Assembly (NCBI GenBank): GCA_907165135.1
Contig: OU015566.1
Coordinates: 8,494,001 to 8,558,000 of the forward strand
Direction: 5' to 3'
Length of the DNA: 64,000 nt
DNA from: Oikopleura dioica
Taxonomy: Eukaryota; Animalia; Chordata
In this document: positions 1 to 64,000 of the stretch, piece by piece
Numbering within the stretch: position 1 is the first letter of the stretch
Layout of the letters: every line of letters starts with the position of its first letter
Made by a program: the position numbers and the translations under genes
Notes under the pieces: generated by a model
Databases searched by the model: none
Told to the model about the DNA's origin: nothing
What the model saw: the letters and a program-made list of their open reading frames with translations, nothing else

Positions 1-2632
1 CCAAAAGTATTCGAAAAGGTTAATTTAGCGCCAGTCAATGACGTGGAAGCGGTCATCGAGCATGTTCAAAAGCCTGACATAATTACTATCCCTATCATCA
101 CTCCCGAAAGCGAACAAGAGTTCATCGAGCTAGTTGAGATGGATATTTTGAAACCAGACAATGAACAAACCATCCCTGTAGCGCTGAACTACCCCGAAGG
201 AGAAAATATACCGATCGATCTCGTCGAAGAAAGCAAACTGATCAAGGCTAAAGACGTCGACAAACTTGTTGAAGATGAAGATTTCAAAGAAAAGATTGCT
301 GTTGAGAGCTTCACAATTATACAGGGAAGAGTTTAAATCATAAAAAATAGATATCAAAGAGTATTTCTAAACTCATCAAGACAACAACAACGACTCTTTC
401 GACAACAACTTCATCTATTATTTCATCGAAGCCAGCGGAACCTAAGCAAGTTGTTGCATTGATTGCTTCGTCTATTCCGGAAGCTGAAGTTATCGAAATA
501 TTAAAAGAAGCATCAGTTGAGCCAATAACTACAGTAATTATCGATGAAACCAAACCCCAAAAAGAAGTCGCAGACGAGATAAACAAATTCCTTCAATCAG
601 AAAATTTAACTGACTCGAATTTGATTCCCGTTCTATCAGAAAAGACGCAACTTCTGCCAGAATATCTCCAAGAAAAAACTGGGAAGCGAACGAATCCTAT
701 TTTGATTGGCGAGAAGATCAGACAGCCAATTATTCCAGAGAAGATCCGCCTTGAAGACGAGCCCAATGAAGAGCTGTTCAATAATTTGACAAAGATACGA
801 CCAGTTATCATCGTTGCTCCTTCTGATATTGAGCCAGAAAAAGTTGAAGATATTTTAGATGAGCTAGATACAAAAGGGGATGTTGATGTCATAGTCGGAG
901 ATGATCATATTATTCAGAAAATGCCTCTTGAAAAAGCTAAAGGTCATTTTATATCGAAAATAAGTAGAACTCATTCTGTGTTTAGAAAAGGATTTAACAA
1001 TCGCTAAACCAGCTCCACTAAAATCCGAGATTTTGGACCCCATTTTGACTCTTGCTGACAAGTCAACGGTCATCCTCCCAATTATAAATTCTTCGAATAC
1101 GGCTGAGTTCGAGAGCATCGATTCTATTCTCAAAGATGCTCCAAATGTTCTACAAGTTGACATCGAAAACGGAACAGTTCCTGAAATCATGGATGATATT
1201 AATACTCAAATCAAAAATACACCGCTCAATAAAGTCGTTGTTCTAAAAGATAAAGAGGAGCCGGACGACCGGATTGATGAAATCATTCCGTTTCTGGAAG
1301 AAAAAGGTATGATAACTAGCTTATCTTTTCTAACTGTTCTACAAGCCGATATTCTTGAAATACTGTCGTCAGATGAACTACCAACGAAAGATGTGACTGG
1401 AACGAGCCTTATCCTGCCAATTTCGTCGGAACAATCACCAACGATTGTGACAGACGCAAAGGATGTTTCCATAAAAACTCAAAAACCTGTCGTTCCCATA
1501 TTTACCGACGATTTCATTGAACCCATCGTGGAGCCAGTAATCTCAAAAGACATAGAGTCTCTTAAACCTGACGAAATTAAAAGAGCGGTCCAATGCTCCG
1601 CAGTTCTCGAACCAGGACGAATGGACAGCCTGAAAGAAAAAATAATTCTTCTTCTTCCAAGGGACCTTCAAATGGCTGCAATTCTTGATCTGCTAGCCGA
1701 GATTAATGATCTTCATCCAGAGCAAAAAGTCATTTTGGCTCATCTTGGTGAAATTTACCGAATAAAAAATGGGCCGAATTTCATCGCTGAAACGAAGCAC
1801 GCCCTTCAAGTACAGTTCTGTACTACTTATGATATTTAAACGATAATTTTAGCTTGTGTTAAAACGAGAGCAGTTCTTCCAGCATAGAGACAATCTTGAG
1901 GCTCTCGATAAACTTAAAAATGATCTTCCAAACTCAATTATCATCAATATCATTGGCGAAACGAAAGATAAAGAATTGATTGACGAACTAGAAAGATTGA
2001 GCTTTTGCTATTACAATAGAAATGTGCAATTTTTGGAAGCGGCATTTATACAGACTTCAACAAAACCCGTCACCATGACAACTACTACGACAACCACGAC
2101 GACGATTACAACAACAACTACAAAGTCTACTTCAACATCAACAGCAGAAGTAACAACCCGATCTTCTGACACTGAGACAACAAAAACTCAACGAGAAGGG
2201 CCTTCAGATACGTGCATAGCATCATGTCCTGAAGTATTCAGCTTTTTCAAAAACAACTCTTGCCCTTCCCATTGCGTTTCTCGAGAGCGAAGAGAATCAG
2301 GCTCATGTGAACTCGTCGAGCGGAGACAAAATGTGTTAATGCAAGATGGTTGCGTTGCAGAAAATGTATATTTGAAAGTTTGCACGGGAGCTTGCCTTGA
2401 GGTTATGAAACAACTTTAAAAATTAATTAGATTGATAATTCAGGACGATGTTGAATTCGACCACGAATATGGGAAGCTCTTTATCTCTGACGGCCTACAC
2501 TTCTGCGAACCCGTTGGTCTTCTTGACCGAATGATTACAGTCGAATGTCCAGATGGAACATCTGATGAACGAATAATCAAAGAGCCTGCAAGATGCAATT
2601 GCGGCTTCCAGCAAATAATAGATCTTATATAA
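1..2632 (+). CDS. 3' part of a large, probably secreted mucin/oikosin-like protein: acidic Ile/Pro/Val-rich segments, Thr-rich tract and C-terminal cystine knot (CTCK); 5' end lies outside the window
   Basis: ORFs 43-336, 459-1007, 1033-1839, 1856-2419 and 2432-2632 join in frame through ~42-50 nt GT-AG introns. Poly-Thr tract, then C..C..CTGAC...CEP...C...CNC cystine-knot pattern. Confidence 0.7.
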
Positions 2633-2754
2633 ACTTGCTTCTGACAAAAACCCTGCTTCAAAAATATAATATCTGACAAAAGCTTTGCACGTTTTTTCTA
2701 AAGGTGGAATTTCTTTATTTCGAAAATAAATAACGTGGTTGCTGCACAGTTGGT

Positions 2755-3140
2755 TTACAAGAATGCAATAAGAATGAACAAGTTCATGATTCCAAAGCAA
2801 AACTGAAGAGCTTTTTTTCGTTGAAAAACCTATCTAACCATATCTTTTGATTAAATATAATAAAAATAAATCAACTGTCCTTGAATGTATTTGTATCTTG
2901 GGAGAATGGCTCGGATGTAGATCATGGCAGCAATCCAGTAGATGGCTTCGGCAAAGTTTCTTTGCTGGACGGCGACGACAGGCTGGATAGAGGAAACAAC
3001 AGGTCTTACAAGACGCGAGTTTTGAGAAAGCTTTGAAATCAAAATTTAGAATTGAAATTTATGCATTTGTGTCTTACCACTCGAGGAGCGACTGGCCGAG
3101 AAAGCTGTCGGAGAGGAGTAACGACTTGTCCAAATCTCAT
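2755..3140 (-). CDS. 89-aa protein: mitochondrial-type presequence plus ND1 (NuoH) C-terminus-like hydrophobic peptide; exons 3140-3078, 3030-2880, 2810-2755
   Basis: Spliced product MRFGQVVTPLRQLSRPVAPRVLSQNSRLVRPVVSSIQPVVAVQQRN-FAEAIYWIAAMIYIRAILPRYKYIQALQFCFGIMNLFILIAFL*. Intron 1 is GT-AG, 47 nt; intron 2 is GA-AG, 69 nt. TTAG lies one base before the ATG. YIRAILPRYKYIQ matches the ND1 motif WIRxxxPRFRYDQ. Confidence 0.75.
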
Positions 3141-3788
3141 TCTAACATGCATCAGTGGATAAGAAGGATTATTGAATAACTTCGTTGTGGAGTAAGAAAT
3201 AATTATATAAACGAGTGAAGAAAGAAATCGACAGCTAGGAATAAAATAAAAAGAAAATGCGACAGAATATTTTTCAATAACTCGCGATCAAATAATAAGG
3301 CTGCATCACAGTTGCTGCAATAATCGTAAATTTCGAAGCATTAGTAGCTGAAAGCTCTTGATCATAATTAACCATGCACTTCGCATATTGAAAAAAATAT
3401 CTAACAGAACATCTCTCTAATTATAAAATTTGGCACGATTCTTTCATTTTTTGTCCTGTAGCGAAAATTTATTTTGTTTTTTGTCAATAGTTGAACATAT
3501 TTTTTAAAATTTTTTGTGATGAAGGGAGAAAGGTGAAATATTCACCGTGAAAAGTGCTGTGAAAGTGAGTATAAAAAGGCTGATGCACAGGTTTGAAATC
3601 AGTTTTTATCTGTTGCAGTTGTTATTCTCATAGTTGAAGAAGTGAGCGGAGCAAGAAAGTGGAAAACGAAAACTAAGTAGGATTGACGTGGCCGAGACTG
3701 TTGAAATTGATCGTGGCGGGGTCGAGGTTGGCTGATGTGCCGGGAAGAGCGCTAGAAAAATGATAAAAAGTAAGTTGAAATAGACCGT

Positions 3789-6700
3789 TCACTTTTGGGT
3801 CGTCGTAGATCGCTTTGAATGCGCTAAATCATCAAAATTGAGGACGAGTAATTTGGTCAACTCGGTTCCATTTCGCGATCCAACGGCGCAGACAAGCTTC
3901 GTCTCAGAGGCCTTGATTCTCCAAACAACGCCGCCGGTATTTCTCGTATCCAACGAGACCAAATCGCGAATCCACTCGCCAGTCTCCGCATTCCACAATT
4001 TCACCGTTCCATCATCCGACGACGTGATAATGAACTTGCCACAATATTGGAGGGAAGTAACGGCCGAGTTGTGCTTGTTTTTGTCGTCCAATGTTCTCAC
4101 AAGAAGGCCTTAAATGATCCCATAAGAAACTAAAAGAGCTTCTTAGAGAGTTACCTGTGTCAATGTCCCAAATTTTTACAAATGAATCGGCATTTCCAGA
4201 GACGAGAGTTTTCCCTCTGAAAATAGATATAAACGGCAAGATGTAGTTACGTCTCTTACCGTAGCTCCATGCCACTAGTCAAGCTTTGGTGTCCAACAAG
4301 CGTGTGTAGTAAGGTGCCATTATCAGCATCCCACACCTATGAAATAATCATTAGATTCTGCTTCTACAAGGAGGTTGCGTCTCACCATGATGTTTGTATC
4401 TAACGAACCGCTGACAACATGTTTTCCATCGAATTGAAGTGAATAAACCCGCTGTGTGTGGCCTTGAAGAGTGTGCAAAAGCTTACAATTCGATTTCGGA
4501 TCCCAAATCTATTTTTCAGTTAGCAACAAGACAACTTGTATCTGATTTACCTTTACTGTGTTGTCATACGATCCCGAGACAATTTTCTTGCCATCAAAGC
4601 ATACGCATCTTACCGCAGCAAAATGACCAACAAGAACAGCCTTGCATTTGAGAGTGGTTAGATCCCAGAGGCGCAAGGTATTGTCTCGAGAGCCGGAAAC
4701 GACCTCGTTTCCAGCCAAGGCCATGCATCGAACTGTTGAGCAGTGGCCGTAAAGTGTTTCTATGCATTTGCCGGTCTCGGCGGACCAAACTCGTAGAGTC
4801 CGATCGGTGGAGCCAGAAACGATCCAGTCATCCTTTTTGTCAGTTAATTTTTGCAATCAAAAATAATAAAAGACTCACCTTCATTTCTAGGCACCAAACT
4901 CCGCCCGTGTGTCCAATAAGCGTCGATTGGCATTGTCCGGTTTTTGCGTTCCAGACCTAAAACTGTAGTAACGAATTCCGACCCTACTTGCTTACCTTGA
5001 GTGTACTATCATCGCTTCCAGAAACGATTCTCTGACCATCAAATTGAAGACAAGTGACAACATGGTCATCGTGGCCAACCAATTCTAGCGGCGTCACGTC
5101 TCCTTCTATCCAGACCTTCTCTATGACAGTGTTTTTTTTATATTGCACAAGAATTGGGGACGCTAACTCCTCCGGCCAGAGACATCGTAGAAAGTCCCCG
5201 AATAGCTCAAAATGTAGCTAAGGGTCTACTGCGTGCAGTGAGGGGGTTGAAATTTTCTTGAGCCCACGTGATATTCCGTAATATTACGTAATAGTAGGAA
5301 ATAATGTATTTTTTCAAATTAAGACTATAATGGACATCGTCATTAGTACCATTCGACGTCATTTTTCATCCTCTTTTTTTCTCAAAGGTCATCCGAGGTC
5401 ACGTGACCCCAACTGACCTCAAAAATAAATAAAAGCTATATACAGTGACACATACATCATTTGATCACTTTTCAAAGATCTTTTTATGTTCGAATCGATT
5501 GAGGTCATTTTGGGTCACGTGACCTCGGGCCGTTTCAGCCCCGTTCCTTGATTTTTAAATTTAAGGGCTTGACGGCCCTTCGGGCCGTTTCAGCCCCGTT
5601 CCTTGATTTTTAAATTTAAGGGGCTTGACGGCCCTTCGGGCCGTTTCAGCCCCGTTCCTTGATTTTTAAATTTAAGGGGCTTGACGGCCCTTCGGGCCGT
5701 TTCAGCCCCGTTCCTTGATTTTTAAATTTAAGGGGCTTGACGGCCCTTCGGGCCGTTTCAGCCCCGTTCCTTGATTTTTAAATTTAAGGGGCTTGACGGC
5801 CCTTCGGGCCGTTTCAGCCCCGTTCCTTGATTTTTAAATTTAAGGGGCTTGACGGCCCTTCGGGCCGTTTCAGCCCCGTTCCTTGATTTTAAATTTAAGG
5901 GGCTTGACGGCCCTTCGGGCCGTTTCAGCCCCGTTCCTTGATTTTTAAATTTAAGGGGCTTGACGGCCCTTCGGGCCGTTTCAGCCCCGTTCCTTGATTT
6001 TTAAATTTAAGGGGCTTGACGGCCCTTCGGGCCGTTTCAGCCCCGTTCCTTGATTTTTAAATTTAAGGGGCTTGACGGCCCTTCGGGCCGTTTCAGCCCC
6101 GTTCCTTGATTTTTAAATTTAGGGGCTTGACGGCCCTTCGGGCCGTTTCAGCCCCGTTCCTTGATTTTTAAATTTAAGGGGCTTGACGGCCCTTCGGGCC
6201 GTTTCAGCCCCGTTCCTTGATTTTTAAATTTAAGGGGCTTGACGGCCCTTCGGGCCGTTTCAGCCCCGTTCCTTGATTTTTAAATTTAAGGGGCTTGACG
6301 GCCCTTCGGGCCGTTTCAGCCCCGTTCCTTGATTTTTAAATTTAAGGGGCTTGACGGCCCTTCGGGCCGTTTCAGCCCCGTTCCTTGATTTTTAAATTTA
6401 AGGGCTTGACGGCCCTTCGGGCCGTTTCAGCCCCGTTCCTTGATTTTTAAATTTAAGGGCTTGACGGCCCTTCGGGCCGTTTCAGCCCCGTTCCTTGATT
6501 TTTAAATTTAAGGGCTTGACGGCCCTTCGGGCCGTTTCAGCCCCGTTCCTTGATTTTTAAATTTAAGGGCTTGACGGCCCTTCGGGCCGTTTCAGCCCCG
6601 TTCCTTGATTTTTAAATTTAAGGGGCTTGACGGCCCTTCGGGCCGTTTCAGCCCCGTTCCTTGATTTTTAAATTTAAGGGGCTTGACGGCCCTTCGGGCC

Positions 6701-9700
6701 GTTTCAGCCCCGTTCCTTGATTTTTAAATTTAAGGGGCTTGACGGCCCTTCGGGCCGTTTCAGCCCCGTTCCTTGATTTTTAAATTTAAGGGGCTTGACG
6801 GCCCTTCGGGCCGTTTCAGCCCCGTTCCTTGATTTTAAATTTAAGGGGCTTGACGGCCCTTCGGGCCGTTTCAGCCCCGTTCCTTGATTTTTAAATTTAA
6901 GGGGCTTGACGGCCCTTCGGGCCGTTTCAGCCCCGTTCCTTGATTTTTAAATTTAAGGGCTTGACGGCCCTTCGGGCCGTTTCAGCCCCGTTCCTTGATT
7001 TTTAAATTTAAGGGGCTTGACGGCCCTTCGGGCCGTTTCAGCCCCGTTCCTTGATTTTTAAATTTAAGGGGCTTGACGGCCCTTCGGGCCGTTTCAGCCC
7101 CGTTCCTTGATTTTAAATTTAAGGGCTTGACGGCCCTTCGGGCCGTTTCAGCCCCGTTCCTTGATTTTTAAATTTAAGGGGCTTGACGGCCCTTCGGGCC
7201 GTTTCAGCCCCGTTCCTTGATTTTTAAATTTAAGGGGCTTGACGGCCCTTCGGGCCGTTTCAGCCCCGTTCCTTGATTTTTAAATTTAAGGGGCTTGACG
7301 GCCCTTCGGGCCGTTTCAGCCCCGTTCCTTGATTTTTAAATTTAAGGGGCTTGACGGCCCTTCGGGCCGTTTCAGCCCCGTTCCTTGATTTTTAAATTTA
7401 AGGGCTTGACGGCCCTTCGGGCCGTTTCAGCCCCGTTCCTTGATTTTTAAATTTAAGGGGCTTGACGGCCCTTCGGGCCGTTTCAGCCCCGTTCCTTGAT
7501 TTTTAAATTTAAGGGGCTTGACGGCCCTTCGGGCCGTTTCAGCCCCGTTCCTTGATTTTTAAATTTAAGGGCTTGACGGCCCTTCGGGCCGTTTCAGCCC
7601 CGTTCCTTGATTTTTAAATTTAAGGGCTTGACGGCCCTTCGGGCCGTTTCAGCCCCGTTCCTTGATTTTTAAATTTAAGGGGCTTGACGGCCCTTCGGGC
7701 CGTTTCAGCCCCGTTCCTTGATTTTTAAATTTAAGGGGCTTGACGGCCCTTCGGGCCGTTTCAGCCCCGTTCCTTGATTTTTAAATTTAAGGGGCTTGAC
7801 GGCCCTTCGGGCCGTTTCAGCCCCGTTCCTTGATTTTTAAATTTAAGGGGCTTGACATAAGCGTGGGACTCTGAGGTGATCAATCTCAGTTATGTCCCCA
7901 ACCCCACCCTCACCCATATGGTATAAAAATATAAATTATTCAAGTTTTTTGCTTACTTATGGTTCCAAATTTAATTTTCCAAAATTTTATTTTGAAAATT
8001 TTTTTATTTTTTTCTTGATTATGACATCAGAAATATGTCCACAAAAATAAACTAACCTTCTTCTTTCTAGACTCATGAATTCTTTCTTCTTTTCTTCTTC
8101 CATGAGAAACTCTCACGGAGGTCCTCCGGGTCCTCCACCCGAAATTCAGAGAAGTCCGACTTTGGCAGCCGATTTCGGCATGATAATGCCATCTCTAAAA
8201 TTTTTAACCCCCTTACTGCACAATTTGGACCCTTGGCTACATTTTCCGCCCTAAAGCTTTACAGTAGCATTACTGTGGCCGGAGGAGTTAGCGTCCCCAA
8301 TAAGCACCTTTTTGTGCAATATAAAAACACTGTCTATTCGTTTCTTTCTCATTATTGTCTTCTTCCACGGGGAATGAATGTTCTGACCAGTGATTTCTGG
8401 AGCTCTCGTTTTTGCCCAGCTCTTGTATTGCTTCAGCACAGGCGGAGAGCATTCTAGGCGTGGTAGGTCATATTTTTAATTTTAAAAGGCAAGTGATAGG
8501 TGAACGCGGACTCTGGAGATTTCGACATACTAATTGACTCCTAATTAATCTCTTTATATGCTCTTTGGTGGTCCTCTCTGATACATTTCCTATCGCTCAT
8601 TTGCGCAAAATAAATATTCTCAAAGTCGACCATCGCTTACCTTTTACTTTTTCGTCTTGGCATTTTTGACGCCAAATTGTGTTGTCGTCAGCGAGTTGCC
8701 GCCAAGTACGGCATGTTTGCGCCGCAGAAACAAGGTCTTTTGGCTCTAGATTCGAGAGCACATGAAGGGCAAGCTCGGGCGGAAGGAGGGAGATGAAATC
8801 TCGTTGGAAGCGCGGTTCGATTACTGAAAACATGATCGAGGAAACATTCTCTATTTCTTGACATCTAAAATAGCCGGTCTCTCTTATATATATGATTATA
8901 AGCCAATTACCAAAAGTTCATATAATATATAAGTACTCATATAATTATACTGATTAAGTTATAAAGAGAACTTAAATTTTTGGTTCATCGGAGCTTGAAC
9001 TTACCATCTCGCATAAAACGAATATTCTTAGGAGAAGAAACGTCGATCAACCTTTCAAGGGCGATTTGTTGTTCCTCTTCGGAAAAAGTGCTGTAAGCCT
9101 GAAGCCAACTGTCGATCCGATCCATCTTGGCTTCTGGCTTCTTTGCCGCCCAGTCCAAAGTCTTTTTGGGAGGGCATTTAGGTTTTCTACGAAGAAATGG
9201 CTTATTTTTCTCAAAGAATTAGCATGGTACTTACAGCTTTGGTCTTGAATGTTGCTTTTGCTTCGCTCATTTTCATTTTCCTGCGGCGAACTCGTCTGCT
9301 CGAGTAAAGGCTTCTTGGCATCAGGCAATTTGGGTGGCGAGTCGCGAGAAAAGGCAAGCTTCCTCTTTCGGAAACTGTCAGGGGTTGTTGATACACCGGA
9401 AGAAATGCTCTTTGCATTGGGGGTGATGTTATTTTTTGGAGAAGAAGAAAGCGACGCTCTTTTCCGCGTCGACATTGTCGAGGATGAGGTATTCATTGGC
9501 TCTGCTGGTGGCGGGGATGCTTTACTAGTGCTGGGGATGTCGTGGGGATGTTTGGGTGATGTGGAGGCCTCATTTTTCGGCGATAGGTCGAGATTTCCAG
9601 ACGATGAGCTGCTCCCTTGACGCAGCGAAGAAAGTCCGAATGATTCTAGTCTGCTGCTCACTCTCTCCTTCATTTTTGAAAGGGGTGATCTAAAAATAGT

Positions 9701-10028
9701 TTGAATTTATGTTAACAACTGTCTAACGAAACCAAGTTGTATGCATGTTTTTACGATAGTTTAGATCACGAGACACTTACTAGATTCTAATCCCTTCGAA
9801 GGTCATGTGATTTTACTCTTACTCATCGAAGAAATAAAATGACTGCTCAAAAAATCAGAAATTTCATTCAAATTTCATAGTTCAAATTTTTGGGGTCAAC
9901 AAGCGCGTGACGCTAATTGGCTGGTAATTTTCATACCTCCGGGGAATTTTGCTTGGGCGACTCCGATTTCTGGTTGACTTGGCAGCCTCATCCTTGACTG
10001 TGGGCTTCTTTTCGCGCTTCTGTCGCAT
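3789..10028 (-). CDS. FBXW7: F-box/WD repeat protein 7 (SCF substrate receptor), multi-exon, interrupted by a 3.2 kb element
   Basis: F-box [37 protein letters not shown], repeated GH..WD units and C-terminal GGVVWRI...[20 protein letters not shown] match FBXW7/SEL-10. An upstream exon 10028-9937 joins in frame to exon 9689. Confidence 0.93.
5125..8334. mobile_element. Non-autonomous TIR element (3210 bp, ~55 bp imperfect TIRs, 3-bp TSD TAT/ATA) inside an FBXW7 coding exon, carrying a 56-bp tandem array
   Basis: Left end GACAGTGTTTTTTTTATATTGCACAA..GGGGACGCTAACTCCTCCGGCCA (5125-5178) is the reverse complement of 8276-8334. TAT at 5122-5124 and 8335-8337. Removing it restores ...[10 protein letters not shown]... 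Confidence 0.88.
5524..7856. repeat. Minisatellite, 56-bp unit, ~42 near-identical copies
   Basis: Unit CTTCGGGCCGTTTCAGCCCCGTTCCTTGATTTTTAAATTTAAGGGGCTTGACGGCC. Copies differ essentially only in G-run and T-run length; no spacers. Confidence 0.97.
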
Positions 10029-10372
10029 TATTTATCAAGCTCGGAATTTCAAAAAAAAAAGGACGAGGAAAAGAAAAGTATTCAAGAAATAGTCCGCTTC
10101 ATCTCTAAAAATATGCTGTTGAAGAGGTGGTTTAAATTAAATAAGATTTTGACGAAGTTGGGTGATTCGGTAAAAGATTGTGAGTTGATGATCACTGATC
10201 AAGCAGGAGAAATCAAAGAAGTTGGATTGATCTAGATTTTGAGAATTTGGTCGTTTTTGGAAATTTGCGCGTGTCATCGTTTTTGCACAGAATTATGATT
10301 AGCAAAGAAAGAAAACAAAGAGGACTACGGAGGGTACGAGTGACGAAAGAAATGCAGATAGTAATTGAACAT

Positions 10373-10845
10373 TTAGGCCAGTCCGTATTTGCCCTTAAGA
10401 GTTTCGACGGTATCGACGTATTCTTTCTCCGCGTCGGCGGTGGACTTGCCCTTTAGCGCGTTCCAGGCGTCCCACTTTGCCTTGCCAGAGAAGTCCATCA
10501 TACCTGGGCGGGAAGTGTTGCAATCACCAATGGTAGCTTGCTAAAAAGGAATTTTGGTCGCCTCTCTCTTGGGTTCTAATTTCGTAGTTCGATTATGCGG
10601 CATAAAATTTATGCCGAGTTCTTCGAAGAAATCAGCGTGTAGAAGCAACCCCATCAGGGTGCCGGCGTGTTCTTTTTGCTAACCTGCTGACCTCGCAAAA
10701 GAAAAATATCCCGCTTGACCTGCCTATATAAACACCTAAAAAAAAATACCTTGAAGAGGGAGTAGAGTTTCAAGAGTTCGTCATTAGCCGGCTTTGCCTT
10801 GAGGTTCTTTGCTTCTTCGGCAGCTTTGTTGAAGGCGTCGGACAT
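10373..10845 (-). CDS. DBI: Acyl-CoA-binding protein (ACBP/DBI), two exons
   Basis: [32 protein letters not shown] | [31 protein letters not shown]... ACBP signature. Confidence 0.95.
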
Positions 10846-11191
10846 TTTTATCAGGTCTGAAATAAGTTTGTTTGAGAAAGCGTTTTTTTGTTACAAAAAT
10901 AATTTAAATATAAAAATAATAAGGAATGCTTTGATTTTGTCGCATGCTGCGGGTATAGTACGAGGAATGAGGGGATTCGTGATTCGAAGCTTTGATTCGT
11001 TTAGATAGTGAAAAGACTACGGCTACTACTTTAGTGAAGCGTGTAAGGAAAATATGGCACGTGCTGAATTAGTAACGCGTGGGATTCCAGCGTTTTCTTG
11101 AACGTTGCAATAAGCTGTACTAGTACGAGAATGAAACAATAGAAAATGAAAAAAAACTTGAACAGGGAATTTTGAAAGTGGGGAACTGAGT

Positions 11192-14100
11192 TTATAAACG
11201 ATTTTCACGAAGAGCTGCGATGGCGTTGGCATGGCGGACTTGATCTTCGCGGAAACTCAAGTCCATTTCTCGCTAGAAAAATGTAGATTTAAATTCTCTC
11301 CCTAACCCCATCCGTTTTCTACCTGGCGAAGATCAAGAGTAGTGTCATGGATATTTTTCAAAAAGTTCTGGTATTGATGCTGACTTTTCTGGTGGTTCTC
11401 TTCTTGGACTTCTTTTAATAACTCTGTGACATTTTTCCAATCATCTTGAACAGAATACATCATTTCTTTCATCGACGTAAGGCTCTTCTCTGAGCTGATG
11501 GAAGTTTTGGCTGTAAAGACGCGTTCCTGGACGTGGATTTGGCGATTTGCCGAGTCTAAATCTCGCGATAGTGCTTCGTATTTGTGGAGGAGAATTTCAC
11601 AACGCTTCGAAAGACTTTCGTTTTGGACAATAAGCGGAGCAACCCGAGCTCTTTCGTCTGCGGTCTTTTGGCGTTCTTGTTCCGCAGTAATAACAAGACG
11701 TTCTTTTTCTTGCATAAGAGATTTGATGGTCCCATGAGCCATCGAGAGCTTTTCCTCTTCTTTTTTCGCGTCAATTTGAGCTTGAAGCATTTGCATTTCC
11801 ATGCCTTTGAGAACTTGGTCGAAGTTCGCTTGAGTGGAGGCAATGATTCTCTCGTGATCAACCCTGCTCAAGGATTTGGCACAATCGCGCCCAATTTTTT
11901 CGTTTTCAAATTTGATCAGCTCCATTCTGTACTCAAGATCTCTCTTTTCTCTTTCCACCTCGAGCAACTCCTCTTCCTTCTCAGTTTTGACTTTGGCAAG
12001 ATCCATCTTGGCAGTGAAAACTTCCTTCGTCATCGATTCATTCTTGGCTTCAAGGCTCTTGACCTCGCCCGCGAAGAAGAGATTATCTCTTTTTAGGTCA
12101 GCCGAGGCGAGCTGTAAATTTTGGATATCTTCATTTAGCGTGTTGATCTGCGTATCTTTTTTGGCGATCAGAGTTGTTAGGCGGGAGTTTTCTTTTTGCA
12201 AGTTGTTGATTACTAGAATAGCGGGTTTTAAAAAGAGGTAAGGCATTAAGTGAGACCTTGTTGAAGCTGATCCACGGCTGGATCGACCTGTTTCGCAAGT
12301 AATATGTCGAGAGAAGACTGTCGTCTCGATGGCACAGTACTTATTTTGGAAGAAACAGAAGGTTCATCTGAGACAGCCGAAGGAACCGAAGCAAATGATG
12401 GCACTGAAGTTGTTGTATCGATAGTTGTTGGCTTCTTCTTCTTTGGTGAACGAGTTTTTGCCTGAGGTTCATTCTGAGAGTTATCTGGAGGAGCAGCTTG
12501 ATAAACGGATTCAATTGTTGGTTCGACTTGAACCTGAACTGGGGGTTCTTCAATTCTAGGAGGTTTTCCTTTGAGTGGGATACGGACTTTTCATGTAAAA
12601 GTGACTTTTTATGTAAAATTGAAAATTAGGCCATTTCATGTAAAAGTACATTTCATGAAAATTTCAGATTTACATGAAAACGCCTTTTACATAAAAAGTC
12701 CTTTTTTTCAATTTTACATGAAACGGCCGAAAAAACTTAAAAAACTTACGAAATATATAATCAATAAATCGTCAAAACTAAGATGAGCCGCTCATGTGTT
12801 TGTCGAGTTGGAATCATTTTTTCGGAGCAATGCTCATCTACTCGTCTAAATTAGACTCTAATGCTGCATCTAGGCCATTTTTTGGCTTTCTAGCGGTCAA
12901 TTTAGGCGCGATAATTTTTAAAGCTAGCAACGGAAACGGAGTTGATTCGAAAAGCAAAGTACTGGCTGAAAAACGCCAAATACGCGAACAAGCAAGTGAC
13001 TTTTAAAGTAGCTTTGAACTTAATCTGCTAACTACCGTTCGGTTTGGGCTGCAGATTTGGCTTGGGGAAGCTCAAGAAAAATCTCATCTTTCCTCAGTGA
13101 ATTGAAAGTAATTGAAAAAGCTATCTTTGAAAATTTGATTAGGACTGGAGTAAGCTGAAATAGGAGACATCTGAGACATGAGCTGGCGTATTTTGAATGA
13201 GGATAGATTTAGGAGAGTCTTCGTTAGAATTACATGAAATGGTCGATTTTTTAAAAGAAAAAGAGCCTTTTCATGTTAATTTTAAGGTTTTTTTTCAAAA
13301 TTACATAAAATGTTCGATTTTTTATCAAAAACCAGTCTTTTCATGTAAATTTCAAGTTTTGTTCAGTTGGAATAAAATAATAAAAAACACTCTTTCTGCT
13401 TCTTTTTCTTCTGGTTCTATTGCGAATTCCTCGAATTTCTAAAACTAATTATCCCACAACTTTCATATAAAATCAAAAAAATGTCAAGAAGACCAAGTCA
13501 CGCTTTTGAACCCTTTTTCAAGGGGCAGCTCTCGTTTTGCCCATAATCCCGGTTCGCCCACATCCCGTTCTTTCTTTTGTGATTAGGGTTAGGGGGCACT
13601 GAAGGTAACCCTAAGTAACCCTAGACTAAACCCGAGCATTTTAAGACGAAGCCCTGTGGTCAACGTCACTTAGATTTGAGTGCATTTTTAAAGAATCAAT
13701 CAACAAAATTCGGGTAAGGGTCAGGGTTCGGTCTTCTTTGAGGACTCCTGGGTATTGAACCCGAGCGTCACTTCTGAGGGCGTATTCCGGGTCTACTATT
13801 AAGGGGGTCCCCAACGATTTTTCCGAAATTGGCCATTTTCGACCGGCGCTCACGCCGACACAGACTTATATTTTTCAAAAATTTTTTCACTTACAAGTAG
13901 GGCAAACCTAGATCTAGTGAAGCATGTCTCAGATTTTTTTAAATTCAACCACATCTCGCGCAACGGCGCCGAGAAGGAGAGCATCTCGCAGAAAATCGCG
14001 TTTTTGGCAATTTAATTGGCTGAGATTACTCCAAAAATTTAGGTTACAAAATTTTTTTTCTTGCTGTTTCTTTAAGCTTTAACACTTATCTAGTGAAGCG

Positions 14101-15747
14101 TCTATCAGTTTTTTCTATTTCCAAAAAATCTGTACCGTCGCTGTACCGCGCTCGTCGCCTGGGAACTTGTGCAACGCCGACGCCGTCGATTTTCTGAGGT
14201 GACGCGGAAAGTTAAAAGAGGTGCAAGAAAAAAGAGTTCACTTTTTTTCGTGACAGAAAAGGCTTGATTTTTGTCACCAAAAAGAGAGTGCACACACTCA
14301 AAATGAAACGGCGGTATGTAACAAAGACAATCAAAAAATGTACGATTTCGGAAATTTCAACCATGTGAATTGCCCTCTGGGCATAACCCAAACCCATAAT
14401 TTCGGGCATTTTCAGAAAGCTGAGCTCATAGCCTTTCTAAAAATGTGCCATGTGCGACCCCTAGACAACTATAAAAAAGGGTTGATTTTTCAATTTTTAT
14501 GAAGATGAAGCAAAATTGGTAACTTCAAGGTCGATTTTAGACACTTTTTTCTACAAAAATCGAAAAAAGCTAGAGACCTTTTTTGCAGCTTTTTGCACGA
14601 GGAATTCAGATCTGAAGAGAAAAAAAATCTAATTCGCATAATCGAAAAAAATCGAAAATTTCAAAAAAGCCATATTTTGGCTTCTCAGCGTGCCCGGAAG
14701 TACAACTTATCATAAAAACTTGTTCGGACCACTTCTTGGCCAATAATTTATTAATAATTTTATTAATAATTTTTTATTATTAATTTTAAAAATTTATTGG
14801 CAATAAACATCTGAAATTTTGGCAAAATTGGGACTTTTTCGTCATTTTTCGTCGAAAAGTCCAATTTTCAAATGCGGTTTTGAGGGTGAAGGAGTCGAGA
14901 TAGACTTGGGCAAAACAGGCGCTGCCTTTTCAAAGCGACAAAAATGAACGCTTTTTTATGCATTACTAATGCAGCATTAGTCGGAATGTTCGATGGTTGA
15001 TCCCGACCCTTATCGACCCCGGCAAGGCTGTTTTATAGCCTACCCGGTACAGGTAGGCCCTACCGAGTATTTCAAGCATTTGCCCCGAGAAAATCAAAAT
15101 TCGCCATAACACAAACTTCAACTTTTATGCTACCTACACTGGGATTTGCTTTTAGGAACTTGACTCGACACTTTTTTATTTTAATTTTGATATTAAACCG
15201 CTCTTTATTAGCTTTTTTATTAATTTAATCACAACCAATTAATATTTGAAAATAAACTCGCAATAATCAAAGAAAAATTTTTTTTTCAAAGTTTTTTCCG
15301 CCATTTTATGTAAAATTGAAAAACAGGACTTTTATGTAAAAGGCGTTTTCATGTAAATCTGAAATTTTCATGAAATGTACTTTTACATGAAATGGCTTAA
15401 TTTTCAATTTTACATAAAAAGTCACTTTTACATGAAAAGTCCGTATCCCTCCTTTGAGTTTTTTCTTCTTCTTCTTTCCATGTCTTAATTTAGTTGTAAA
15501 ATGAACTTCCAAGGAAGTGGATTTTTTCACCTTGTAGTCTCTAACTCTTCTATCACATCGTCAAAGCTGTCTCTTGAGACAGACCTGGAACCACACTGCC
15601 CCGCCGACGGCTGCGGAACTCCGGTTCGTCCGCGCTCGTCCCCAGGCAACGAGTATGTGTCCAATTCATTTCCGTGCGCGTCCGTATCACTGAATGGAAC
15701 TCATAGTTTGATTTCACGCCAAAGATAAACTTGATATCTTTCGACAT
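11192..15747 (-). CDS. Uncharacterised coiled-coil protein with a low-complexity N-terminus, interrupted by a 2.9 kb element
   Basis: Exons from ATG 15747 (MSKDINDTDAHG...) join in frame through ...KKLKG/KPPRIEEPP... once the element is removed, then to the 314-aa coiled-coil ORF 11302-12246 and a last exon ending at 11192. Confidence 0.7.
12577..15449. mobile_element. Mutator/Foldback-like non-autonomous element: ~150 bp modular TIRs, GGG...CCC termini, 10-bp TSD TCCTTTGAGT
   Basis: GGGATACGGACTTTTCATGTAAAAGTGAC... at 12577 is the reverse complement of ...TTTTACATGAAAAGTCCGTATCCC at 15449. Identical TCCTTTGAGT at 12567-12576 and 15450-15459. Repeated TTTCATGTAAAA modules. No intact transposase seen. 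Confidence 0.9.
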
Positions 15748-16667
15748 CAGCTAATTTTGATTATTTCTATGAGAATCTAATAATTTTGGAGCGCCTTTTT
15801 CCGGAGAAGGAACAAACAGTCGAGTGTGTGTTCTTACGCTGACAAACGCGTCATTTGCAAAATTATCAAGGGGTCTCCGGGACTCTTCAGGGATACTCAT
15901 AAGACACTGGGCCGAGATACAGTTGTTACTTACTTCAAAGTGACCATAGAATGCGCCCTTGCCAGCCCCTGCGTCGCCATCACCAGCGCCTGCACGGGGG
16001 ACCTATGCCGCGCTTTTGACTTTTTCCTCCCAAATGGCCAGACCATGACTTTTCTAAACCTACTCCAGTCAACCAAAAGTCGCATTATTTATTTAACTTT
16101 ATTTCACTTTATATAAATCACTAAGAAGTATCAAGGCAAAAGGAACAAAACTGAGCTTTTTTAGACAAGAATAATTCATTGATGTCATCATTTGTTGTTT
16201 CATAATTAGAGCGAATCTTTTGAAAAGAAATTTTTGTAGTCGAGTTTTGAAAACTCATGTTTTTTCAAGTTATTTTTTGCGCTGCAACGATAAATAATGG
16301 TAAAGTACTGATAATAACAGTAGTAAGAAGTTGGAAGAAAAAGTAGAAAAGAGCGAAAAACCTCTTGAAAAGTTCGATAAGACGGTAGTTGATTGAAGGG
16401 AAATAGATCAATAACTTTAAAGGTCAATTATGATAAGAAGAAATAAACACTCACAGAAACATAATTTTCTCTTGCAGCAAGCGATAATAGTTATTAAACG
16501 GAATAGAAAATGAAGAGATAAGGATTCGAATTTTCGGGAACAAAACACTTTGATAAGAAACATAATTGGAATTTGAGTTATTTTTTTCGGTAAAGTTGGT
16601 CTGGTTGTATTCGTCTTTGCTTTTCTGTACCGAGATTTAGTACTATGATTGCTTGGAACTTTCTTGG

Positions 16668-19147
16668 CTATTTTTCTTCCACAACTGGCGTGGCTTCGAT
16701 CAAAGCATGAGATTTTTTACGATGATGCTAAACAGTGTTAGATGTTGATGTTTGAGAAGGGCTTACCTTGTGTTTTCGAGACTTATGATGGTGGTGGTGA
16801 TGATGATGATAGTGATGGTGGTGGTGACTATTGTGGTAGTAGTCGAAGTGATGCCGGGAGGCTTCTTCCTCCAGTTCCAAGCTTCTTTCAGAAACTGGGA
16901 TTGCTACCTGTTCTCCTTCTGTTGCACAGACAACGGTCAACTCATGATCACTACTGAATTCAATTACTCACGGATCGACCGAAAAGTGATTGAGTACCTC
17001 GCCTCGGGAGACTCTGAAAATCGAATCAAGCTCGGAATACTAGACATGGCATGCGGATCCGACTGATAGCCACAATCGCTGATCGTGTAGTTTGACTTTG
17101 AGATCGGCTTTGCTGCCTCTTTACGATCCCACTTGTATGGGTCGAAAACAGAGCCAGATTCGGCAACATGGTCTTCGTAAAACATTCTGTCTTTTTTGTC
17201 CGAGCAGTCGTGAATTTGAATTCCAAAGGCGAAATCGGTCTGGGCAATGCGCGCCTCGTGTTCTGAGGAAGATAATTTATGCTGAAATAAAAAATGCACT
17301 TACCAGAGACTGTGGAAGTAGCAATTGAAAAATCCGACCAATCTGCGAAAGAGCGAATTGAATTCGGTTTCGCTGGGCCAGATTTTGACAGTTCCATGTC
17401 TGGTTTACAATCTTTGACTGCCAATTCCAACGCTTAATTCAACGCTAGCTATTATGCAAACATTAACATTTAGCTAACCATCGTAAATATGTTCGTAATC
17501 GAAAACTTCCTCTTCAACAGAAAACTTGGACTTGGGCACTTGGTGCACCGCGCTGTTGCTCAGTTCGGCAAAAAATGACGAGTTACAGAGGGTGCTTGCT
17601 GTTGGACGGTTAGTTGGCTCGGTTGAAAGGCACTTTTCGATCAAATTGGAGAAAATGGCGTCGGGAGATACTTTTTGCGTCAGTGTAAAAGACTTCCATT
17701 CTTTGAGAAGATCAGGGGCAGCTCCGGACTCGTGCTTTATTGGAATCGTACCAGTTGCCATAATGTACAGGACGCAGCCAAGGGAGAACATGTCCGAGCT
17801 ACAAAGCGTTGTTAGAATAAGATGGTTAAATGCTATTAACCTTAGGTCATAGATGCCAGTTCCAGCTAAGACTTCAGGCGCGTGATAATACCGCGCATAG
17901 GCGGGAATAGAAAGGCAGCGCTTTCCGAAACGAACGTCCAAAATTCTCGCCGATCCAAAGTCTCCAAGCTAAAGATAGAACGTGTCAAAAACGCCGCTCG
18001 TTCAAAATTAACGGCCTTGGCACCTTTACAAATAGCGTGTCGGGGTTGACGAGAATATTGGAGGGGTTGATGTCTCGGTGAATGATGCGCGCCGTGTGGA
18101 TGAAATTGATCGCTCGCACCAGCTGATAAGAAAATAGACGACAATGGTCAACACCCAAGCCAGCCGGGTAGTTGTCAAATACGCATTCAAGATCCGTGTC
18201 CATCAGTTCCTATACATGGAAATTATCATTTTGTCGTTATAGGGTAATTCGGAGATGACAATTGATGTCACCATCCTTGACAAGGATTCCTTGTTCTTGA
18301 TTCTTATCGAATACGGAAAATTGCCTTTTAGGGTAAGTATACCTCACATGGTATTCGCTTGCTTTATCGTTAAATTAGGATATTCACGGTAATACTGTAG
18401 CCATACCTGCACAATGTATACAGAAGAAGGGGTCAACTTGACATCCAGGAAGTTTACAATGGACTCATGCTCAAGGCGGCGGAGAAAACGAATCTCCCGA
18501 ATAAGTGAAAGGACCTTGCGGCTGTCGGAAGTCCGATCAATGAGGAGCTGTTTGATCGCGACGCGATGTTTAGTGTTGCTGTCCAGCGCTGAGTACACCT
18601 TAGACTGGCCCGCGAATTTGGGCTGTGAAAGGGGTACTCAAATTTATGCGGCAGCAAGGTCGAAATAAGGTGGACTTTGTTTAAAAAACACTAAGAGACT
18701 ATTTTTTGAGCTTTTCTCTTTACAAAATCATTCTTAGATGATACGATTTGGAGATAAATATATTCTGATGAACTCATGGAGGCCCGTCGAAAATGTCTAG
18801 CCAGAATTAATTATGAGAGAATTTCCGAGATTTATCATTATGTTAATTCGAGTATCCAAGTCTTGAAGAGCAGCACTGCACATTTGAATTCAGAAGGGAG
18901 AATGTCAGGCGGCTCACACACATCGTCCGGTGGTTCTGCGGACTCTCCCTCTGAGGATAAATTTGAATGTTCCATTTTTGATGATAAATATACATAAATG
19001 AAGTTTCATATAAGTCTGATAAGATATGATCCTACTGCGGGAATCACCTGCGAGCGATTCGGCTTGAGGGTTGTTTCGGTCCATTTTCTCTCGAATACGC
19101 CCCGAGAAAAATAAGCTCTTGGCCCGAACCCTTCTAGAGAGAGCCAT
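16668..19147 (-). CDS. Atypical MAP kinase, ERK3/ERK4 (MAPK6/4)-like, with C-terminal poly-His tract
   Basis: RVAIK, SVYIVQ|ELMDTDL, IIHRDINPSN, LGDFGSARI, YYHAPE and SDMFSLGC motifs across exons. SVYIVQE..TDL and 'HCRLFSYQL' resemble ERK3. The start codon may be 19147 or 19084. Confidence 0.72.
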
Positions 19148-20036
19148 TGTTAATGAAAAAGCACGGTCAGAATACGAGCACGTAAAACTTTTTCAATGAA
19201 TAAATAGAGCAAAGAATGATTTGAACAGACGGAGGTGGGGGAGCACGGGACAACGTCTAGGGTAGATCAGACGTAAAAATGATAAAGACATATGATATTA
19301 ACTTCTCTCATAAGAAGGAGGTTATTATTGTTAATAATTGTAAATTCTTACATCGAGAAATAATATTAAAACCGCTAGTGTTCTCTTCCTTGATTTCAAG
19401 AACAAAAATAAAATTTACCAGCAGTTCACTGTAAAAATATTGAAAATAACTTGCATTATTTCATTGAAATTTAAATATATTAATTGAATATCCGAAATAA
19501 ATCTGTCCACCCTAGTCGCTGAATAGGTCATTCAGACAAAAAGTCAGAGATAAATTAAACATATTTTCGTTCATTGTTTATCACTCGTCCTTGTCGAGCG
19601 TTTTCGAAATCTTTTCAAACTCTTTATTGGAGAGATCTTGCTCTGCGGTAAGTATTTGTTCAACTGAGAAGAAAGTTCTTTCTGTGTTATCTATGGCCGG
19701 GGCCTATTGTGCGCCTTCGAACCTACACGAGACAGGCAATAATCAAGAGAGACACAGTTAACTGTCTCCTTTTGGCCTTTGTCTTAAAGAATTCAGAAAA
19801 CATGCCCACCGGACTTTAGTTGCTAAAACAAGGAACACGAAGATATCGCATGTTCTACTTCCCAAGGCAATTAACATCGCCCTAATTACAGTCGAAAAAA
19901 TACGTCCCTCGTGACAGGTGTCCCTATCACATTTCTGCCAACTCCAACATCCATATCACGCCGTTAATCAATCTTGCCTTACCTACCTGGTAGACTTTTT
20001 CGTGTCTCGATAAAAACCCGGCCTCATTTTAAGAGG

Positions 20037-23000
20037 TCAGATAAGAACTTTTCCTTCGGTAATTTCTGGGATGTAAAACTTCATCATATTCTCCACTCCA
20101 TGCTTCAACGTAACAACACTTGATGGACAGGTAGCGCAGGCCCCAATAAGTGAAAGCTGCAAAACTCCTAAATACAGAAATGAGTAACGATAGTTTCCGT
20201 AATAGGTCGAACTCACCAGTATCCGGGTCGAATGACACGAAGGAGATATCGCCACCATCTTCCATAACAGTTGGACGGATTCTAGTGTCAAGAAGTTCCT
20301 TTATCATCGCAACGACTTCATCTGTAAGGCGGGTTTTTCATGATAGCCCTATGACGAACTACTTTGTTGAATAAGCTCGCAGACTTCGACTGCGCGATAC
20401 TTCTGCTCGCCAGAAATTCCTAGTTTCCACCTATAGAGAAGGCGGAATTTACCCTCGATTAACGTCACAGCTTTATATTTCGGAGCATTGGGGCTCAGAA
20501 ATGCCCGAATAAGGTCATTTCAAGAGCACGACGCATAGATGTTCGCCAGTCTCGATAGAGAAACCATTCTAGCTCGGGTCAACGGAAAATCATAAATTAG
20601 GAACACTTTAAAATTTCCTAAAAAGGCTGACTCTAAATGTGACCAATCCCACTCATCATAGATTCTGATGCTGCTCATGTGATACTGGTATCTTTATTCA
20701 TTAAAAATTCCTGCTCTTAGAAAAAGGATATTCGGGTGAAAGAACGTCAGAGACCTCTGAAAAGATGGATTACGTCTTTGAAATAACTCGTGAAATTGTA
20801 AAACCAAAAATTCTATTCAATAAGAGAGTCATCTAAAATTCTTTTAACTAAAGCAAATCTTCCAGTTTATGCAGGTAAAAAACTCAGTTTCACACTCTTG
20901 GCTTCGGCGGGTACTTCCGGCAAAAGGGCCATAAATCTAATTACTTTTCTGACCTCTATTAGCAGATAATTTTATGCTTTATCAGTTATCAATTTCAAAG
21001 AGCCTTTTAACATGCGCATAAGAACTTTTTCAGACAAGCCGCTTTTGACGTTTTTCTAGCAGCTGACCTTTCCCACCACTTTCAAGAACAATATTTATGA
21101 GTTCGTTTGGTACGAAATTGTGCATATTCAAGCTACTTGTGAAACAAACATTTTTTTCTGATGGAACTTTAATCTTCATGGCAGATTGACAGAATCCCAA
21201 GTTCTTTACCCACAGCTTTTTGTCACCAGAAAGGGCAATGAAGAACATTATTACGGCCCTTACGATTATGAGAATCGATTTAACTTTTGAAAACGGAACA
21301 ATAAGGCTCCCTGGAAAACGGAACTCTGAAAATTATCAATCAAATTTGAAAATGTATACGCGCGTACATAAGATAAAAGAGCGCCGACCCTTATTAAAGG
21401 CTTCAATTGCTATTTAATTTAAATGAGGAGAATTGGAGTCGACCTGGCGGATAGCTGCCAATTTATCTGTCATGAAGTCATCACTATCGAAAATTCGGAA
21501 TAACAAAAAGTAAGTTCTCTATTTTAGAATGTTTTGAAACCTTCATGAAAATAAAGACAAAGAAGATTGTTTCTGCTCTCAATAAAAACGCAATAATAAT
21601 CAATATTTTTCATCAAAATCATATGCATCTCGGTCATAACTAATCCCAAAGACGATAAGAACTTCTCGATAAGAATTAACCTAAGCAGTTATTATTGAGC
21701 AGGTAAACAGAGCCAATATCGACTTCATTTCATAAGGTTAACTAGGCAAGATGGTCTTAATATCGACAGGTAATAAGCACACAGTAACTAATCGTATGTC
21801 CAGTAAATAATCGCAATGGTCTGGCGCTCGGGCGCAGCTGATCCGGGGAGCGCCCTCCCGTGAGCGCGCCTTTGTCGACGACGCTAAAAATACGCGACGA
21901 GTGCGAAAAAATATTCACTTCGTTGTATAAAACACACTCGCTACAAACTCGAAACAGTATATTTTCACTTATTTTCAAGAAAACAAAGATATACCGAAAA
22001 TGAACAAGATTGATCGAGAGGCTCTCCTGAGAAGACTTTCCGAAGAAGACACCGATTTACAACTCGTAGTCGGAGCTGACGACCTCAAATCTATCGAGCG
22101 CGATATCGACGACTTTTTCGCAAACGAAAAGATGGCTCAGATGATCGTGACGAGCCCCGGAAGACTCCTGACAGGCGCAATCAGATTCGGTTTAGGTAAG
22201 AATTTTGACACGTTTTTATGGGCAAAAAATTTACGAGAAAATTTTAGTGGTCGCACGCGATCGTGGCATGTCCGCATCGATTTCCTTCGATGATCAAACT
22301 CCGACTTTGCTAGTGGAAAAGCTTCGCGTTTAAAAAATCCGAAGTCCCCAGGGGGACTTCTGTACATATTTATCTTCCAACACATTGAGCTACTGTATAT
22401 TTAAACCTGTAAATAAAGAACAATGACGTTTAAAAAGAGCACGTTTTGTATTCATCCACCCGGCAGAAAAAAACTGGTAAAACACTTGTAATTCGCGCCT
22501 AAATAGGTTACTCTAGCAACAAAGTTGAAGAAATATTCAAGTGGTAGACAACTGGATATTAATTTAATTTGAAAATTCAGTAATAAGAGCTTATAAAACG
22601 GTCATAATTTGAAAAATGTCATTTTGAAATTGGAATAGAAATTATACCGCAATTCACCTGTAACTACTTGAACAGATCAATATATAAATGTCATTTACTT
22701 TTATGTGTATGCCACTCCCTATAAATGTAAAAATCATCAAGGTCGTTTCATTAAAAATTGCATAAAAGCAACCTTGAGAAGCTTCGTTCTTGAAAAATTT
22801 CGCGCAATAAAACCGGAAAAATTAAGATATTCATAATATTTGTTAAGGTTCATAAAACTACTTGTGTAAATATAAGAAGGAGAATGGCTTGTATAATCAC
22901 ATGGGAAATGAGAATACGAATTTCCGACCACGGAATTGTTGATTCGGACAAATATCAATTGGCCCGGCGGCAAACAATTGACTGATTCTGAGGCGATTTC

Positions 23001-24293
23001 CGACGATGACCGTGAAAGCCGTCAAAAGCACTGGAGTATTTGAATTCTGTTGCGAAATGAAACAGATGTTCCGAACTGTCACGAGGTCGAGTCAGATCCT
23101 GACTACATCTGTCATTACCTTCAAATGCAATAAACACGAAAGCATGTGATAAGGGTAAACTCCGGTACAACCCGTAACAGAATGTACAACGGTCAGAGGT
23201 ATGTACAAACGAGATCACCATAAATCAGTAGGAAATAAATGGGCCCTCGCCCGCGGCCAACTCATCTGAGTAGGACATCAAAGCCAGAGCTTGATTTATG
23301 AAGCCTCAGGAGAGTTTGCCCACTCCCTTGGGTAACGTTTATTTTCGGTAATCAAGTCGGTTTTTGCGCGGCGTATTTCCCCTTAATTTCCCACTATCGA
23401 TTTCGACCGCATATATATTGAAAAAGATGAGCTGGTTTTGCTTTGGGGGATTTTAGATGCAGACTGATGCGATTATAGCTGCTCGGTAGATAAAAACAAA
23501 AATTATGGAAGAAAATGATAATTCAAAATTCTTAATTTGTTATGAAGGAAATTCCACCTCGTTTGTAATAAATTTTCATTTTGGCCTTCATTGACGTCAC
23601 GGAGTTTCTCTAATTTTCGGTTGAAATAAAAGTTTAACCTTGATTCATTGTCGTATTCTGACATAGACGCGTTTTACGTGTGCTGCGTTAAAAGCCAAAA
23701 TAATGAAAAACCCGAGCATGACATCATCATCATAAATAATAGTATCCTGATTAGGAAGTGCGTCTTCATTGATAATTGGCAAGTTGGAGTCGAAGAAATC
23801 GGTCAAAACGGCGAACAATTCGGCCTTGAGAACGGGCCAATCGTCCGTTTCATCGTGGCGGATGATTGTCACAAAATCGGGACCAAGAAAGCAGCCTAAA
23901 AGAGCGGATATTCAAATTTGTTCCAGTCTCTCATTATTCGAGATCTGAGCGTCATTAGTGTTAATCGCAGTTTGATAAGGTCTATTTTCTCAATTTTACG
24001 CACTTCGGAATCTCTTTCGTACAATTTTTCATCCCTTCCGAAGCAGTAAATTGTTATTCCTGATCACTATCGTGTTTTTCGGAAACCTTACCTTTGACAC
24101 CGTCGACGGCAAAAATCCTCTTCGCGAGGGGGCTTTTGTACGCCTCTCGAATATCTGGAAAGTCACAGGTGGAGCCGGGTCCGAGAACGTCGCGGCCTGG
24201 GACGAACTTGAGGGCATTTGGATTAGGTGTTGTTTCGGTAGTGATGAACAGGTTCCTGAGCCGGGGTAGGATAGCTCGCGAGGCTTTTAACAT
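20037..24293 (-). CDS. NFU1: Mitochondrial Fe-S cluster scaffold NFU1, interrupted by a 3.4 kb element; extreme 3' end unresolved
   Basis: [60 protein letters not shown] and [29 protein letters not shown] (CxxC motif). Confidence 0.93.
20323..23723. mobile_element. TGT...ACA element (3401 bp) with short imperfect TIRs and 5-bp TSD TCATC; Ginger-like or LTR-derived, unclassified
   Basis: Left end TGTAAGGCGGGTTTTTCATG versus right end reverse complement TGTCATGCTCGGGTTTTTCATT. TCATC at 20318-20322 and 23724-23728. Removal restores NFU1 ...[12 protein letters not shown]... Confidence 0.8.
22000..23210 (+). pseudogene. Decayed, intron-containing coding remnant carried inside the NFU1 element
   Basis: ORF 22000-22293 ([17 protein letters not shown]...) has a GTAAG donor near 22196 and a GC-rich upstream stretch. 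Further protein-like but stop-interrupted segments at ~22940-23200. Confidence 0.35.
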
Positions 24294-24509
24294 TTTCCTA
24301 GCCCGAAAATCTGAAGAACAAATTATGGATAAAACGGTCAAAATCTTTTGAATAAAAAGTCGATGAATATTAATTTATTGTGTTGTCTGTAAGTGGCAGT
24401 ATATTCGTGAGATCGGCTACATTTGAATGGCTTTTGAAGAGTTCGCTAGTGCAAGGTCAAAAACAATGGAACTACAAAGGCTCAAGCTGGTTAGAGGAAA
24501 TGTTAGATT

Positions 24510-26529
24510 CCATTAATAAAGCAGCTTCTGCTTTTGACCTCTTCCTTTGAGACGCTTAAATGGCCTCACCTGCTGTTTCTGGGGTCTTTTCAAGCTCGCT
24601 TTAGAAGCATGGGATTTTATGGCGCAGAGAATAGTCCTAAAAGTTTAATGCTATTCATTCAACTCAAGTTAATTCAAAAAAGAACCTCATCTGAGGTTTC
24701 ACGTGTCCCTCAGGCGACTCCTGGAACTTGTAAATAACTAAACTTATGTACAGTGGCGTTGTGGTTGCATGAATTTTCAAATAGGCTTCTAAAAGTCTGT
24801 CTACTGGTGACCTCAAAAAGCTTCTGCATGAAACAAGTAAATGAAAACGAAAAAACATCAAGTGAGAACCGCCAAGATGAGATTTACAGTCCATAAACAA
24901 CAGTATCATTACCTCGCATTATTTTCTTTCTCAGGCTCAGTACTGATTTCAGCAGTGCTACAGTTGTAGTTGCCCTTTCCGTCCATCATTTGAAAGAGTA
25001 CTTGTTGTATGCCTGGCACAGGGAGGGCAAAGTTGATCTTGGCCGGACGATGGCGGTCTTTATATTCGCATCTGTGGGATGGCTTCGGTACAAAAAATTT
25101 TAATATGAAAACGCAAATTTAATAGTTTTTATTGCGATGCCGCGTTGGATCGGCTCCAAAGCTGAGATTAATGAGGGGTGAATCAGGACGTATGGGCTGT
25201 ATTACGGTGGTAGCCGGTCTATTCCGAGATCAGAAACTGACAGCGCGATGTCACATTAGCGCGGCCACGCTTCGCGAATGTACAGTAAGCCCGTTTTCCT
25301 GTTTAGTTTCGTACAGGTTGGCGAGCGGCCAAGTGCTTCTGCATCGAGCGCGACTTCGAAAATCGCTTTCAACGGGTTGAAGATGATTGGTGCTACCTCG
25401 CGTAGCTGTGGGTTCGATGTAACATCCAGGTGTTTCAGGCATCCGAGACATTCAGGGTGAAGGTGAACTGGTCTGAGGAGAGCCTTAAGACCGACTTTAG
25501 CAGGGATAGAGAATATTCTTTATTCGGTATAATTGTTGAGAACGAAAGATAGTCCCGTATGATCGCGCAAATTAACGCCCCATTGTCTGTAGATATTAAT
25601 TTCCCAAATCGCCTCATTCCTGCCCTTTTCCCAGCGTAATTTGGTTACGCGACAAGTCAAGCAATTCGACCTTGAGGTTGCGCGAAAGTGTTTCGAGAAC
25701 ACCGCCGTGGTCTGAAATTCCTTGCTCAGGAAGTGAGATTTCAGTCAAATTATCGAAAATCGGCGCCAATTCATCTGACTAAAAGGGCGTCCTACGGGAG
25801 AAACAAGCAATTATCAAATCGAAAGGATGAATTCGCGTGTTTTTTTTCCTAGAAAGGTCGAAAAGGCTAACAAGGGGCCACTTGACTATTTCGCCCGTAA
25901 AACGCCCATAAAAGTCCACTTTGAAGCTTGCCATGTTTGCTGTGTCAAGGTTGAGAAAAAGGGGTTGTAAAAATCAAGTAGAAAGTAAATAATCATCTTT
26001 TCAACCATTCCGATGCACATTTTTTGAATCTCACTAAAAGGCTACTATTGAGTTCATAAGTTGAAAGTTCACTCAAGAAAGTTTTCATTCAAGAACTCTC
26101 ACTGTAAAATCATACGGGTTAGGGTCTCCCAGCATGTTGGGCATTTGCTATTCTTGAAAATCCCTCTTTCAACAAAACCTGTTTTGAAAACCGGATAATG
26201 AGTTCCATCAGAATGAGTAGATTACCTGTCAGCAACACCTCTCCGACGAAAAAGTCGGGCATATCGTAAAAGTCAACCAGGTAATGATTTCTCGCAAGGA
26301 CATCGAGACATGCGCCAAGAAGAGTTGATTTGAATAAGATCCGGCCACTGGATTGTTTGGCAAAGCAGGTGCATTTTTGTCTGAGAGAGGAAGAACGCTT
26401 GAATTGTGAGCCTCGCGAGGTATAACGACCAGCAGCTCTATTCTGAGCAGCAACATTTGCGCGGATTATTCCAAAGTGGCCGGATTTGGCGTCATTTATG
26501 AAGCAACCGACATAATCCGACGATTCCAT
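24510..26529 (-). CDS. Leucine-rich repeat (RNI-like) protein; boundaries approximate
   Basis: Exonic frames give LGACLDVLARNHYLVDFYD, VELLDLSRNQITLG and CLKHLDVTSNPQLREV, which are LRR-type repeats. Confidence 0.55.
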
Positions 26530-26632
26530 TCACTCTGAAATCACAAAAATCAGAATGAGAAACGTTTCTTTTGTATAAAAAATAAAAATTTTATCTAAAA
26601 AAAAGAAAATATGAAAGCTTGTTATGTTGAAA

Positions 26633-28873
26633 TTATCTTCGTTGTCTTCGGCTACTGATCACTGGACTTTTCGAGCGAATGGGAGCGGATGGAATCGTCT
26701 TGTCAGATGGTGGTCGTGGGCTGTCGAAATCCTGATCTTCAGTGGAATAGTCAGTAGAGTCATCAGTTTCCGTTTCTGTTTTTACGGATTTTGAGTCAGC
26801 GTAGGAGGAACGCCCGCGAGGAGTAGCTGTTCTCGAGCTAGCATCACTCATGGGTGCTGTTGGTTGATCGTGGAATTCTGTTACTGACTTGGTGACTGGA
26901 ATTTGCTCCGCTTGAGATGATGATTGGATGCTTCGAGGACTAGCGATGCTAGAAAAATCATCGTCCGAGTAGTTGTCCGTCTTTTTGTCGGAAGAAATCG
27001 AAGTTGTTGTTGCGTAAGATTTCGCTGTTGGAATGGAAATATTCACTAAACCTCGTTATTTTTACATCCATTTTGAGTTTTACCTGAAGATCGGGGTCTT
27101 TTTGTTTTCTCAGAAGACGATTTTCTACTTGAAACGATCTCTTGACTAGAATTTATGTCAATTTCTTTCTTCTCATGAATATCAAATGCAAATAGAGTCT
27201 CCGAAGTGAGTGCTGGTTGCTTTTGACCGCTGTTATCAGTCGTCTGTGTCGTCACAGATCGAAGCTTAGACTCAACGGCATTCGCTCCTGGTTGCTTTTT
27301 ATCTACAACCGGATATGAATTCATGGGAAGTAGGCTCCTCTTGGATGATTTTGGTCTGATAGAATTTGAAACGTTCAATGATGATCGCCGCTTATCCGGG
27401 GCAAGCAAAGATGTCGAAGAACAATTTCCAGGATTGAGGGAAGTATTCAAGTCCGAGAATACCGGCTTGAGAGTTGGGCGTCCAAAACGATCGTATGTGC
27501 CAGATGGGAGGTCTTGTCGGAGCCTCGTAGAAGCACTTTGCTTGATTTCATGCTCGGAAATGGACTTTGCCGATATCATTGGAGAGGTAGACATTGCGTC
27601 CATGCTGTCCTCATCGTCAGAAGAGGATTCTGACGAGGATTCAACATCCTCGACTTTAGGTTTGTTCTTAGCGAGCGCTAGATATTGTGTTAAGTGGTTT
27701 CGGATCTAGCTTTTTTATTTTCTCACCCTTGATGGAGTCAATAGCGCGTTCAGAGGATCCATTATTTCCAGCATGTCGATGATGCGTGCAGCACTTGGCG
27801 TTCAAGTTATTCAGCTCGTCGATTATTTGCGCTACGAGTGGACACGATGATCTATCGATGTTGCCCGCATCGAGAATATTTCGCTTCGTCTTATTTGTCT
27901 GTTCGTCTGAGGAAATTGAAGGTTTAGTAGGTGTTAAAGCTGATTCATTTTTTACCGGCCTGGATGATTTTTGGGCGGTAAACAACAGTGCGATGTGGTG
28001 CTTTCAGACGCTCGATGATAGATTCCATTTCATCGCGGCTCTTCTCTTGTGCTTCCCACTGGTTAAACTTGACTTGGAGTTCATTCCTCCTTGGTTGAAC
28101 AGGGGCAACGTAATGCATCGGTGGTGGGTTGTACAAGGCTCCTACATCTTCTCCATATCTTATTCGGTACTTTTCAGGGATCGGCGGCGGCTCAAGAATT
28201 TGAAATGATTTCAGAATTTTTGTCTCGTCCAAGACACTTTGACTCGCTTTAGCGCTCAATTTTGGTCTTCCGTATGCTGATTCTGGTTTGTTAAACTTCG
28301 ATGGCGGCCTCTTGTAGCTTGGTGGCTGAGGACGTCCACGGTGCAACTTGGGAGTGGGCGGCTTCTTTTGCGCTTTTTGACTTATCGATGATATAGCGCG
28401 AGAGGGGCCTTTGCTTCGTTGACTTGTTCTTCGCTTACGAGCTACTGTTTCTTTAATCTCTGCCATGACGTAAATTGTTCCAAGCTCGAATGTCTTGTCG
28501 TATACGGAGGCAAATGCAACGTCATTACTGTAAAAGCCGTTTTCAAGTTGGAAATAGCTTTCAGAGATCTTCTGGTATTCCCCGTAGTCGTTTTTCTCTG
28601 AAAGGAAAGCTGGTCAGACTGCTATTTATCCGATTGAATACCTAATAAATAGAGGATGACTGGCGAATCCCAGACATCGGCAGGGGTCGAATACGTAATC
28701 CGCTTCCCCGCAGCCAAGTTCAAGCAAGTGGTCTCGCAGTCCATCTTCGGGAGTGGAACTAGAATTTTCTCTTCCAACGGCCCGAAGCCAATCGCAATAT
28801 GCGGCTTGAAGCCAATCCCACATGAGAACTCAGCCCTTCCGAACCGAATTTCGAATGTCTCCAGTTTTGACAT
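26633..28873 (-). CDS. Uncharacterised protein: folded N-terminal domain followed by a long basic Ser/Pro-rich region (possibly MAP10-like, unconfirmed)
   Basis: Co-oriented ORFs 28622-28873, 27945-28466, 27668-27985, 27046-27603 and 26633-27046 are separated by short intron-like gaps. Confidence 0.6.
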
Positions 28874-29060
28874 TCTTGAAAAGTCTTTTTATCTCTTCAT
28901 TTCACATGTTACTTTTCGCTATCTCTGTAGTCAGCAGTTTAATTTGAAAGAATAATTCCACAGTCAGAGGGCAGTTGTTTGAGGCATGGCTTTCCAAAAG
29001 AAAAAAATAAGATTTCGAATAACTGAAACGGCTAGGTTGTCAAAAATGAGTCGAGCGGAG

Positions 29061-30628
29061 CTAGCGTCGGGAGCGTTTTCGCGATCGAGATCTAAACGGG
29101 ATGATTGATAGAACATTATTACAGGTTCCGCTATGGATGTCCCAAGATGTATTTACCGTTTACGACTCTTTTTACTACTTTTCTTGTGGTCTCTAGAGCG
29201 TGATCGTTCTCGGCGGCGGCGATCACGGTCGCGTGACCTAGATCGACGGCGGGATGAGCTTTTCTTTCGAGATCTTGATCTTGATCGTGATCTTAATAAT
29301 TTTTTTATACAAGCTCTTATTAATAAAAAGTACCTAGACTTCTTCTTTTTGCTACCAAAGTCTCGGTCAAGCTTGCTCATTGCATCTGGAGCAGCGTCGT
29401 GTTTGATGTCAGAGTATTTCGTGTGCTTGATTGATATCGGAATTCCAGCGAACATCTTAAGAAAGCTAGTGGAAGACGGTTAAACCTAGGCTACATACGT
29501 TTCCATCAAGTTGAAGAGCTGCACCAACAGAAGATGCATCAGAAAACACAACAGTGCAGTAGCGCACTTGGTGTCCAACATCGTCCTTGTCCATTTCAGT
29601 CTTTCTTCCTTTTCGAAGCTCATGGAATTCCACCCGGTCGACTTTTCCAGAGTAGGATTCAAAGTATTGTTTCACCTTGAATGAAGAAAATCAAGAACTT
29701 TTCCGAAAAGAAAAAGGCTACCTGTTCATCTGTTACGATTTCATGAACGTTTCCAACGCAAATTTGTCGTCTAAACTCATCCGCCGATTGCGCATTCACA
29801 GTCGTCATCAAACGCGGATTGTTGAAGAGAGTCAGCGCGGTCTAAATCAGCTATTTTAAAAGCCACATCGTGATCAATTCTCACCGAAGTAGCATCCAGT
29901 CCGTCTCCTAGGTTCATGTTCTTGACGACATCTTGGGGCGTGCAGTAGATAATCGCCTCGGACTCATCTGGCCACTCGTCCTTCCATTCCTTCACCTGAA
30001 GCGCACGGTCGATAAAGACTAAAGTTAAAGAGTAATTATTTAAATTCAAGGAAAAGTTAGCAAGGAGCAGATACCAGTATTGCTGAGATGGAGGGAAACA
30101 ACAACGTCTGCCTTCGACTGGAACTTCACGAAACAGACCTAGAGATAAAAATTGAGAAGGCATTTATGAAGGAGGCTGAATACTTTGTTCTGGACGAGTG
30201 AGACGTCATACTTTGGGTACAAGGCAATGTCTGTAATGGGCCCGATGAAACTGAATAATACACTCATTTGCTCTTCCGTTGCTTTTGTAGTGACGTTGTT
30301 CACCTAAAAACCAGATCGAAAAGGCTCTAAAGTAAGTAAAGTCTACCTGAACAATGTTCGTTTCTGAGACGTATGGTTCTATTTCATTCTTTTTATCTGT
30401 TGCTTTTGCTTCCACTCCATTCTGGTTAGAATCTTCGATTGTAATGACTTCAGCGCCAGATTGCCCGTTTTCCACATTTTCTTCCGTTTCCATTTTGTTG
30501 TCATCAGCGGCAACTGGCACAACAGGCGTTGGTTCCCCCGAATCAATTTTTGAGTCCCCATTTACCTCACTTAAACTCGGCTTGACCACGATGGGCTCAT
30601 CACCGAACATATCGTCTACATCTGCCAT
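29061..30628 (-). CDS. SRSF11: SR splicing factor of the SRSF11/SREK1 family (RRMs plus RS domain)
   Basis: IVQVNNVTTKATEEQMSVLFSFIGPI, VCFVKF..V.VSLHLSNT.VFIDRAL, a second RRM-like exon and an RS tract at 29153-29290. SRSF11 versus SREK1 is not resolvable. Confidence 0.8.
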
Positions 30629-30681
30629 TTTCTGAAGATAAAGACTGAGGATCTCGTTGATACAGAAATAAAGCTTATTCA

Positions 30682-32964
30682 TTAAAAATCAATGACAGGA
30701 GAAATATTTTGAGCCGAGCGCAGGGAAATCTGAGAGGCAGTTAGCGCAGCTTTGATTATTTCTTCTTTTGATAATCGCCCATTTGATAATTGGGCGACAA
30801 AACATCCTGTAAATGTATCTCCGCAGCCATTAACATGAACAGGGTCGCCCTGTGGCACCTTGTTCCAATTAACCGATGATATTAATGGAAAGTGGCAGAC
30901 TTGTGTGCCTTCAACATGAAAAACGCCGTGTTCCGCAGCTGTTACGAGAAGCTCGCAGGAGATTCCAACTTTTCTTAGATTTTCCACGGACTTTTTTATA
31001 TGGAAACCAAGTCGTGATGGTTCAGAGAGCCAAATGCTCTCAATCCGCTGTGCTTCATCAAAGTCAACTTCTGAGTTGATTAATTGCATTTCAGTGACAA
31101 TTAATTCCGCCAAATTGGGAAAGTAAAAGTCAAGCTGGCGTATGACTGATTCTCTCTCAGGAATTCGAAATAAACTCGTTGGATCAGCCAACATGATCTT
31201 TTTAGATTCTCTGCCAAGCGCACATATCCTCTCCAGGACGAACTAAAATACAGTTATATTTTCTGATAGCTTTAATTTCGTACCGGCTGAAGATTGAAAT
31301 CAAGCAAAATTGTTTTACAAGATTCTATCCGCCGCTTGACCTCGGTATCGATTGCAAATTGATTTGAAATTTCCATGTCTTGAGCAGCAACGTGGATTTC
31401 GCCATCGTCTTCCACTACGCACATGTACTGTCCAGATCTTGAGCCTTCTTTTACATCTTGCTGGAGAAATATTAGTTGAAAATCAATTGATTTAGCTTTA
31501 CTTTTATGAGATTTAGCTCTTTCGAAAGTCGGTTCTCTAAAAAGGCGCCGGCCGAGTCGTCACCAATTGTTGTGATGAAAGTTGGTCTACGAGACAGATC
31601 AGAACGCGCCACAGCGATTGCAAGATTGGCACCGACGCCTCCCACATTTGTCTGAACAGAAGCGTAGTTGGACGCTCCACGGGGACGCGCCTTCGAGTCA
31701 AGTTTCCAGATTGTGTCCATATTAGCAGTTCCGAAGATCACTTGTCTTTGGGTTTTTTCGATGCGATAACACGGTTTTCACTTGCTTTATATATAAATCC
31801 CTGCCTATATCGGATGATTGTGAGTGCGAAAGAAAAGGATGCTGAGAACTAAAAAACAGATTTTCAGGAGTATTGTTTTTTTTTCTTTACAAAATTGGCC
31901 AAAATTAAGTTGAAACAGAAAGAAGTTAGCCGCAAGTTAGACGCACCAGGAATTTCGTTGAAGAGCGAATTCTTTCGCGATTTGGCCGCCCACGAGGCAG
32001 TTGTTTTCGACCAAACGGACGTTGATTTCGACAGTTTTTCCTTTGGAAAGATCTGCGAGTTTTGACAGGATGAATGGTGTAGACGCGGGGCTGAAAAGAA
32101 CATGAGTTCTGTGGAATCATAAAGGATAGTTTTCTCATACCCAGTAATGTTCTGACGTTCTGCTTCGGAAAGAGCTTCATCAATCAATCCACTGATAAAA
32201 ATTCCATCGCCTTCCGCATCCTTCGGTACCGGATTAGCAAAAACAATTCCCGAGCTTATTCCGATCTCTTTATTCACTGCAAGAATTTTGCCCGCTTGTT
32301 CGACAGAAACTGCTCCTCCATGCGACTTGAGTCCGGAGTCGCGCATGTAAAAGTCCGGAAACGCATCTGAATCACCAATTGTATACGTTCCAACTCCGTG
32401 CGTCTCCAAGACTTCCAGCGTTTTCTTCACGTCTAGGATTTTCTTCACTCCAGACGAGACAACCGCCACGGGTGTTCGGCCAAGCTCCGACAAATCTGCA
32501 GAAATGTCGAAAGTAACTTCGGCGCCTCGATGAACGCCCCCAAGTCCCCCCGTCGCCATGAGATCGATTCCAGCTAAATTGGCCGCTAATACAGTACCAG
32601 CAATAGTTGTGCCGCCCCAGCCAGAACTTGCCAGGACTTTAGAAAAGTCACGTCTGGAAACTTTCACTGCGTCGTCACACTGGCAAAGCTCGAATAATTC
32701 TTCTTCATTTGCTCCTTATCAAATCGAGTAAGGAAAAATGACGCAATGATAATTTTTACCGATGTGAATTTTTCCGTTGTATAAAAAGATGGTAGCGGGA
32801 AAAGCTCCGCTTAATTTGACAGCAGCTTCGCAGCGCTGAGCTACTTCCAGGTTTGTTGGCCGAGGAAGGCCATGAGTAAGGATGGTGGACTCTAGGGCGA
32901 CAATAGGTTCGTGATTTTTCAAGGCAGTACGGACAGCGGAGGATATTACAAGCCGCGATTTCAT
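30682..32964 (-). CDS. Bifunctional pseudouridine catabolism enzyme: pseudouridine-5'-phosphate glycosidase (PsuG/IndA) fused to a PfkB-family pseudouridine kinase
   Basis: IVALESTILTHGLPRP, GGTTIAGT, ATGGLGGVHRGAE.TFDISADLSEL (PsuG). GGVGANLAIA, TIGDDSAG and NGCGDTF (PfkB). Confidence 0.92.
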
Positions 32965-33282
32965 TATGTCTAAATTCGATCAATTCTCAGGTTTTTTTTC
33001 GACGGTTCTTCTAACTAAGATGGTTTTGTTTTCGGATAGTTTCAAAATGTCCCAAAAGTCGGTTACCAAAGAGCGGATCCTCCGCCCCTCAGTCGTAGAC
33101 CCTGGGTTGCTCTAACACCTTGTGAACGCTGTCATCAAAACTGAACACGAGACTGCTGCTTGAAAAAAGGTGACACTTTGCGACTACCAGACGGTTTTAA
33201 AAAATACCACATCATTGGTTCTAGATGTATCTTATGGTTCTCAAGGGCAGTAGAATTTATTCTAAAGGTGAAGAAAATCAAG

Positions 33283-34065
33283 TTAGAAGCCGAATTGCTT
33301 CTTGACGCTTCGTCCAGCTTTCATGTTGTTCTTTTCGTTTTCTAGCTTGATGAGTACTTCTTCGATCTCGTAGTTTTTGTGGACAAGCGTGGCCCATTCG
33401 TTTTCAAGACGCGAAAGTGTCTGGCCAGCGCGTTGCTGAGTGTCTTTTCGCTGCCAGTTCACTTCTTGGATGTCTTTTCTGATCTGTTGAAGTTTACTAG
33501 AGAAAGGGGAATGAATCAAATAAGGACGGAGAAATTGTTTACTTCTGTGCATCGGAGACCATTTGGTTGAGAGTTTCGTTGTATTTCAACCAGGCTTGGG
33601 CGCCGTAATCAGCCATTAATTCCAAGTTTTCAATACGAACCAACTGGTGCTGCAGCTGAGCCTTTGAGTTTTCGACTGAACAATTTTATGCGCTGGCACG
33701 AGGAGGAAGAGTCAGTACCTGCTTTATTCCAGGCTTCTGGGTCGTGTCGCAACCCAGGAGTAGGCGCAGGGAGAGTGTATCGTTCAGTCTGCATCAGTTC
33801 CATTGGCTTCTTCGACGTTATTCTTGCGAGTTCTGCCTTCATCAGCGGGGTTAAAAACTTGTCGTGATCTATTATTGTGTTGATGCCTTTTGAACTAGAA
33901 TGAACGATGGGTACCTGGAGCTGGCAAATGCTCAAGGTAGTTTTTGGTTGGTGGAAACTTGTGCATCTCCCTTTCAATCAGCTCCATTGCTGCTTCCCTG
34001 ACTCCCGGATCGTCGTATCCTCGATCGAAATAAGGCAAGGCATCGATTACAACATTTTCTGCCAT
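33283..34065 (-). CDS. BCAS2: Pre-mRNA splicing factor SPF27
   Basis: [28 protein letters not shown]...NYLEHLP; [36 protein letters not shown]. Confidence 0.93.
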
Positions 34066-34298
34066 TTTCTGATGAGTTGCCAGATTAAAATTTTTATTAT
34101 ATTTATATATTTATTAAAATGAGGCATCAACTGACTGTCAGTCCTTGTCAAGGATGTCAGGATGTCCCGCAAAAATGATTATCAATTAATAAAATGAACT
34201 ACCGAAACAGTATGGATGAAGGCTGATCTGTCGCAGCAAGTGGCAGTAGTTTTTAATGGCAGTAATGGGAGTCCTGGGGTCTTTCGGTCAATCGGAAT

Positions 34299-35318
34299 TC
34301 AATTTTTGTTGTTCTTTTTTAATTCGTCGTTCTTGGGCGAATTTGATGAGACCGTCTTCGAAGGCGATCTTTTGGCTAGCTCTTTGGTCATGAATGCTAA
34401 TTGCTCGGCGCTGAAGTCGGGCGAGGTATCGATGAAAAAGCCCTCGATTTGGCGGATTTCTTTTGGATAAACTTCCAGGAGAAGATGCGTGGCTTCTTGA
34501 CGAACCACGAGAGGTGCCACAATGCCCATCGAGTGCATCTTCTTGATGTTTCTGATTTGCTTTTTAACTGCTTCACACTCTTGTCTGTGCGCTTTCGTTT
34601 GCTAGGATAATATAAGTTAAAATTCATAGCCGTCGCTGCCAACCTTTTTCTTTTTGTGACCTTGAAGCCGTGCTTCAATAGCGTTGAAGACCATCTGAAG
34701 CCATTCTTTGGTTCCTGTTGAATCTTTCTTCGCTTCATTCTTTTTTTCTTCGGGAACACGGACTTTTTGGACTGGTGCTGGTTCAGCCAATTTCTTTGAA
34801 ATAATCTCTTTCTCCGTAACCTTTTTCTCTTGAGCTTTCTGTCGAAGAACCCTCGTGATATCTTCGATGCTTCTCTTATTCTTTTGAATTTTGTTGGCGG
34901 CTTCGTTGGATGTCAAAACTTCGAGACTTTGATCCTTCAAACTCTTCACTTTCTTGTACCCTGGTTCAGTCAAAGGCTGTTTTTCAACTGTGGCCGGGAA
35001 GAATTTTCTTGGCCCTTTCTTCCATTTCTGAAAAAATCATTAGGATAGTTTTTCAAAAATTGACCCTACCAAGATTTTTCTTCCGGGAAACAACTGGTCG
35101 TAGGCGATAAAGTCCCCATTCTTGCTTTTGTACGTTCGGGAACTTGCTTGAAAGTCATCTTCGTTTTCGAGGATCACCTGAAGACATGGACTGTTGAACA
35201 AACGGCTGACTATTTTTGATGTTTTTACCTTGTGACCCGACACGAAGACAGCAAAAAGAAACCCAGGATCCTCGTTTTCGTCATTTTCGACCATTCTTTT
35301 TCGCTTCATCCCAGACAT
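34299..35318 (-). CDS. Uncharacterised basic protein
   Basis: Co-oriented ORFs 35040-35330, 34617-34973 and 34299-34538 are linked by short intron-like gaps. No family recognised. Confidence 0.55.
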
Positions 35319-35379
35319 TCTGAAGCACACGTATTCAGATAAGCTTAAGCTTACTCAAGTGAAATATGTACAGTAATAT

Positions 35380-37704
35380 TCATTTTCTAATTTTGTACAA
35401 AACAATACTCCTGGAAGCATCATCTAGCGGAGTCGGGCTATGAAAAAAGCTCTCTACGTGAAAGTATCGAAGCTCTTGAAGAGTACTTCGAAGCTTTGAT
35501 TCATGCTTGTCAAAAAAGGCGAGATAATCGTATGATTTTTGGGATAAATCTTTGTAGACAAAGTCTTCTGGGTCTTCGTGAAACTTATCCACGTCCGTTT
35601 TGAAGGGTTCGTTTTTGCGGCCTTGCGAGACCGGAGGTGGACATTGAAGTTGAAAAAGTTCTGAAGTAGAAAATGTAAAACTCTAGCTGAAGCGTTAGAC
35701 GAACCGAGATGATGTCCTTTCAAGCAAAATCGACTGTACTCTCCGGGCATAACATGGCACGGGCCGTAAAATCGAATACTATCGCCTTCATTGAAGCATA
35801 ATTCAACCCTAAGATAGCTAGGTGTAATGGTAGAAAAATGAACCACATGATCGCCTTTTTAAAGCTTCAATTATGATGCAGATTTAGAATCGCTAGGTCG
35901 TGGCGATCATTTTGATACCAAGATCATCGGAATCGGACTAGATTTTCGACCGAGAATGACCATCTGAAGTCCCAAAATGAGCGCTAGAAATTTTCGAGCG
36001 CCCGGAAAGGGATGAATACTCCATCCAGTCATTTAACTCATAGTCTCACTTTGTAGAGCAGGTTTTATTCTCCCAGAATCACTTCACAGAAGTTGTGAAC
36101 AGGGACTCTAGTACGGACGAGCGCCGAAAGAAGCCGAAAAAATGGGGGAAAATCAATGCCAAATTTGGTTTCTGAGAAGTCGCACTAACGATTTCGCCTT
36201 GATTTTGCACGTTTTTGGGGGGCCTCTTTCGGCGCTGGTCCTTACTAGAGTCCCTGTTCACAATTTCTGTGAAGTGATTCTGGGAGAATAAAACCTGCTC
36301 TACAAAGTGAGACTATGTGTTAAATGACTGGATGGAGTATTCATCCCTTTCCGGGCGCTCGAAAATTTCTAGCGCTCATTTTGGGACTTCCGATGCTCAT
36401 TTTCGGTCGAAAATTTAGTCCGATTCCGATGATCTTGGTATCAAAATGATCGCCACGACCTAGCGATTCTAAATCTGCATCATAATTGAAGTTTTAAAAA
36501 GGCGATCATGTGGTCCATTTTTCTACCATTACACCTAAAGATAGCGCGCTAGATCTCCTGGCCCTCGTTGGTGAACAATTGATAAATATATTCCAATAAT
36601 CAAATTCAGCCCAACGTAGATTTTCTTCAACCATTCATTTTGAAAAACACGAGCAGCGGGTTTCGCCCCAAACAGAGTCAGAAGAGGCAAGGCGGACATG
36701 ATGAAGCGGAATTCCTTGTGCTCGGATCCGATCTCCAAGATGAACCAGTTAAAAATCAATGTCATCAAAAGTCCCTTTTCCAGCTTCGATAATCTCTCAG
36801 AGGAAAACAATCGAACAGCGGCGAAGACACAGGAAAAGCCACAGCTGATGGGCAGTCCTTGAACAAGATACCATCCGAAAAAGCCATTTCTTCCGTAAAA
36901 AACTGCGATATTATCGAACACATTTACTTTTAAAAAGTTGAAGGGGGTAATCGTATACTCGCCAAACCAAAGTGAGTCGATTCCGATGCAGAGAGCGAAG
37001 ATGAAAACTGTCATTTTCACGCTTTTAGAAAGGAGTCCCACGCGATCTTCAGTATGAAAAAGATGAAGGAGAAATAGAGGAATGTAGAAAGTAGCGCTTG
37101 TCGGACGCATAATGATGCTCAGAGCTGCTGGGTAAAGATAACTTGTTGAAGATGATTTGAGATGGTCCTCTGAGAAATAGGAGAGGGTGAAGGTGGAAAG
37201 AGCTAATTCCATGGAATTAGAAATAGGCCTGCTGGATGCATATAGCTGGTGGAACGATAGAGTCATGAGCAAAAAGGCCCCTTCCGTGATCGCGGAAGAA
37301 TTGAAGCTTCTATCGATGAATTTGAGAAATGAAATTTCCGAAATTCCAGATGCCAGAGCGACGTAAAGTCGCATGATTGTATGAAGATTGACAAAACGAT
37401 AAAACCCAATCGAATGCAGCAGCTTTCCCAGCATTAGAATCGGCATTAGCCAGATTGGAGATCGAATCGGCGGTGATTTCCATTCCCATGTGAGAGAAGT
37501 TTCGTTCAATATAAAATTGTGGACGACATCGGTCGATTGATAAAACTCGTCAGGAACGTACGCTGTCTGCTGAAGCAACGCCGAGAATATTTTCAAAAGA
37601 AGGATTTGCGCTGCATAAGTTGACATAACGCGATTTTCGCCAGCCTTGGAACGGTGGAAACGGACACGAGTGATTTTTTCGGCTTTTAGCGCGTCAGATT
37701 TCAT
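35380..37704 (-). CDS. PIGB: GPI mannosyltransferase 3, interrupted by a hAT-like MITE in the coding sequence
   Basis: TAYVPDEFYQS, LTWEW..PIRS, RPTSA, NFLKVNV, YG...WYL.QGLP, HKEFRF and HQRG motifs. The C-terminal part (RFYGPCHVMP) resumes after the MITE. Confidence 0.9.
35819..36537. mobile_element. hAT-like MITE/foldback, 719 bp, ~310 bp near-perfect inverted arms, 8-bp TSD AAGATAGC
   Basis: TAGGTGTAATGGTAGAAAAATG... (35819) and ...CATTTTTCTACCATTACACCTA (36537). AAGATAGC at 35811-35818 and 36538-36545. An 8-bp TSD is typical of hAT. Confidence 0.93.
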
Positions 37705-37874
37705 CTTTTCACCTTTTCCGATTTCATTCTGGGTTTATTTGATAATTCAAAACCTGCTAAATAAACCTGCAAAGAAGACAACAACGATGATTTTTTTCAT
37801 TCCTCGACAAATCATGTTCTCGAAAAGCAAATTTCAAAAACAGAGAATTGGAGAAACAAAGGTTTTTAAAGTTT

Positions 37875-38251
37875 TTAGTCGAAAAGACCGAAGCCCATAT
37901 CGTCATCACCAGAGTCCTCGGAAGATTCAGCCTTGGCTTCTTCCTTGGTCTCCTCGGCGGCGGCGGCACCACCGGCAGCGGCGGCAGCTCCACCAGCGGC
38001 GGCGCCGGTTGGGACGGAGGCGAGCTTTTCTTTGCCCTCAGCGATGACTTCGTTGATGTCCTTGCCGGAGAGCTGAGAGATCACCAACCCGAGCTTCTCT
38101 TCGTCAGCATCGATACCAACGCTAAAGAAGGTTGAACGAAGTCATTGAAGGATTAGTTTTCTCACCTGGAAAGGATGTTCTTGATGGCAGCAGCATCGGG
38201 GGCATCGTTTCCTCCGAGTTGAGCCAAAAGGTAAGCAGCGACGTAACGCAT
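37875..38251 (-). CDS. RPLP2: 60S acidic ribosomal protein P2
   Basis: [14 protein letters not shown]...[28 protein letters not shown]...[10 protein letters not shown]. Confidence 0.97.
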
Positions 38252-38853
38252 GTCCGGTTTCTGAAAATTCAAAAATCAATTTTTTTTAATGAAGAATAAT
38301 CAAAAAAGTAACGAAGCGAAAATAAGGCAGAAGATCTCTTAGAAGGGAAAAGGAAGATTCCATCGGGACGAGCAATTCTCTCATCTGATGATTTTCTCTT
38401 TTCCTTCTGGCCAATGAGCGCCGCGCTCTTGAGTCAGAATGACTCAACTGGAGCTCCGAAATGAGAAATTTTACTACCAAGCTTCGCTAATAAAATCGAC
38501 TCAGACTTGGGCATTTTTCAGTTTATTTTTATTTACAAAAACTTCGTATTTTCAATAAAAAGTAGCGCGCCAGTGGAAAAGTGAACTTTTTGGGATTCTT
38601 CAAGAACGAGTGAAAAGTGAAAAGATCAATGGTACGATTTGGGCAGTTTTAAAATTGTAATTTACAAAAAGATAACAGTATCTTTTTTGTACAGGCACTT
38701 TTATTTCGACAGGGGGAAATGGAGAGGCAGAGGTGATGCTAAAAATGAGTTACTGTAGGAACTTGCTTGGAGTAGTCAGGAAGCATTGGGCGGAGTTTCG
38801 ATCTCGCTAGAATTTCACTTATATGAGCTGATTTAGGCGATCTAAGTTTTACC

Positions 38854-41021
38854 TTATGTCTCGTTGTTCAGCGCGTCGATTGGATTTTTCGGAAACTTCG
38901 GTTTCTTGCGAAGAAGCGGCTCAAGCAACTTTTTGAAATAGTCGTTCGCTGGGCACTGTTCTCCGTGATAGAGCGTGTTTCGCACTGGATAGATCACTTT
39001 CCAAGTGTTGAGTTCGTCTGCCGTCATTTCCAATTTGAGGTGAAATTTGCACTTGATATGCGACTGCAAAAATAACCAAGTAAATATACAGGGGAAGTGC
39101 GTTTTCTTACCGGATTAGTGATCAAACAGCTCTGGCAGTTGGGGCATTGACGATCCTCCTTGATGATCTTTTGCTGGTCGTCGAATTCGAGTAGTTCTGG
39201 CCGAATTCCGCAGTCCGTTCGGCAGTGCATCGAGTGACCCTTACATCGTAAGAGCAGATACGCTAGCACTTTCTAAATGAAATTTAGACAAGATCCAACA
39301 AGCAAAACAAAAATAACCTTATCTCTGACGAAAGCCTTCCTCAGATCATCATCTGCATTGATCGCGAAGTTGAATCTCGTCGAAATGTGCTGCTGAAGCT
39401 TATCCATCGATTGCACCACGGAATGTTTCTCCAAGTCAGTGATTCTCAAAACCAATCTCGAAGCAAGAACAAGCCCAGTTTTGAAATCGCCTTCGTCGTT
39501 ACTGATCAGCACTTTGTTCAGGAACGCGTGCGTTTCCTTTCCGGCTTCGAGGACGTAAGGGCAAGTCACTGCTTCTTTCTTGGAGGCGGTGGAATCAGCA
39601 GTTAGCCAAGCCCGCGCGCCTAGAAGAATTTTTTAAGAAAAATTCTTTCATACGATTTACCTTTGTCGGATTGATCGGCGAGCCAACTGTTGAAGCGTTG
39701 AAGAAAGTGGTTGCATCGGAAGACATTGCCAGATTCGTCGTAGCACCAGCCCAATCGGAAGATCATCGATCTTCGTTTTCGAACATCGTATTTCAGCTTG
39801 AATGTTAATACAAAAGTGATCCTCGTCTCCGCAAGGCTCCGAACATCTAAAATTCAAAATTATTCAAAGTTTCTGTTTCTTTTTTCCAAACCTTCTTTCC
39901 GTTTAAGGCTGCCGACTTTGGCTTCCGCATAGAAACCCAAAACGATATCGTCAAGTGCTCCCCAACGAACTCGTTTGGCCCCGGTTGAGTTGAGAATTCT
40001 CTCCAAATTTACCTCCGTCACCTGCTTCGAGTGAAGGAGGGTTTCTTGGCCAGTAACTCGGTCCCGCGGTCCTGGAAGCTCTTGTTTGACTTGAACCTCT
40101 TGTTCTTCAGCTTCGTTTTTGACGGCCTGAAATTCAATTCAAAACTGTTTTGCAATCGAATACTTACGGGGTTGCAGAAGTCCATGTCGAGTCTTGTCAA
40201 ATCGATGACTTCGTTTTCCTCGTACTCTGGCAGCATGTTCTTCGTTGCTCTCATTTTCTTCGGCTTTGCTTCTTTTTTCTTTCGACCTTCTCCGGGAACT
40301 CGTCTTTTTTCGATCTTTTCGAAGTACTCCTCTTCATCGGATGAGTCCAGCCTTCGTTTTTTGCTTCGTTCTTCTTCCCTGAAAAATTTTTAGAACAGAT
40401 TCTAAATCAAATCTATCAATTTACATTTTATGTTCTCTTAGCTGCTTAAGATAGTAATTGAGATCTTCAGTATCAGCGGGTTCGTCTGTTTTCCTCTCTT
40501 CTTGAGCCTTTTGATGCTGCATTCTTATTTCTTTCAATCTTTGCCTAATGAGCTTCCCTCGTTCTCCATCATCAAGCTCTGTCTCTTCTTCCTCTCCTTC
40601 CGGCTCAGCTGGTCCAGGCTGAGCTTCTTGCTCATTTGCTTGTTCATATCCCCAAAAGTCCAAAGGCTCTTCTTTTATGTCTGGCTCCTCGGGAACGTAT
40701 TCTTCATCGTTGCCATCGTCTTCTTCCGAAAACTCGTCGGATGTATCGGAGAATTCTTCCTCTCCAGAATCCTGATGGCCGTGATCTTCATCAGAAAAAA
40801 CAGTTTGGTCACCTTCGTTTGATGATTTCTCCTGAAGAATTTAAATAACAAATAAGATCTCATATAGTTTTCGAATGAATTTATCTGTCAAAAAAGTTTC
40901 ATACCGGAAACTGAGGAGGAGAAGAGCTTGTGTACCCAGTCTCATTTGATCCAGTACTATCATTTGGCGAGGAGGAACGAGGATTCTCCGACGATCGTAG
41001 TCTCTTCTTCAAGGGTTGCAT
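38854..41021 (-). CDS. Uncharacterised protein: acidic N-terminal half, Cys/His-containing C-terminal region
   Basis: Chain of co-oriented ORFs from 40863 down to 38854 with short introns. CKGHSMHC and CPNCQSC motifs. Confidence 0.6.
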
Positions 41022-41159
41022 CTTCTTTGACGATGACTTCTTTCACTCCCAGAGGTAGCTCGCAACAAAGCTAAACATTCAGATGAGCCTTTCAGGCCTC
41101 TCTTTTGTTTAAAAATTTGAAATTGATGGAGATTTGGAATCTCAATATGAGACGATCAA

Positions 41160-41300
41160 TTAGAGAAGTGGGCCGATCCGATCTGGGTAGCGCGGTGGAG
41201 CGGGCGGGGCGGAGCCGCGAAAAAAACGCGGGGAGCTCGCTGAATCGCAATTGGCCAATAGAAACGCTGCGCACCAGGGCTAAACTCACCCAGGAACAAA
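41160..41300. promoter_or_regulatory. Putative bidirectional promoter between two divergent gene clusters
   Basis: GC boxes (GGGCGGGGCGGAGC) and ATTGGCCAAT in a GC-rich island between head-to-head starts at 41021 (-) and 41502 (+). Confidence 0.55.
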
Positions 41301-41501
41301 CCTTTATCCGACTTTTCACCAGAGATTTTCAGTTCTGGAATTGGGGCACTTCTCTTTGTAGTCAGAAATGGAGCCGTTACACCGAAAATTACTCTAAATT
41401 TTTGACAGACAGCTAATTTATGGTCCCAAAATTTGAATCGATATTCATTTGTGTCCGGAAATTGGACTCATTGATTCAAATTTCAACTTTGTTGTTTCAG
41501 A

Positions 41502-43391
41502 ATGGCTGACCCAGATCTAGATCAAAATGTTCAAGTCTTCAAGATCAAACGACTGATCCGAAACTTGGAAAAAGCCCGTGGTAATGGAACATCCATGATT
41601 TCTCTCATCATCCCTCCCAAGGAACAGGTCGCCAAACAGCAAAAGGTAAAAGGATAATCTCTAAAAAATACCTGGCTTATCAAGAAGAGAATAATTATTT
41701 TGTAAATGAAAGAAACCTAATCAGTACTTCTAAAATTTTTCCGATTCTCGTCGAGTTCTTTTATAGCCTCTTAAAAAATTTCGCGAAATATCAAAAATAG
41801 GGCCCGTATCGCCATTATTCGCGGGAGTCTCCCGAGATGTTTATCCAAACCTTGTTTGTTCGTAAAATATCATCCTCTCATTCTTTTCGGTAGATGTTGG
41901 CCGACGAATATGGAACGGCGTCGAACATCAAATCGCGAGTCAATCGACTTTCCGTCCTCTCGGCTATTACTGCTACTCAGCAGCGATTGAAGCTCTACAA
42001 CAAGGGTAAACTTGCATTTCCACTGTACATTTTCTAGTTTTCTTTTAGTTCCAACAAATGGCCTGGTCGTTTACTGCGGTACCATCATGACCGACGAAGG
42101 AAAAGAAAAGAAGGTCACAATCGATTTCGAGCCTTTCAAGCCAATCAACACCTCTCTCTACTTGTGCGACAACAAGTTCCACACTGAAGCTCTCTCAGAT
42201 TTGCTCACCGACGATAACCGTTTCGGATTCATTGTTATGGACGGTAACGGTGCTCTCTTCGCCACTCTTACTGGCAACACTCGTGATATTATTCAAAAGG
42301 TAAAGATGAATAATCAACCGAGTTTTTTGAAAAAAACTTGTAGTTCGATGTTGATCTGCCGAAAAAGCACGGCCGAGGTGGTCAGTCCGCCCTTCGTTTC
42401 GCCCGATTGCGAATGGAGAAGAGACACAACTTCGTCCGAAAAGTCGCCGAAACTGCAGTCAAGTGCTTTATCAAGGACGATAAGGTTTCCTGCGTCGGTC
42501 TGATTCTCGCTGGTTCTGCTGATTTCAAGACTGAACTGAACGGCTCAGGAAGGTTTTCATATTTTTTACTCCTCATTTGCCGACTAAAGAAGCAACATAA
42601 AACCACTCAAAAGACATGTTCGATCAGCGATTGGCCGCCAAGGTCATCCGAACCGTTGATGTTTCCTACGGTGGTGAAAATGGATTCAACCAAGCAATCG
42701 AACTCGTCCAGGATGATCTTTCAAACGTCAAATTCGTCCAAGAAAAGAAGCTTATCTGTTAGTACCATCTATCACTATTCCTTGAATTCATCAATTTCTA
42801 TTCAGGTCAATACTTTGACGAAATCAGCCGAGATACTGGCAAGTACTGCTTCGCGATCGGTGACACTGTATCTGCTCTTGAACAAGGTGCAGTCGAGACT
42901 CTTATCATTTGGGAGAACTTAGACATCAAGCGATATGTCTTCCGAAATCCAGTCAGCGAATGTAAGATTTCGTCTTTTTGAGGGATCTCTTCTAAAATTT
43001 ATTTTAAAGCGAACGAAGTAAAATACCTGAATCAAACCGAAGAACGCGATCGAAAGCACTTTGTCGACAAGAGCACCGGACAGGAGCTTGAAACAGTGTC
43101 CGTCGAGCCCTTCATCGACTGGTTGGTGGATACGGACGAAACAAATCAGCCGAATTACAAGCAGTACGGAACTCAGCTCGAGATTGTCACGGATAGGTCA
43201 CAGGAAGGAGCTCAATTTGTCAAAGGATTCGGTGGTATTGGAGGTAAAAACATGCATAAGAAAAAAGCTGAAATGACGATTGATTCCTAGGCTTATTGCG
43301 TTATCCGGTGGATTTCGCAGCGCAAGAATATATATCCGATGACGACGACTTTGATTTGGATGACTATTGCCACGGGTTCAAAAAATACTAG
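41502..43391 (+). CDS. ETF1: Eukaryotic peptide chain release factor 1
   Basis: [50 protein letters not shown]. Includes a GA-AG intron at 42549-42613. Confidence 0.97.
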
Positions 43392-44174
43392 AAAATTGAA
43401 TTTTCAAAATTCAGTTTTCTTCTAAGATTTGCAAGCATTGAACCCTTGAAAGACGAGTCGCGTGGGCGGCTGCTGGTGACCTGTGCACTTGCGATCCCGG
43501 TGCACCAAGCCGCTCCGGCTTTCCACTGCCGGAAACGGAGCGCAACTGGCTACGTGGGTGCGGTTTCTGACAGTTAGCGAACTCCTGCTGCTACTTTCGT
43601 CGCTTGATCCGGACTGTTCACTTTACTAAAAAATCAACTCGAATCAAAACTCTAACTCTCCTTTGAGCTATCCGGTTCATGTCAGAGATGCTCATCCATT
43701 TGTCCCGGTTCCCTGCTTAGTTCGACTATTTCACCTGTGCACTTGAAACAAACATAACAAACAGACTTGCCAAGCATGGACCGACCAGTTAGGTTCCCTA
43801 ATGCGCGCCCATCCTAGAATTTTCCCTTTCTGCCCAACCTTCTTTTAGGCTAATTAACCGTCAATAAATCTCATGAATCCTCAATCAATCGTACAGGAAA
43901 GCCTGTATCGTTAGTCGCCTCTTTGCCAATAATCAAGCAATAAGAAATTATGTCTCCGAACCACATCTGACAGAGAAGCGTTCGCCTATCATGCAGAATT
44001 TCAAATTATAGTGTATTCTCACACTGTATCCCGTCTTTAGCGACTCAACCAGTTTACCAGTCAGTCTCGTCAGCCCTTTATCTGTTCTTTCTTTAGTTTT
44101 AACTTGAAATAAAACGGAAACGCATCTGACATAGCTTCAAAACTCATCAAAATCACATTCAGAAATCGTTGATT

Positions 44175-44963
44175 ATGACATTTTTCTATTTTATCAACTG
44201 TTGCGCCCTTACCTACGGTCCATACGCCCTAATTTACAAGAACTCGGTTCTTTCCGAATACCAGCCTTACAGGGTAAGAAAAAGACTGGACTAACATTTT
44301 TGTGAAACAATAACTTCAAGAAATGCCTCTCTGTCGCGTCAATGTATATGATGACAGTGATGCTTCGGATGTTTTTACTGGGAACGATAGTGCCAATAAT
44401 CGGCCTTGATGGAACAGCCAGAGATGTTGTCCAACCCCTTGTTAGCATCATTGACATTGTTGGAATATACTATGCACTTGCTCGAACTGGCGGCCGTCCT
44501 GAAATCAAGGTACTCCGCTGATTAAATGACTTCGTTTTGATTGGTTCTTAGATCTTATCAGTCCTTGTCGGCTGGGGTTTGACTGACGCTCTTCTATCGA
44601 CACTCTTGGTTTATTGGTCTGGCGCGAGAAAACACGAGTTTTCATGGGAGTTTGTCGAAATGGCAGTTGGCTACAATGTTGAGCTTGTTCAACTAGCAGC
44701 TACTGTTACACTTGTTTGGCTCTGGACTCGAACTGGTAATGCTCTAACGATTTTTTACCATTTTAACATGGTTTTTAGACCTTAATCAGTCCGCTGTTCC
44801 TGTGATTTCAACTGTTCTTCTCATTTCCCTTTTGAAAAGTTTTATCTCAAAGTTGGTCGTCGCCGGCGGAATAATGACTTGCGGACTCGCAGCTAATGCT
44901 ATCATCACCGCTGGAGTAGCGACAGTTGCTCTTTCCCTGTTTCTTTCGCTTACTGCCGAGTGA
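44175..44963 (+). CDS. TMEM147: Transmembrane protein 147 (BOS/multipass translocon subunit)
   Basis: MTFFYFINCCALTYGPY...LSEY; GWGLTDALLS.LLVYWSGARKHEFSWEF. Confidence 0.85.
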
Positions 44964-45127
44964 TTGTTACTAGAGTCTAGACGAATTTCACACGATAATA
45001 ATTTTTCTAGTATTAATTTCAATTCCACATGCAAAACATAACTTATTACCAATCAATGTCTTCAAAATGTCTTCAAATTCATTCAAAGTATAGCTTTTAG
45101 CTGGAATCGTGTGAACTGCGAAAGAGC

Positions 45128-47176
45128 ATGAAAACAGACGAGAGTGATTCGGATGTGAGCATCAAGTCAGGCCAAAGGGGGAGAAAAAAACGGATGACAA
45201 AGAAGAAAGCAGCCCCGAAAATTGGCAGAGTGGCCAAATATGGAAAGAGCTCAGACAGGTATACCGGCCTTTTAAACTGCAGATAATCTTTCTCTGTTTG
45301 ATTCACCCCTACATGATAAAAATGAGTCTTCTACAATACCTTCATCAAGAATCATCAAATTTTCATTCAGATTCCTGTTCAACAGCTCCTTAAAAGAAGA
45401 CCACAACGATCATATCTTTTCTGTCACATTCGACCCGTTTGTTCATCCTAATCAAAATCAGATTTTTGCAACTGTAGCAAAGAATGGGCTGAGAATTTAT
45501 GAGTGCAAGAAAGACAAGACAACTCCTATCCATGTAAGCATCGCAACGAAAATCGAAAACAAACAAATTTGTAGGTATTCGAAGATCCCGATAAAACTGA
45601 GAATTTTTACACAACTGCCTGGGGAATTTACGAGGGAGATCCAATCCTTGCCTTTGCCGGATTTCACGGATGCATTAGAGTTTTAAATATAACCAAGAGA
45701 ATTGTGAGTCATCGGCTTAAGAGATCCCTAAATGATCCCTTGTTTAAGATCTGTAGACATCTTATCGGTCATGGAGCTGCTATAAACGAAGTTCAATTTC
45801 ATCCAAAGCATCGACGACTTCTCGCGTCTGCATCAAAAGATCTAACGATACGGATATGGAATGTTCACTCTGAAGTTCAAGTGTTTATCTGTGGCGGACT
45901 TCATGGCCATCGAGACGAAGTAATTTTGAATAAAAAGAGACGGGAAAACGTTGATTTTTAGGTATTGAGCTGCGACTTTAACCAGAGTGGAACTCTTCTG
46001 GCATCATGTGGGATGGACCACATGATTATGATCTGGAACTTCGACTCCAAAGTGGCGAAACTAGCAATACAGGCTGCCGATGCCTTCCAACTTCAGTATT
46101 CTAAAAGTCCTTTTCCAACAACAACTTTGCCGCCTATCTATGTCACACGTGACATTCATTCTAATTATATTGATTGCGTTCGATGGTACGGGGATTTCAT
46201 CTTTTCGAAATCCTGTGAACACGAAATAAAGGTTGTTAAATCACAGTCGCTTTATTTCGATGTATTTTTTTTCTTGCAGTGTTGGGAACCAGACCTATCG
46301 AAGCCCCACGAGATCAATCCAAGTCCACCTGTTACCGCCATGATAAGCATTCCCCTACTCGACTCGCCGAATTGGTACGTTCGCTTTGGAATTGATCGTT
46401 ATTTACAGGTATGCTTTCGAAAACTGAGGCATCTTTGAAACTGTGTACAAAAGTATATGGCTGCTGGAAACGCCAATGGAAACATTTATGTCTGGGACCT
46501 AGACTCCTTTTCAAAAAGTACTAAACCAAAACCCCTTATCCTTACTCATGGAAAGCGATCTGCTCAATGTCGCCAGTGCAATTTCTCCAATGATGGTAGT
46601 ATTTTGGTTGGGGTTTTCGACGATAGCACCGTCTGGCGATATGATTTGAATCCAAAATATAAAGGTATTCACCGCGTTTACTCTCTGGGAATATAAATTG
46701 ATTTAGATGACCCCTCTTCTGTAGAGAATGGCACCACTAATGGTCATTCTAACGGTGTAAATGGGGAGTCCCTGTCTAACGGTCAAAATGGTAATCCTCA
46801 TGAAGAATCACCAAGTTTGAATGCAGGAATGACATCTAATGCTCCTATTCAAAACGGGCACAATCATGAAAATGGACATTCAAAGCGAGCAAGTGAAGAG
46901 AATTCAGAGAACCCCGCGGTACCTAGAGACGAGATGGTCGAAACAGTCGAGAATGGCAGCGGAAAAGACATGCGATCCCAGCCGAAAACCTCAGAAGTCG
47001 TCGCCGAAGAGCCAAATCTTGAGTCAAAAGAAGAGGTCAAAGAAGAGCCAACTGAAGAGCCCATGGAAACAACGATGAGTGGAATGCCTAACTTAGAGCC
47101 TGTCACTGAGGATATCGAACAACCTGCGAAGAAGATCAAACTCGACCCTGACTTGGAGGACAACGACAAAAGTTAA
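45128..47176 (+). CDS. EED: Polycomb PRC2 subunit EED/ESC with a long acidic C-terminal extension
   Basis: SLKEDHNDHIFSV, ENFYTTAWG, LIGHGAAINEVQFHP, LLASASKD.TIRIWN, GG..GHRDEVLSCDF, RDIHSNYIDCVRWYGDFIFSKSCE and WYVRF. The start may lie slightly upstream (45056). Confidence 0.93.
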
Positions 47177-47347
47177 AATTGTTTATTATTAAGACTTAGT
47201 CAAATTTTTATCTGCTGTACTTACTTGATACTTTCTATCACATGAATCACACAACCACTGCCTTTTACACTCTTGCCATTCACCGCGCTCACTTGAAAGT
47301 ATGGATCCCGAACATTTTTCTTTCAACTTTTATGACTTCAATTTTAG

Positions 47348-49260
47348 ATGGCGCATCTGGGGCCTCCACCACGGTGGTTAAGGTGCCCTCGGAAAGGATC
47401 TCTTATAGCGGAGAAGTTCTTCCCTTTCAAAGTCCCTCTCAAACCTGAATACGATGATCAAGTCCCGGAAGAGTACACATTTCATCCAGACATGGTCTTC
47501 GACTTTGCAAAAGCGCTGCCAGGCAAAAAGAAAAAATCGGACTATGGATTGATTTAACGAAAACAAGCAGATATTATGACAAGGTAGGCTGACAAGAACC
47601 AGTCAGAAACTCATCATATTCCAGCGAGTCGTAGAAGAAAATGGTGCAACTTATCTAAAACTCGAGTGCAAGGGCCACGGCGAGTGCCCATCTCAAGAAA
47701 TTGTAAATACTTTCGTCGGCATTGTCGAAAAATTCATTCAAAATAATCCCCTTGACATTATTGGTATCCACTGTACTCATGGCTTCAACAGAACTGGATT
47801 TCTTATCGGTAACAGACTTCATCGAAAGTAATTTATATAACGCTTTTCATTTAGTCTCCTATCTTGTGGAAAAGCTTGACTGGGCTGTTGACGCGGCGAT
47901 CGGTCATTTCTCGAACTGCCGTGCCCCTGGAATTTATAAACAAGATTATCTAAACGAGCTATTCGAGCGTTACGACGATCCAGACTGTGCCCTTGAAGCT
48001 CCTACTCTCCCTGCTTGGTGCTTTGAAGATGCTGCTCAAGAGGATCAAGACGAAGGAGTCGACCCAGGATTGGCATTGCAAGCAGGAAGCGGAGAAGGCG
48101 TCAAAGGCGACGGAAAAAAGCCGTTTATCGCTGATTTCGACATTACAGAAGGTGTCACGCTTGTAAAAGCCCCTCACGTCACGAACCAAGTCACGCGCAA
48201 AGCGATAGAATGGATCGGCTTCAAAAGCAACAAGTTCCCGGGCGCGCAGCCAGTCTCAATGACGCGTGAGAATATTCGCTTCTTGCGCGACAAGGATTAC
48301 ATGGTATCGTGGAAGGCCGATGGTACGCGATATCTGATGCTGATCCTTGGCAAAGAGCAAGTTTTTTGCATCGATCGTGACAACGCAGTTTTTCAAATAA
48401 GTGGACTTACATTTCCGAAGCGCAAAGATTTGAACGGTCATGTGAGTAACGTGCTTATGGATGGAGAAATGGTACTAGATGACGTTAATGGCGAAAAGAT
48501 ACCGAGGTTTGTTGAAAATAATGAGCATTTTCATATTCTTAGGTTTTTAATCTACGATATGATCCGATTCGGAGATATTCCATCCCCAACAAATCCAATT
48601 GGACAGTGCGAATTCCGATCGAGAAGTCTTTGCATCCAAGCGGAAATTATCGAGCCACGAAATCGAGCAATGATGAAAGGAATCATTAACAAGACCCGCG
48701 AGCCATTCTCCATCCGACACAAACCATTCTTTGACATTGAGAAGTCGGCACATTTGCTCGAAGAAGACGGGGAATTTCTCTCAAAAGTAGCGCATGAAAC
48801 CGACGGGTTGATATTCCAGCCAGCCTCGAAAACTGATGTCTACAAACCCGGTCGTTGTGATGATATCTTGAAGTGGAAGCCGCCAGAGCTTAATTCGATC
48901 GATTTCAAGTTGAAGCTTCAAAAAGGAAAGCAACAGATGGGGATGCTTCCTCAAACTTTAGGTAGGACTGAAAACGTTTCCTTACGGTCGAGCAGCTCGA
49001 GCTCTTATTTAGCCCTCTTATACGTCGGCGGTAAGGATACACCGTACGATAAGATGAAGTTCCATCGCGACCTCCGTCAATACGACAACAAAATCATCGA
49101 GTGCAAATTTGATTTCAAAGAGCGATCATGGGCATTCATGCGGGAGCGCAAGGACAAAAGTTTTCCTAATCATGTCACAACAGCTGATGCAGTTTGTCAT
49201 TCGATCCAGTACCCAGTTACAAAGATGGATCTCTTACAGGCACTGGTGAAAGTTATTTGA
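47348..49260 (+). CDS. RNGTT: mRNA capping enzyme (RNA triphosphatase plus guanylyltransferase); apparent 1-nt frameshift near 47530
   Basis: [27 protein letters not shown] (HCxxxxxR), [18 protein letters not shown] (KxDG), [19 protein letters not shown]. Confidence 0.95.
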
Positions 49261-49633
49261 ACGAGCGTACTTTTTTCGCAAACTATTCACCGTCTACCAG
49301 ATAATCGATCGAATAAAGCATGGAAACTTGAAGCGGAAGGATAGAGAATCCATGATTAGGGTCTGCAATCGATCAAAAATTGTATAAAGTACTCCATCAA
49401 TTAGCTATAGAAATATTTCAAACCCAAAGTTAGCCCCCACCGAGGCCTCCAAAGATCCAGCGTTAAGTTCATCTGTTCCATATTTTATACACTGCCCATT
49501 TCCTTTCTTGTATCAAGGACCACAAATATTGACAAGCCAAATAGCTAGACTTAGAGTTCAACCTTTCTTTATTCAGGTATTGATATGAGTTAATCGGGCC
49601 GTTATCGGTTCGCACTCCTGCCACTCGAGTTTT

Positions 49634-50789
49634 ATGTCAGACGCTCGGCCACCGCGGTCGCAGAAGGTGAAACATCCCGAGCGTGTTTACGGCGACTGGA
49701 AGGAGTACCGCTCTTCATCTGGCAAAGTCTACTACTGGAACCACAGGACTTCTGTTAACACTTGGGAGAAGCCAAAAGATTGGAACGATGAGCGCGCTAA
49801 AGTCGTCAAGCTTGATAGAAATGGGCACCGATCTAGTCATCAGGTCAACGGCCATTCGAGAAGCCATCATCACTCAAGGCCGAAGCCCGAGGTTAGTTGT
49901 TGTACCAGGCCGAATCTTAATCACGTCTCTAGCTCCCGCCAAACGATGAAAACGTCAAGAAGCTTATGGAGAGCATAAAAAGCACCAACAGCTCAAATGC
50001 GAACACAACGCCCATGCACCCCAAAAAGCGATGGAGAAAAGTCGAAGATCCATCTGATTCTGCGACGCCCTCTCAAAAGCCGCGCATCTCCGAGAGCAAT
50101 CACCAGCGTCCTCCGCCGACGGTCGAGAAAACGCGCGATGAAATCTTTGAGGAGAAGTACGGTCACCTCTTCAGAAGCCCCCATGAAAGTAGGGTGAAGC
50201 AGTTTCGAGACAACACTCCAGAGCTACACTTTGAAACGGCGCCATTTGAAACCTTGAGACCGTTTTATGATACGAACTTGGTCGCTGCTGATGTTAGGGC
50301 GCTTCTCCAAGGTAAATCGGACCCTTACGGATTTGGATGAGATTTTCTTTAGAGCAAAACACGAAGCAGGTTTTGGAAATGTTGCCGAAGAAAAATGGGC
50401 AAACGCGCCAATTGGCTGTTTTGTCCACTAGTATTAAACATCAACGAGCAAGGGTATGTTTTCGTTTCAAGTGAGCGAATTATTTACGGAAATTTTAGAT
50501 ACGGCATTGTCATATCTTGCGCTGTCTTGAAGATACGAAGCTTATTAACTGTCGCAAAGTAATGCGAGAGCTGATCCTCGGGGATAATGCCAACCCTCCG
50601 GCTTCGAGCTCGGCACCGTCTGCTCCGAGTACGCCTCTATCTGCCAGATCCTTTCCTTCTTCGTTCAACAGTAGCTCAACGCCACAGGGAAGCAGCTTCT
50701 CCCAATTTCCCTCGACGCCCATCAACACGGCGACTCCGCTGAGGCATCCGAAATTCGCCAAATTTGCCAGCGCCTCCTCTCAATTATAA
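49634..50789 (+). CDS. WAC: WW domain-containing adaptor with coiled-coil (WAC-like)
   Basis: [33 protein letters not shown] domain. A late coiled segment (..RQGILRQKI/CLEDTKL) resembles the WAC C-terminus. Confidence 0.6.
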
Positions 50790-51811
50790 AAAAAAAATAA
50801 ATGGGATCGAGAAGGGACATCCCCAGAAAGCAATCAAATCACAGCTCAACCGAGGAAAACTCAACAGAAAAAAACATTAACTCTTCCTTTGTATTTCATA
50901 TCCTTTTTTAATTGTCAATAATAAGTACTTTCAACAGTCTCCCCCTCCTTCATTCTTGCAATCTCACCAAGTTGATCTAGTCCCTAAAATTCATTAATTC
51001 AGGCGCCAGTTTTTGGTGCACCCTGGTGATTTTCTTCTCATTCTCTATTTTTTGTTTGTTATTGTAAATTTTATATAGAAACGGGTAACTTATTTTTCCA
51101 AAAATTCAAGCCTCGCGCTCACACGATTATCGGTAGTAGAAATAAATGCGGTTATTTTTTCTTTCATTATTATTCTTACAGCTGAGTTTGAACACTTCGA
51201 GTAAATCTTTCCATTTCCGTTCAATTGCAATACTTCTAATTCAAGATCTCTTTTCCCTTGACCAGCTTTAGAATACTCAGCCATCCTAAATCAATATCCA
51301 ACTTTTTAAATTCTTACCAACTCATAAATGCACATAAAAAAGATAACCGCGCGGTGCGCCAGGGCCCACTGCCACTTTCATGAAATCCTGAATCTCCTGA
51401 ATTCTGCTCACCAACCCAATTTTACTTCCTGAAAAGAAATATCCAATAATACCCTTAGTAAGTAATAGCTGTGTATTTATGTCATTTTAAATTATAGTTT
51501 TATTTTATTTTGTGACATTGAATGCCTTTGTTGTAATATGTTTGAACATTTTTTCCAAATAAATTTTGATCACTTGGTCTCCTTTTTGACAATCATGGAA
51601 GAACAGAGAGTTACAAGAATTTCTCTATTCTTTGATTTTGTTCAGTTAATCTGCAGGAAAACAAAAAATATGTAATGAACACGCCCCGAGGCATGGGCAC
51701 TATGCCCTGGAGTATTTTCATCGTACAAAAGCTCACATTTCTTCATCAAATAGACAGAAAAATAGACTCGAATAAATAGCTCATTTTTGGAGATTCAGAC
51801 AGAGAAAAAGC

Positions 51812-53897
51812 ATGATCAGGAGTCTCCGTCGATTTCAAACCCTTGCGAAGGTTATCGGAGAGAGTAAAATTGTCACTTCCAGCGCAGCACAAAACCAGTT
51901 ACAGGAGTACAAATATTTGAACATTCATTGCTACGATAGTTTCTCTCGGAAAATTTGGTTATTTTTTGATAATTTCCGGCAGACAATCCAAAAGCAGTGA
52001 AAGCATCAACATTTTTATTTAATATTTTGTCATTCCTAAAAGTTTGGGCACGATGAGTCCCCTCATCCTTTCCATATTCTTCCGAAGGCCGTCATTACGC
52101 CTGCAAGCAAGAATGACGTCGTTGAGATTGTAAATTGGTGCGCTGAAAATGATGTCTCAATCATTCCATACGGAACTGGCTCAGGACTGGAAGGCGGCGT
52201 CATTGCTCAGAATGAGAACTCAGTTACTGTTGATATGAGCAAAATGGACGAAATTTTATTTGTTTCGGAGGAGGATCTTTATTGCGTTGTTCAACCAGGG
52301 AAAATTTAAAATAGATTCAACTCAGGGAAAAGATGAATTTGTTGAGCAATCATTAAATTTCTGCGAAGGTGTAACGAGAGAACAACTCAACGACCATTTG
52401 CGTGCGACAGGCCTTTTCTTCCCTGTGGATCCAGGTGCGAATGCTTCTCTTGGAGGCATGGCGGCGACCAGTGCTTCTGGAACTTCAGCGGTCAAATTTG
52501 GGACCATGAAAGAGAATGTTATCAACATGGAAGTGATTCTACCATCGGGCGAGATCCTTCATACTTCTGGAGACGGACGTTCTTTTCGAAAATCATCTGC
52601 TGGGTTGAATTTGACCGAGCTTTTCGTCGGATCGGAAGGGACTCTTGGGCTGATAACTCAACTCACATTGAGGCTTCATCCTCAACCGGAATGTACAATA
52701 GCGGCTGTTTGCCAATTCGAATCTGTCTCAGGACCGGTTCTCTTCTATGATTTCGGGAAAGATTGGTATCAAGTTATCGAACCGGAACGAAGACGCTGTT
52801 CAATCCGCAGTTCAAGCTCTTCAATACAATATTCCACTGGCTAAAGTTGAGCTTCTTGACTCGAGATCAATTCAAGCTGTCAACGACTACAGTAAAACGG
52901 GACTGGAAGAGAAGCCGACTTTGTTTTTAGAATTCCAAGGATCCGAAAGTGCAGTTGCCGAGCAGAGAGAGATGTTCTCAGAAATCGCGGGAGAAAACGG
53001 CTCCGTCAGGTAAAATCGATTTGTTGTGGTAAGTTAGAAGATAGACAAGTAAGATAAACATGTGGACAGACTTGAACCTGGAATTTCGCTGAAGTCATGA
53101 TGATTTTTATCTCTAGTTGGAAGCAAGCTGACACGCTAGAAGAGCGAATCTCCCTTTGGAAAGCACGCCACTCGTTGTGGTTTGCTTTCTTGTCTCAGGA
53201 ACTATGTTTACAAGCTTTACATGTCGTACTATTTAGCGATAAAAAACCTAATGACGCAAGTGCATTTATGACCGCTTGTTTCTTACAAGTAATCGATAGT
53301 GCCTTACGCTCGTGTTTATCTTATATCATAATTTGCGTAACTTTACATGTTGAAGCCCTTAACAAGAGTTCAAAATACAACTTCGTGGTAATCTTTAAAA
53401 AAATTGCTGCTGACTAATCACTTCTGTATGATGATTTTGTAAACAGATCCTTTCAAGGCAGGAAATCTTGAAGGTGAGGGCTGGCGTGGATACTCAACAG
53501 ACGTGTGCGTGCCGATTTCAAAGCTGGATGAGATGATCAAAGCAGCTGAAGAAATCATGAAGGGCACCTATGCGGAAGGGATTTTCGCATTTTTGGGTCA
53601 CGTGGGAGACGGAAACTTTCATATCTTTATCCCTGTCAATGGTCAGAAGCTTTTCATTTCATTTCTTTATTGAATTTAGACGACACCTTCGCTGAGCTCA
53701 AAGAAATCAGTCATAAAGTTGGCATGGTAGCACTTGAACTAGGAGGAACGTGCACTGGCGAACACGGAGTCGGCCTAGGGAAGCAACAGCTCATGGCGTT
53801 AGAAAGAGGCCCCGTTGCAATAAATTTGATGAAAACGATCAAGAATTCTATCGACAAAAAGTACATAATGAACCCTGGAAAAGTCATTCCTTTTTAA
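51812..53897 (+). CDS. LDHD: Mitochondrial D-lactate dehydrogenase (FAD-linked)
   Basis: [101 protein letters not shown]. Confidence 0.95.
53205..53445. mobile_element. Possible relic MITE coinciding with an LDHD intron (9-bp perfect TIR TGTTTACAA/TTGTAAACA)
   Basis: In-frame GT-AG intron 53206-53446 whose two ends are reverse complements. No clean TSD. Confidence 0.35.
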
Positions 53898-53980
53898 TCT
53901 TGAGATATAAATATATAGAGCTCATTAAAACTATATCTAAGCGTGGAGAATCATTTTCAGATTGATTTCGCTACTTTTAT

Positions 53981-56930
53981 ATGCTGGAAATTTTTGCGTT
54001 AACGGTTTTTACCGCGATTGTGGTTGCCAAATGCTCGCCGACTTTCAAGAGAGACCTGAACGCAGGTAAAGAGCGGCTACACTGATTTCCTTCACGCGGT
54101 GTTTTCCTAGCACGTATGCTGGTAACTATGAAGATCATGTATGCTTGGTACACTTGGAGAGGATTTAACATTCCGGACTGGGTTCAAGCATAGAATACGC
54201 TGCAAAGTAAACGTTATCAATGTTGGTTCAACTTGACCCATCCAAAGCTTCTTTGGCAAAAAACAGTTGAGAAAGATCCGGAGAAAATAGCTCTTATAGA
54301 AGCGCACACCCAAAGAAAATTCACTTTCAAAGAAATCGATGAATTATCAAACCAGTTTGCCTGGGTCCTGAAAAAGTATAACGTCAAACCTAGTTCCGTG
54401 GTCGCCATCATGGTAACTTCTAACGAGATAAAACATAACCGTCTTTTGCAAAGATGCCTAATTGCATGGAGTACGTAGCCAGTTGGCTCGGTGCAGGTGC
54501 ATAACTAATGAGTTTACCGTCAAAACAACTTACCCCGAAATTCAGTGAAATTGGGGTGTACTGCGGCACTTGTGAATACCATGTTTGAGGGTCCTTCCTT
54601 AGTTCATGCTTTGATAATATGCAAAGCAGAAGCGATAATTGTTCATGAAGACTTTTTGCCTGCTCTAGGAAAGCGATAACAAAACTAATTGGTTACTAGA
54701 CAATGTAGATGATATAATTATCGAATATATACAGAAGAAATCTTCGGAGAATTACCTAGTGGTGTCGCGATTTTCGGGTATCAACTCACGAATTATGCGA
54801 GCAAGGGCGATATTCAGCTCGTTGACATGGCCAAGGAGACACTCTTGTCAAACAAGCCCCCACCAGCCGAATATTATCAAAATTTGACGCTCAATTCACC
54901 TACTTTGACAAAGGTTCAAAATTGACAAGTGCAAAGAATGGCGTGCAGGCGTCCCCTGGACTTTTAAAATAACTTGTTCTTGTAGGACATTCTAAAAGTC
55001 TCAGAAAGTTCCTGAGTCAACTAAGAACAAGTTTACCATCGCGGTATTTTTGTGGTTTGTACGGAACCAATGTGTAATAGTAAATATGTAGCTTGAATGT
55101 TACACGACCGCATAATCTTAGACAAGCGCTAGTCAATTAACGGTGAGCAATTTTGTAGACATTGTAGTTTCTGAGTGACATTGTCTGAACCTTGATCGGT
55201 AGATGCTCTACACTTCCGGAACATCGGGAAACAACAAGGTGGTGAAAATAAGTGGTTTCAAGACGCATTTTATGGGCTGGAGTATGGCGAACCTCTGTGG
55301 TTTCAGTTCTAGTGACATTTTTTACACGCCATTGCCACTTTTTCATGGAAATGGTGGAGGAATGTGCCTTGGTCAGATGCTTTGGAGAGGCTCTACTGTT
55401 GTAATCAGGTGAAAATCGCGTCTTTTATCCTTCTTAAAAAGCGCTTTAGAGACAAATTCTCAGCATCAAAGTTTTGGCTTGATGTTTCAGCGCACAAAGC
55501 GACGGTCATCAATTACATCGGTGAAATCGGCTCTTACCTTTTGGCCCATCCAGAGCGACCGGAAGAACGCTCGCACGACGTGAACTTTGCGATTGGAAAC
55601 GGACTGTCTCAATCAGTCTGGAGCAAAATGAAAAGCCGATTTGGAATCAAGAGGATCGTCGAGTTTTATGCTTCGACGGAGGGGAATTGTAACTTGGTTA
55701 ATTCAGAAGGACATCTTGGTGCGTGCGGGTTTATTCCCGGTGGACTGGCCAAAAGATTTTTTCCAGTTAATCTCATCAAATGTGATCCTCGTAAGTTTTT
55801 TTTAGAAACTTGAAGTTTCCAAAAATTTCATATAGAAACGATGGAGCCTGAACGTACTTCAGAAGGATTGTGCAAACTGGTTGAACCAGGGGAGGTCGGC
55901 CAAATCGTTGGGAAAATCCGGAACGACTACCTTTCTCGTTTCGAAGGATATTCAGACGGGGACGCTAGTCGAAGCAAAATAATCAACGACGTATTCAGAC
56001 AAGGAGACGCTGCTTTTATCTCCGGCGACTTGCTCAGAATCGACGAGAATGGCTGGTGCTATTTTGTTCAGCGCGTTGCTGATTGTTACAGAATCAACGG
56101 CGAGAATATTTCTTCAACGATGATCGAAGATCACAGTAAGTGTCTTACATAAAAGTCTGGGTTAGAACTCCTATTGAGCACTTCCATTTTAGGCCTTAGA
56201 GACTTTTAGACTAAGAAACGCTAGACATGAAAGCGCCGAATGAGAAAGCTGAGTCTTAGAATACTCTTACCATAAAAGCTTTAGAAAAGCCCCTGAAGAC
56301 TTTCGAGGGAGTTCACGCGGTTCTCTGAAGCGGTGCAACCCAACGCGCACGGATAATCTGTAAAAAGAAGCCGCACCCAACTCTGCAGGGTTCACGTGAT
56401 CGGGTTTGGCGTCCGCCGAATAATATCACGCAAGCAATTTAGTAATCGAGTATATTCTCGTTGTGAGCATTATCGGATAACCTCATTATAGATTATTGAT
56501 AAGAAGAGTAAGAAGATTTCGTTGCATAAAAATCGCTCTGTCGATTGTCTCAAAAGTTTAGCAAAATTAGTTTTCGGTTATGTTTTTTCTGGAGTAATGA
56601 TTTAATAAAGATCTAAGCTGATGCATATTTTAGTGAACAAGCTCTTGAATTTCAAGTACACCGTTGCCTCGACGTTCACGGAAATTGACAAAGTATGGCG
56701 GGCTTGAGTTTAAAACCGGATTCTAGTAACGATCTTTTAGCGAACTTTTGGCGTGCTAGTAATGAAGTTCGATTTGGCTCAAGTTGCAGAGAAAGATTTG
56801 GAGAAAAAGACGATGGAAATAGCAGAAGTCATTTCCAAATTACCCAAGGTCAGTTTCAGGCGTATACAGCCATAATTATCATCCTTACGATTTGTATGAC
56901 ATCGTCAATGTCACTATGTCTAATTTTTAG
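53981..56930 (+). CDS. Fatty acid transport protein / very-long-chain acyl-CoA synthetase (SLC27 family); C-terminal exons unresolved
   Basis: MLYTSGTSG AMP-binding motif, YTPLPLFHG, KFSASKFW, YIGEI, IVEFYASTEGN, FRQGDAAFISGDLL...YF..RVADCYR.NGENIS. Confidence 0.88.
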
Positions 56931-58008
56931 CAAATGCTTTTTGCAAATGCTTTTAGCAATGAAGTTGTATAAATTTATATTTTTGGCAATAAACGTTTCT
57001 ATAATGAATCTTAGTACGCGAGACCAACGTATGTTCGCCTAACAGATGACATTCCAATAACGCCAACAATGAAAGTACAGAAATTTGCACTTCAGAAGCG
57101 AGGAGTAGACCCATACAAAGATGATATTGTCTTAAAATATTCTTCGAAAACCCAAAAACTGACAACTTTCATTTCTTCAAAATAAACCAAAACTGACATA
57201 TTATTTTGCATTCACTTCTTGTAAATAATAATTAATAATAAAATTAATAATTTATTATGGTTTTTGAGAATTTTTTTAACACGTTACGTGTTTTTCTAAC
57301 TAAGAAAATTGTTTGATTTTCGCCATGAGTGACATGGAAAAGTTCGTTCATAAATGTCTGCGTGTTGTTTGTCCTTTTCCCATAAAAATAACATGGTTCA
57401 ACCAAACGGTCGATTAGGGGGCGCGCGAGTTGCCCGTCTCTTCAGAATTGGCCGAGTCCTCCAACACTAAGCCCGCCACTCTGCGTGTGCTGATATAGGT
57501 GGCGTACGAGGCAATTTTCGGCCCGTTTTTCTTTTTGTTATCGGACAGGGGTTACCGCAAAATAACATGTGCCGTTCTGGTCACATTAATTAATTTTTGC
57601 TAATTTTAACAGCGGTTAGAAGAGTGACCACGCGTAGCCTACCGAGGCAGCTCATTTTTGTGCACCCAAGCGGATAACGTTTGACGTTCGAAGAGCTCCT
57701 CCACCACCGTCAAAAGAGAATAGAAACTCTCAGAGCAGAGACTGAACCTTCTTTCTCTCGTACTAACCAGAAAACACAAAGAGAGAGACAAGACCACGAA
57801 GAAAACGAGTTAAAGAAGTAAGCCGCGGGGCGATTTACTTTAGTGGCGACCAGGTACGATACTCAGACTTACTTGCAGAGTTTCCTTGCACAGCTTTGTT
57901 CTACACACGCGCATTGATAGCTTTGTCGTGTTTGAGCGCTTTTTCTAACCTGTGGAGAGAACGGTGATCCTGAATAACCTGTTTTAAGAGCTCTCAAACT
58001 GAGGTTCA

Positions 58009-61000
58009 ATGGTAAAGCTTACTCCCCTTGTGGGCTTGATTTCTTTCACATGCGCGAATTCTATCGATATAGATGTGATTAAGAATTTACGAGCCATTGA
58101 AAGTAAGTATTTATTCCCTTTTAAAATATTCATTATAATGATTTAGACTATGAAAGAGCAAATGGCCCGATGTCTTTCGAAGAAGTTCTTCTGAGGGCTG
58201 AAAGCCAGGGTTTTGATTTGAAAGCATTGTTGGAAGAGAGAGGAATAACTAGGGAAGATATTGAAGAAGCCAAAGATAATGCCCATCTGAATGGCGACGA
58301 CCTTAACGGTGATGGCTTCATCGATGATTTTGAAGAAGAGCAAGCCGCAGACCCTTTCTTTGAAGAATTCGGTATTAAATTCATCAAATTTGATACATCT
58401 TAACGTAGTATTAGATATTCTCTCTCCTGGAAATAATTTTCATATGATGCAAAAGAGCAAGAAGTTCGACGATCTTCAGTCGACAATAGGCGCCATCATG
58501 AATTTAATTTTACCCCGCCCAACGGACCCACCAAGAACCCGACCACCTATGCCATGGGAAGCTACTACCGAGACTCCTCCTACTCCAGAATGGGATAATT
58601 GGAAAGAGTGGCAGTCTTGCTCGAAATCATGCGGAACAGGAGTTCAGAAGAGATTCCGCGTATGCAGAAATAGCCAATATGGCGAATGCAGTGGTAACGC
58701 TCGACAACAGAGACACTGTAACAAGCACGATTGCGGTAAGTTATTGCTCTCTTGATTTAATCAAACAATGTTTTTATTCTTAGTCGGAAGCGAATGGGCG
58801 CCGTGGAATCCCTGGACTCCTTGCAGTAAATCGTGCAACAATGGAATGCAGATCCGAAATAGAGTCTGCAATCGCGTCAACGGTGCGCCATGCAAGGTGC
58901 TCAACGGAGTCAAAAATATGCAGTTTGATAATTGCAATACCCAAAGCTGTTGTAAGTTAACAAAATTAAAAAAAGAGACGCGTTTAGAGATTCTACGCAA
59001 ACGGTTCCTCAAAGGCGCATACTTTAATGTCAGCCCGGTTAGATTTCACCGTCGTTTAATTCGCTGCTAAGCTACCCTAAACCAAGCCTGCATGAAAGGG
59101 CTAGTGCTTATTTGTTTCCCCAGGCTACGCTCGTCATTTACGTTGATTTTTAAGTCGCCAATCAATCAAAATGGACAAACTGGGGTTCTTGGAGTCAGTG
59201 TGGCAAAAGTTGCGACGGCGGTTTCAGAATAAGACAACGAGTTTGCCTCCGAGATGCTGGCTCACCCAACTGCCCGGGTAGCAACGTTGATAGTGAGAGA
59301 TGCAATACCGAGCCCTGCAAAAAGGTGTCTGGGCCGATCGGAGAGTGGACTCAGTGGTCAAGCTGCAACAAGACTTGTGGGATCGGGAAAAAGACAAGAA
59401 CTCGTACATGCAGCTATAGCCCAGGAAGATGCCGAAGATTTAAGCTAGAGGACGAACAGCAATGTTTTGCTGGTAAGGCTTGCGGAGAATGGCAAAGCTG
59501 GGGGTCATGGGGATCGTGCTCTGTATCCTGCGATTTAGGAGTTAAAACGCGAATTCGAAAGTGCATTGGGGGTGTTCCAGGAGTCGGTGGATGCAACGGA
59601 TCTTATGAAGATTCGATGGGATGCAATGTTCAGGTAAGATTGCTATTTTGGATACTGGCTTAATAAGTTTTCACAGGGCTGCCCTGAATGGAATTCCTGG
59701 TCGGACTGGTCAGGCTGCTCAAGGACCTGTGGTGGCGGATTGTCTCGACGGAGCAGATATTGCCGAAACGGAACTGGATGTCCTGGCGAAAGCTACGAAG
59801 AAAAAGTCTGCCAAACAGATAGTTGTCCTTCATGGAATCAATGGGGCTCATGGTCAACTTGTGATGCTGAATGTGACGGCGGATTCCGCGAGAGAAAACG
59901 ATCATGCGAAAATGGAAAGCCAGGTCAGCGAGGATGCTTTGGAGAATACCATGTGAAGGCTAAATGTAACACAAGAGCTTGTCCCAGATGGGAAAACTGG
60001 GCTGAATGGTCAGAATGTAGTGTCTCCTGCGGCGTTGGAAAAAAATATCGATACAGATATTGCAACAATGAGGGCGAATGCAGTGGTGACGATACTGATA
60101 GCGCTCAGTGTTTTGCCGGAAAGTGTGCGCAATGGCAAAATTGGGGAAGTTGGTCAGCTTGCTCCGTAACATGCGGTAGCGGCGGCAATCAAAAACGTTA
60201 CAGAGAGTGTGTTGGAAAGGGAGAATGCAAGGCAGATCCGTACACCAATGATTTGGACTCACAGTTCCAATTTTGCCGAGAAGCCAGCATGTGTCGTAAG
60301 TATTGATTCTTTTATCTATTTCATTACTGATCCTCAAATAACTGTAAATTTAGCATCTTGGGAAGATTGGTCAAGATGGAGCTCTTGCAGCGCAACATGC
60401 GGCGGAGGTTCTAGTCAACGATCTCGAGCATGCAATGTTCCTGGCAAATGTAACGGGCTCAGCACACAAAGAAAAGACTGTAACGAAGAATCTTGTCCTG
60501 TCCCATCGAGCTGGAAATCATGGTCAAACTGGTCACCGTGCAGCGCTTCCTGTGGTGGTGGTTCGAGAAGTCGCTCTAGAAGCTGTTCTGGCAATTCTTG
60601 TAGCGGAAAAGGAGTTGATTCCGAGTCATGCAACACATTCGAGTGTGCGACGCTTGAACCTTGGGGCACGTGGGCGGCCTGCAACTGTGCTTCAAACAGA
60701 CAGAAGCGAACTCGACACTGTTCTCGTCCAGATCCGCGATCGAAGTGTCCAGATAATCACGAAGAATTCAGAAGCTGCGCCTGTTCGACAAGAGCTCCAC
60801 GTAAGAAATATAAATATATTTATTTCGGGAAAAAATTTGATTTCTTTTCAGCAAGAACGTTCACAGAAGCTCAAACGACAACAACTAGCTCTGATGAAAT
60901 GCTTGGAGATCACGCAGATGAATTAAATAAACTCAAAGGAGAAAACGAGGACGAGGATGTCTGCACTTTGCTCAATGTCAATGGAGATTGCTTAGACCAT

Positions 61001-61683
61001 CTTGAATATGACAAAGGTATTTTTCCTTTGAGAATTTTGCTTAATATTTTTTTCAAGGAGATAAAATTGTGGATATCCACAGTTGCGACCTACCAGCGTA
61101 CATCATTAAAAACAGTGAAGTCATTGGCACGGCTGAAATGGTCAAGGGCACAGCAACAAAAGTCAAGTACTCATGCGTTGAGAACTACAAAATCCGAGGA
61201 AACAGAATCGTCGAGTGTCGATGCCGCGGAACTCGCTGCCGGACGAAGCCAAAGAACCTGCCTATGTGCGCGCCGGCGGTGATACAGTAAGTTCACCAAG
61301 ATCAAATGCACAACGTGCGCCTTTTTTGGAAAAATGATCTCTACTGTATATACAGAAAGATCAACCCAAAATTGTCAAACATCGAAATTCCTTCACCACT
61401 TGAAAATCGCTTTCAAGTCGAGTCTGCTTCAAATAATAGCCTTAGCCTCGCCAGCAAGTTAAAATCATCTTCCTTTTAACTTCACCCTCACCTGTCCATT
61501 TTATGAACATATCGATATATGTCATATGCAAGTCGGCTAAATATGGCTTCTTCTATGACTGCGTATCATCGGTATTTTCATTTTAGCCTGGAATCAGCTT
61601 CAACAGCAACTTCTACAACACCAATTTCTACAAGATCTACAACGTATAGTTATACCTATTCTTATACAACCGAATATGATTAA
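58009..61683 (+). CDS. Secreted protein: signal peptide, acidic EF-hand-like loop, ~12 thrombospondin type-1 repeats and a sushi/CCP domain
   Basis: MVKLTPLVGLISFTCANS signal; DLNGDGFIDDFE; repeated WxxWxxWxxCSxSCGxG...R.R.C; CDLP...YSCVENYKIRGNRIVEC. The final exon is uncertain. Confidence 0.85.
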
Positions 61684-64000
61684 TATCAACCCACAATAGC
61701 TCTAGAATCTTTTGAAGACTTGACGTCGATCGTGATTTTCTCGTGAAAGTAAATTGGCCTTATGATGATAAATTAAGATACCCTATAATATATTGAATAT
61801 ATTATAATGCTGCTTTAGGAATTCCAAATTGGGCTATAAATACAAGTTTGGGAAATAGACATTTCCCAGTCTCGATTTAACCCAAAAGCGCTCACATACC
61901 AACAGACACGCGCAAACGCTTTCAAAAACACACTCACGCATCACATGTTGTCTCCACCTTCAAAAATCAGCTCAAATCCAACTTCAAAACAACAAAACTC
62001 ACTCGTTCGTTCTTTATCATAAAACATAAGTTCTAAAACATAATTTATAAAACTCGCCGCTAATTGCCACCGGGGCATTTTGTTCTCTTTCTAAATCCGC
62101 TCTAAATTTTATTAAAAAGTATTTATAAAGTATAGACTAAGTGAGCCTGATACTGTTTATAATAACTTATTTATCATCGCTGCAAGTGGTTGCCTTTAAA
62201 ATCGACAAAGATGATCGATTTTTTAAGAATATCCATTTGCAGCGAAACTTGAACGCTTTATTTCCCAAAACTGCGAACGGTAAAACTCTTCCTGTACGTC
62301 GATGAATACTTGATAATTATCCGTCGGCTTCTTTTTTTTTCTAAAAAAATTTTAAACGAACTCAATAGTCAGTAACTCTACTGAAACATCAATAGAAAAG
62401 TTACAACGCCTGTATCTAATAGCTGTAAATAATACAAAACAAAAATAAATGAATCCACTAAATGACCATTCTATCATGACTAGCCTCTCTCACAAAATAC
62501 TCCCGGTGGTTGTTACTGCGTACTTACTGTACATAACGAAACGAAGTTGGACCTGGAGTTCGCTTTTTTACTGAACTCCACCGGGATAAGAGAGAGCTGG
62601 TTACGTTGCGAGTCAACTGTTGTTGCAAAAATAAGGCGAAAATGGATATTACGTCGCTAACAGGAAATCTTGTGTTGTCTTGATAAACACTTTCATGTAT
62701 TTAGCGACAACGTTCGTTTCAGGAAAAAAAAGGCAAAGCGCAAATTAAGCAGAATATCATGTAAATCAAAGGTCCTTTCAGGTGCATTTTCAGGCAGAAA
62801 AAATTACAGATTATATATGAAAGTCGACATATTATTGATAGTAGCGCTAGTTGTACCATCGAAAGTGTCTAGTTTATCGAAAACGCCGAATTTTTAATTG
62901 AAAGTTCATCAAAAAACCTTCTTCAGAACCACGAGGCCACCAATTTTGACAACTCGACTGCAGCAAGTTCGAAATCCTATCACCCAGAAAAGTCCCAAGA
63001 AAAACCGAGGCAAAAAGCGTCAAGCTGGAAATAACCGACCATTTACTCGCTCTCGCTCTCGGAATGGGAAGAGATCGCCAAATAGGTTCTACTGGACTTG
63101 GAATGGAACAAGACGAAGACTTGGCTAAAAAACGTTTATCGATTTAGCTATGTAAGGTTTTATTTTCTTCAAAGTCAAATTATGAAGACGAAATCTGTCT
63201 ATCTGATAAAAATAATAACTTATTTTCTCATAAGGAATAGCCACCTTATAGAAGTCCGTAATTACAAACTACTTTCCACAATTACAAAAATTGCCAAAGT
63301 CCCAAAATAACAAGCTACCATCTTTCTAGCTGAAATGAAAACAATATTTCACCTCACATCTTTCTTACTATTTATTTCAACATTGAAAAAAATAATCTCG
63401 TTGGATTATCATAATTTTCGCTTGATCGCTGTCAAATCCTCAACAATATTATATTGCTTTTGCCCATCTGTTTCTCTATGTCTGATTTATATTTAACTGT
63501 ACAAAAAAAACTTGCAACAAAAATCTGTTTGTCTTTATTTTAATCATAAATTGGCAATCGGCAAATGGCATAGCTTTGAAAATCATATCTAAAATGGGGA
63601 GGTCCTTAAGGCAATCGAAGCGGTACACGAATTTGAAGTAGGTACGAGGTCGGAAAGAACATAGCTTGGAGTTTCATGCGAAGATGCAGCGGCGCCAGCG
63701 CGACATGATATTTTTGATCACGTAATCGAATTCGGTAGAAAATCCAACACCACGTGGTTCTTAAACCGTCCCTGCCCCCCACTCTCGTACTGCACGGAAA
63801 TCCGAAACCGGAGACTGGCAGCGAAGCGTTTTCCCTGCTAATGAACTTTTAAAAACGCATAACAAATAATCCGGCTAATTGATACTCCAAAAAAGCCTTT
63901 ATCAGCGGAAGCCTGGCCTCACTGGGCTGTCTAATCAGTTGCAAGGTTCTTGTGGAGCTTTGCGTCATCGTGTGGGCTTATCTCCGAGGACAGCTGCCAA

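Follow-up and report, generated by a model that had tools for sequence, protein, structure and literature searches.

A spliced nuclear gene of Oikopleura dioica that probably encodes an imported C-terminal piece of mitochondrial ND1

The mitochondrial gene nad1 of Oikopleura dioica is probably split, with a small nuclear gene supplying helices 7 and 8 of ND1 as an imported hairpin; we put the probability of this reading at about 0.8. On the organelle side, it draws on published gene lengths. The nuclear gene lies on the minus strand of chr1 of O. dioica OKI2018_I69, near one end of a 64,000-nucleotide stretch of contig OU015566.1 (chr1 of GCA_907165135.1; positions 8,494,001 to 8,558,000) that we call the window, and by whose first letter all positions below are numbered; on the contig, the locus falls at ~8.494-8.500 Mb. 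A first-pass annotation of the window, made from its letters and open reading frames, had proposed a split nad1. What now speaks for that proposal is an expressed nuclear gene, purifying selection on it, a presequence-like N-terminal half, and a match to the end of ND1; what falls short is the Pfam score of that match, which lies below the gathering score of the family.

The gene is made up of three exons between 3140 and 2755, and its 270 coding nucleotides amount to 89 codons and a stop (Table 1); coordinates, strand, exons, and protein are all as the first-pass annotation had described them. The public annotation carries the same splice model under the name Oidioi.mRNA.OKI2018_I69.chr1.g2263.t1 (P0001, 93 aa), with four extra N-terminal residues, and residues 5-93 of that entry are 100% identical to the 89-aa protein. 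We rejected the annotated start of the 93-aa version, ATG 3152, which adds the residues MHVR (3141-3152, minus strand). The spliced leader (SL) is joined downstream of this ATG; with the SL acceptor AG at 3143-3142, ATG 3152 lies outside the mRNA, and the 89-aa protein is the true product. An alternative GG-AG splice that would lead to a protein of 87 aa was also ruled out, all reads and contigs joining 2880 to 2810.

Table 1. Positions of the features of the nad1-tail gene, numbered within the window
Feature	Position	Strand	Basis
SL trans-splicing AG acceptor	3142..3143	-	Unaligned read and contig ends behind 3143 are the SL reverse complement
Exon 1, coding part: residues 1-21, start of presequence-like region	3078..3140	-	Begins at ATG 3140
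Intron 1, 47 nt, GT-AG	3031..3077	-	Absent from metatranscriptome contigs (X1, X4) and from X15/X16 reads
Exon 2 (whole)	2880..3030	-	Sequence model and RNA
Exon 2, first part: residues 22-46, remainder of presequence-like region, end QQRN	2956..3030	-	Translation
Exon 2, second part: residues 47-71 and base 1 of codon 72; first hydrophobic helix (putative equivalent of ND1 helix 7)	2880..2955	-	Profile and alignments
Loop motif IRAILPRYKYIQ	2881-2916	-	Within exon 2, second part
Intron 2, 69 nt, noncanonical GA-AG	2811..2879	-	Joint 2810/2880 in reads and contigs
Exon 3, coding part: residues 72-89; second hydrophobic helix (putative equivalent of ND1 helix 8)	2755..2810	-	Translation
TAA stop	2755-2757	-	Translation
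3' UTR; AATAAA at 2714-2719; poly(A) added at ~2692-2699	2692..2754	-	End of X4 contig

RNA mapped to window positions 2600-3300 came from two 2026 RNA-seq runs labelled O. dioica (X15 and X16, as raw reads) and from two marine metatranscriptomes (X1 and X4, as Logan contigs). The three exons are covered and the depth is zero in both introns. The joint 2810/2880 is crossed by 23 reads in X15, 7 reads in X16, and the contigs X1 and X4. The ends of intron 2 read CT..TC on the plus strand, that is, GA..AG on the strand of the gene; the alignment can be shifted by up to 3 bases, yet only the GA-AG placement retains an AG acceptor, and so we assign intron 2 to the GA-AG introns, which are common in O. 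dioica and a known peculiarity of it (PMC7072748). At intron 1, apparent skips of 48 or 50 nt, with 1 or 3 letters between, proved to be variants of the last codon of exon 1, and the unaligned ends of X15 and X16 reads before 3081 run on into exon 2 of a diverged lineage.

In each of the four runs, unaligned read or contig ends behind 3143 match the O. dioica SL in reverse complement, the SL sequence having been reported (PMC6883708); X15 contributes 30 such reads. The mature mRNA thus starts with the 40-nt SL, followed by A (3141) and ATG 3140. At its other end, the 370-nt contig from X4 has a T-run before 2692 on the plus strand, corresponding to a poly(A) tail ~15-22 nt past the AATAAA, and this contig is essentially a full-length mRNA. 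Both of the predicted joints and the spliced leader, which the first-pass annotation had named as points to be checked in RNA, are therefore seen, and the poly(A) tail is seen in addition. The nad1-tail gene is SL trans-spliced, polyadenylated, and transcribed in laboratory animals and in wild plankton.

Three further genomic copies were recovered, one from an ENA metagenome (L001) and two from JGI metagenomes (L004 and L005); a degenerate pattern based on YIRAILPRYKYIQ led to the latter two. The three-exon layout recurs in each of them and in L001, with a GT-AG intron 1 of 39-47 nt and a GA-AG intron 2 of 61-69 nt, and the GA donor of intron 2 is present in 4 of 4 genomic copies when the window is counted. 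Their intron sequences are barely alignable, with intron positions kept, and the changes in their exons are almost all at third codon positions. Collinearity between L004 and the window extends over the upstream FBXW7 gene, on which ground we regard the genomic copies as orthologues. Among the five versions of the gene (the window, L001, L004, L005, and the lineage of X15 and X16), the only replacements are V21I, V32A, V33I, and A55G, and there are many synonymous changes. Between the X15/X16 lineage and the window, 26-28 codons differ and two of the differences alter the protein (V21I and A55G); by the Nei-Gojobori method dS is 0.55, dN is 0.0125, and dN/dS is 0.023, with values per half of 0.03 for the leader and 0.016 for the mature part. 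The gene is protein coding and under very strong purifying selection across deeply diverged O. dioica lineages.

With two spliceosomal introns, an SL, a poly(A) tail, an arginine encoded by AGA (see below), and a dN/dS of 0.02, the locus is neither a raw NUMT nor a pseudogene nor a spurious ORF, in agreement with the earlier view that it is not a raw NUMT. An exhaustive phmmer search of 1.84 billion representative proteins for an orthologue beyond the O. dioica species complex returned only the protein itself; that library therefore holds no orthologue from another larvacean genus at detectable similarity. One database protein, P0002 (145 aa, ENA; L001 132-569), was considered as a distinct protein and rejected, being a prokaryote-style gene call that runs through both introns of the L001 orthologue. 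Metagenome pipelines applied to eukaryotic DNA produced it as an annotation artefact.

Upstream of the gene, in the same orientation, lies an FBXW7-like gene; its other neighbor is a giant VWD/C8/VWA gene on the opposite strand, which faces it with its 3' end. Only ~60 nt separate the end of the giant gene (plus strand; window 2432-2632, with its TAA at 2630-2632) from the place where poly(A) is added to the nad1-tail mRNA, a tight convergence of 3' ends. The FBXW7-like gene has an insert of ~3.2 kb in the Okinawa window (~5137-8320) that is missing in L004, where the flanks are contiguous (~4710-4740); the insert fits the TIR element proposed at that place by the first-pass annotation. A 101-aa ORF in another frame (2495-2800, minus strand) overlaps exon 3, the 3' UTR, and the last exon of the neighboring gene. 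No read in the RNA data examined supports a separate product of this ORF, which has most likely arisen by chance in AT-rich sequence.

Sequence comparison of the C-terminal 43 residues of the protein brought up a single likeness, to the C-terminal end of ND1/NuoH. In a search covering ~24,700 Pfam families, NADHdh (PF00146, ND1/NuoH) was the sole family to match, with an E value of 0.0013 for the tail and 0.0035 for the whole protein, and the match occupies profile positions 255-294 of 298, the extreme C-terminus. The HMM comparison suggested in the first-pass annotation thus came out in favor of ND1 as regards family, E value, and position but not as regards score, which at 18.6 bits is below the family gathering score of 27; for reference, the tail of E. 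coli NuoH (56 aa) scores 59 bits against PF00146. None of 10 composition controls (nine shuffles and the reversed peptide) matched NADHdh, and the best E value to any family among them was 0.19, to an unrelated one. A single BLASTP comparison of the tail with E. coli NuoH gave 11 identities in 22 positions at NuoH 283-304, with an E value of 7e-5. The Smith-Waterman optimum joins peptide residues 6-43 to NuoH 277-314 with a score of 51, versus 29 ± 4.4 for shuffles, and the observed score was reached by 3 of 5000 shuffles; this optimum is ungapped, as had been claimed for the alignment to the end of ND1/NuoH. Since NuoH 270-317 corresponds to positions 251-298 of PF00146, the Pfam, BLASTP, and permutation tests all put the peptide at one homologous position.

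The mature part contains two hydrophobic stretches of 18 residues each (Kyte-Doolittle means of 1.58 and 2.25), which flank the basic loop PRYKYIQ. The loop motif reads IRAILPRYKYIQ in the tail, compared with IRASLPRPRYDQ in E. coli NuoH and VRAAFPRYRYDQ in plant Nad1. Of the motif (I/V)RAxxPR(F/Y/P)RYDQ, the tail keeps the I, R, A, P, R, Y, and Q and has K in place of R; the Asp of RYDQ, which the tails of both E. coli NuoH and plant Nad1 conserve, is Ile in that of O. dioica.

A language-model neighbor search of the ESM-Atlas named NADHdh as well: by features, 89 of the 100 nearest clusters carry NADHdh, with a top score of 0.84, which by the calibration of the tool is a weak lead. By structure, the neighbors of the hairpin are two-helix proteins of a generic kind and from many families. 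A phmmer search with the 89-aa protein against PDB sequences gave no match up to an E value of 10, and the NCBIfam search gave no match. At such a length, blank results from single-sequence database searches with the tail are to be expected: when the E. coli tail was used as the query, Drosophila ND1 scored 23.5 bits, Tetrahymena ND1b 18.9 bits, and Euglena ND1 14 bits. True divergent ND1 tails, such as Tetrahymena ND1b, score no better than the O. dioica tail.

Residues 1-46 include 7 Arg, 10 Val, 5 Pro, and 5 Ser (6 Ser/Thr), with no Lys and no Asp or Glu, and end in QQRN, followed by F-A-E. These counts agree with the first-pass description of an Arg/Ser/Val-rich, acid-free segment of 46 aa ending QQRN-F-A. 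The segment lacks the hydrophobic core of a signal peptide. The sequence R45-N46-F47-A48 fits the R-3 rule and adjoins the start of the likeness to ND1 at residue 48-49. For the leader, the helical hydrophobic moment peaks at 0.79, which is not significantly above the value for shuffles (p = 0.12). By composition and by the cleavage-site rule, residues 1-46 fit a putative mitochondrial presequence. The arginine of the conserved PR pair is codon 66, and it is encoded by AGA, as had been noted earlier, and so is Arg in the standard code. In the ascidian mitochondrial code AGA stands for Gly. With AGA coding for this conserved Arg, the gene cannot be read inside the organelle, which implies that it is read in the cytosol.

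On the mitochondrial side, published annotations give lengths that bear on the question. The nad1 coding sequence of O. dioica is 615 bp long, with a TTG start and a TAA stop, compared to 853-1035 bp (mean, 914) in 38 tunicates (Klirs et al. 2024, PMC11384887, Table 1), and these published lengths leave it ~80-140 codons short of the gene in other tunicates. In the same annotation, gaps of 41 bp and 35 bp separate nad1 from the upstream tRNA-Met and the downstream cox1, respectively (Klirs et al. 2024, PMC11384887). The Okinawa mitogenome, which belongs to the lineage of the window, has nd1 at 98-820 and cox1 from 859 (Dierckxsens et al. 2024, PMC11384890), and all of its coding genes end with a TAA that abuts an A-homopolymer (PMC11384890). 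On the annotations of both groups, nad1 is thus short in each of two independent mitogenomes, and the TAA and A-run define its end clearly. Among the PDB entries tabulated, no intact ND1 chain has fewer than 292 residues, and we infer that an ND1 of ~204 residues is too small for eight helices and two long quinone-site loops. Together, 204 and 43 residues make 247, still ~40 fewer than in the shortest tunicate ND1.

Other complex I genes of O. dioica are also unusual. The first-pass annotation was correct that a nuclear transfer of nad3 had been reported: nad3 was located in the nucleus by Klirs et al. (2024, PMC11384887), whose nuclear search covered nad2, nad3, nad4L, nad6, and atp8, i.e., genes wholly missing, and not pieces of nad1. 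In the mitogenome, nad2, nad4L, and nad6 were not found (Klirs et al. 2024, PMC11384887). Further, nad4 is 876 bp long in O. dioica and at least 1209 bp in other tunicates, and nad5 is 1248 bp long and at least 1458 bp, respectively (PMC11384887, Table 1). The missing parts of nad4 and nad5 might likewise be nuclear.

The explanation that competes most directly with a split nad1 is a small mitochondrial protein of the inner membrane of some other kind, for example, a lineage-specific accessory OXPHOS subunit or an assembly micropeptide, in which the likeness to ND1 would reflect chance or the convergence of short hydrophobic hairpins with a basic loop. Many nuclear OXPHOS subunits consist of a presequence and one or two helices, and such a frequent build favors this explanation, as do the small number of residues compared (~40), a Pfam score under the gathering threshold, the absence of the D of RYDQ, the generic two-helix proteins of many families that are the structural neighbors of the hairpin, and the lack of a database-wide sequence match (phmmer against the PDB, NCBIfam, and the 1.84 billion representatives). 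We nonetheless consider it unlikely. Three tests, at ~1e-3 to 1e-4, agree on one homologous place for the peptide, running to the C-terminus, and the composition controls were negative. Furthermore, of ~24,700 Pfam families the one to match is that of a subunit with an abnormally short mitochondrial gene in just this species.

The gene could also be derived from nad1 in an animal whose mitochondrial ND1 keeps helices 7-8, in which case its product would duplicate these helices, either in a new or regulatory role or as an intermediate of transfer with both copies active. A transferred gene may coexist in mitochondrial and nuclear copies in plants, but in O. dioica the 204 residues are too few for eight helices and two long conserved loops (ND1 chains tabulated from the PDB have at least 292), the mitogenome has no room beside nad1, and a dN/dS of 0.02 at a dS of 0.55-0.7 argues for an indispensable role; we regard an extra copy as highly improbable. 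Nor do we give much more than a few percent to a small membrane protein outside mitochondria, such as a two-helix tail of the ER or secretory route, with an N-terminal half that is not a cleaved presequence. In favor of such a protein, targeting was assessed here from residue composition and a cleavage-site rule, the amphipathic moment falls short of significance, and conservation is as high in the leader as in the mature part, which is unusual in presequences. Against this, the first 46 residues have 7 Arg, no acidic residue, and no signal-peptide core, the R-3 type site falls exactly where the likeness to ND1 starts, and the sole family likeness is to a mitochondrial protein.

If nad1 is split as we propose, the mtDNA would retain a shortened nad1 of ~204 codons, presumably encoding helices 1-6 with the quinone-site loops, and the nuclear gene would contribute transmembrane helices 7 and 8 with the conserved matrix loop between them. 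The 89-aa precursor would be synthesized in the cytosol and imported via TOM/TIM23 by its Arg-rich, acid-free leader of 46 residues. Cleavage by MPP is predicted after R45-N46, and Icp55 may then trim F47, as at an R-3 type site. The resulting hairpin of 42-43 residues would enter the membrane from the matrix side, with both of its ends in the intermembrane space and its positive PRYKY loop in the matrix. In solved structures of complex I, loops 1-2, 3-4, 5-6, and 7-8 of ND1 face the matrix, and the proposed topology of the hairpin is therefore that of ND1 helices 7-8. The hairpin would finally join the mitochondrially made ND1 (helices 1-6) when the heel of complex I is assembled, in the way that ND1b joins ND1a in ciliates. 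A likely model for its import is the nuclear-encoded subunit c of the ATP synthase (Su9), for which a presequence and the import and insertion of a hairpin are established; Su9 has a long presequence, a two-helix hairpin, a basic matrix loop, and ends directed to the intermembrane space, all of which we infer for the O. dioica protein, but it has no sequence relationship with it and belongs to another complex.

The closest parallel for the division itself is found in ciliates. In Tetrahymena complex I (PDB 7tgh and related entries), ND1 consists of two chains, ND1a of 284 aa (NuoH 12-274) and ND1b of 59 aa, of which residues 8-45 align to NuoH 273-310. The O. dioica piece corresponds to NuoH ~274-314 (Pfam 255-294), so that in both cases the break would fall between helices 6 and 7, as in ciliate nad1_a and nad1_b. 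The piece thus starts at the boundary of Tetrahymena ND1a and ND1b, a place where ND1 demonstrably functions when cut. Unlike in ciliates, in which both pieces are encoded in mtDNA and made in the organelle (PMC3318907, PMC5664110), the small piece in O. dioica is nuclear, with introns and a leader, and would have to be imported.

Transfer of genes in pieces is known from cox2a/cox2b in chlorophycean algae and apicomplexans and from cox1-c in many protists (PMC5664110). The O. dioica gene resembles cox2b and cox1-c in that a mitochondrial membrane-protein gene appears to be divided and its C-terminal piece is nuclear, with import in O. dioica being the predicted route; it differs from them in that the gene is nad1 and the host is an animal. 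The same survey lists fission of nad1 in ciliates alone, without a nuclear piece, names wasp cox2, with both halves in mtDNA, as the sole fragmented mitochondrial protein gene of an animal, and states that recent functional transfers have not been described for animals (PMC5664110). Like the nuclear nad3 of O. dioica, which has introns and a predicted target peptide (PMC11384887), the nad1-tail gene would be a hydrophobic complex I core gene in the nucleus, but nad3 moved whole, whereas of nad1 only the last ~43 residues of a larger subunit would have moved. In the first-pass annotation, a split nad1 was not known to have been reported for O. dioica. Full-text searches of the literature on Oikopleura and appendicularian mitogenomes with nad1, and on split nad1 and nuclear transfer, likewise found no report of the gene.

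It is possible, although we think it rather doubtful, that nad1 is the first visible case of a general fragmentation of the mitochondrial complex I genes of O. dioica into nuclear pieces. Hydrophobic fragments would in that case be supplied by tiny, SL trans-spliced nuclear genes that escape both annotation and HMMs for whole genes. Were such a process general, the membrane arm of complex I in a chordate would be built largely of imported helix hairpins.

The gene content of animal mitochondria is usually regarded as frozen, and very hydrophobic core subunits are the textbook example of genes that cannot be moved. If the split of nad1 is as proposed, it would be, by the literature found, the first piecewise transfer from organelle to nucleus in an animal and the first nuclear piece of nad1 in any eukaryote. 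A chordate would then divide ND1, the quinone-site subunit of complex I, and import two of its helices from the cytosol, and the boundary between helices 6 and 7 would be a tolerated break in ND1, shown independently of ciliates. Such a gene would provide a natural template for the allotopic expression of ND1 fragments. It would also explain part of the puzzling shortness of mitochondrial genes in O. dioica and would mean that for nad2, nad4L, nad6, and atp8 annotators should seek fragments rather than whole genes.

Follow-up and report, generated by a model that had tools for sequence, protein, structure and literature searches.

A 3.2-kb TIR transposon in a coding exon of Oikopleura dioica FBXW7, a candidate new intron

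The origin of introns remains a matter of debate, and few animals still gain introns; Oikopleura dioica is one that does. In 2019, Henriet and colleagues are said to have linked the non-canonical introns of a second larvacean, Fritillaria borealis, to MITEs. Intron gains by transposon insertion are listed for Oikopleura in Table 1 of PMC3443670. About 11-12% of O. dioica introns are not GT-AG, mainly GA-AG, and 11% are non-canonical in the assembly used here (PMC8008620). Among the non-canonical intron classes of the species GA-AG predominates (PMC4122922, PMC7072748), GA/AG ends are threefold enriched among its new introns, and its spliceosome has been called permissive (PMC4122922). The other described systems closest to our case are the introners of Micromonas and Aureococcus (Huff et al. 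2016, as cited in PMC13326754) and the fungal introner-like elements (PMC3609843, PMC4457414), which these sources describe as having hundreds of near-identical copies, a splice site of their own whose offset is constant, and exact removal of the element together with its duplication.

We analyzed a window of 64,000 nucleotides of O. dioica DNA that contains an FBXW7 gene interrupted by a transposon, and we compared the gene with its counterparts in L065 and L066, two contigs that come from metagenomes and represent diverged larvacean lineages. The features of the gene and of the element are as follows.

3789-9673, minus strand: FBXW7 orthologue, 10 exons, F-box plus WD40
9235-9250, minus strand: single-base gap in the alignment to L065, close to where exon 1 ends
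8335-8453, minus strand: upstream part of exon 4, ending ...RKKRI, 87.5% amino acid identity to L065
4996-5121, minus strand: downstream part of exon 4, EKVWIEGD... to ...STLK, 100% identity to L065; the first WD40 blade begins here
5125-8334, minus strand: non-autonomous TIR DNA transposon, 3,210 bp
8335-8337, minus strand: upstream copy of the target-site duplication ATA, the Ile codon that ends the upstream part of exon 4
5122-5124, minus strand: downstream copy of the target-site duplication ATA, read directly from the sequence
8273-8334, minus strand: 5' TIR (gene orientation), beginning GACAGTGTTT, defined by inverted-repeat pairs and the 11 terminal bases
5125-5181, minus strand: 3' TIR, terminating in AAACACTGTC, defined by inverted-repeat pairs and the terminal pattern
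5525-7856, no strand assigned: 56-bp satellite, 41.9 copies, 99% identity

By sequence, the host gene is an FBXW7 orthologue, closer to FBXW7 than to other F-box/WD40 proteins. Profile searches, run like the other searches one exon at a time, recovered an F-box-like domain (E 9e-19) plus WD40 repeats. Against the PDB, the last exon matched FBXW7 at E 9e-64 and FBXW1A at only 4e-23, and the best natural match of the downstream part of exon 4 was FBXW7 (residues 102-142 of 2ovp_B). The matches listed for a protein search with the 94-aa WD40 exon were giant multi-WD40 proteins, in which repeats add up, and none came from Oikopleura; a homologous-protein search with a 62-aa frame that begins in the upstream part of exon 4 and continues into the element returned no candidate. 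FBXW7 is single copy, the sole orthologue in the assembly, and its nine ordinary introns are intact, GT-AG in 9/9, and 39-187 nt long. The gene has a dN/dS of 0.036 relative to L065, and the exon part adjoining the element is 100% conserved as protein at a pS of 0.54. This insertion-bearing copy possibly carries a frameshift in exon 1, where the one-base gap shifts the frame at the conserved junction with exon 2.

The sequence-only reading that first described this locus had placed a TIR transposon with a 3-bp duplication inside an FBXW7 coding exon, and the sequence, the TIRs, and both ATA copies bear this out. It also located exon 4 correctly, with limits that needed adjustment (start 8453 rather than 8456, end 4996 rather than 4997). 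Read directly on the minus strand, the junctions are CGA ATA, GACAGTGTTT ... AAACACTGTC, ATA GAG AAG GTC TGG. The two ATA copies are identical, so that the 3-bp target duplication is perfect. The TIRs match at all 11 end bases and continue in two arms, one of 19 nt (95%) and one of 29 nt (97%), for a total of ~57-62 nt with two small indels, and fainter similarity continues inward. The heptamer of the element agrees with CACAGTG at 6/7 positions, and an A-rich nonamer-like block lies 12 or 15 nt on. The satellite makes up 73% of the element, and the longest open frame inside is at most 62 aa; the FBXW7-borne element is without coding capacity, and a transposase gene is absent from it. An Rfam search of the element gave no match. 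Translation running from exon 4 into the element meets an in-frame stop after 27 codons (8253-8251).

Exon 4 is uninterrupted in both L065 and L066 (RIEKVW and KIELSW), and the Ile codon at the insertion site is single in both and is ATT in L065. Because these lineages keep exon 4 whole, the insertion is derived. The transposon entered the Ile codon ATA of exon 4 of single-copy FBXW7 by cut-and-paste, an event of the Okinawan branch of O. dioica that postdates its split from the L065 and L066 lineages.

Genome-wide, the terminal pattern occurs 14 times, versus 0 for the reversed control, and marks ~8 elements. The sequence-only reading had proposed searching with the TIR for other copies with a 3-bp duplication, and these exist: besides the FBXW7 copy, six more are complete, and the duplication is 3 bp in 7/7 (ATA, AAA, AAG, AAA, ACT, AGT/ACT, and AAA). 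They are also found in open reading frames, which host five of the seven complete copies in unrelated genes, namely FBXW7, an Aa_trans gene (E 3e-18), a weak Sec1 match (E 1.5e-4), a FAM221-like gene, and an unknown frame of 156 aa. Homologous proteins for the FAM221-like host frame came only from metagenomes, at no more than 71% identity. The longest frames in the larger family copies are translated satellite, and the 56-bp module is common to other copies of the family and to a commoner MITE family with 8-bp duplications.

With its TIRs, constant duplication, empty site, and lack of a transposase, the element is a non-autonomous TIR DNA transposon and MITE-like. It resembles PIF/Harbinger MITEs (Tourist) and CACTA/EnSpm elements in its 3-bp duplication, its TIRs, and the presence of short and long non-autonomous copies, but its duplications are not TWA (ATA, AAA, AAG, ACT, etc.) and its ends are GACAGTG. 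A search for an autonomous partner, also proposed earlier, came back empty: profiles for Harbinger, CACTA, and RAG1-like transposases went unmatched genome-wide, although two of the profiles matched no control genome either. PIF/Harbinger is disfavored, with no duplication that is TAA or TTA and with PF13359 (DDE_Tnp_4) unmatched in the genome and matched in one control genome. CACTA/EnSpm is disfavored by a 5' end of GACAGTG, not CACTA or CACTG; PF02992 (Transposase_21) was unmatched, but it was also unmatched in every control genome. A Transib/RAG-like assignment was set aside on a duplication of 3 bp, not 5, with PF12940 unmatched here but also in every control genome.

Candidate splice sites at the borders of the element are given below, with a slash at the exon-intron boundary.

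8329-8330, minus strand: candidate GT donor (option A), context ACA/GTGTTT, weak
8333-8334, minus strand: candidate GA donor (option B), formed by the two opening bases of the element, context ATA/GACAGT
5119-5122, minus strand: a pair of overlapping candidate AG acceptors, of which option A would use 5122-5121 and option B 5120-5119

Near-exact removal in frame is possible in only two ways, and the splice arithmetic proposed for them earlier was correct. GT8330-AG5121 would give RIDKKVW, with one residue extra, and GA8334-AG5119, which starts at the first base of the element, would give RIKVW, one residue short; either product alters the spacing of the conserved I-[ED]-x-x-W motif. The accompanying description of classic introner geometry fails, since no G*-AG pair allows exact removal of element and duplication through sites supplied by the element, or exact restoration of R-I-E-K-V-W. 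We scored sites with donor and acceptor matrices built only from the nine real introns of FBXW7, with real sites scored leave-one-out. GT8330 scored -2.2, versus 3.5-11.1 for real donors, and ranked 40th among the 101 GT sites of the span; use of the canonical GT-AG pair, as first proposed, thus found no support. GA8334 scored -0.6, also below the real donors, though the matrix penalizes A at +2. The candidate acceptors ranked 3 and 16 of 200 AG sites under an acceptor matrix that is barely informative (leave-one-out scores of -6.7 to 3.9), and acceptor scores therefore support no conclusion. The strongest donor of the element, AAG/GTTAGT at 8056, lies past the in-frame stop. Because 222 in-frame, stop-free G*-AG pairs are present locally, an in-frame pair is expected by chance. 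We slightly favor the GA-AG pair over GT-AG because GACAGT ends in AGT, as the local GTAAGT consensus does at +4 to +6, and GTGTTT does not. O. dioica GA donors are reportedly preceded by AG and carry A at +3 (PMC7072748), whereas the FBXW7 candidate has the context TA/GAC.

We looked for a family-wide splice rule and found none: no fixed donor and acceptor offsets keep every exon-borne copy in frame. Joining the GT at +4 to the first AG preserves the frame in 2/5 of these copies, joining the GA at +1 to an AG does so in 2/5 as well, and the two offset rules together are in frame at chance level only. An internal acceptor lying 38 nt from the 3' end would be in frame in two copies, but it was rejected because the corresponding site in a third copy lies at 39 nt and is out of frame. 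The copy at C2:3.72 Mb (duplication AAG) is the only one that permits exact removal via a GA-AG pair. We consider it unlikely that the GACAGTG-ended family is a working animal "introner." Such a family would land randomly in exons and use its GA start with a following AG, each insertion producing an altered protein and a new intron; its copies would reach multiple kilobases, packed with the hairpin-forming 56-bp satellite, and FBXW7 would present an intron caught just after birth.

The explanation we prefer, with confidence that we put near even, is the narrower one that the permissive O. dioica spliceosome removes this element as a young intron. The U2 spliceosome would treat it as a newly gained intron of 3.2 kb and cut it out of the pre-mRNA, and FBXW7 would remain usable. 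The single-copy state of the gene, its nine intact introns, and its low dN/dS support this reading. Within the same 64-kb window, transposons also lie in exons of two further conserved genes, NFU1 and a 320-aa frame that the sequence-only reading called PIGB, and 3/7 copies of an unrelated MITE family are likewise exon-borne. Exon-borne elements this dense cannot all be null alleles. Against the new-intron reading, however, both candidate donors are poor, frame agreement across the five exon-borne copies is not above chance, a length of 3.2 kb is unusual relative to a median intron of 49 nt, and the same FBXW7 copy may carry the exon 1 frameshift.

A loss-of-function allele is a serious, if tentative, alternative. 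The insertion would be recent in one chromosome copy and merged into the reference, the male would be heterozygous and live on the intact copy, and the element would not be usefully spliced. The assembly would allow this, as it derives from one male with ~3.6% heterozygosity, reduced by HaploMerger2 from 99 to 64 Mbp with "reference" and "allelic" sets (PMC8008620). The family was active fairly recently, with four copies 95-99% identical, and in the FBXW7 copy neither the target duplication nor the 11 bases at the ends show a mismatch. This copy, however, is without a close relative in the assembly, its unique parts being 73-79% identical to the young subfamily, which is unlike a fresh burst, and no alternative haplotig with an empty FBXW7 site was found when the assembly was checked. 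The weak splice signals, with the best donor past the in-frame stop, are consistent with a null allele, as are the lack of an in-frame geometry across the family and the 1-nt gap in exon 1, which may be a further lesion of this copy. The open-frame shares of 5/7 and 3/7 are near the coding share of the O. dioica genome, which we take to be roughly 40%, as unselected insertions would give. Even so, exon-borne transposons, found in at least three conserved genes of the window, are too frequent to be mostly nulls.

Splicing through other cryptic sites, so that the protein would retain some of the element or lose some of the exon, appears improbable. GT8307-AG5119 would replace one residue with nine element-derived ones, and GT8387-AG5121 would delete 19 residues, including the conserved HSPWK stretch. 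These score best of the 222 pairs (donors 3.5 and 5.2, acceptors 2.7-4.7), but the donors are still under nearly all real FBXW7 donors, the products change a linker conserved between lineages, and the scores come from a matrix of nine introns with a near-uninformative acceptor half. Although the assembly is Nanopore based and haplotype merged (PMC8008620), a long-read misassembly that put the element in the exon is very hard to reconcile with the signature of true transposition, a perfect duplication of a codon single in relatives with complete TIRs on both sides, and with identical geometry in six other copies.

The FBXW7 insertion is lineage specific and dated, it lies in an essential, single-copy, strongly conserved gene, and with the empty sites of the sister lineages it would offer a clean natural experiment. 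It poses the question of whether a weakly signalled 3.2-kb insertion can become an intron at once, with GT-AG or GA-AG ends. Should it prove to be a null allele, it would caution that reference assemblies made by merging the haplotypes of highly heterozygous animals contain broken alleles that resemble exotic gene structures.

Like the introners of Micromonas and Aureococcus and the fungal introner-like elements, as described in the sources cited above, the GACAGTG family is non-autonomous, has TIRs and a short duplication, and has copies in unrelated coding genes. It differs from them in having only ~8 copies and no fixed in-frame geometry; its copies are 72-99% identical to one another. The comparison with F. 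borealis (Henriet et al. 2019, via PMC13326754) is with another larvacean, one without a U12 spliceosome, in which U2 removes non-GT-AG introns; by that account F. borealis has duplicated U2AF subunits and fewer than 10% GT-AG introns, whereas O. dioica keeps the 3' AG and mostly the 5' GT. Transposon-insertion introns are already known in O. dioica (Denoeud et al. 2010, via PMC3443670, Table 1, and PMC4122922), and the FBXW7 insertion may be a further case. It differs from those introns in being 3.2 kb and mostly satellite, against a typical intron of ~49 nt, and in that its splicing is a candidate only. It shares with them, as these sources present them, the species complex, a DNA transposon in an exon of a conserved gene that is intron-free at this site in relatives, and candidate ends that include GA-AG, the pair enriched in new introns (PMC4122922).

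The host gene FBXW7 is interrupted by a non-autonomous TIR transposon that divides exon 4 into an upstream part (4a) and a downstream part (4b).

Features of the FBXW7 locus.
9673-3789, minus strand: FBXW7 gene, ten exons
8334-5125, minus strand: FBXW7 element, 3,210 bp
8337-8335 and 5124-5122, minus strand: copies of the ATA target duplication
5525-7856: 56-bp satellite inside the element, 2,332 bp, 41.9 copies at 99% identity

We ran the FBXW7 searches separately for each exon, not with a joined full-length model, and the genome searched comprised 64,281,565 bases in 19 contigs. Domain searches placed the F-box in exon 3 (E 9e-19) and WD40 repeats in the exons from 4b on. The last exon matched the solved structure of FBXW7 at E 9e-64 versus 4e-23 for FBXW1A, and exon 4b aligned to FBXW7 residues 102-142 of 2ovp_B. 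The gene is single copy: exon 3-4a DNA matched itself alone in the genome, and the next-best WD40 exon genome-wide is 47% identical to that of FBXW7. All nine ordinary introns have GT-AG ends and are 39-187 nt long.

Sequence inspection confirmed a TIR element with a 3-bp ATA duplication in an FBXW7 exon, as the sequence-only reading had described: on the minus strand, CGA ATA is followed by GACAGTGTTT ... AAACACTGTC and then by ATA GAG AAG GTC TGG. The inverted ends are perfect over the 11 terminal bases and continue with arms of 19 nt (95%) and 29 nt (97%), similarity being weaker further inward. The element has no protein-coding frame, and an Rfam search of it gave no match. Read into the element, the exon frame meets a stop at 8253-8251, after 27 element-derived codons. 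Each 56-bp satellite unit holds two inverted repeats (ACGGCCC-4 nt-GGGCCGT and AGCCCC-about 22 nt-GGGGCT), so a transcript of the array would form about 84 predicted hairpins.

A scan of metagenome contigs provided two further FBXW7 genes, on Ga0115008_10005393 (L065) and on Ga0256838_1023329 (L066), the latter further from the Okinawan gene. L065 shows synteny across 10 kb, with DNA identity of about 72-77% and 96% amino-acid identity in the WD40 exon; it represents a deeply diverged lineage within the O. dioica complex. FBXW7 exon 4 is uninterrupted in both relatives, with ...AAA CGC ATT GAG AAA GTT TGG (R-I-E-K-V-W) at the site in L065 and K-I-E-L-S-W in L066. The element therefore inserted into a single Ile codon, and did so in the Okinawan lineage. 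A comparison of the Okinawan gene with L065 gave a dN/dS of 0.036 with synonymous sites close to saturation, which demonstrates long-term constraint on FBXW7, though not constraint in the span since the insertion. The exon part adjoining the element has 100% protein identity to L065 at a pS of 0.54.

The terminal pattern of the element occurs 14 times in the genome, versus 0 for a reversed control. The other TIR copies with 3-bp duplications that the sequence-only reading said to look for do exist: there are seven complete copies, 374 bp to 3.2 kb in length, each with a target duplication of 3 bp (ATA, AAA, AAG, AAA, ACT, AGT/ACT and AAA). Four copies that are 95-99% identical and carry the same satellite make up a young subfamily; identity of the FBXW7 copy to this subfamily is only 73-79% in its unique parts, and it matches one short copy at 88% across 128 bp. 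An open frame runs through the reconstructed empty site in five of the seven complete copies. Orientation is that of the host in four of the five exon-borne copies and opposite in one.

Hosts of family copies.
FBXW7
Amino-acid transporter, PF01490 (E 3e-18), copy at C4:11,205,086-11,205,459
Sec1-like gene, weak match (E 1.5e-4), copy at C1:14,001,613-14,002,756
FAM221-like gene, PF14753 in every homologous protein matched, copy at C5:6,965,041-6,967,749
156-aa frame without an assigned family

The satellite, with about 130 bp of adjoining sequence (5525-7993), is common to the FBXW7 element and a commoner MITE family that has other ends (TGGGGTTGCGC...) and 8-bp duplications; sequences sharing this module include L006:1241-2071 and the stretches L007, L019, L002 and others. 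The module has apparently passed between the two families. Among seven clean copies of the commoner MITE, three lie within open frames of 171-345 aa.

We derived a donor matrix from the nine real FBXW7 donors, which score 3.5-11.1 when each is left out in turn; the acceptor matrix was too weak for use. Two candidate splice pairs on the minus strand came from the sequence-only reading, and their arithmetic is right: GT8330-AG5121 gives R-I-D-K-K-V-W and GA8334-AG5119 gives R-I-K-V-W, both of which shift residue spacing within the conserved I-[ED]-x-x-W motif. GT8330 (ACA|GTGTTT) scores -2.2 and ranks 40 among 101 GT sites in the span, and GA8334 (ATA|GACAGT) scores -0.6 on a matrix that penalizes A at +2. 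Within the element the strongest donor is AAG|GTTAGT at 8056, which falls past the in-frame stop. From the exon to the first in-frame stop, plus the open stretch preceding exon 4b, there are 222 in-frame, stop-free pairs of a donor starting with G and an AG acceptor (G*-AG), so an in-frame solution is not special for this element. Non-GT-AG introns make up 11% of those annotated in the OKI2018_I69 assembly (PMC8008620); GA-AG is the chief noncanonical class of O. dioica, with threefold enrichment among new introns (PMC4122922). O. dioica GA donors are reported to be preceded by AG and to carry A at +3 (PMC7072748), and the GA8334 context, TA|GAC, is without both. We find GA8334-AG5119 slightly more plausible than GT8330-AG5121.

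Counted from the first base of the element, GT at +4 with the first AG is in frame in two of the five exon-borne copies (FBXW7 and Sec1), as is GA at +1 with AG (FBXW7 and, exactly, the C2 copy with duplication AAG). Both frequencies are at chance level, so the family does not have the fixed-geometry design of an introner. The sequence-only reading therefore holds in part: the transposon in an exon and the splice arithmetic stand, but "classic introner geometry" is not borne out by these offsets, and no choice of G*-AG ends gives back R-I-E-K-V-W exactly in FBXW7. The C2 copy (L062:1501-4276; G000:C2:3,722,052-3,724,827) has AG directly upstream of GA, and its AAG duplication turns GA...AAG into an exact GA-AG "intron": taking it out gives back the original sequence. 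Its site may be an existing exon-intron boundary (CAAG|GTGATA).

We read the FBXW7 element, with confidence evenly balanced, as a young, lineage-specific transposon-made intron removed with near-terminal ends. The transposon inserted into the FBXW7 exon in the Okinawan lineage and would now be removed from the transcript as a new intron. The O. dioica spliceosome has been called permissive yet precise (PMC4122922). We lean toward splicing because exon-borne transposons are too common in the O. dioica genome to be mostly null alleles, and two further elements, at 35819-36537 and about 20323-23723, break open frames of conserved genes within the 64-kb window. One is a hAT MITE with the 8-bp duplication AAGATAGC, lying in a 320-aa frame that the sequence-only reading called PIGB; the other lies in NFU1, for which the empty site reads ...IIYD|. 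The three open-frame copies of the commoner MITE family that shares the satellite add to this count.

The abundance of exon-borne transposons counts against a broken allele kept in the reference by haplotype merging, an explanation that we nevertheless hold, tentatively, as a real possibility. The OKI2018_I69 assembly derives from a single male, about 3.6% heterozygous, and was cut from 99 to 64 Mbp via haplotype merging (PMC8008620). The reference being a haplotype mosaic of a single very heterozygous male is consistent with a broken allele, as are the fairly recent activity of the family and the combination of pristine element ends and duplication with poor splice signals. The open-frame shares, 5/7 for the family and 3/7 for the commoner MITE, are about as expected for unselected insertions in a genome with an estimated coding share of roughly 40%.

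A second oddity in the same FBXW7 copy also fits a broken allele. Near the end of exon 1 (9235-9250, minus strand, versus L065:2950-2975), the Okinawan sequence is one base short (ACATT-CAAGAC versus ACATTCCAAGAC in L065), twelve bases upstream of the conserved GTAAGT donor (9234). With the conserved acceptor (exon 2 from 9186), the gap produces a T+AA junction, a stop. The gap may reflect an indel of the assembly, or the long isoform may truly be frameshifted; the frame could be rescued via a weak GT at 9230, four bases beyond the conserved donor, and a shorter FBXW7 protein could begin at the conserved Met of exon 2. Splicing of the element through other cryptic sites is unlikely, and it is highly improbable that the insertion is an assembly artefact.

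Genome searches for Harbinger, CACTA and RAG1-like transposases gave no match, and for two of the three profiles the control also matched nothing. Element ends at 8300-8334, 5125-5160 and L024:1501-1545 read GACAGTG, 12 or 15 T-rich bases and then ACAAAAAGG or ACAAAAAAC, an order resembling the heptamer, spacer and nonamer of a V(D)J recombination signal. However, the family duplication is 3 bp rather than 5 bp and a RAG1-like gene was not found in the genome, so the likeness is probably coincidence. Empty sites in sister lineages make the FBXW7 insertion a clean test case. Transposon-insertion intron gains are listed for Oikopleura in reviews (PMC3443670), and the FBXW7 case, if spliced, would be a further event of that kind and involve no new mechanism.
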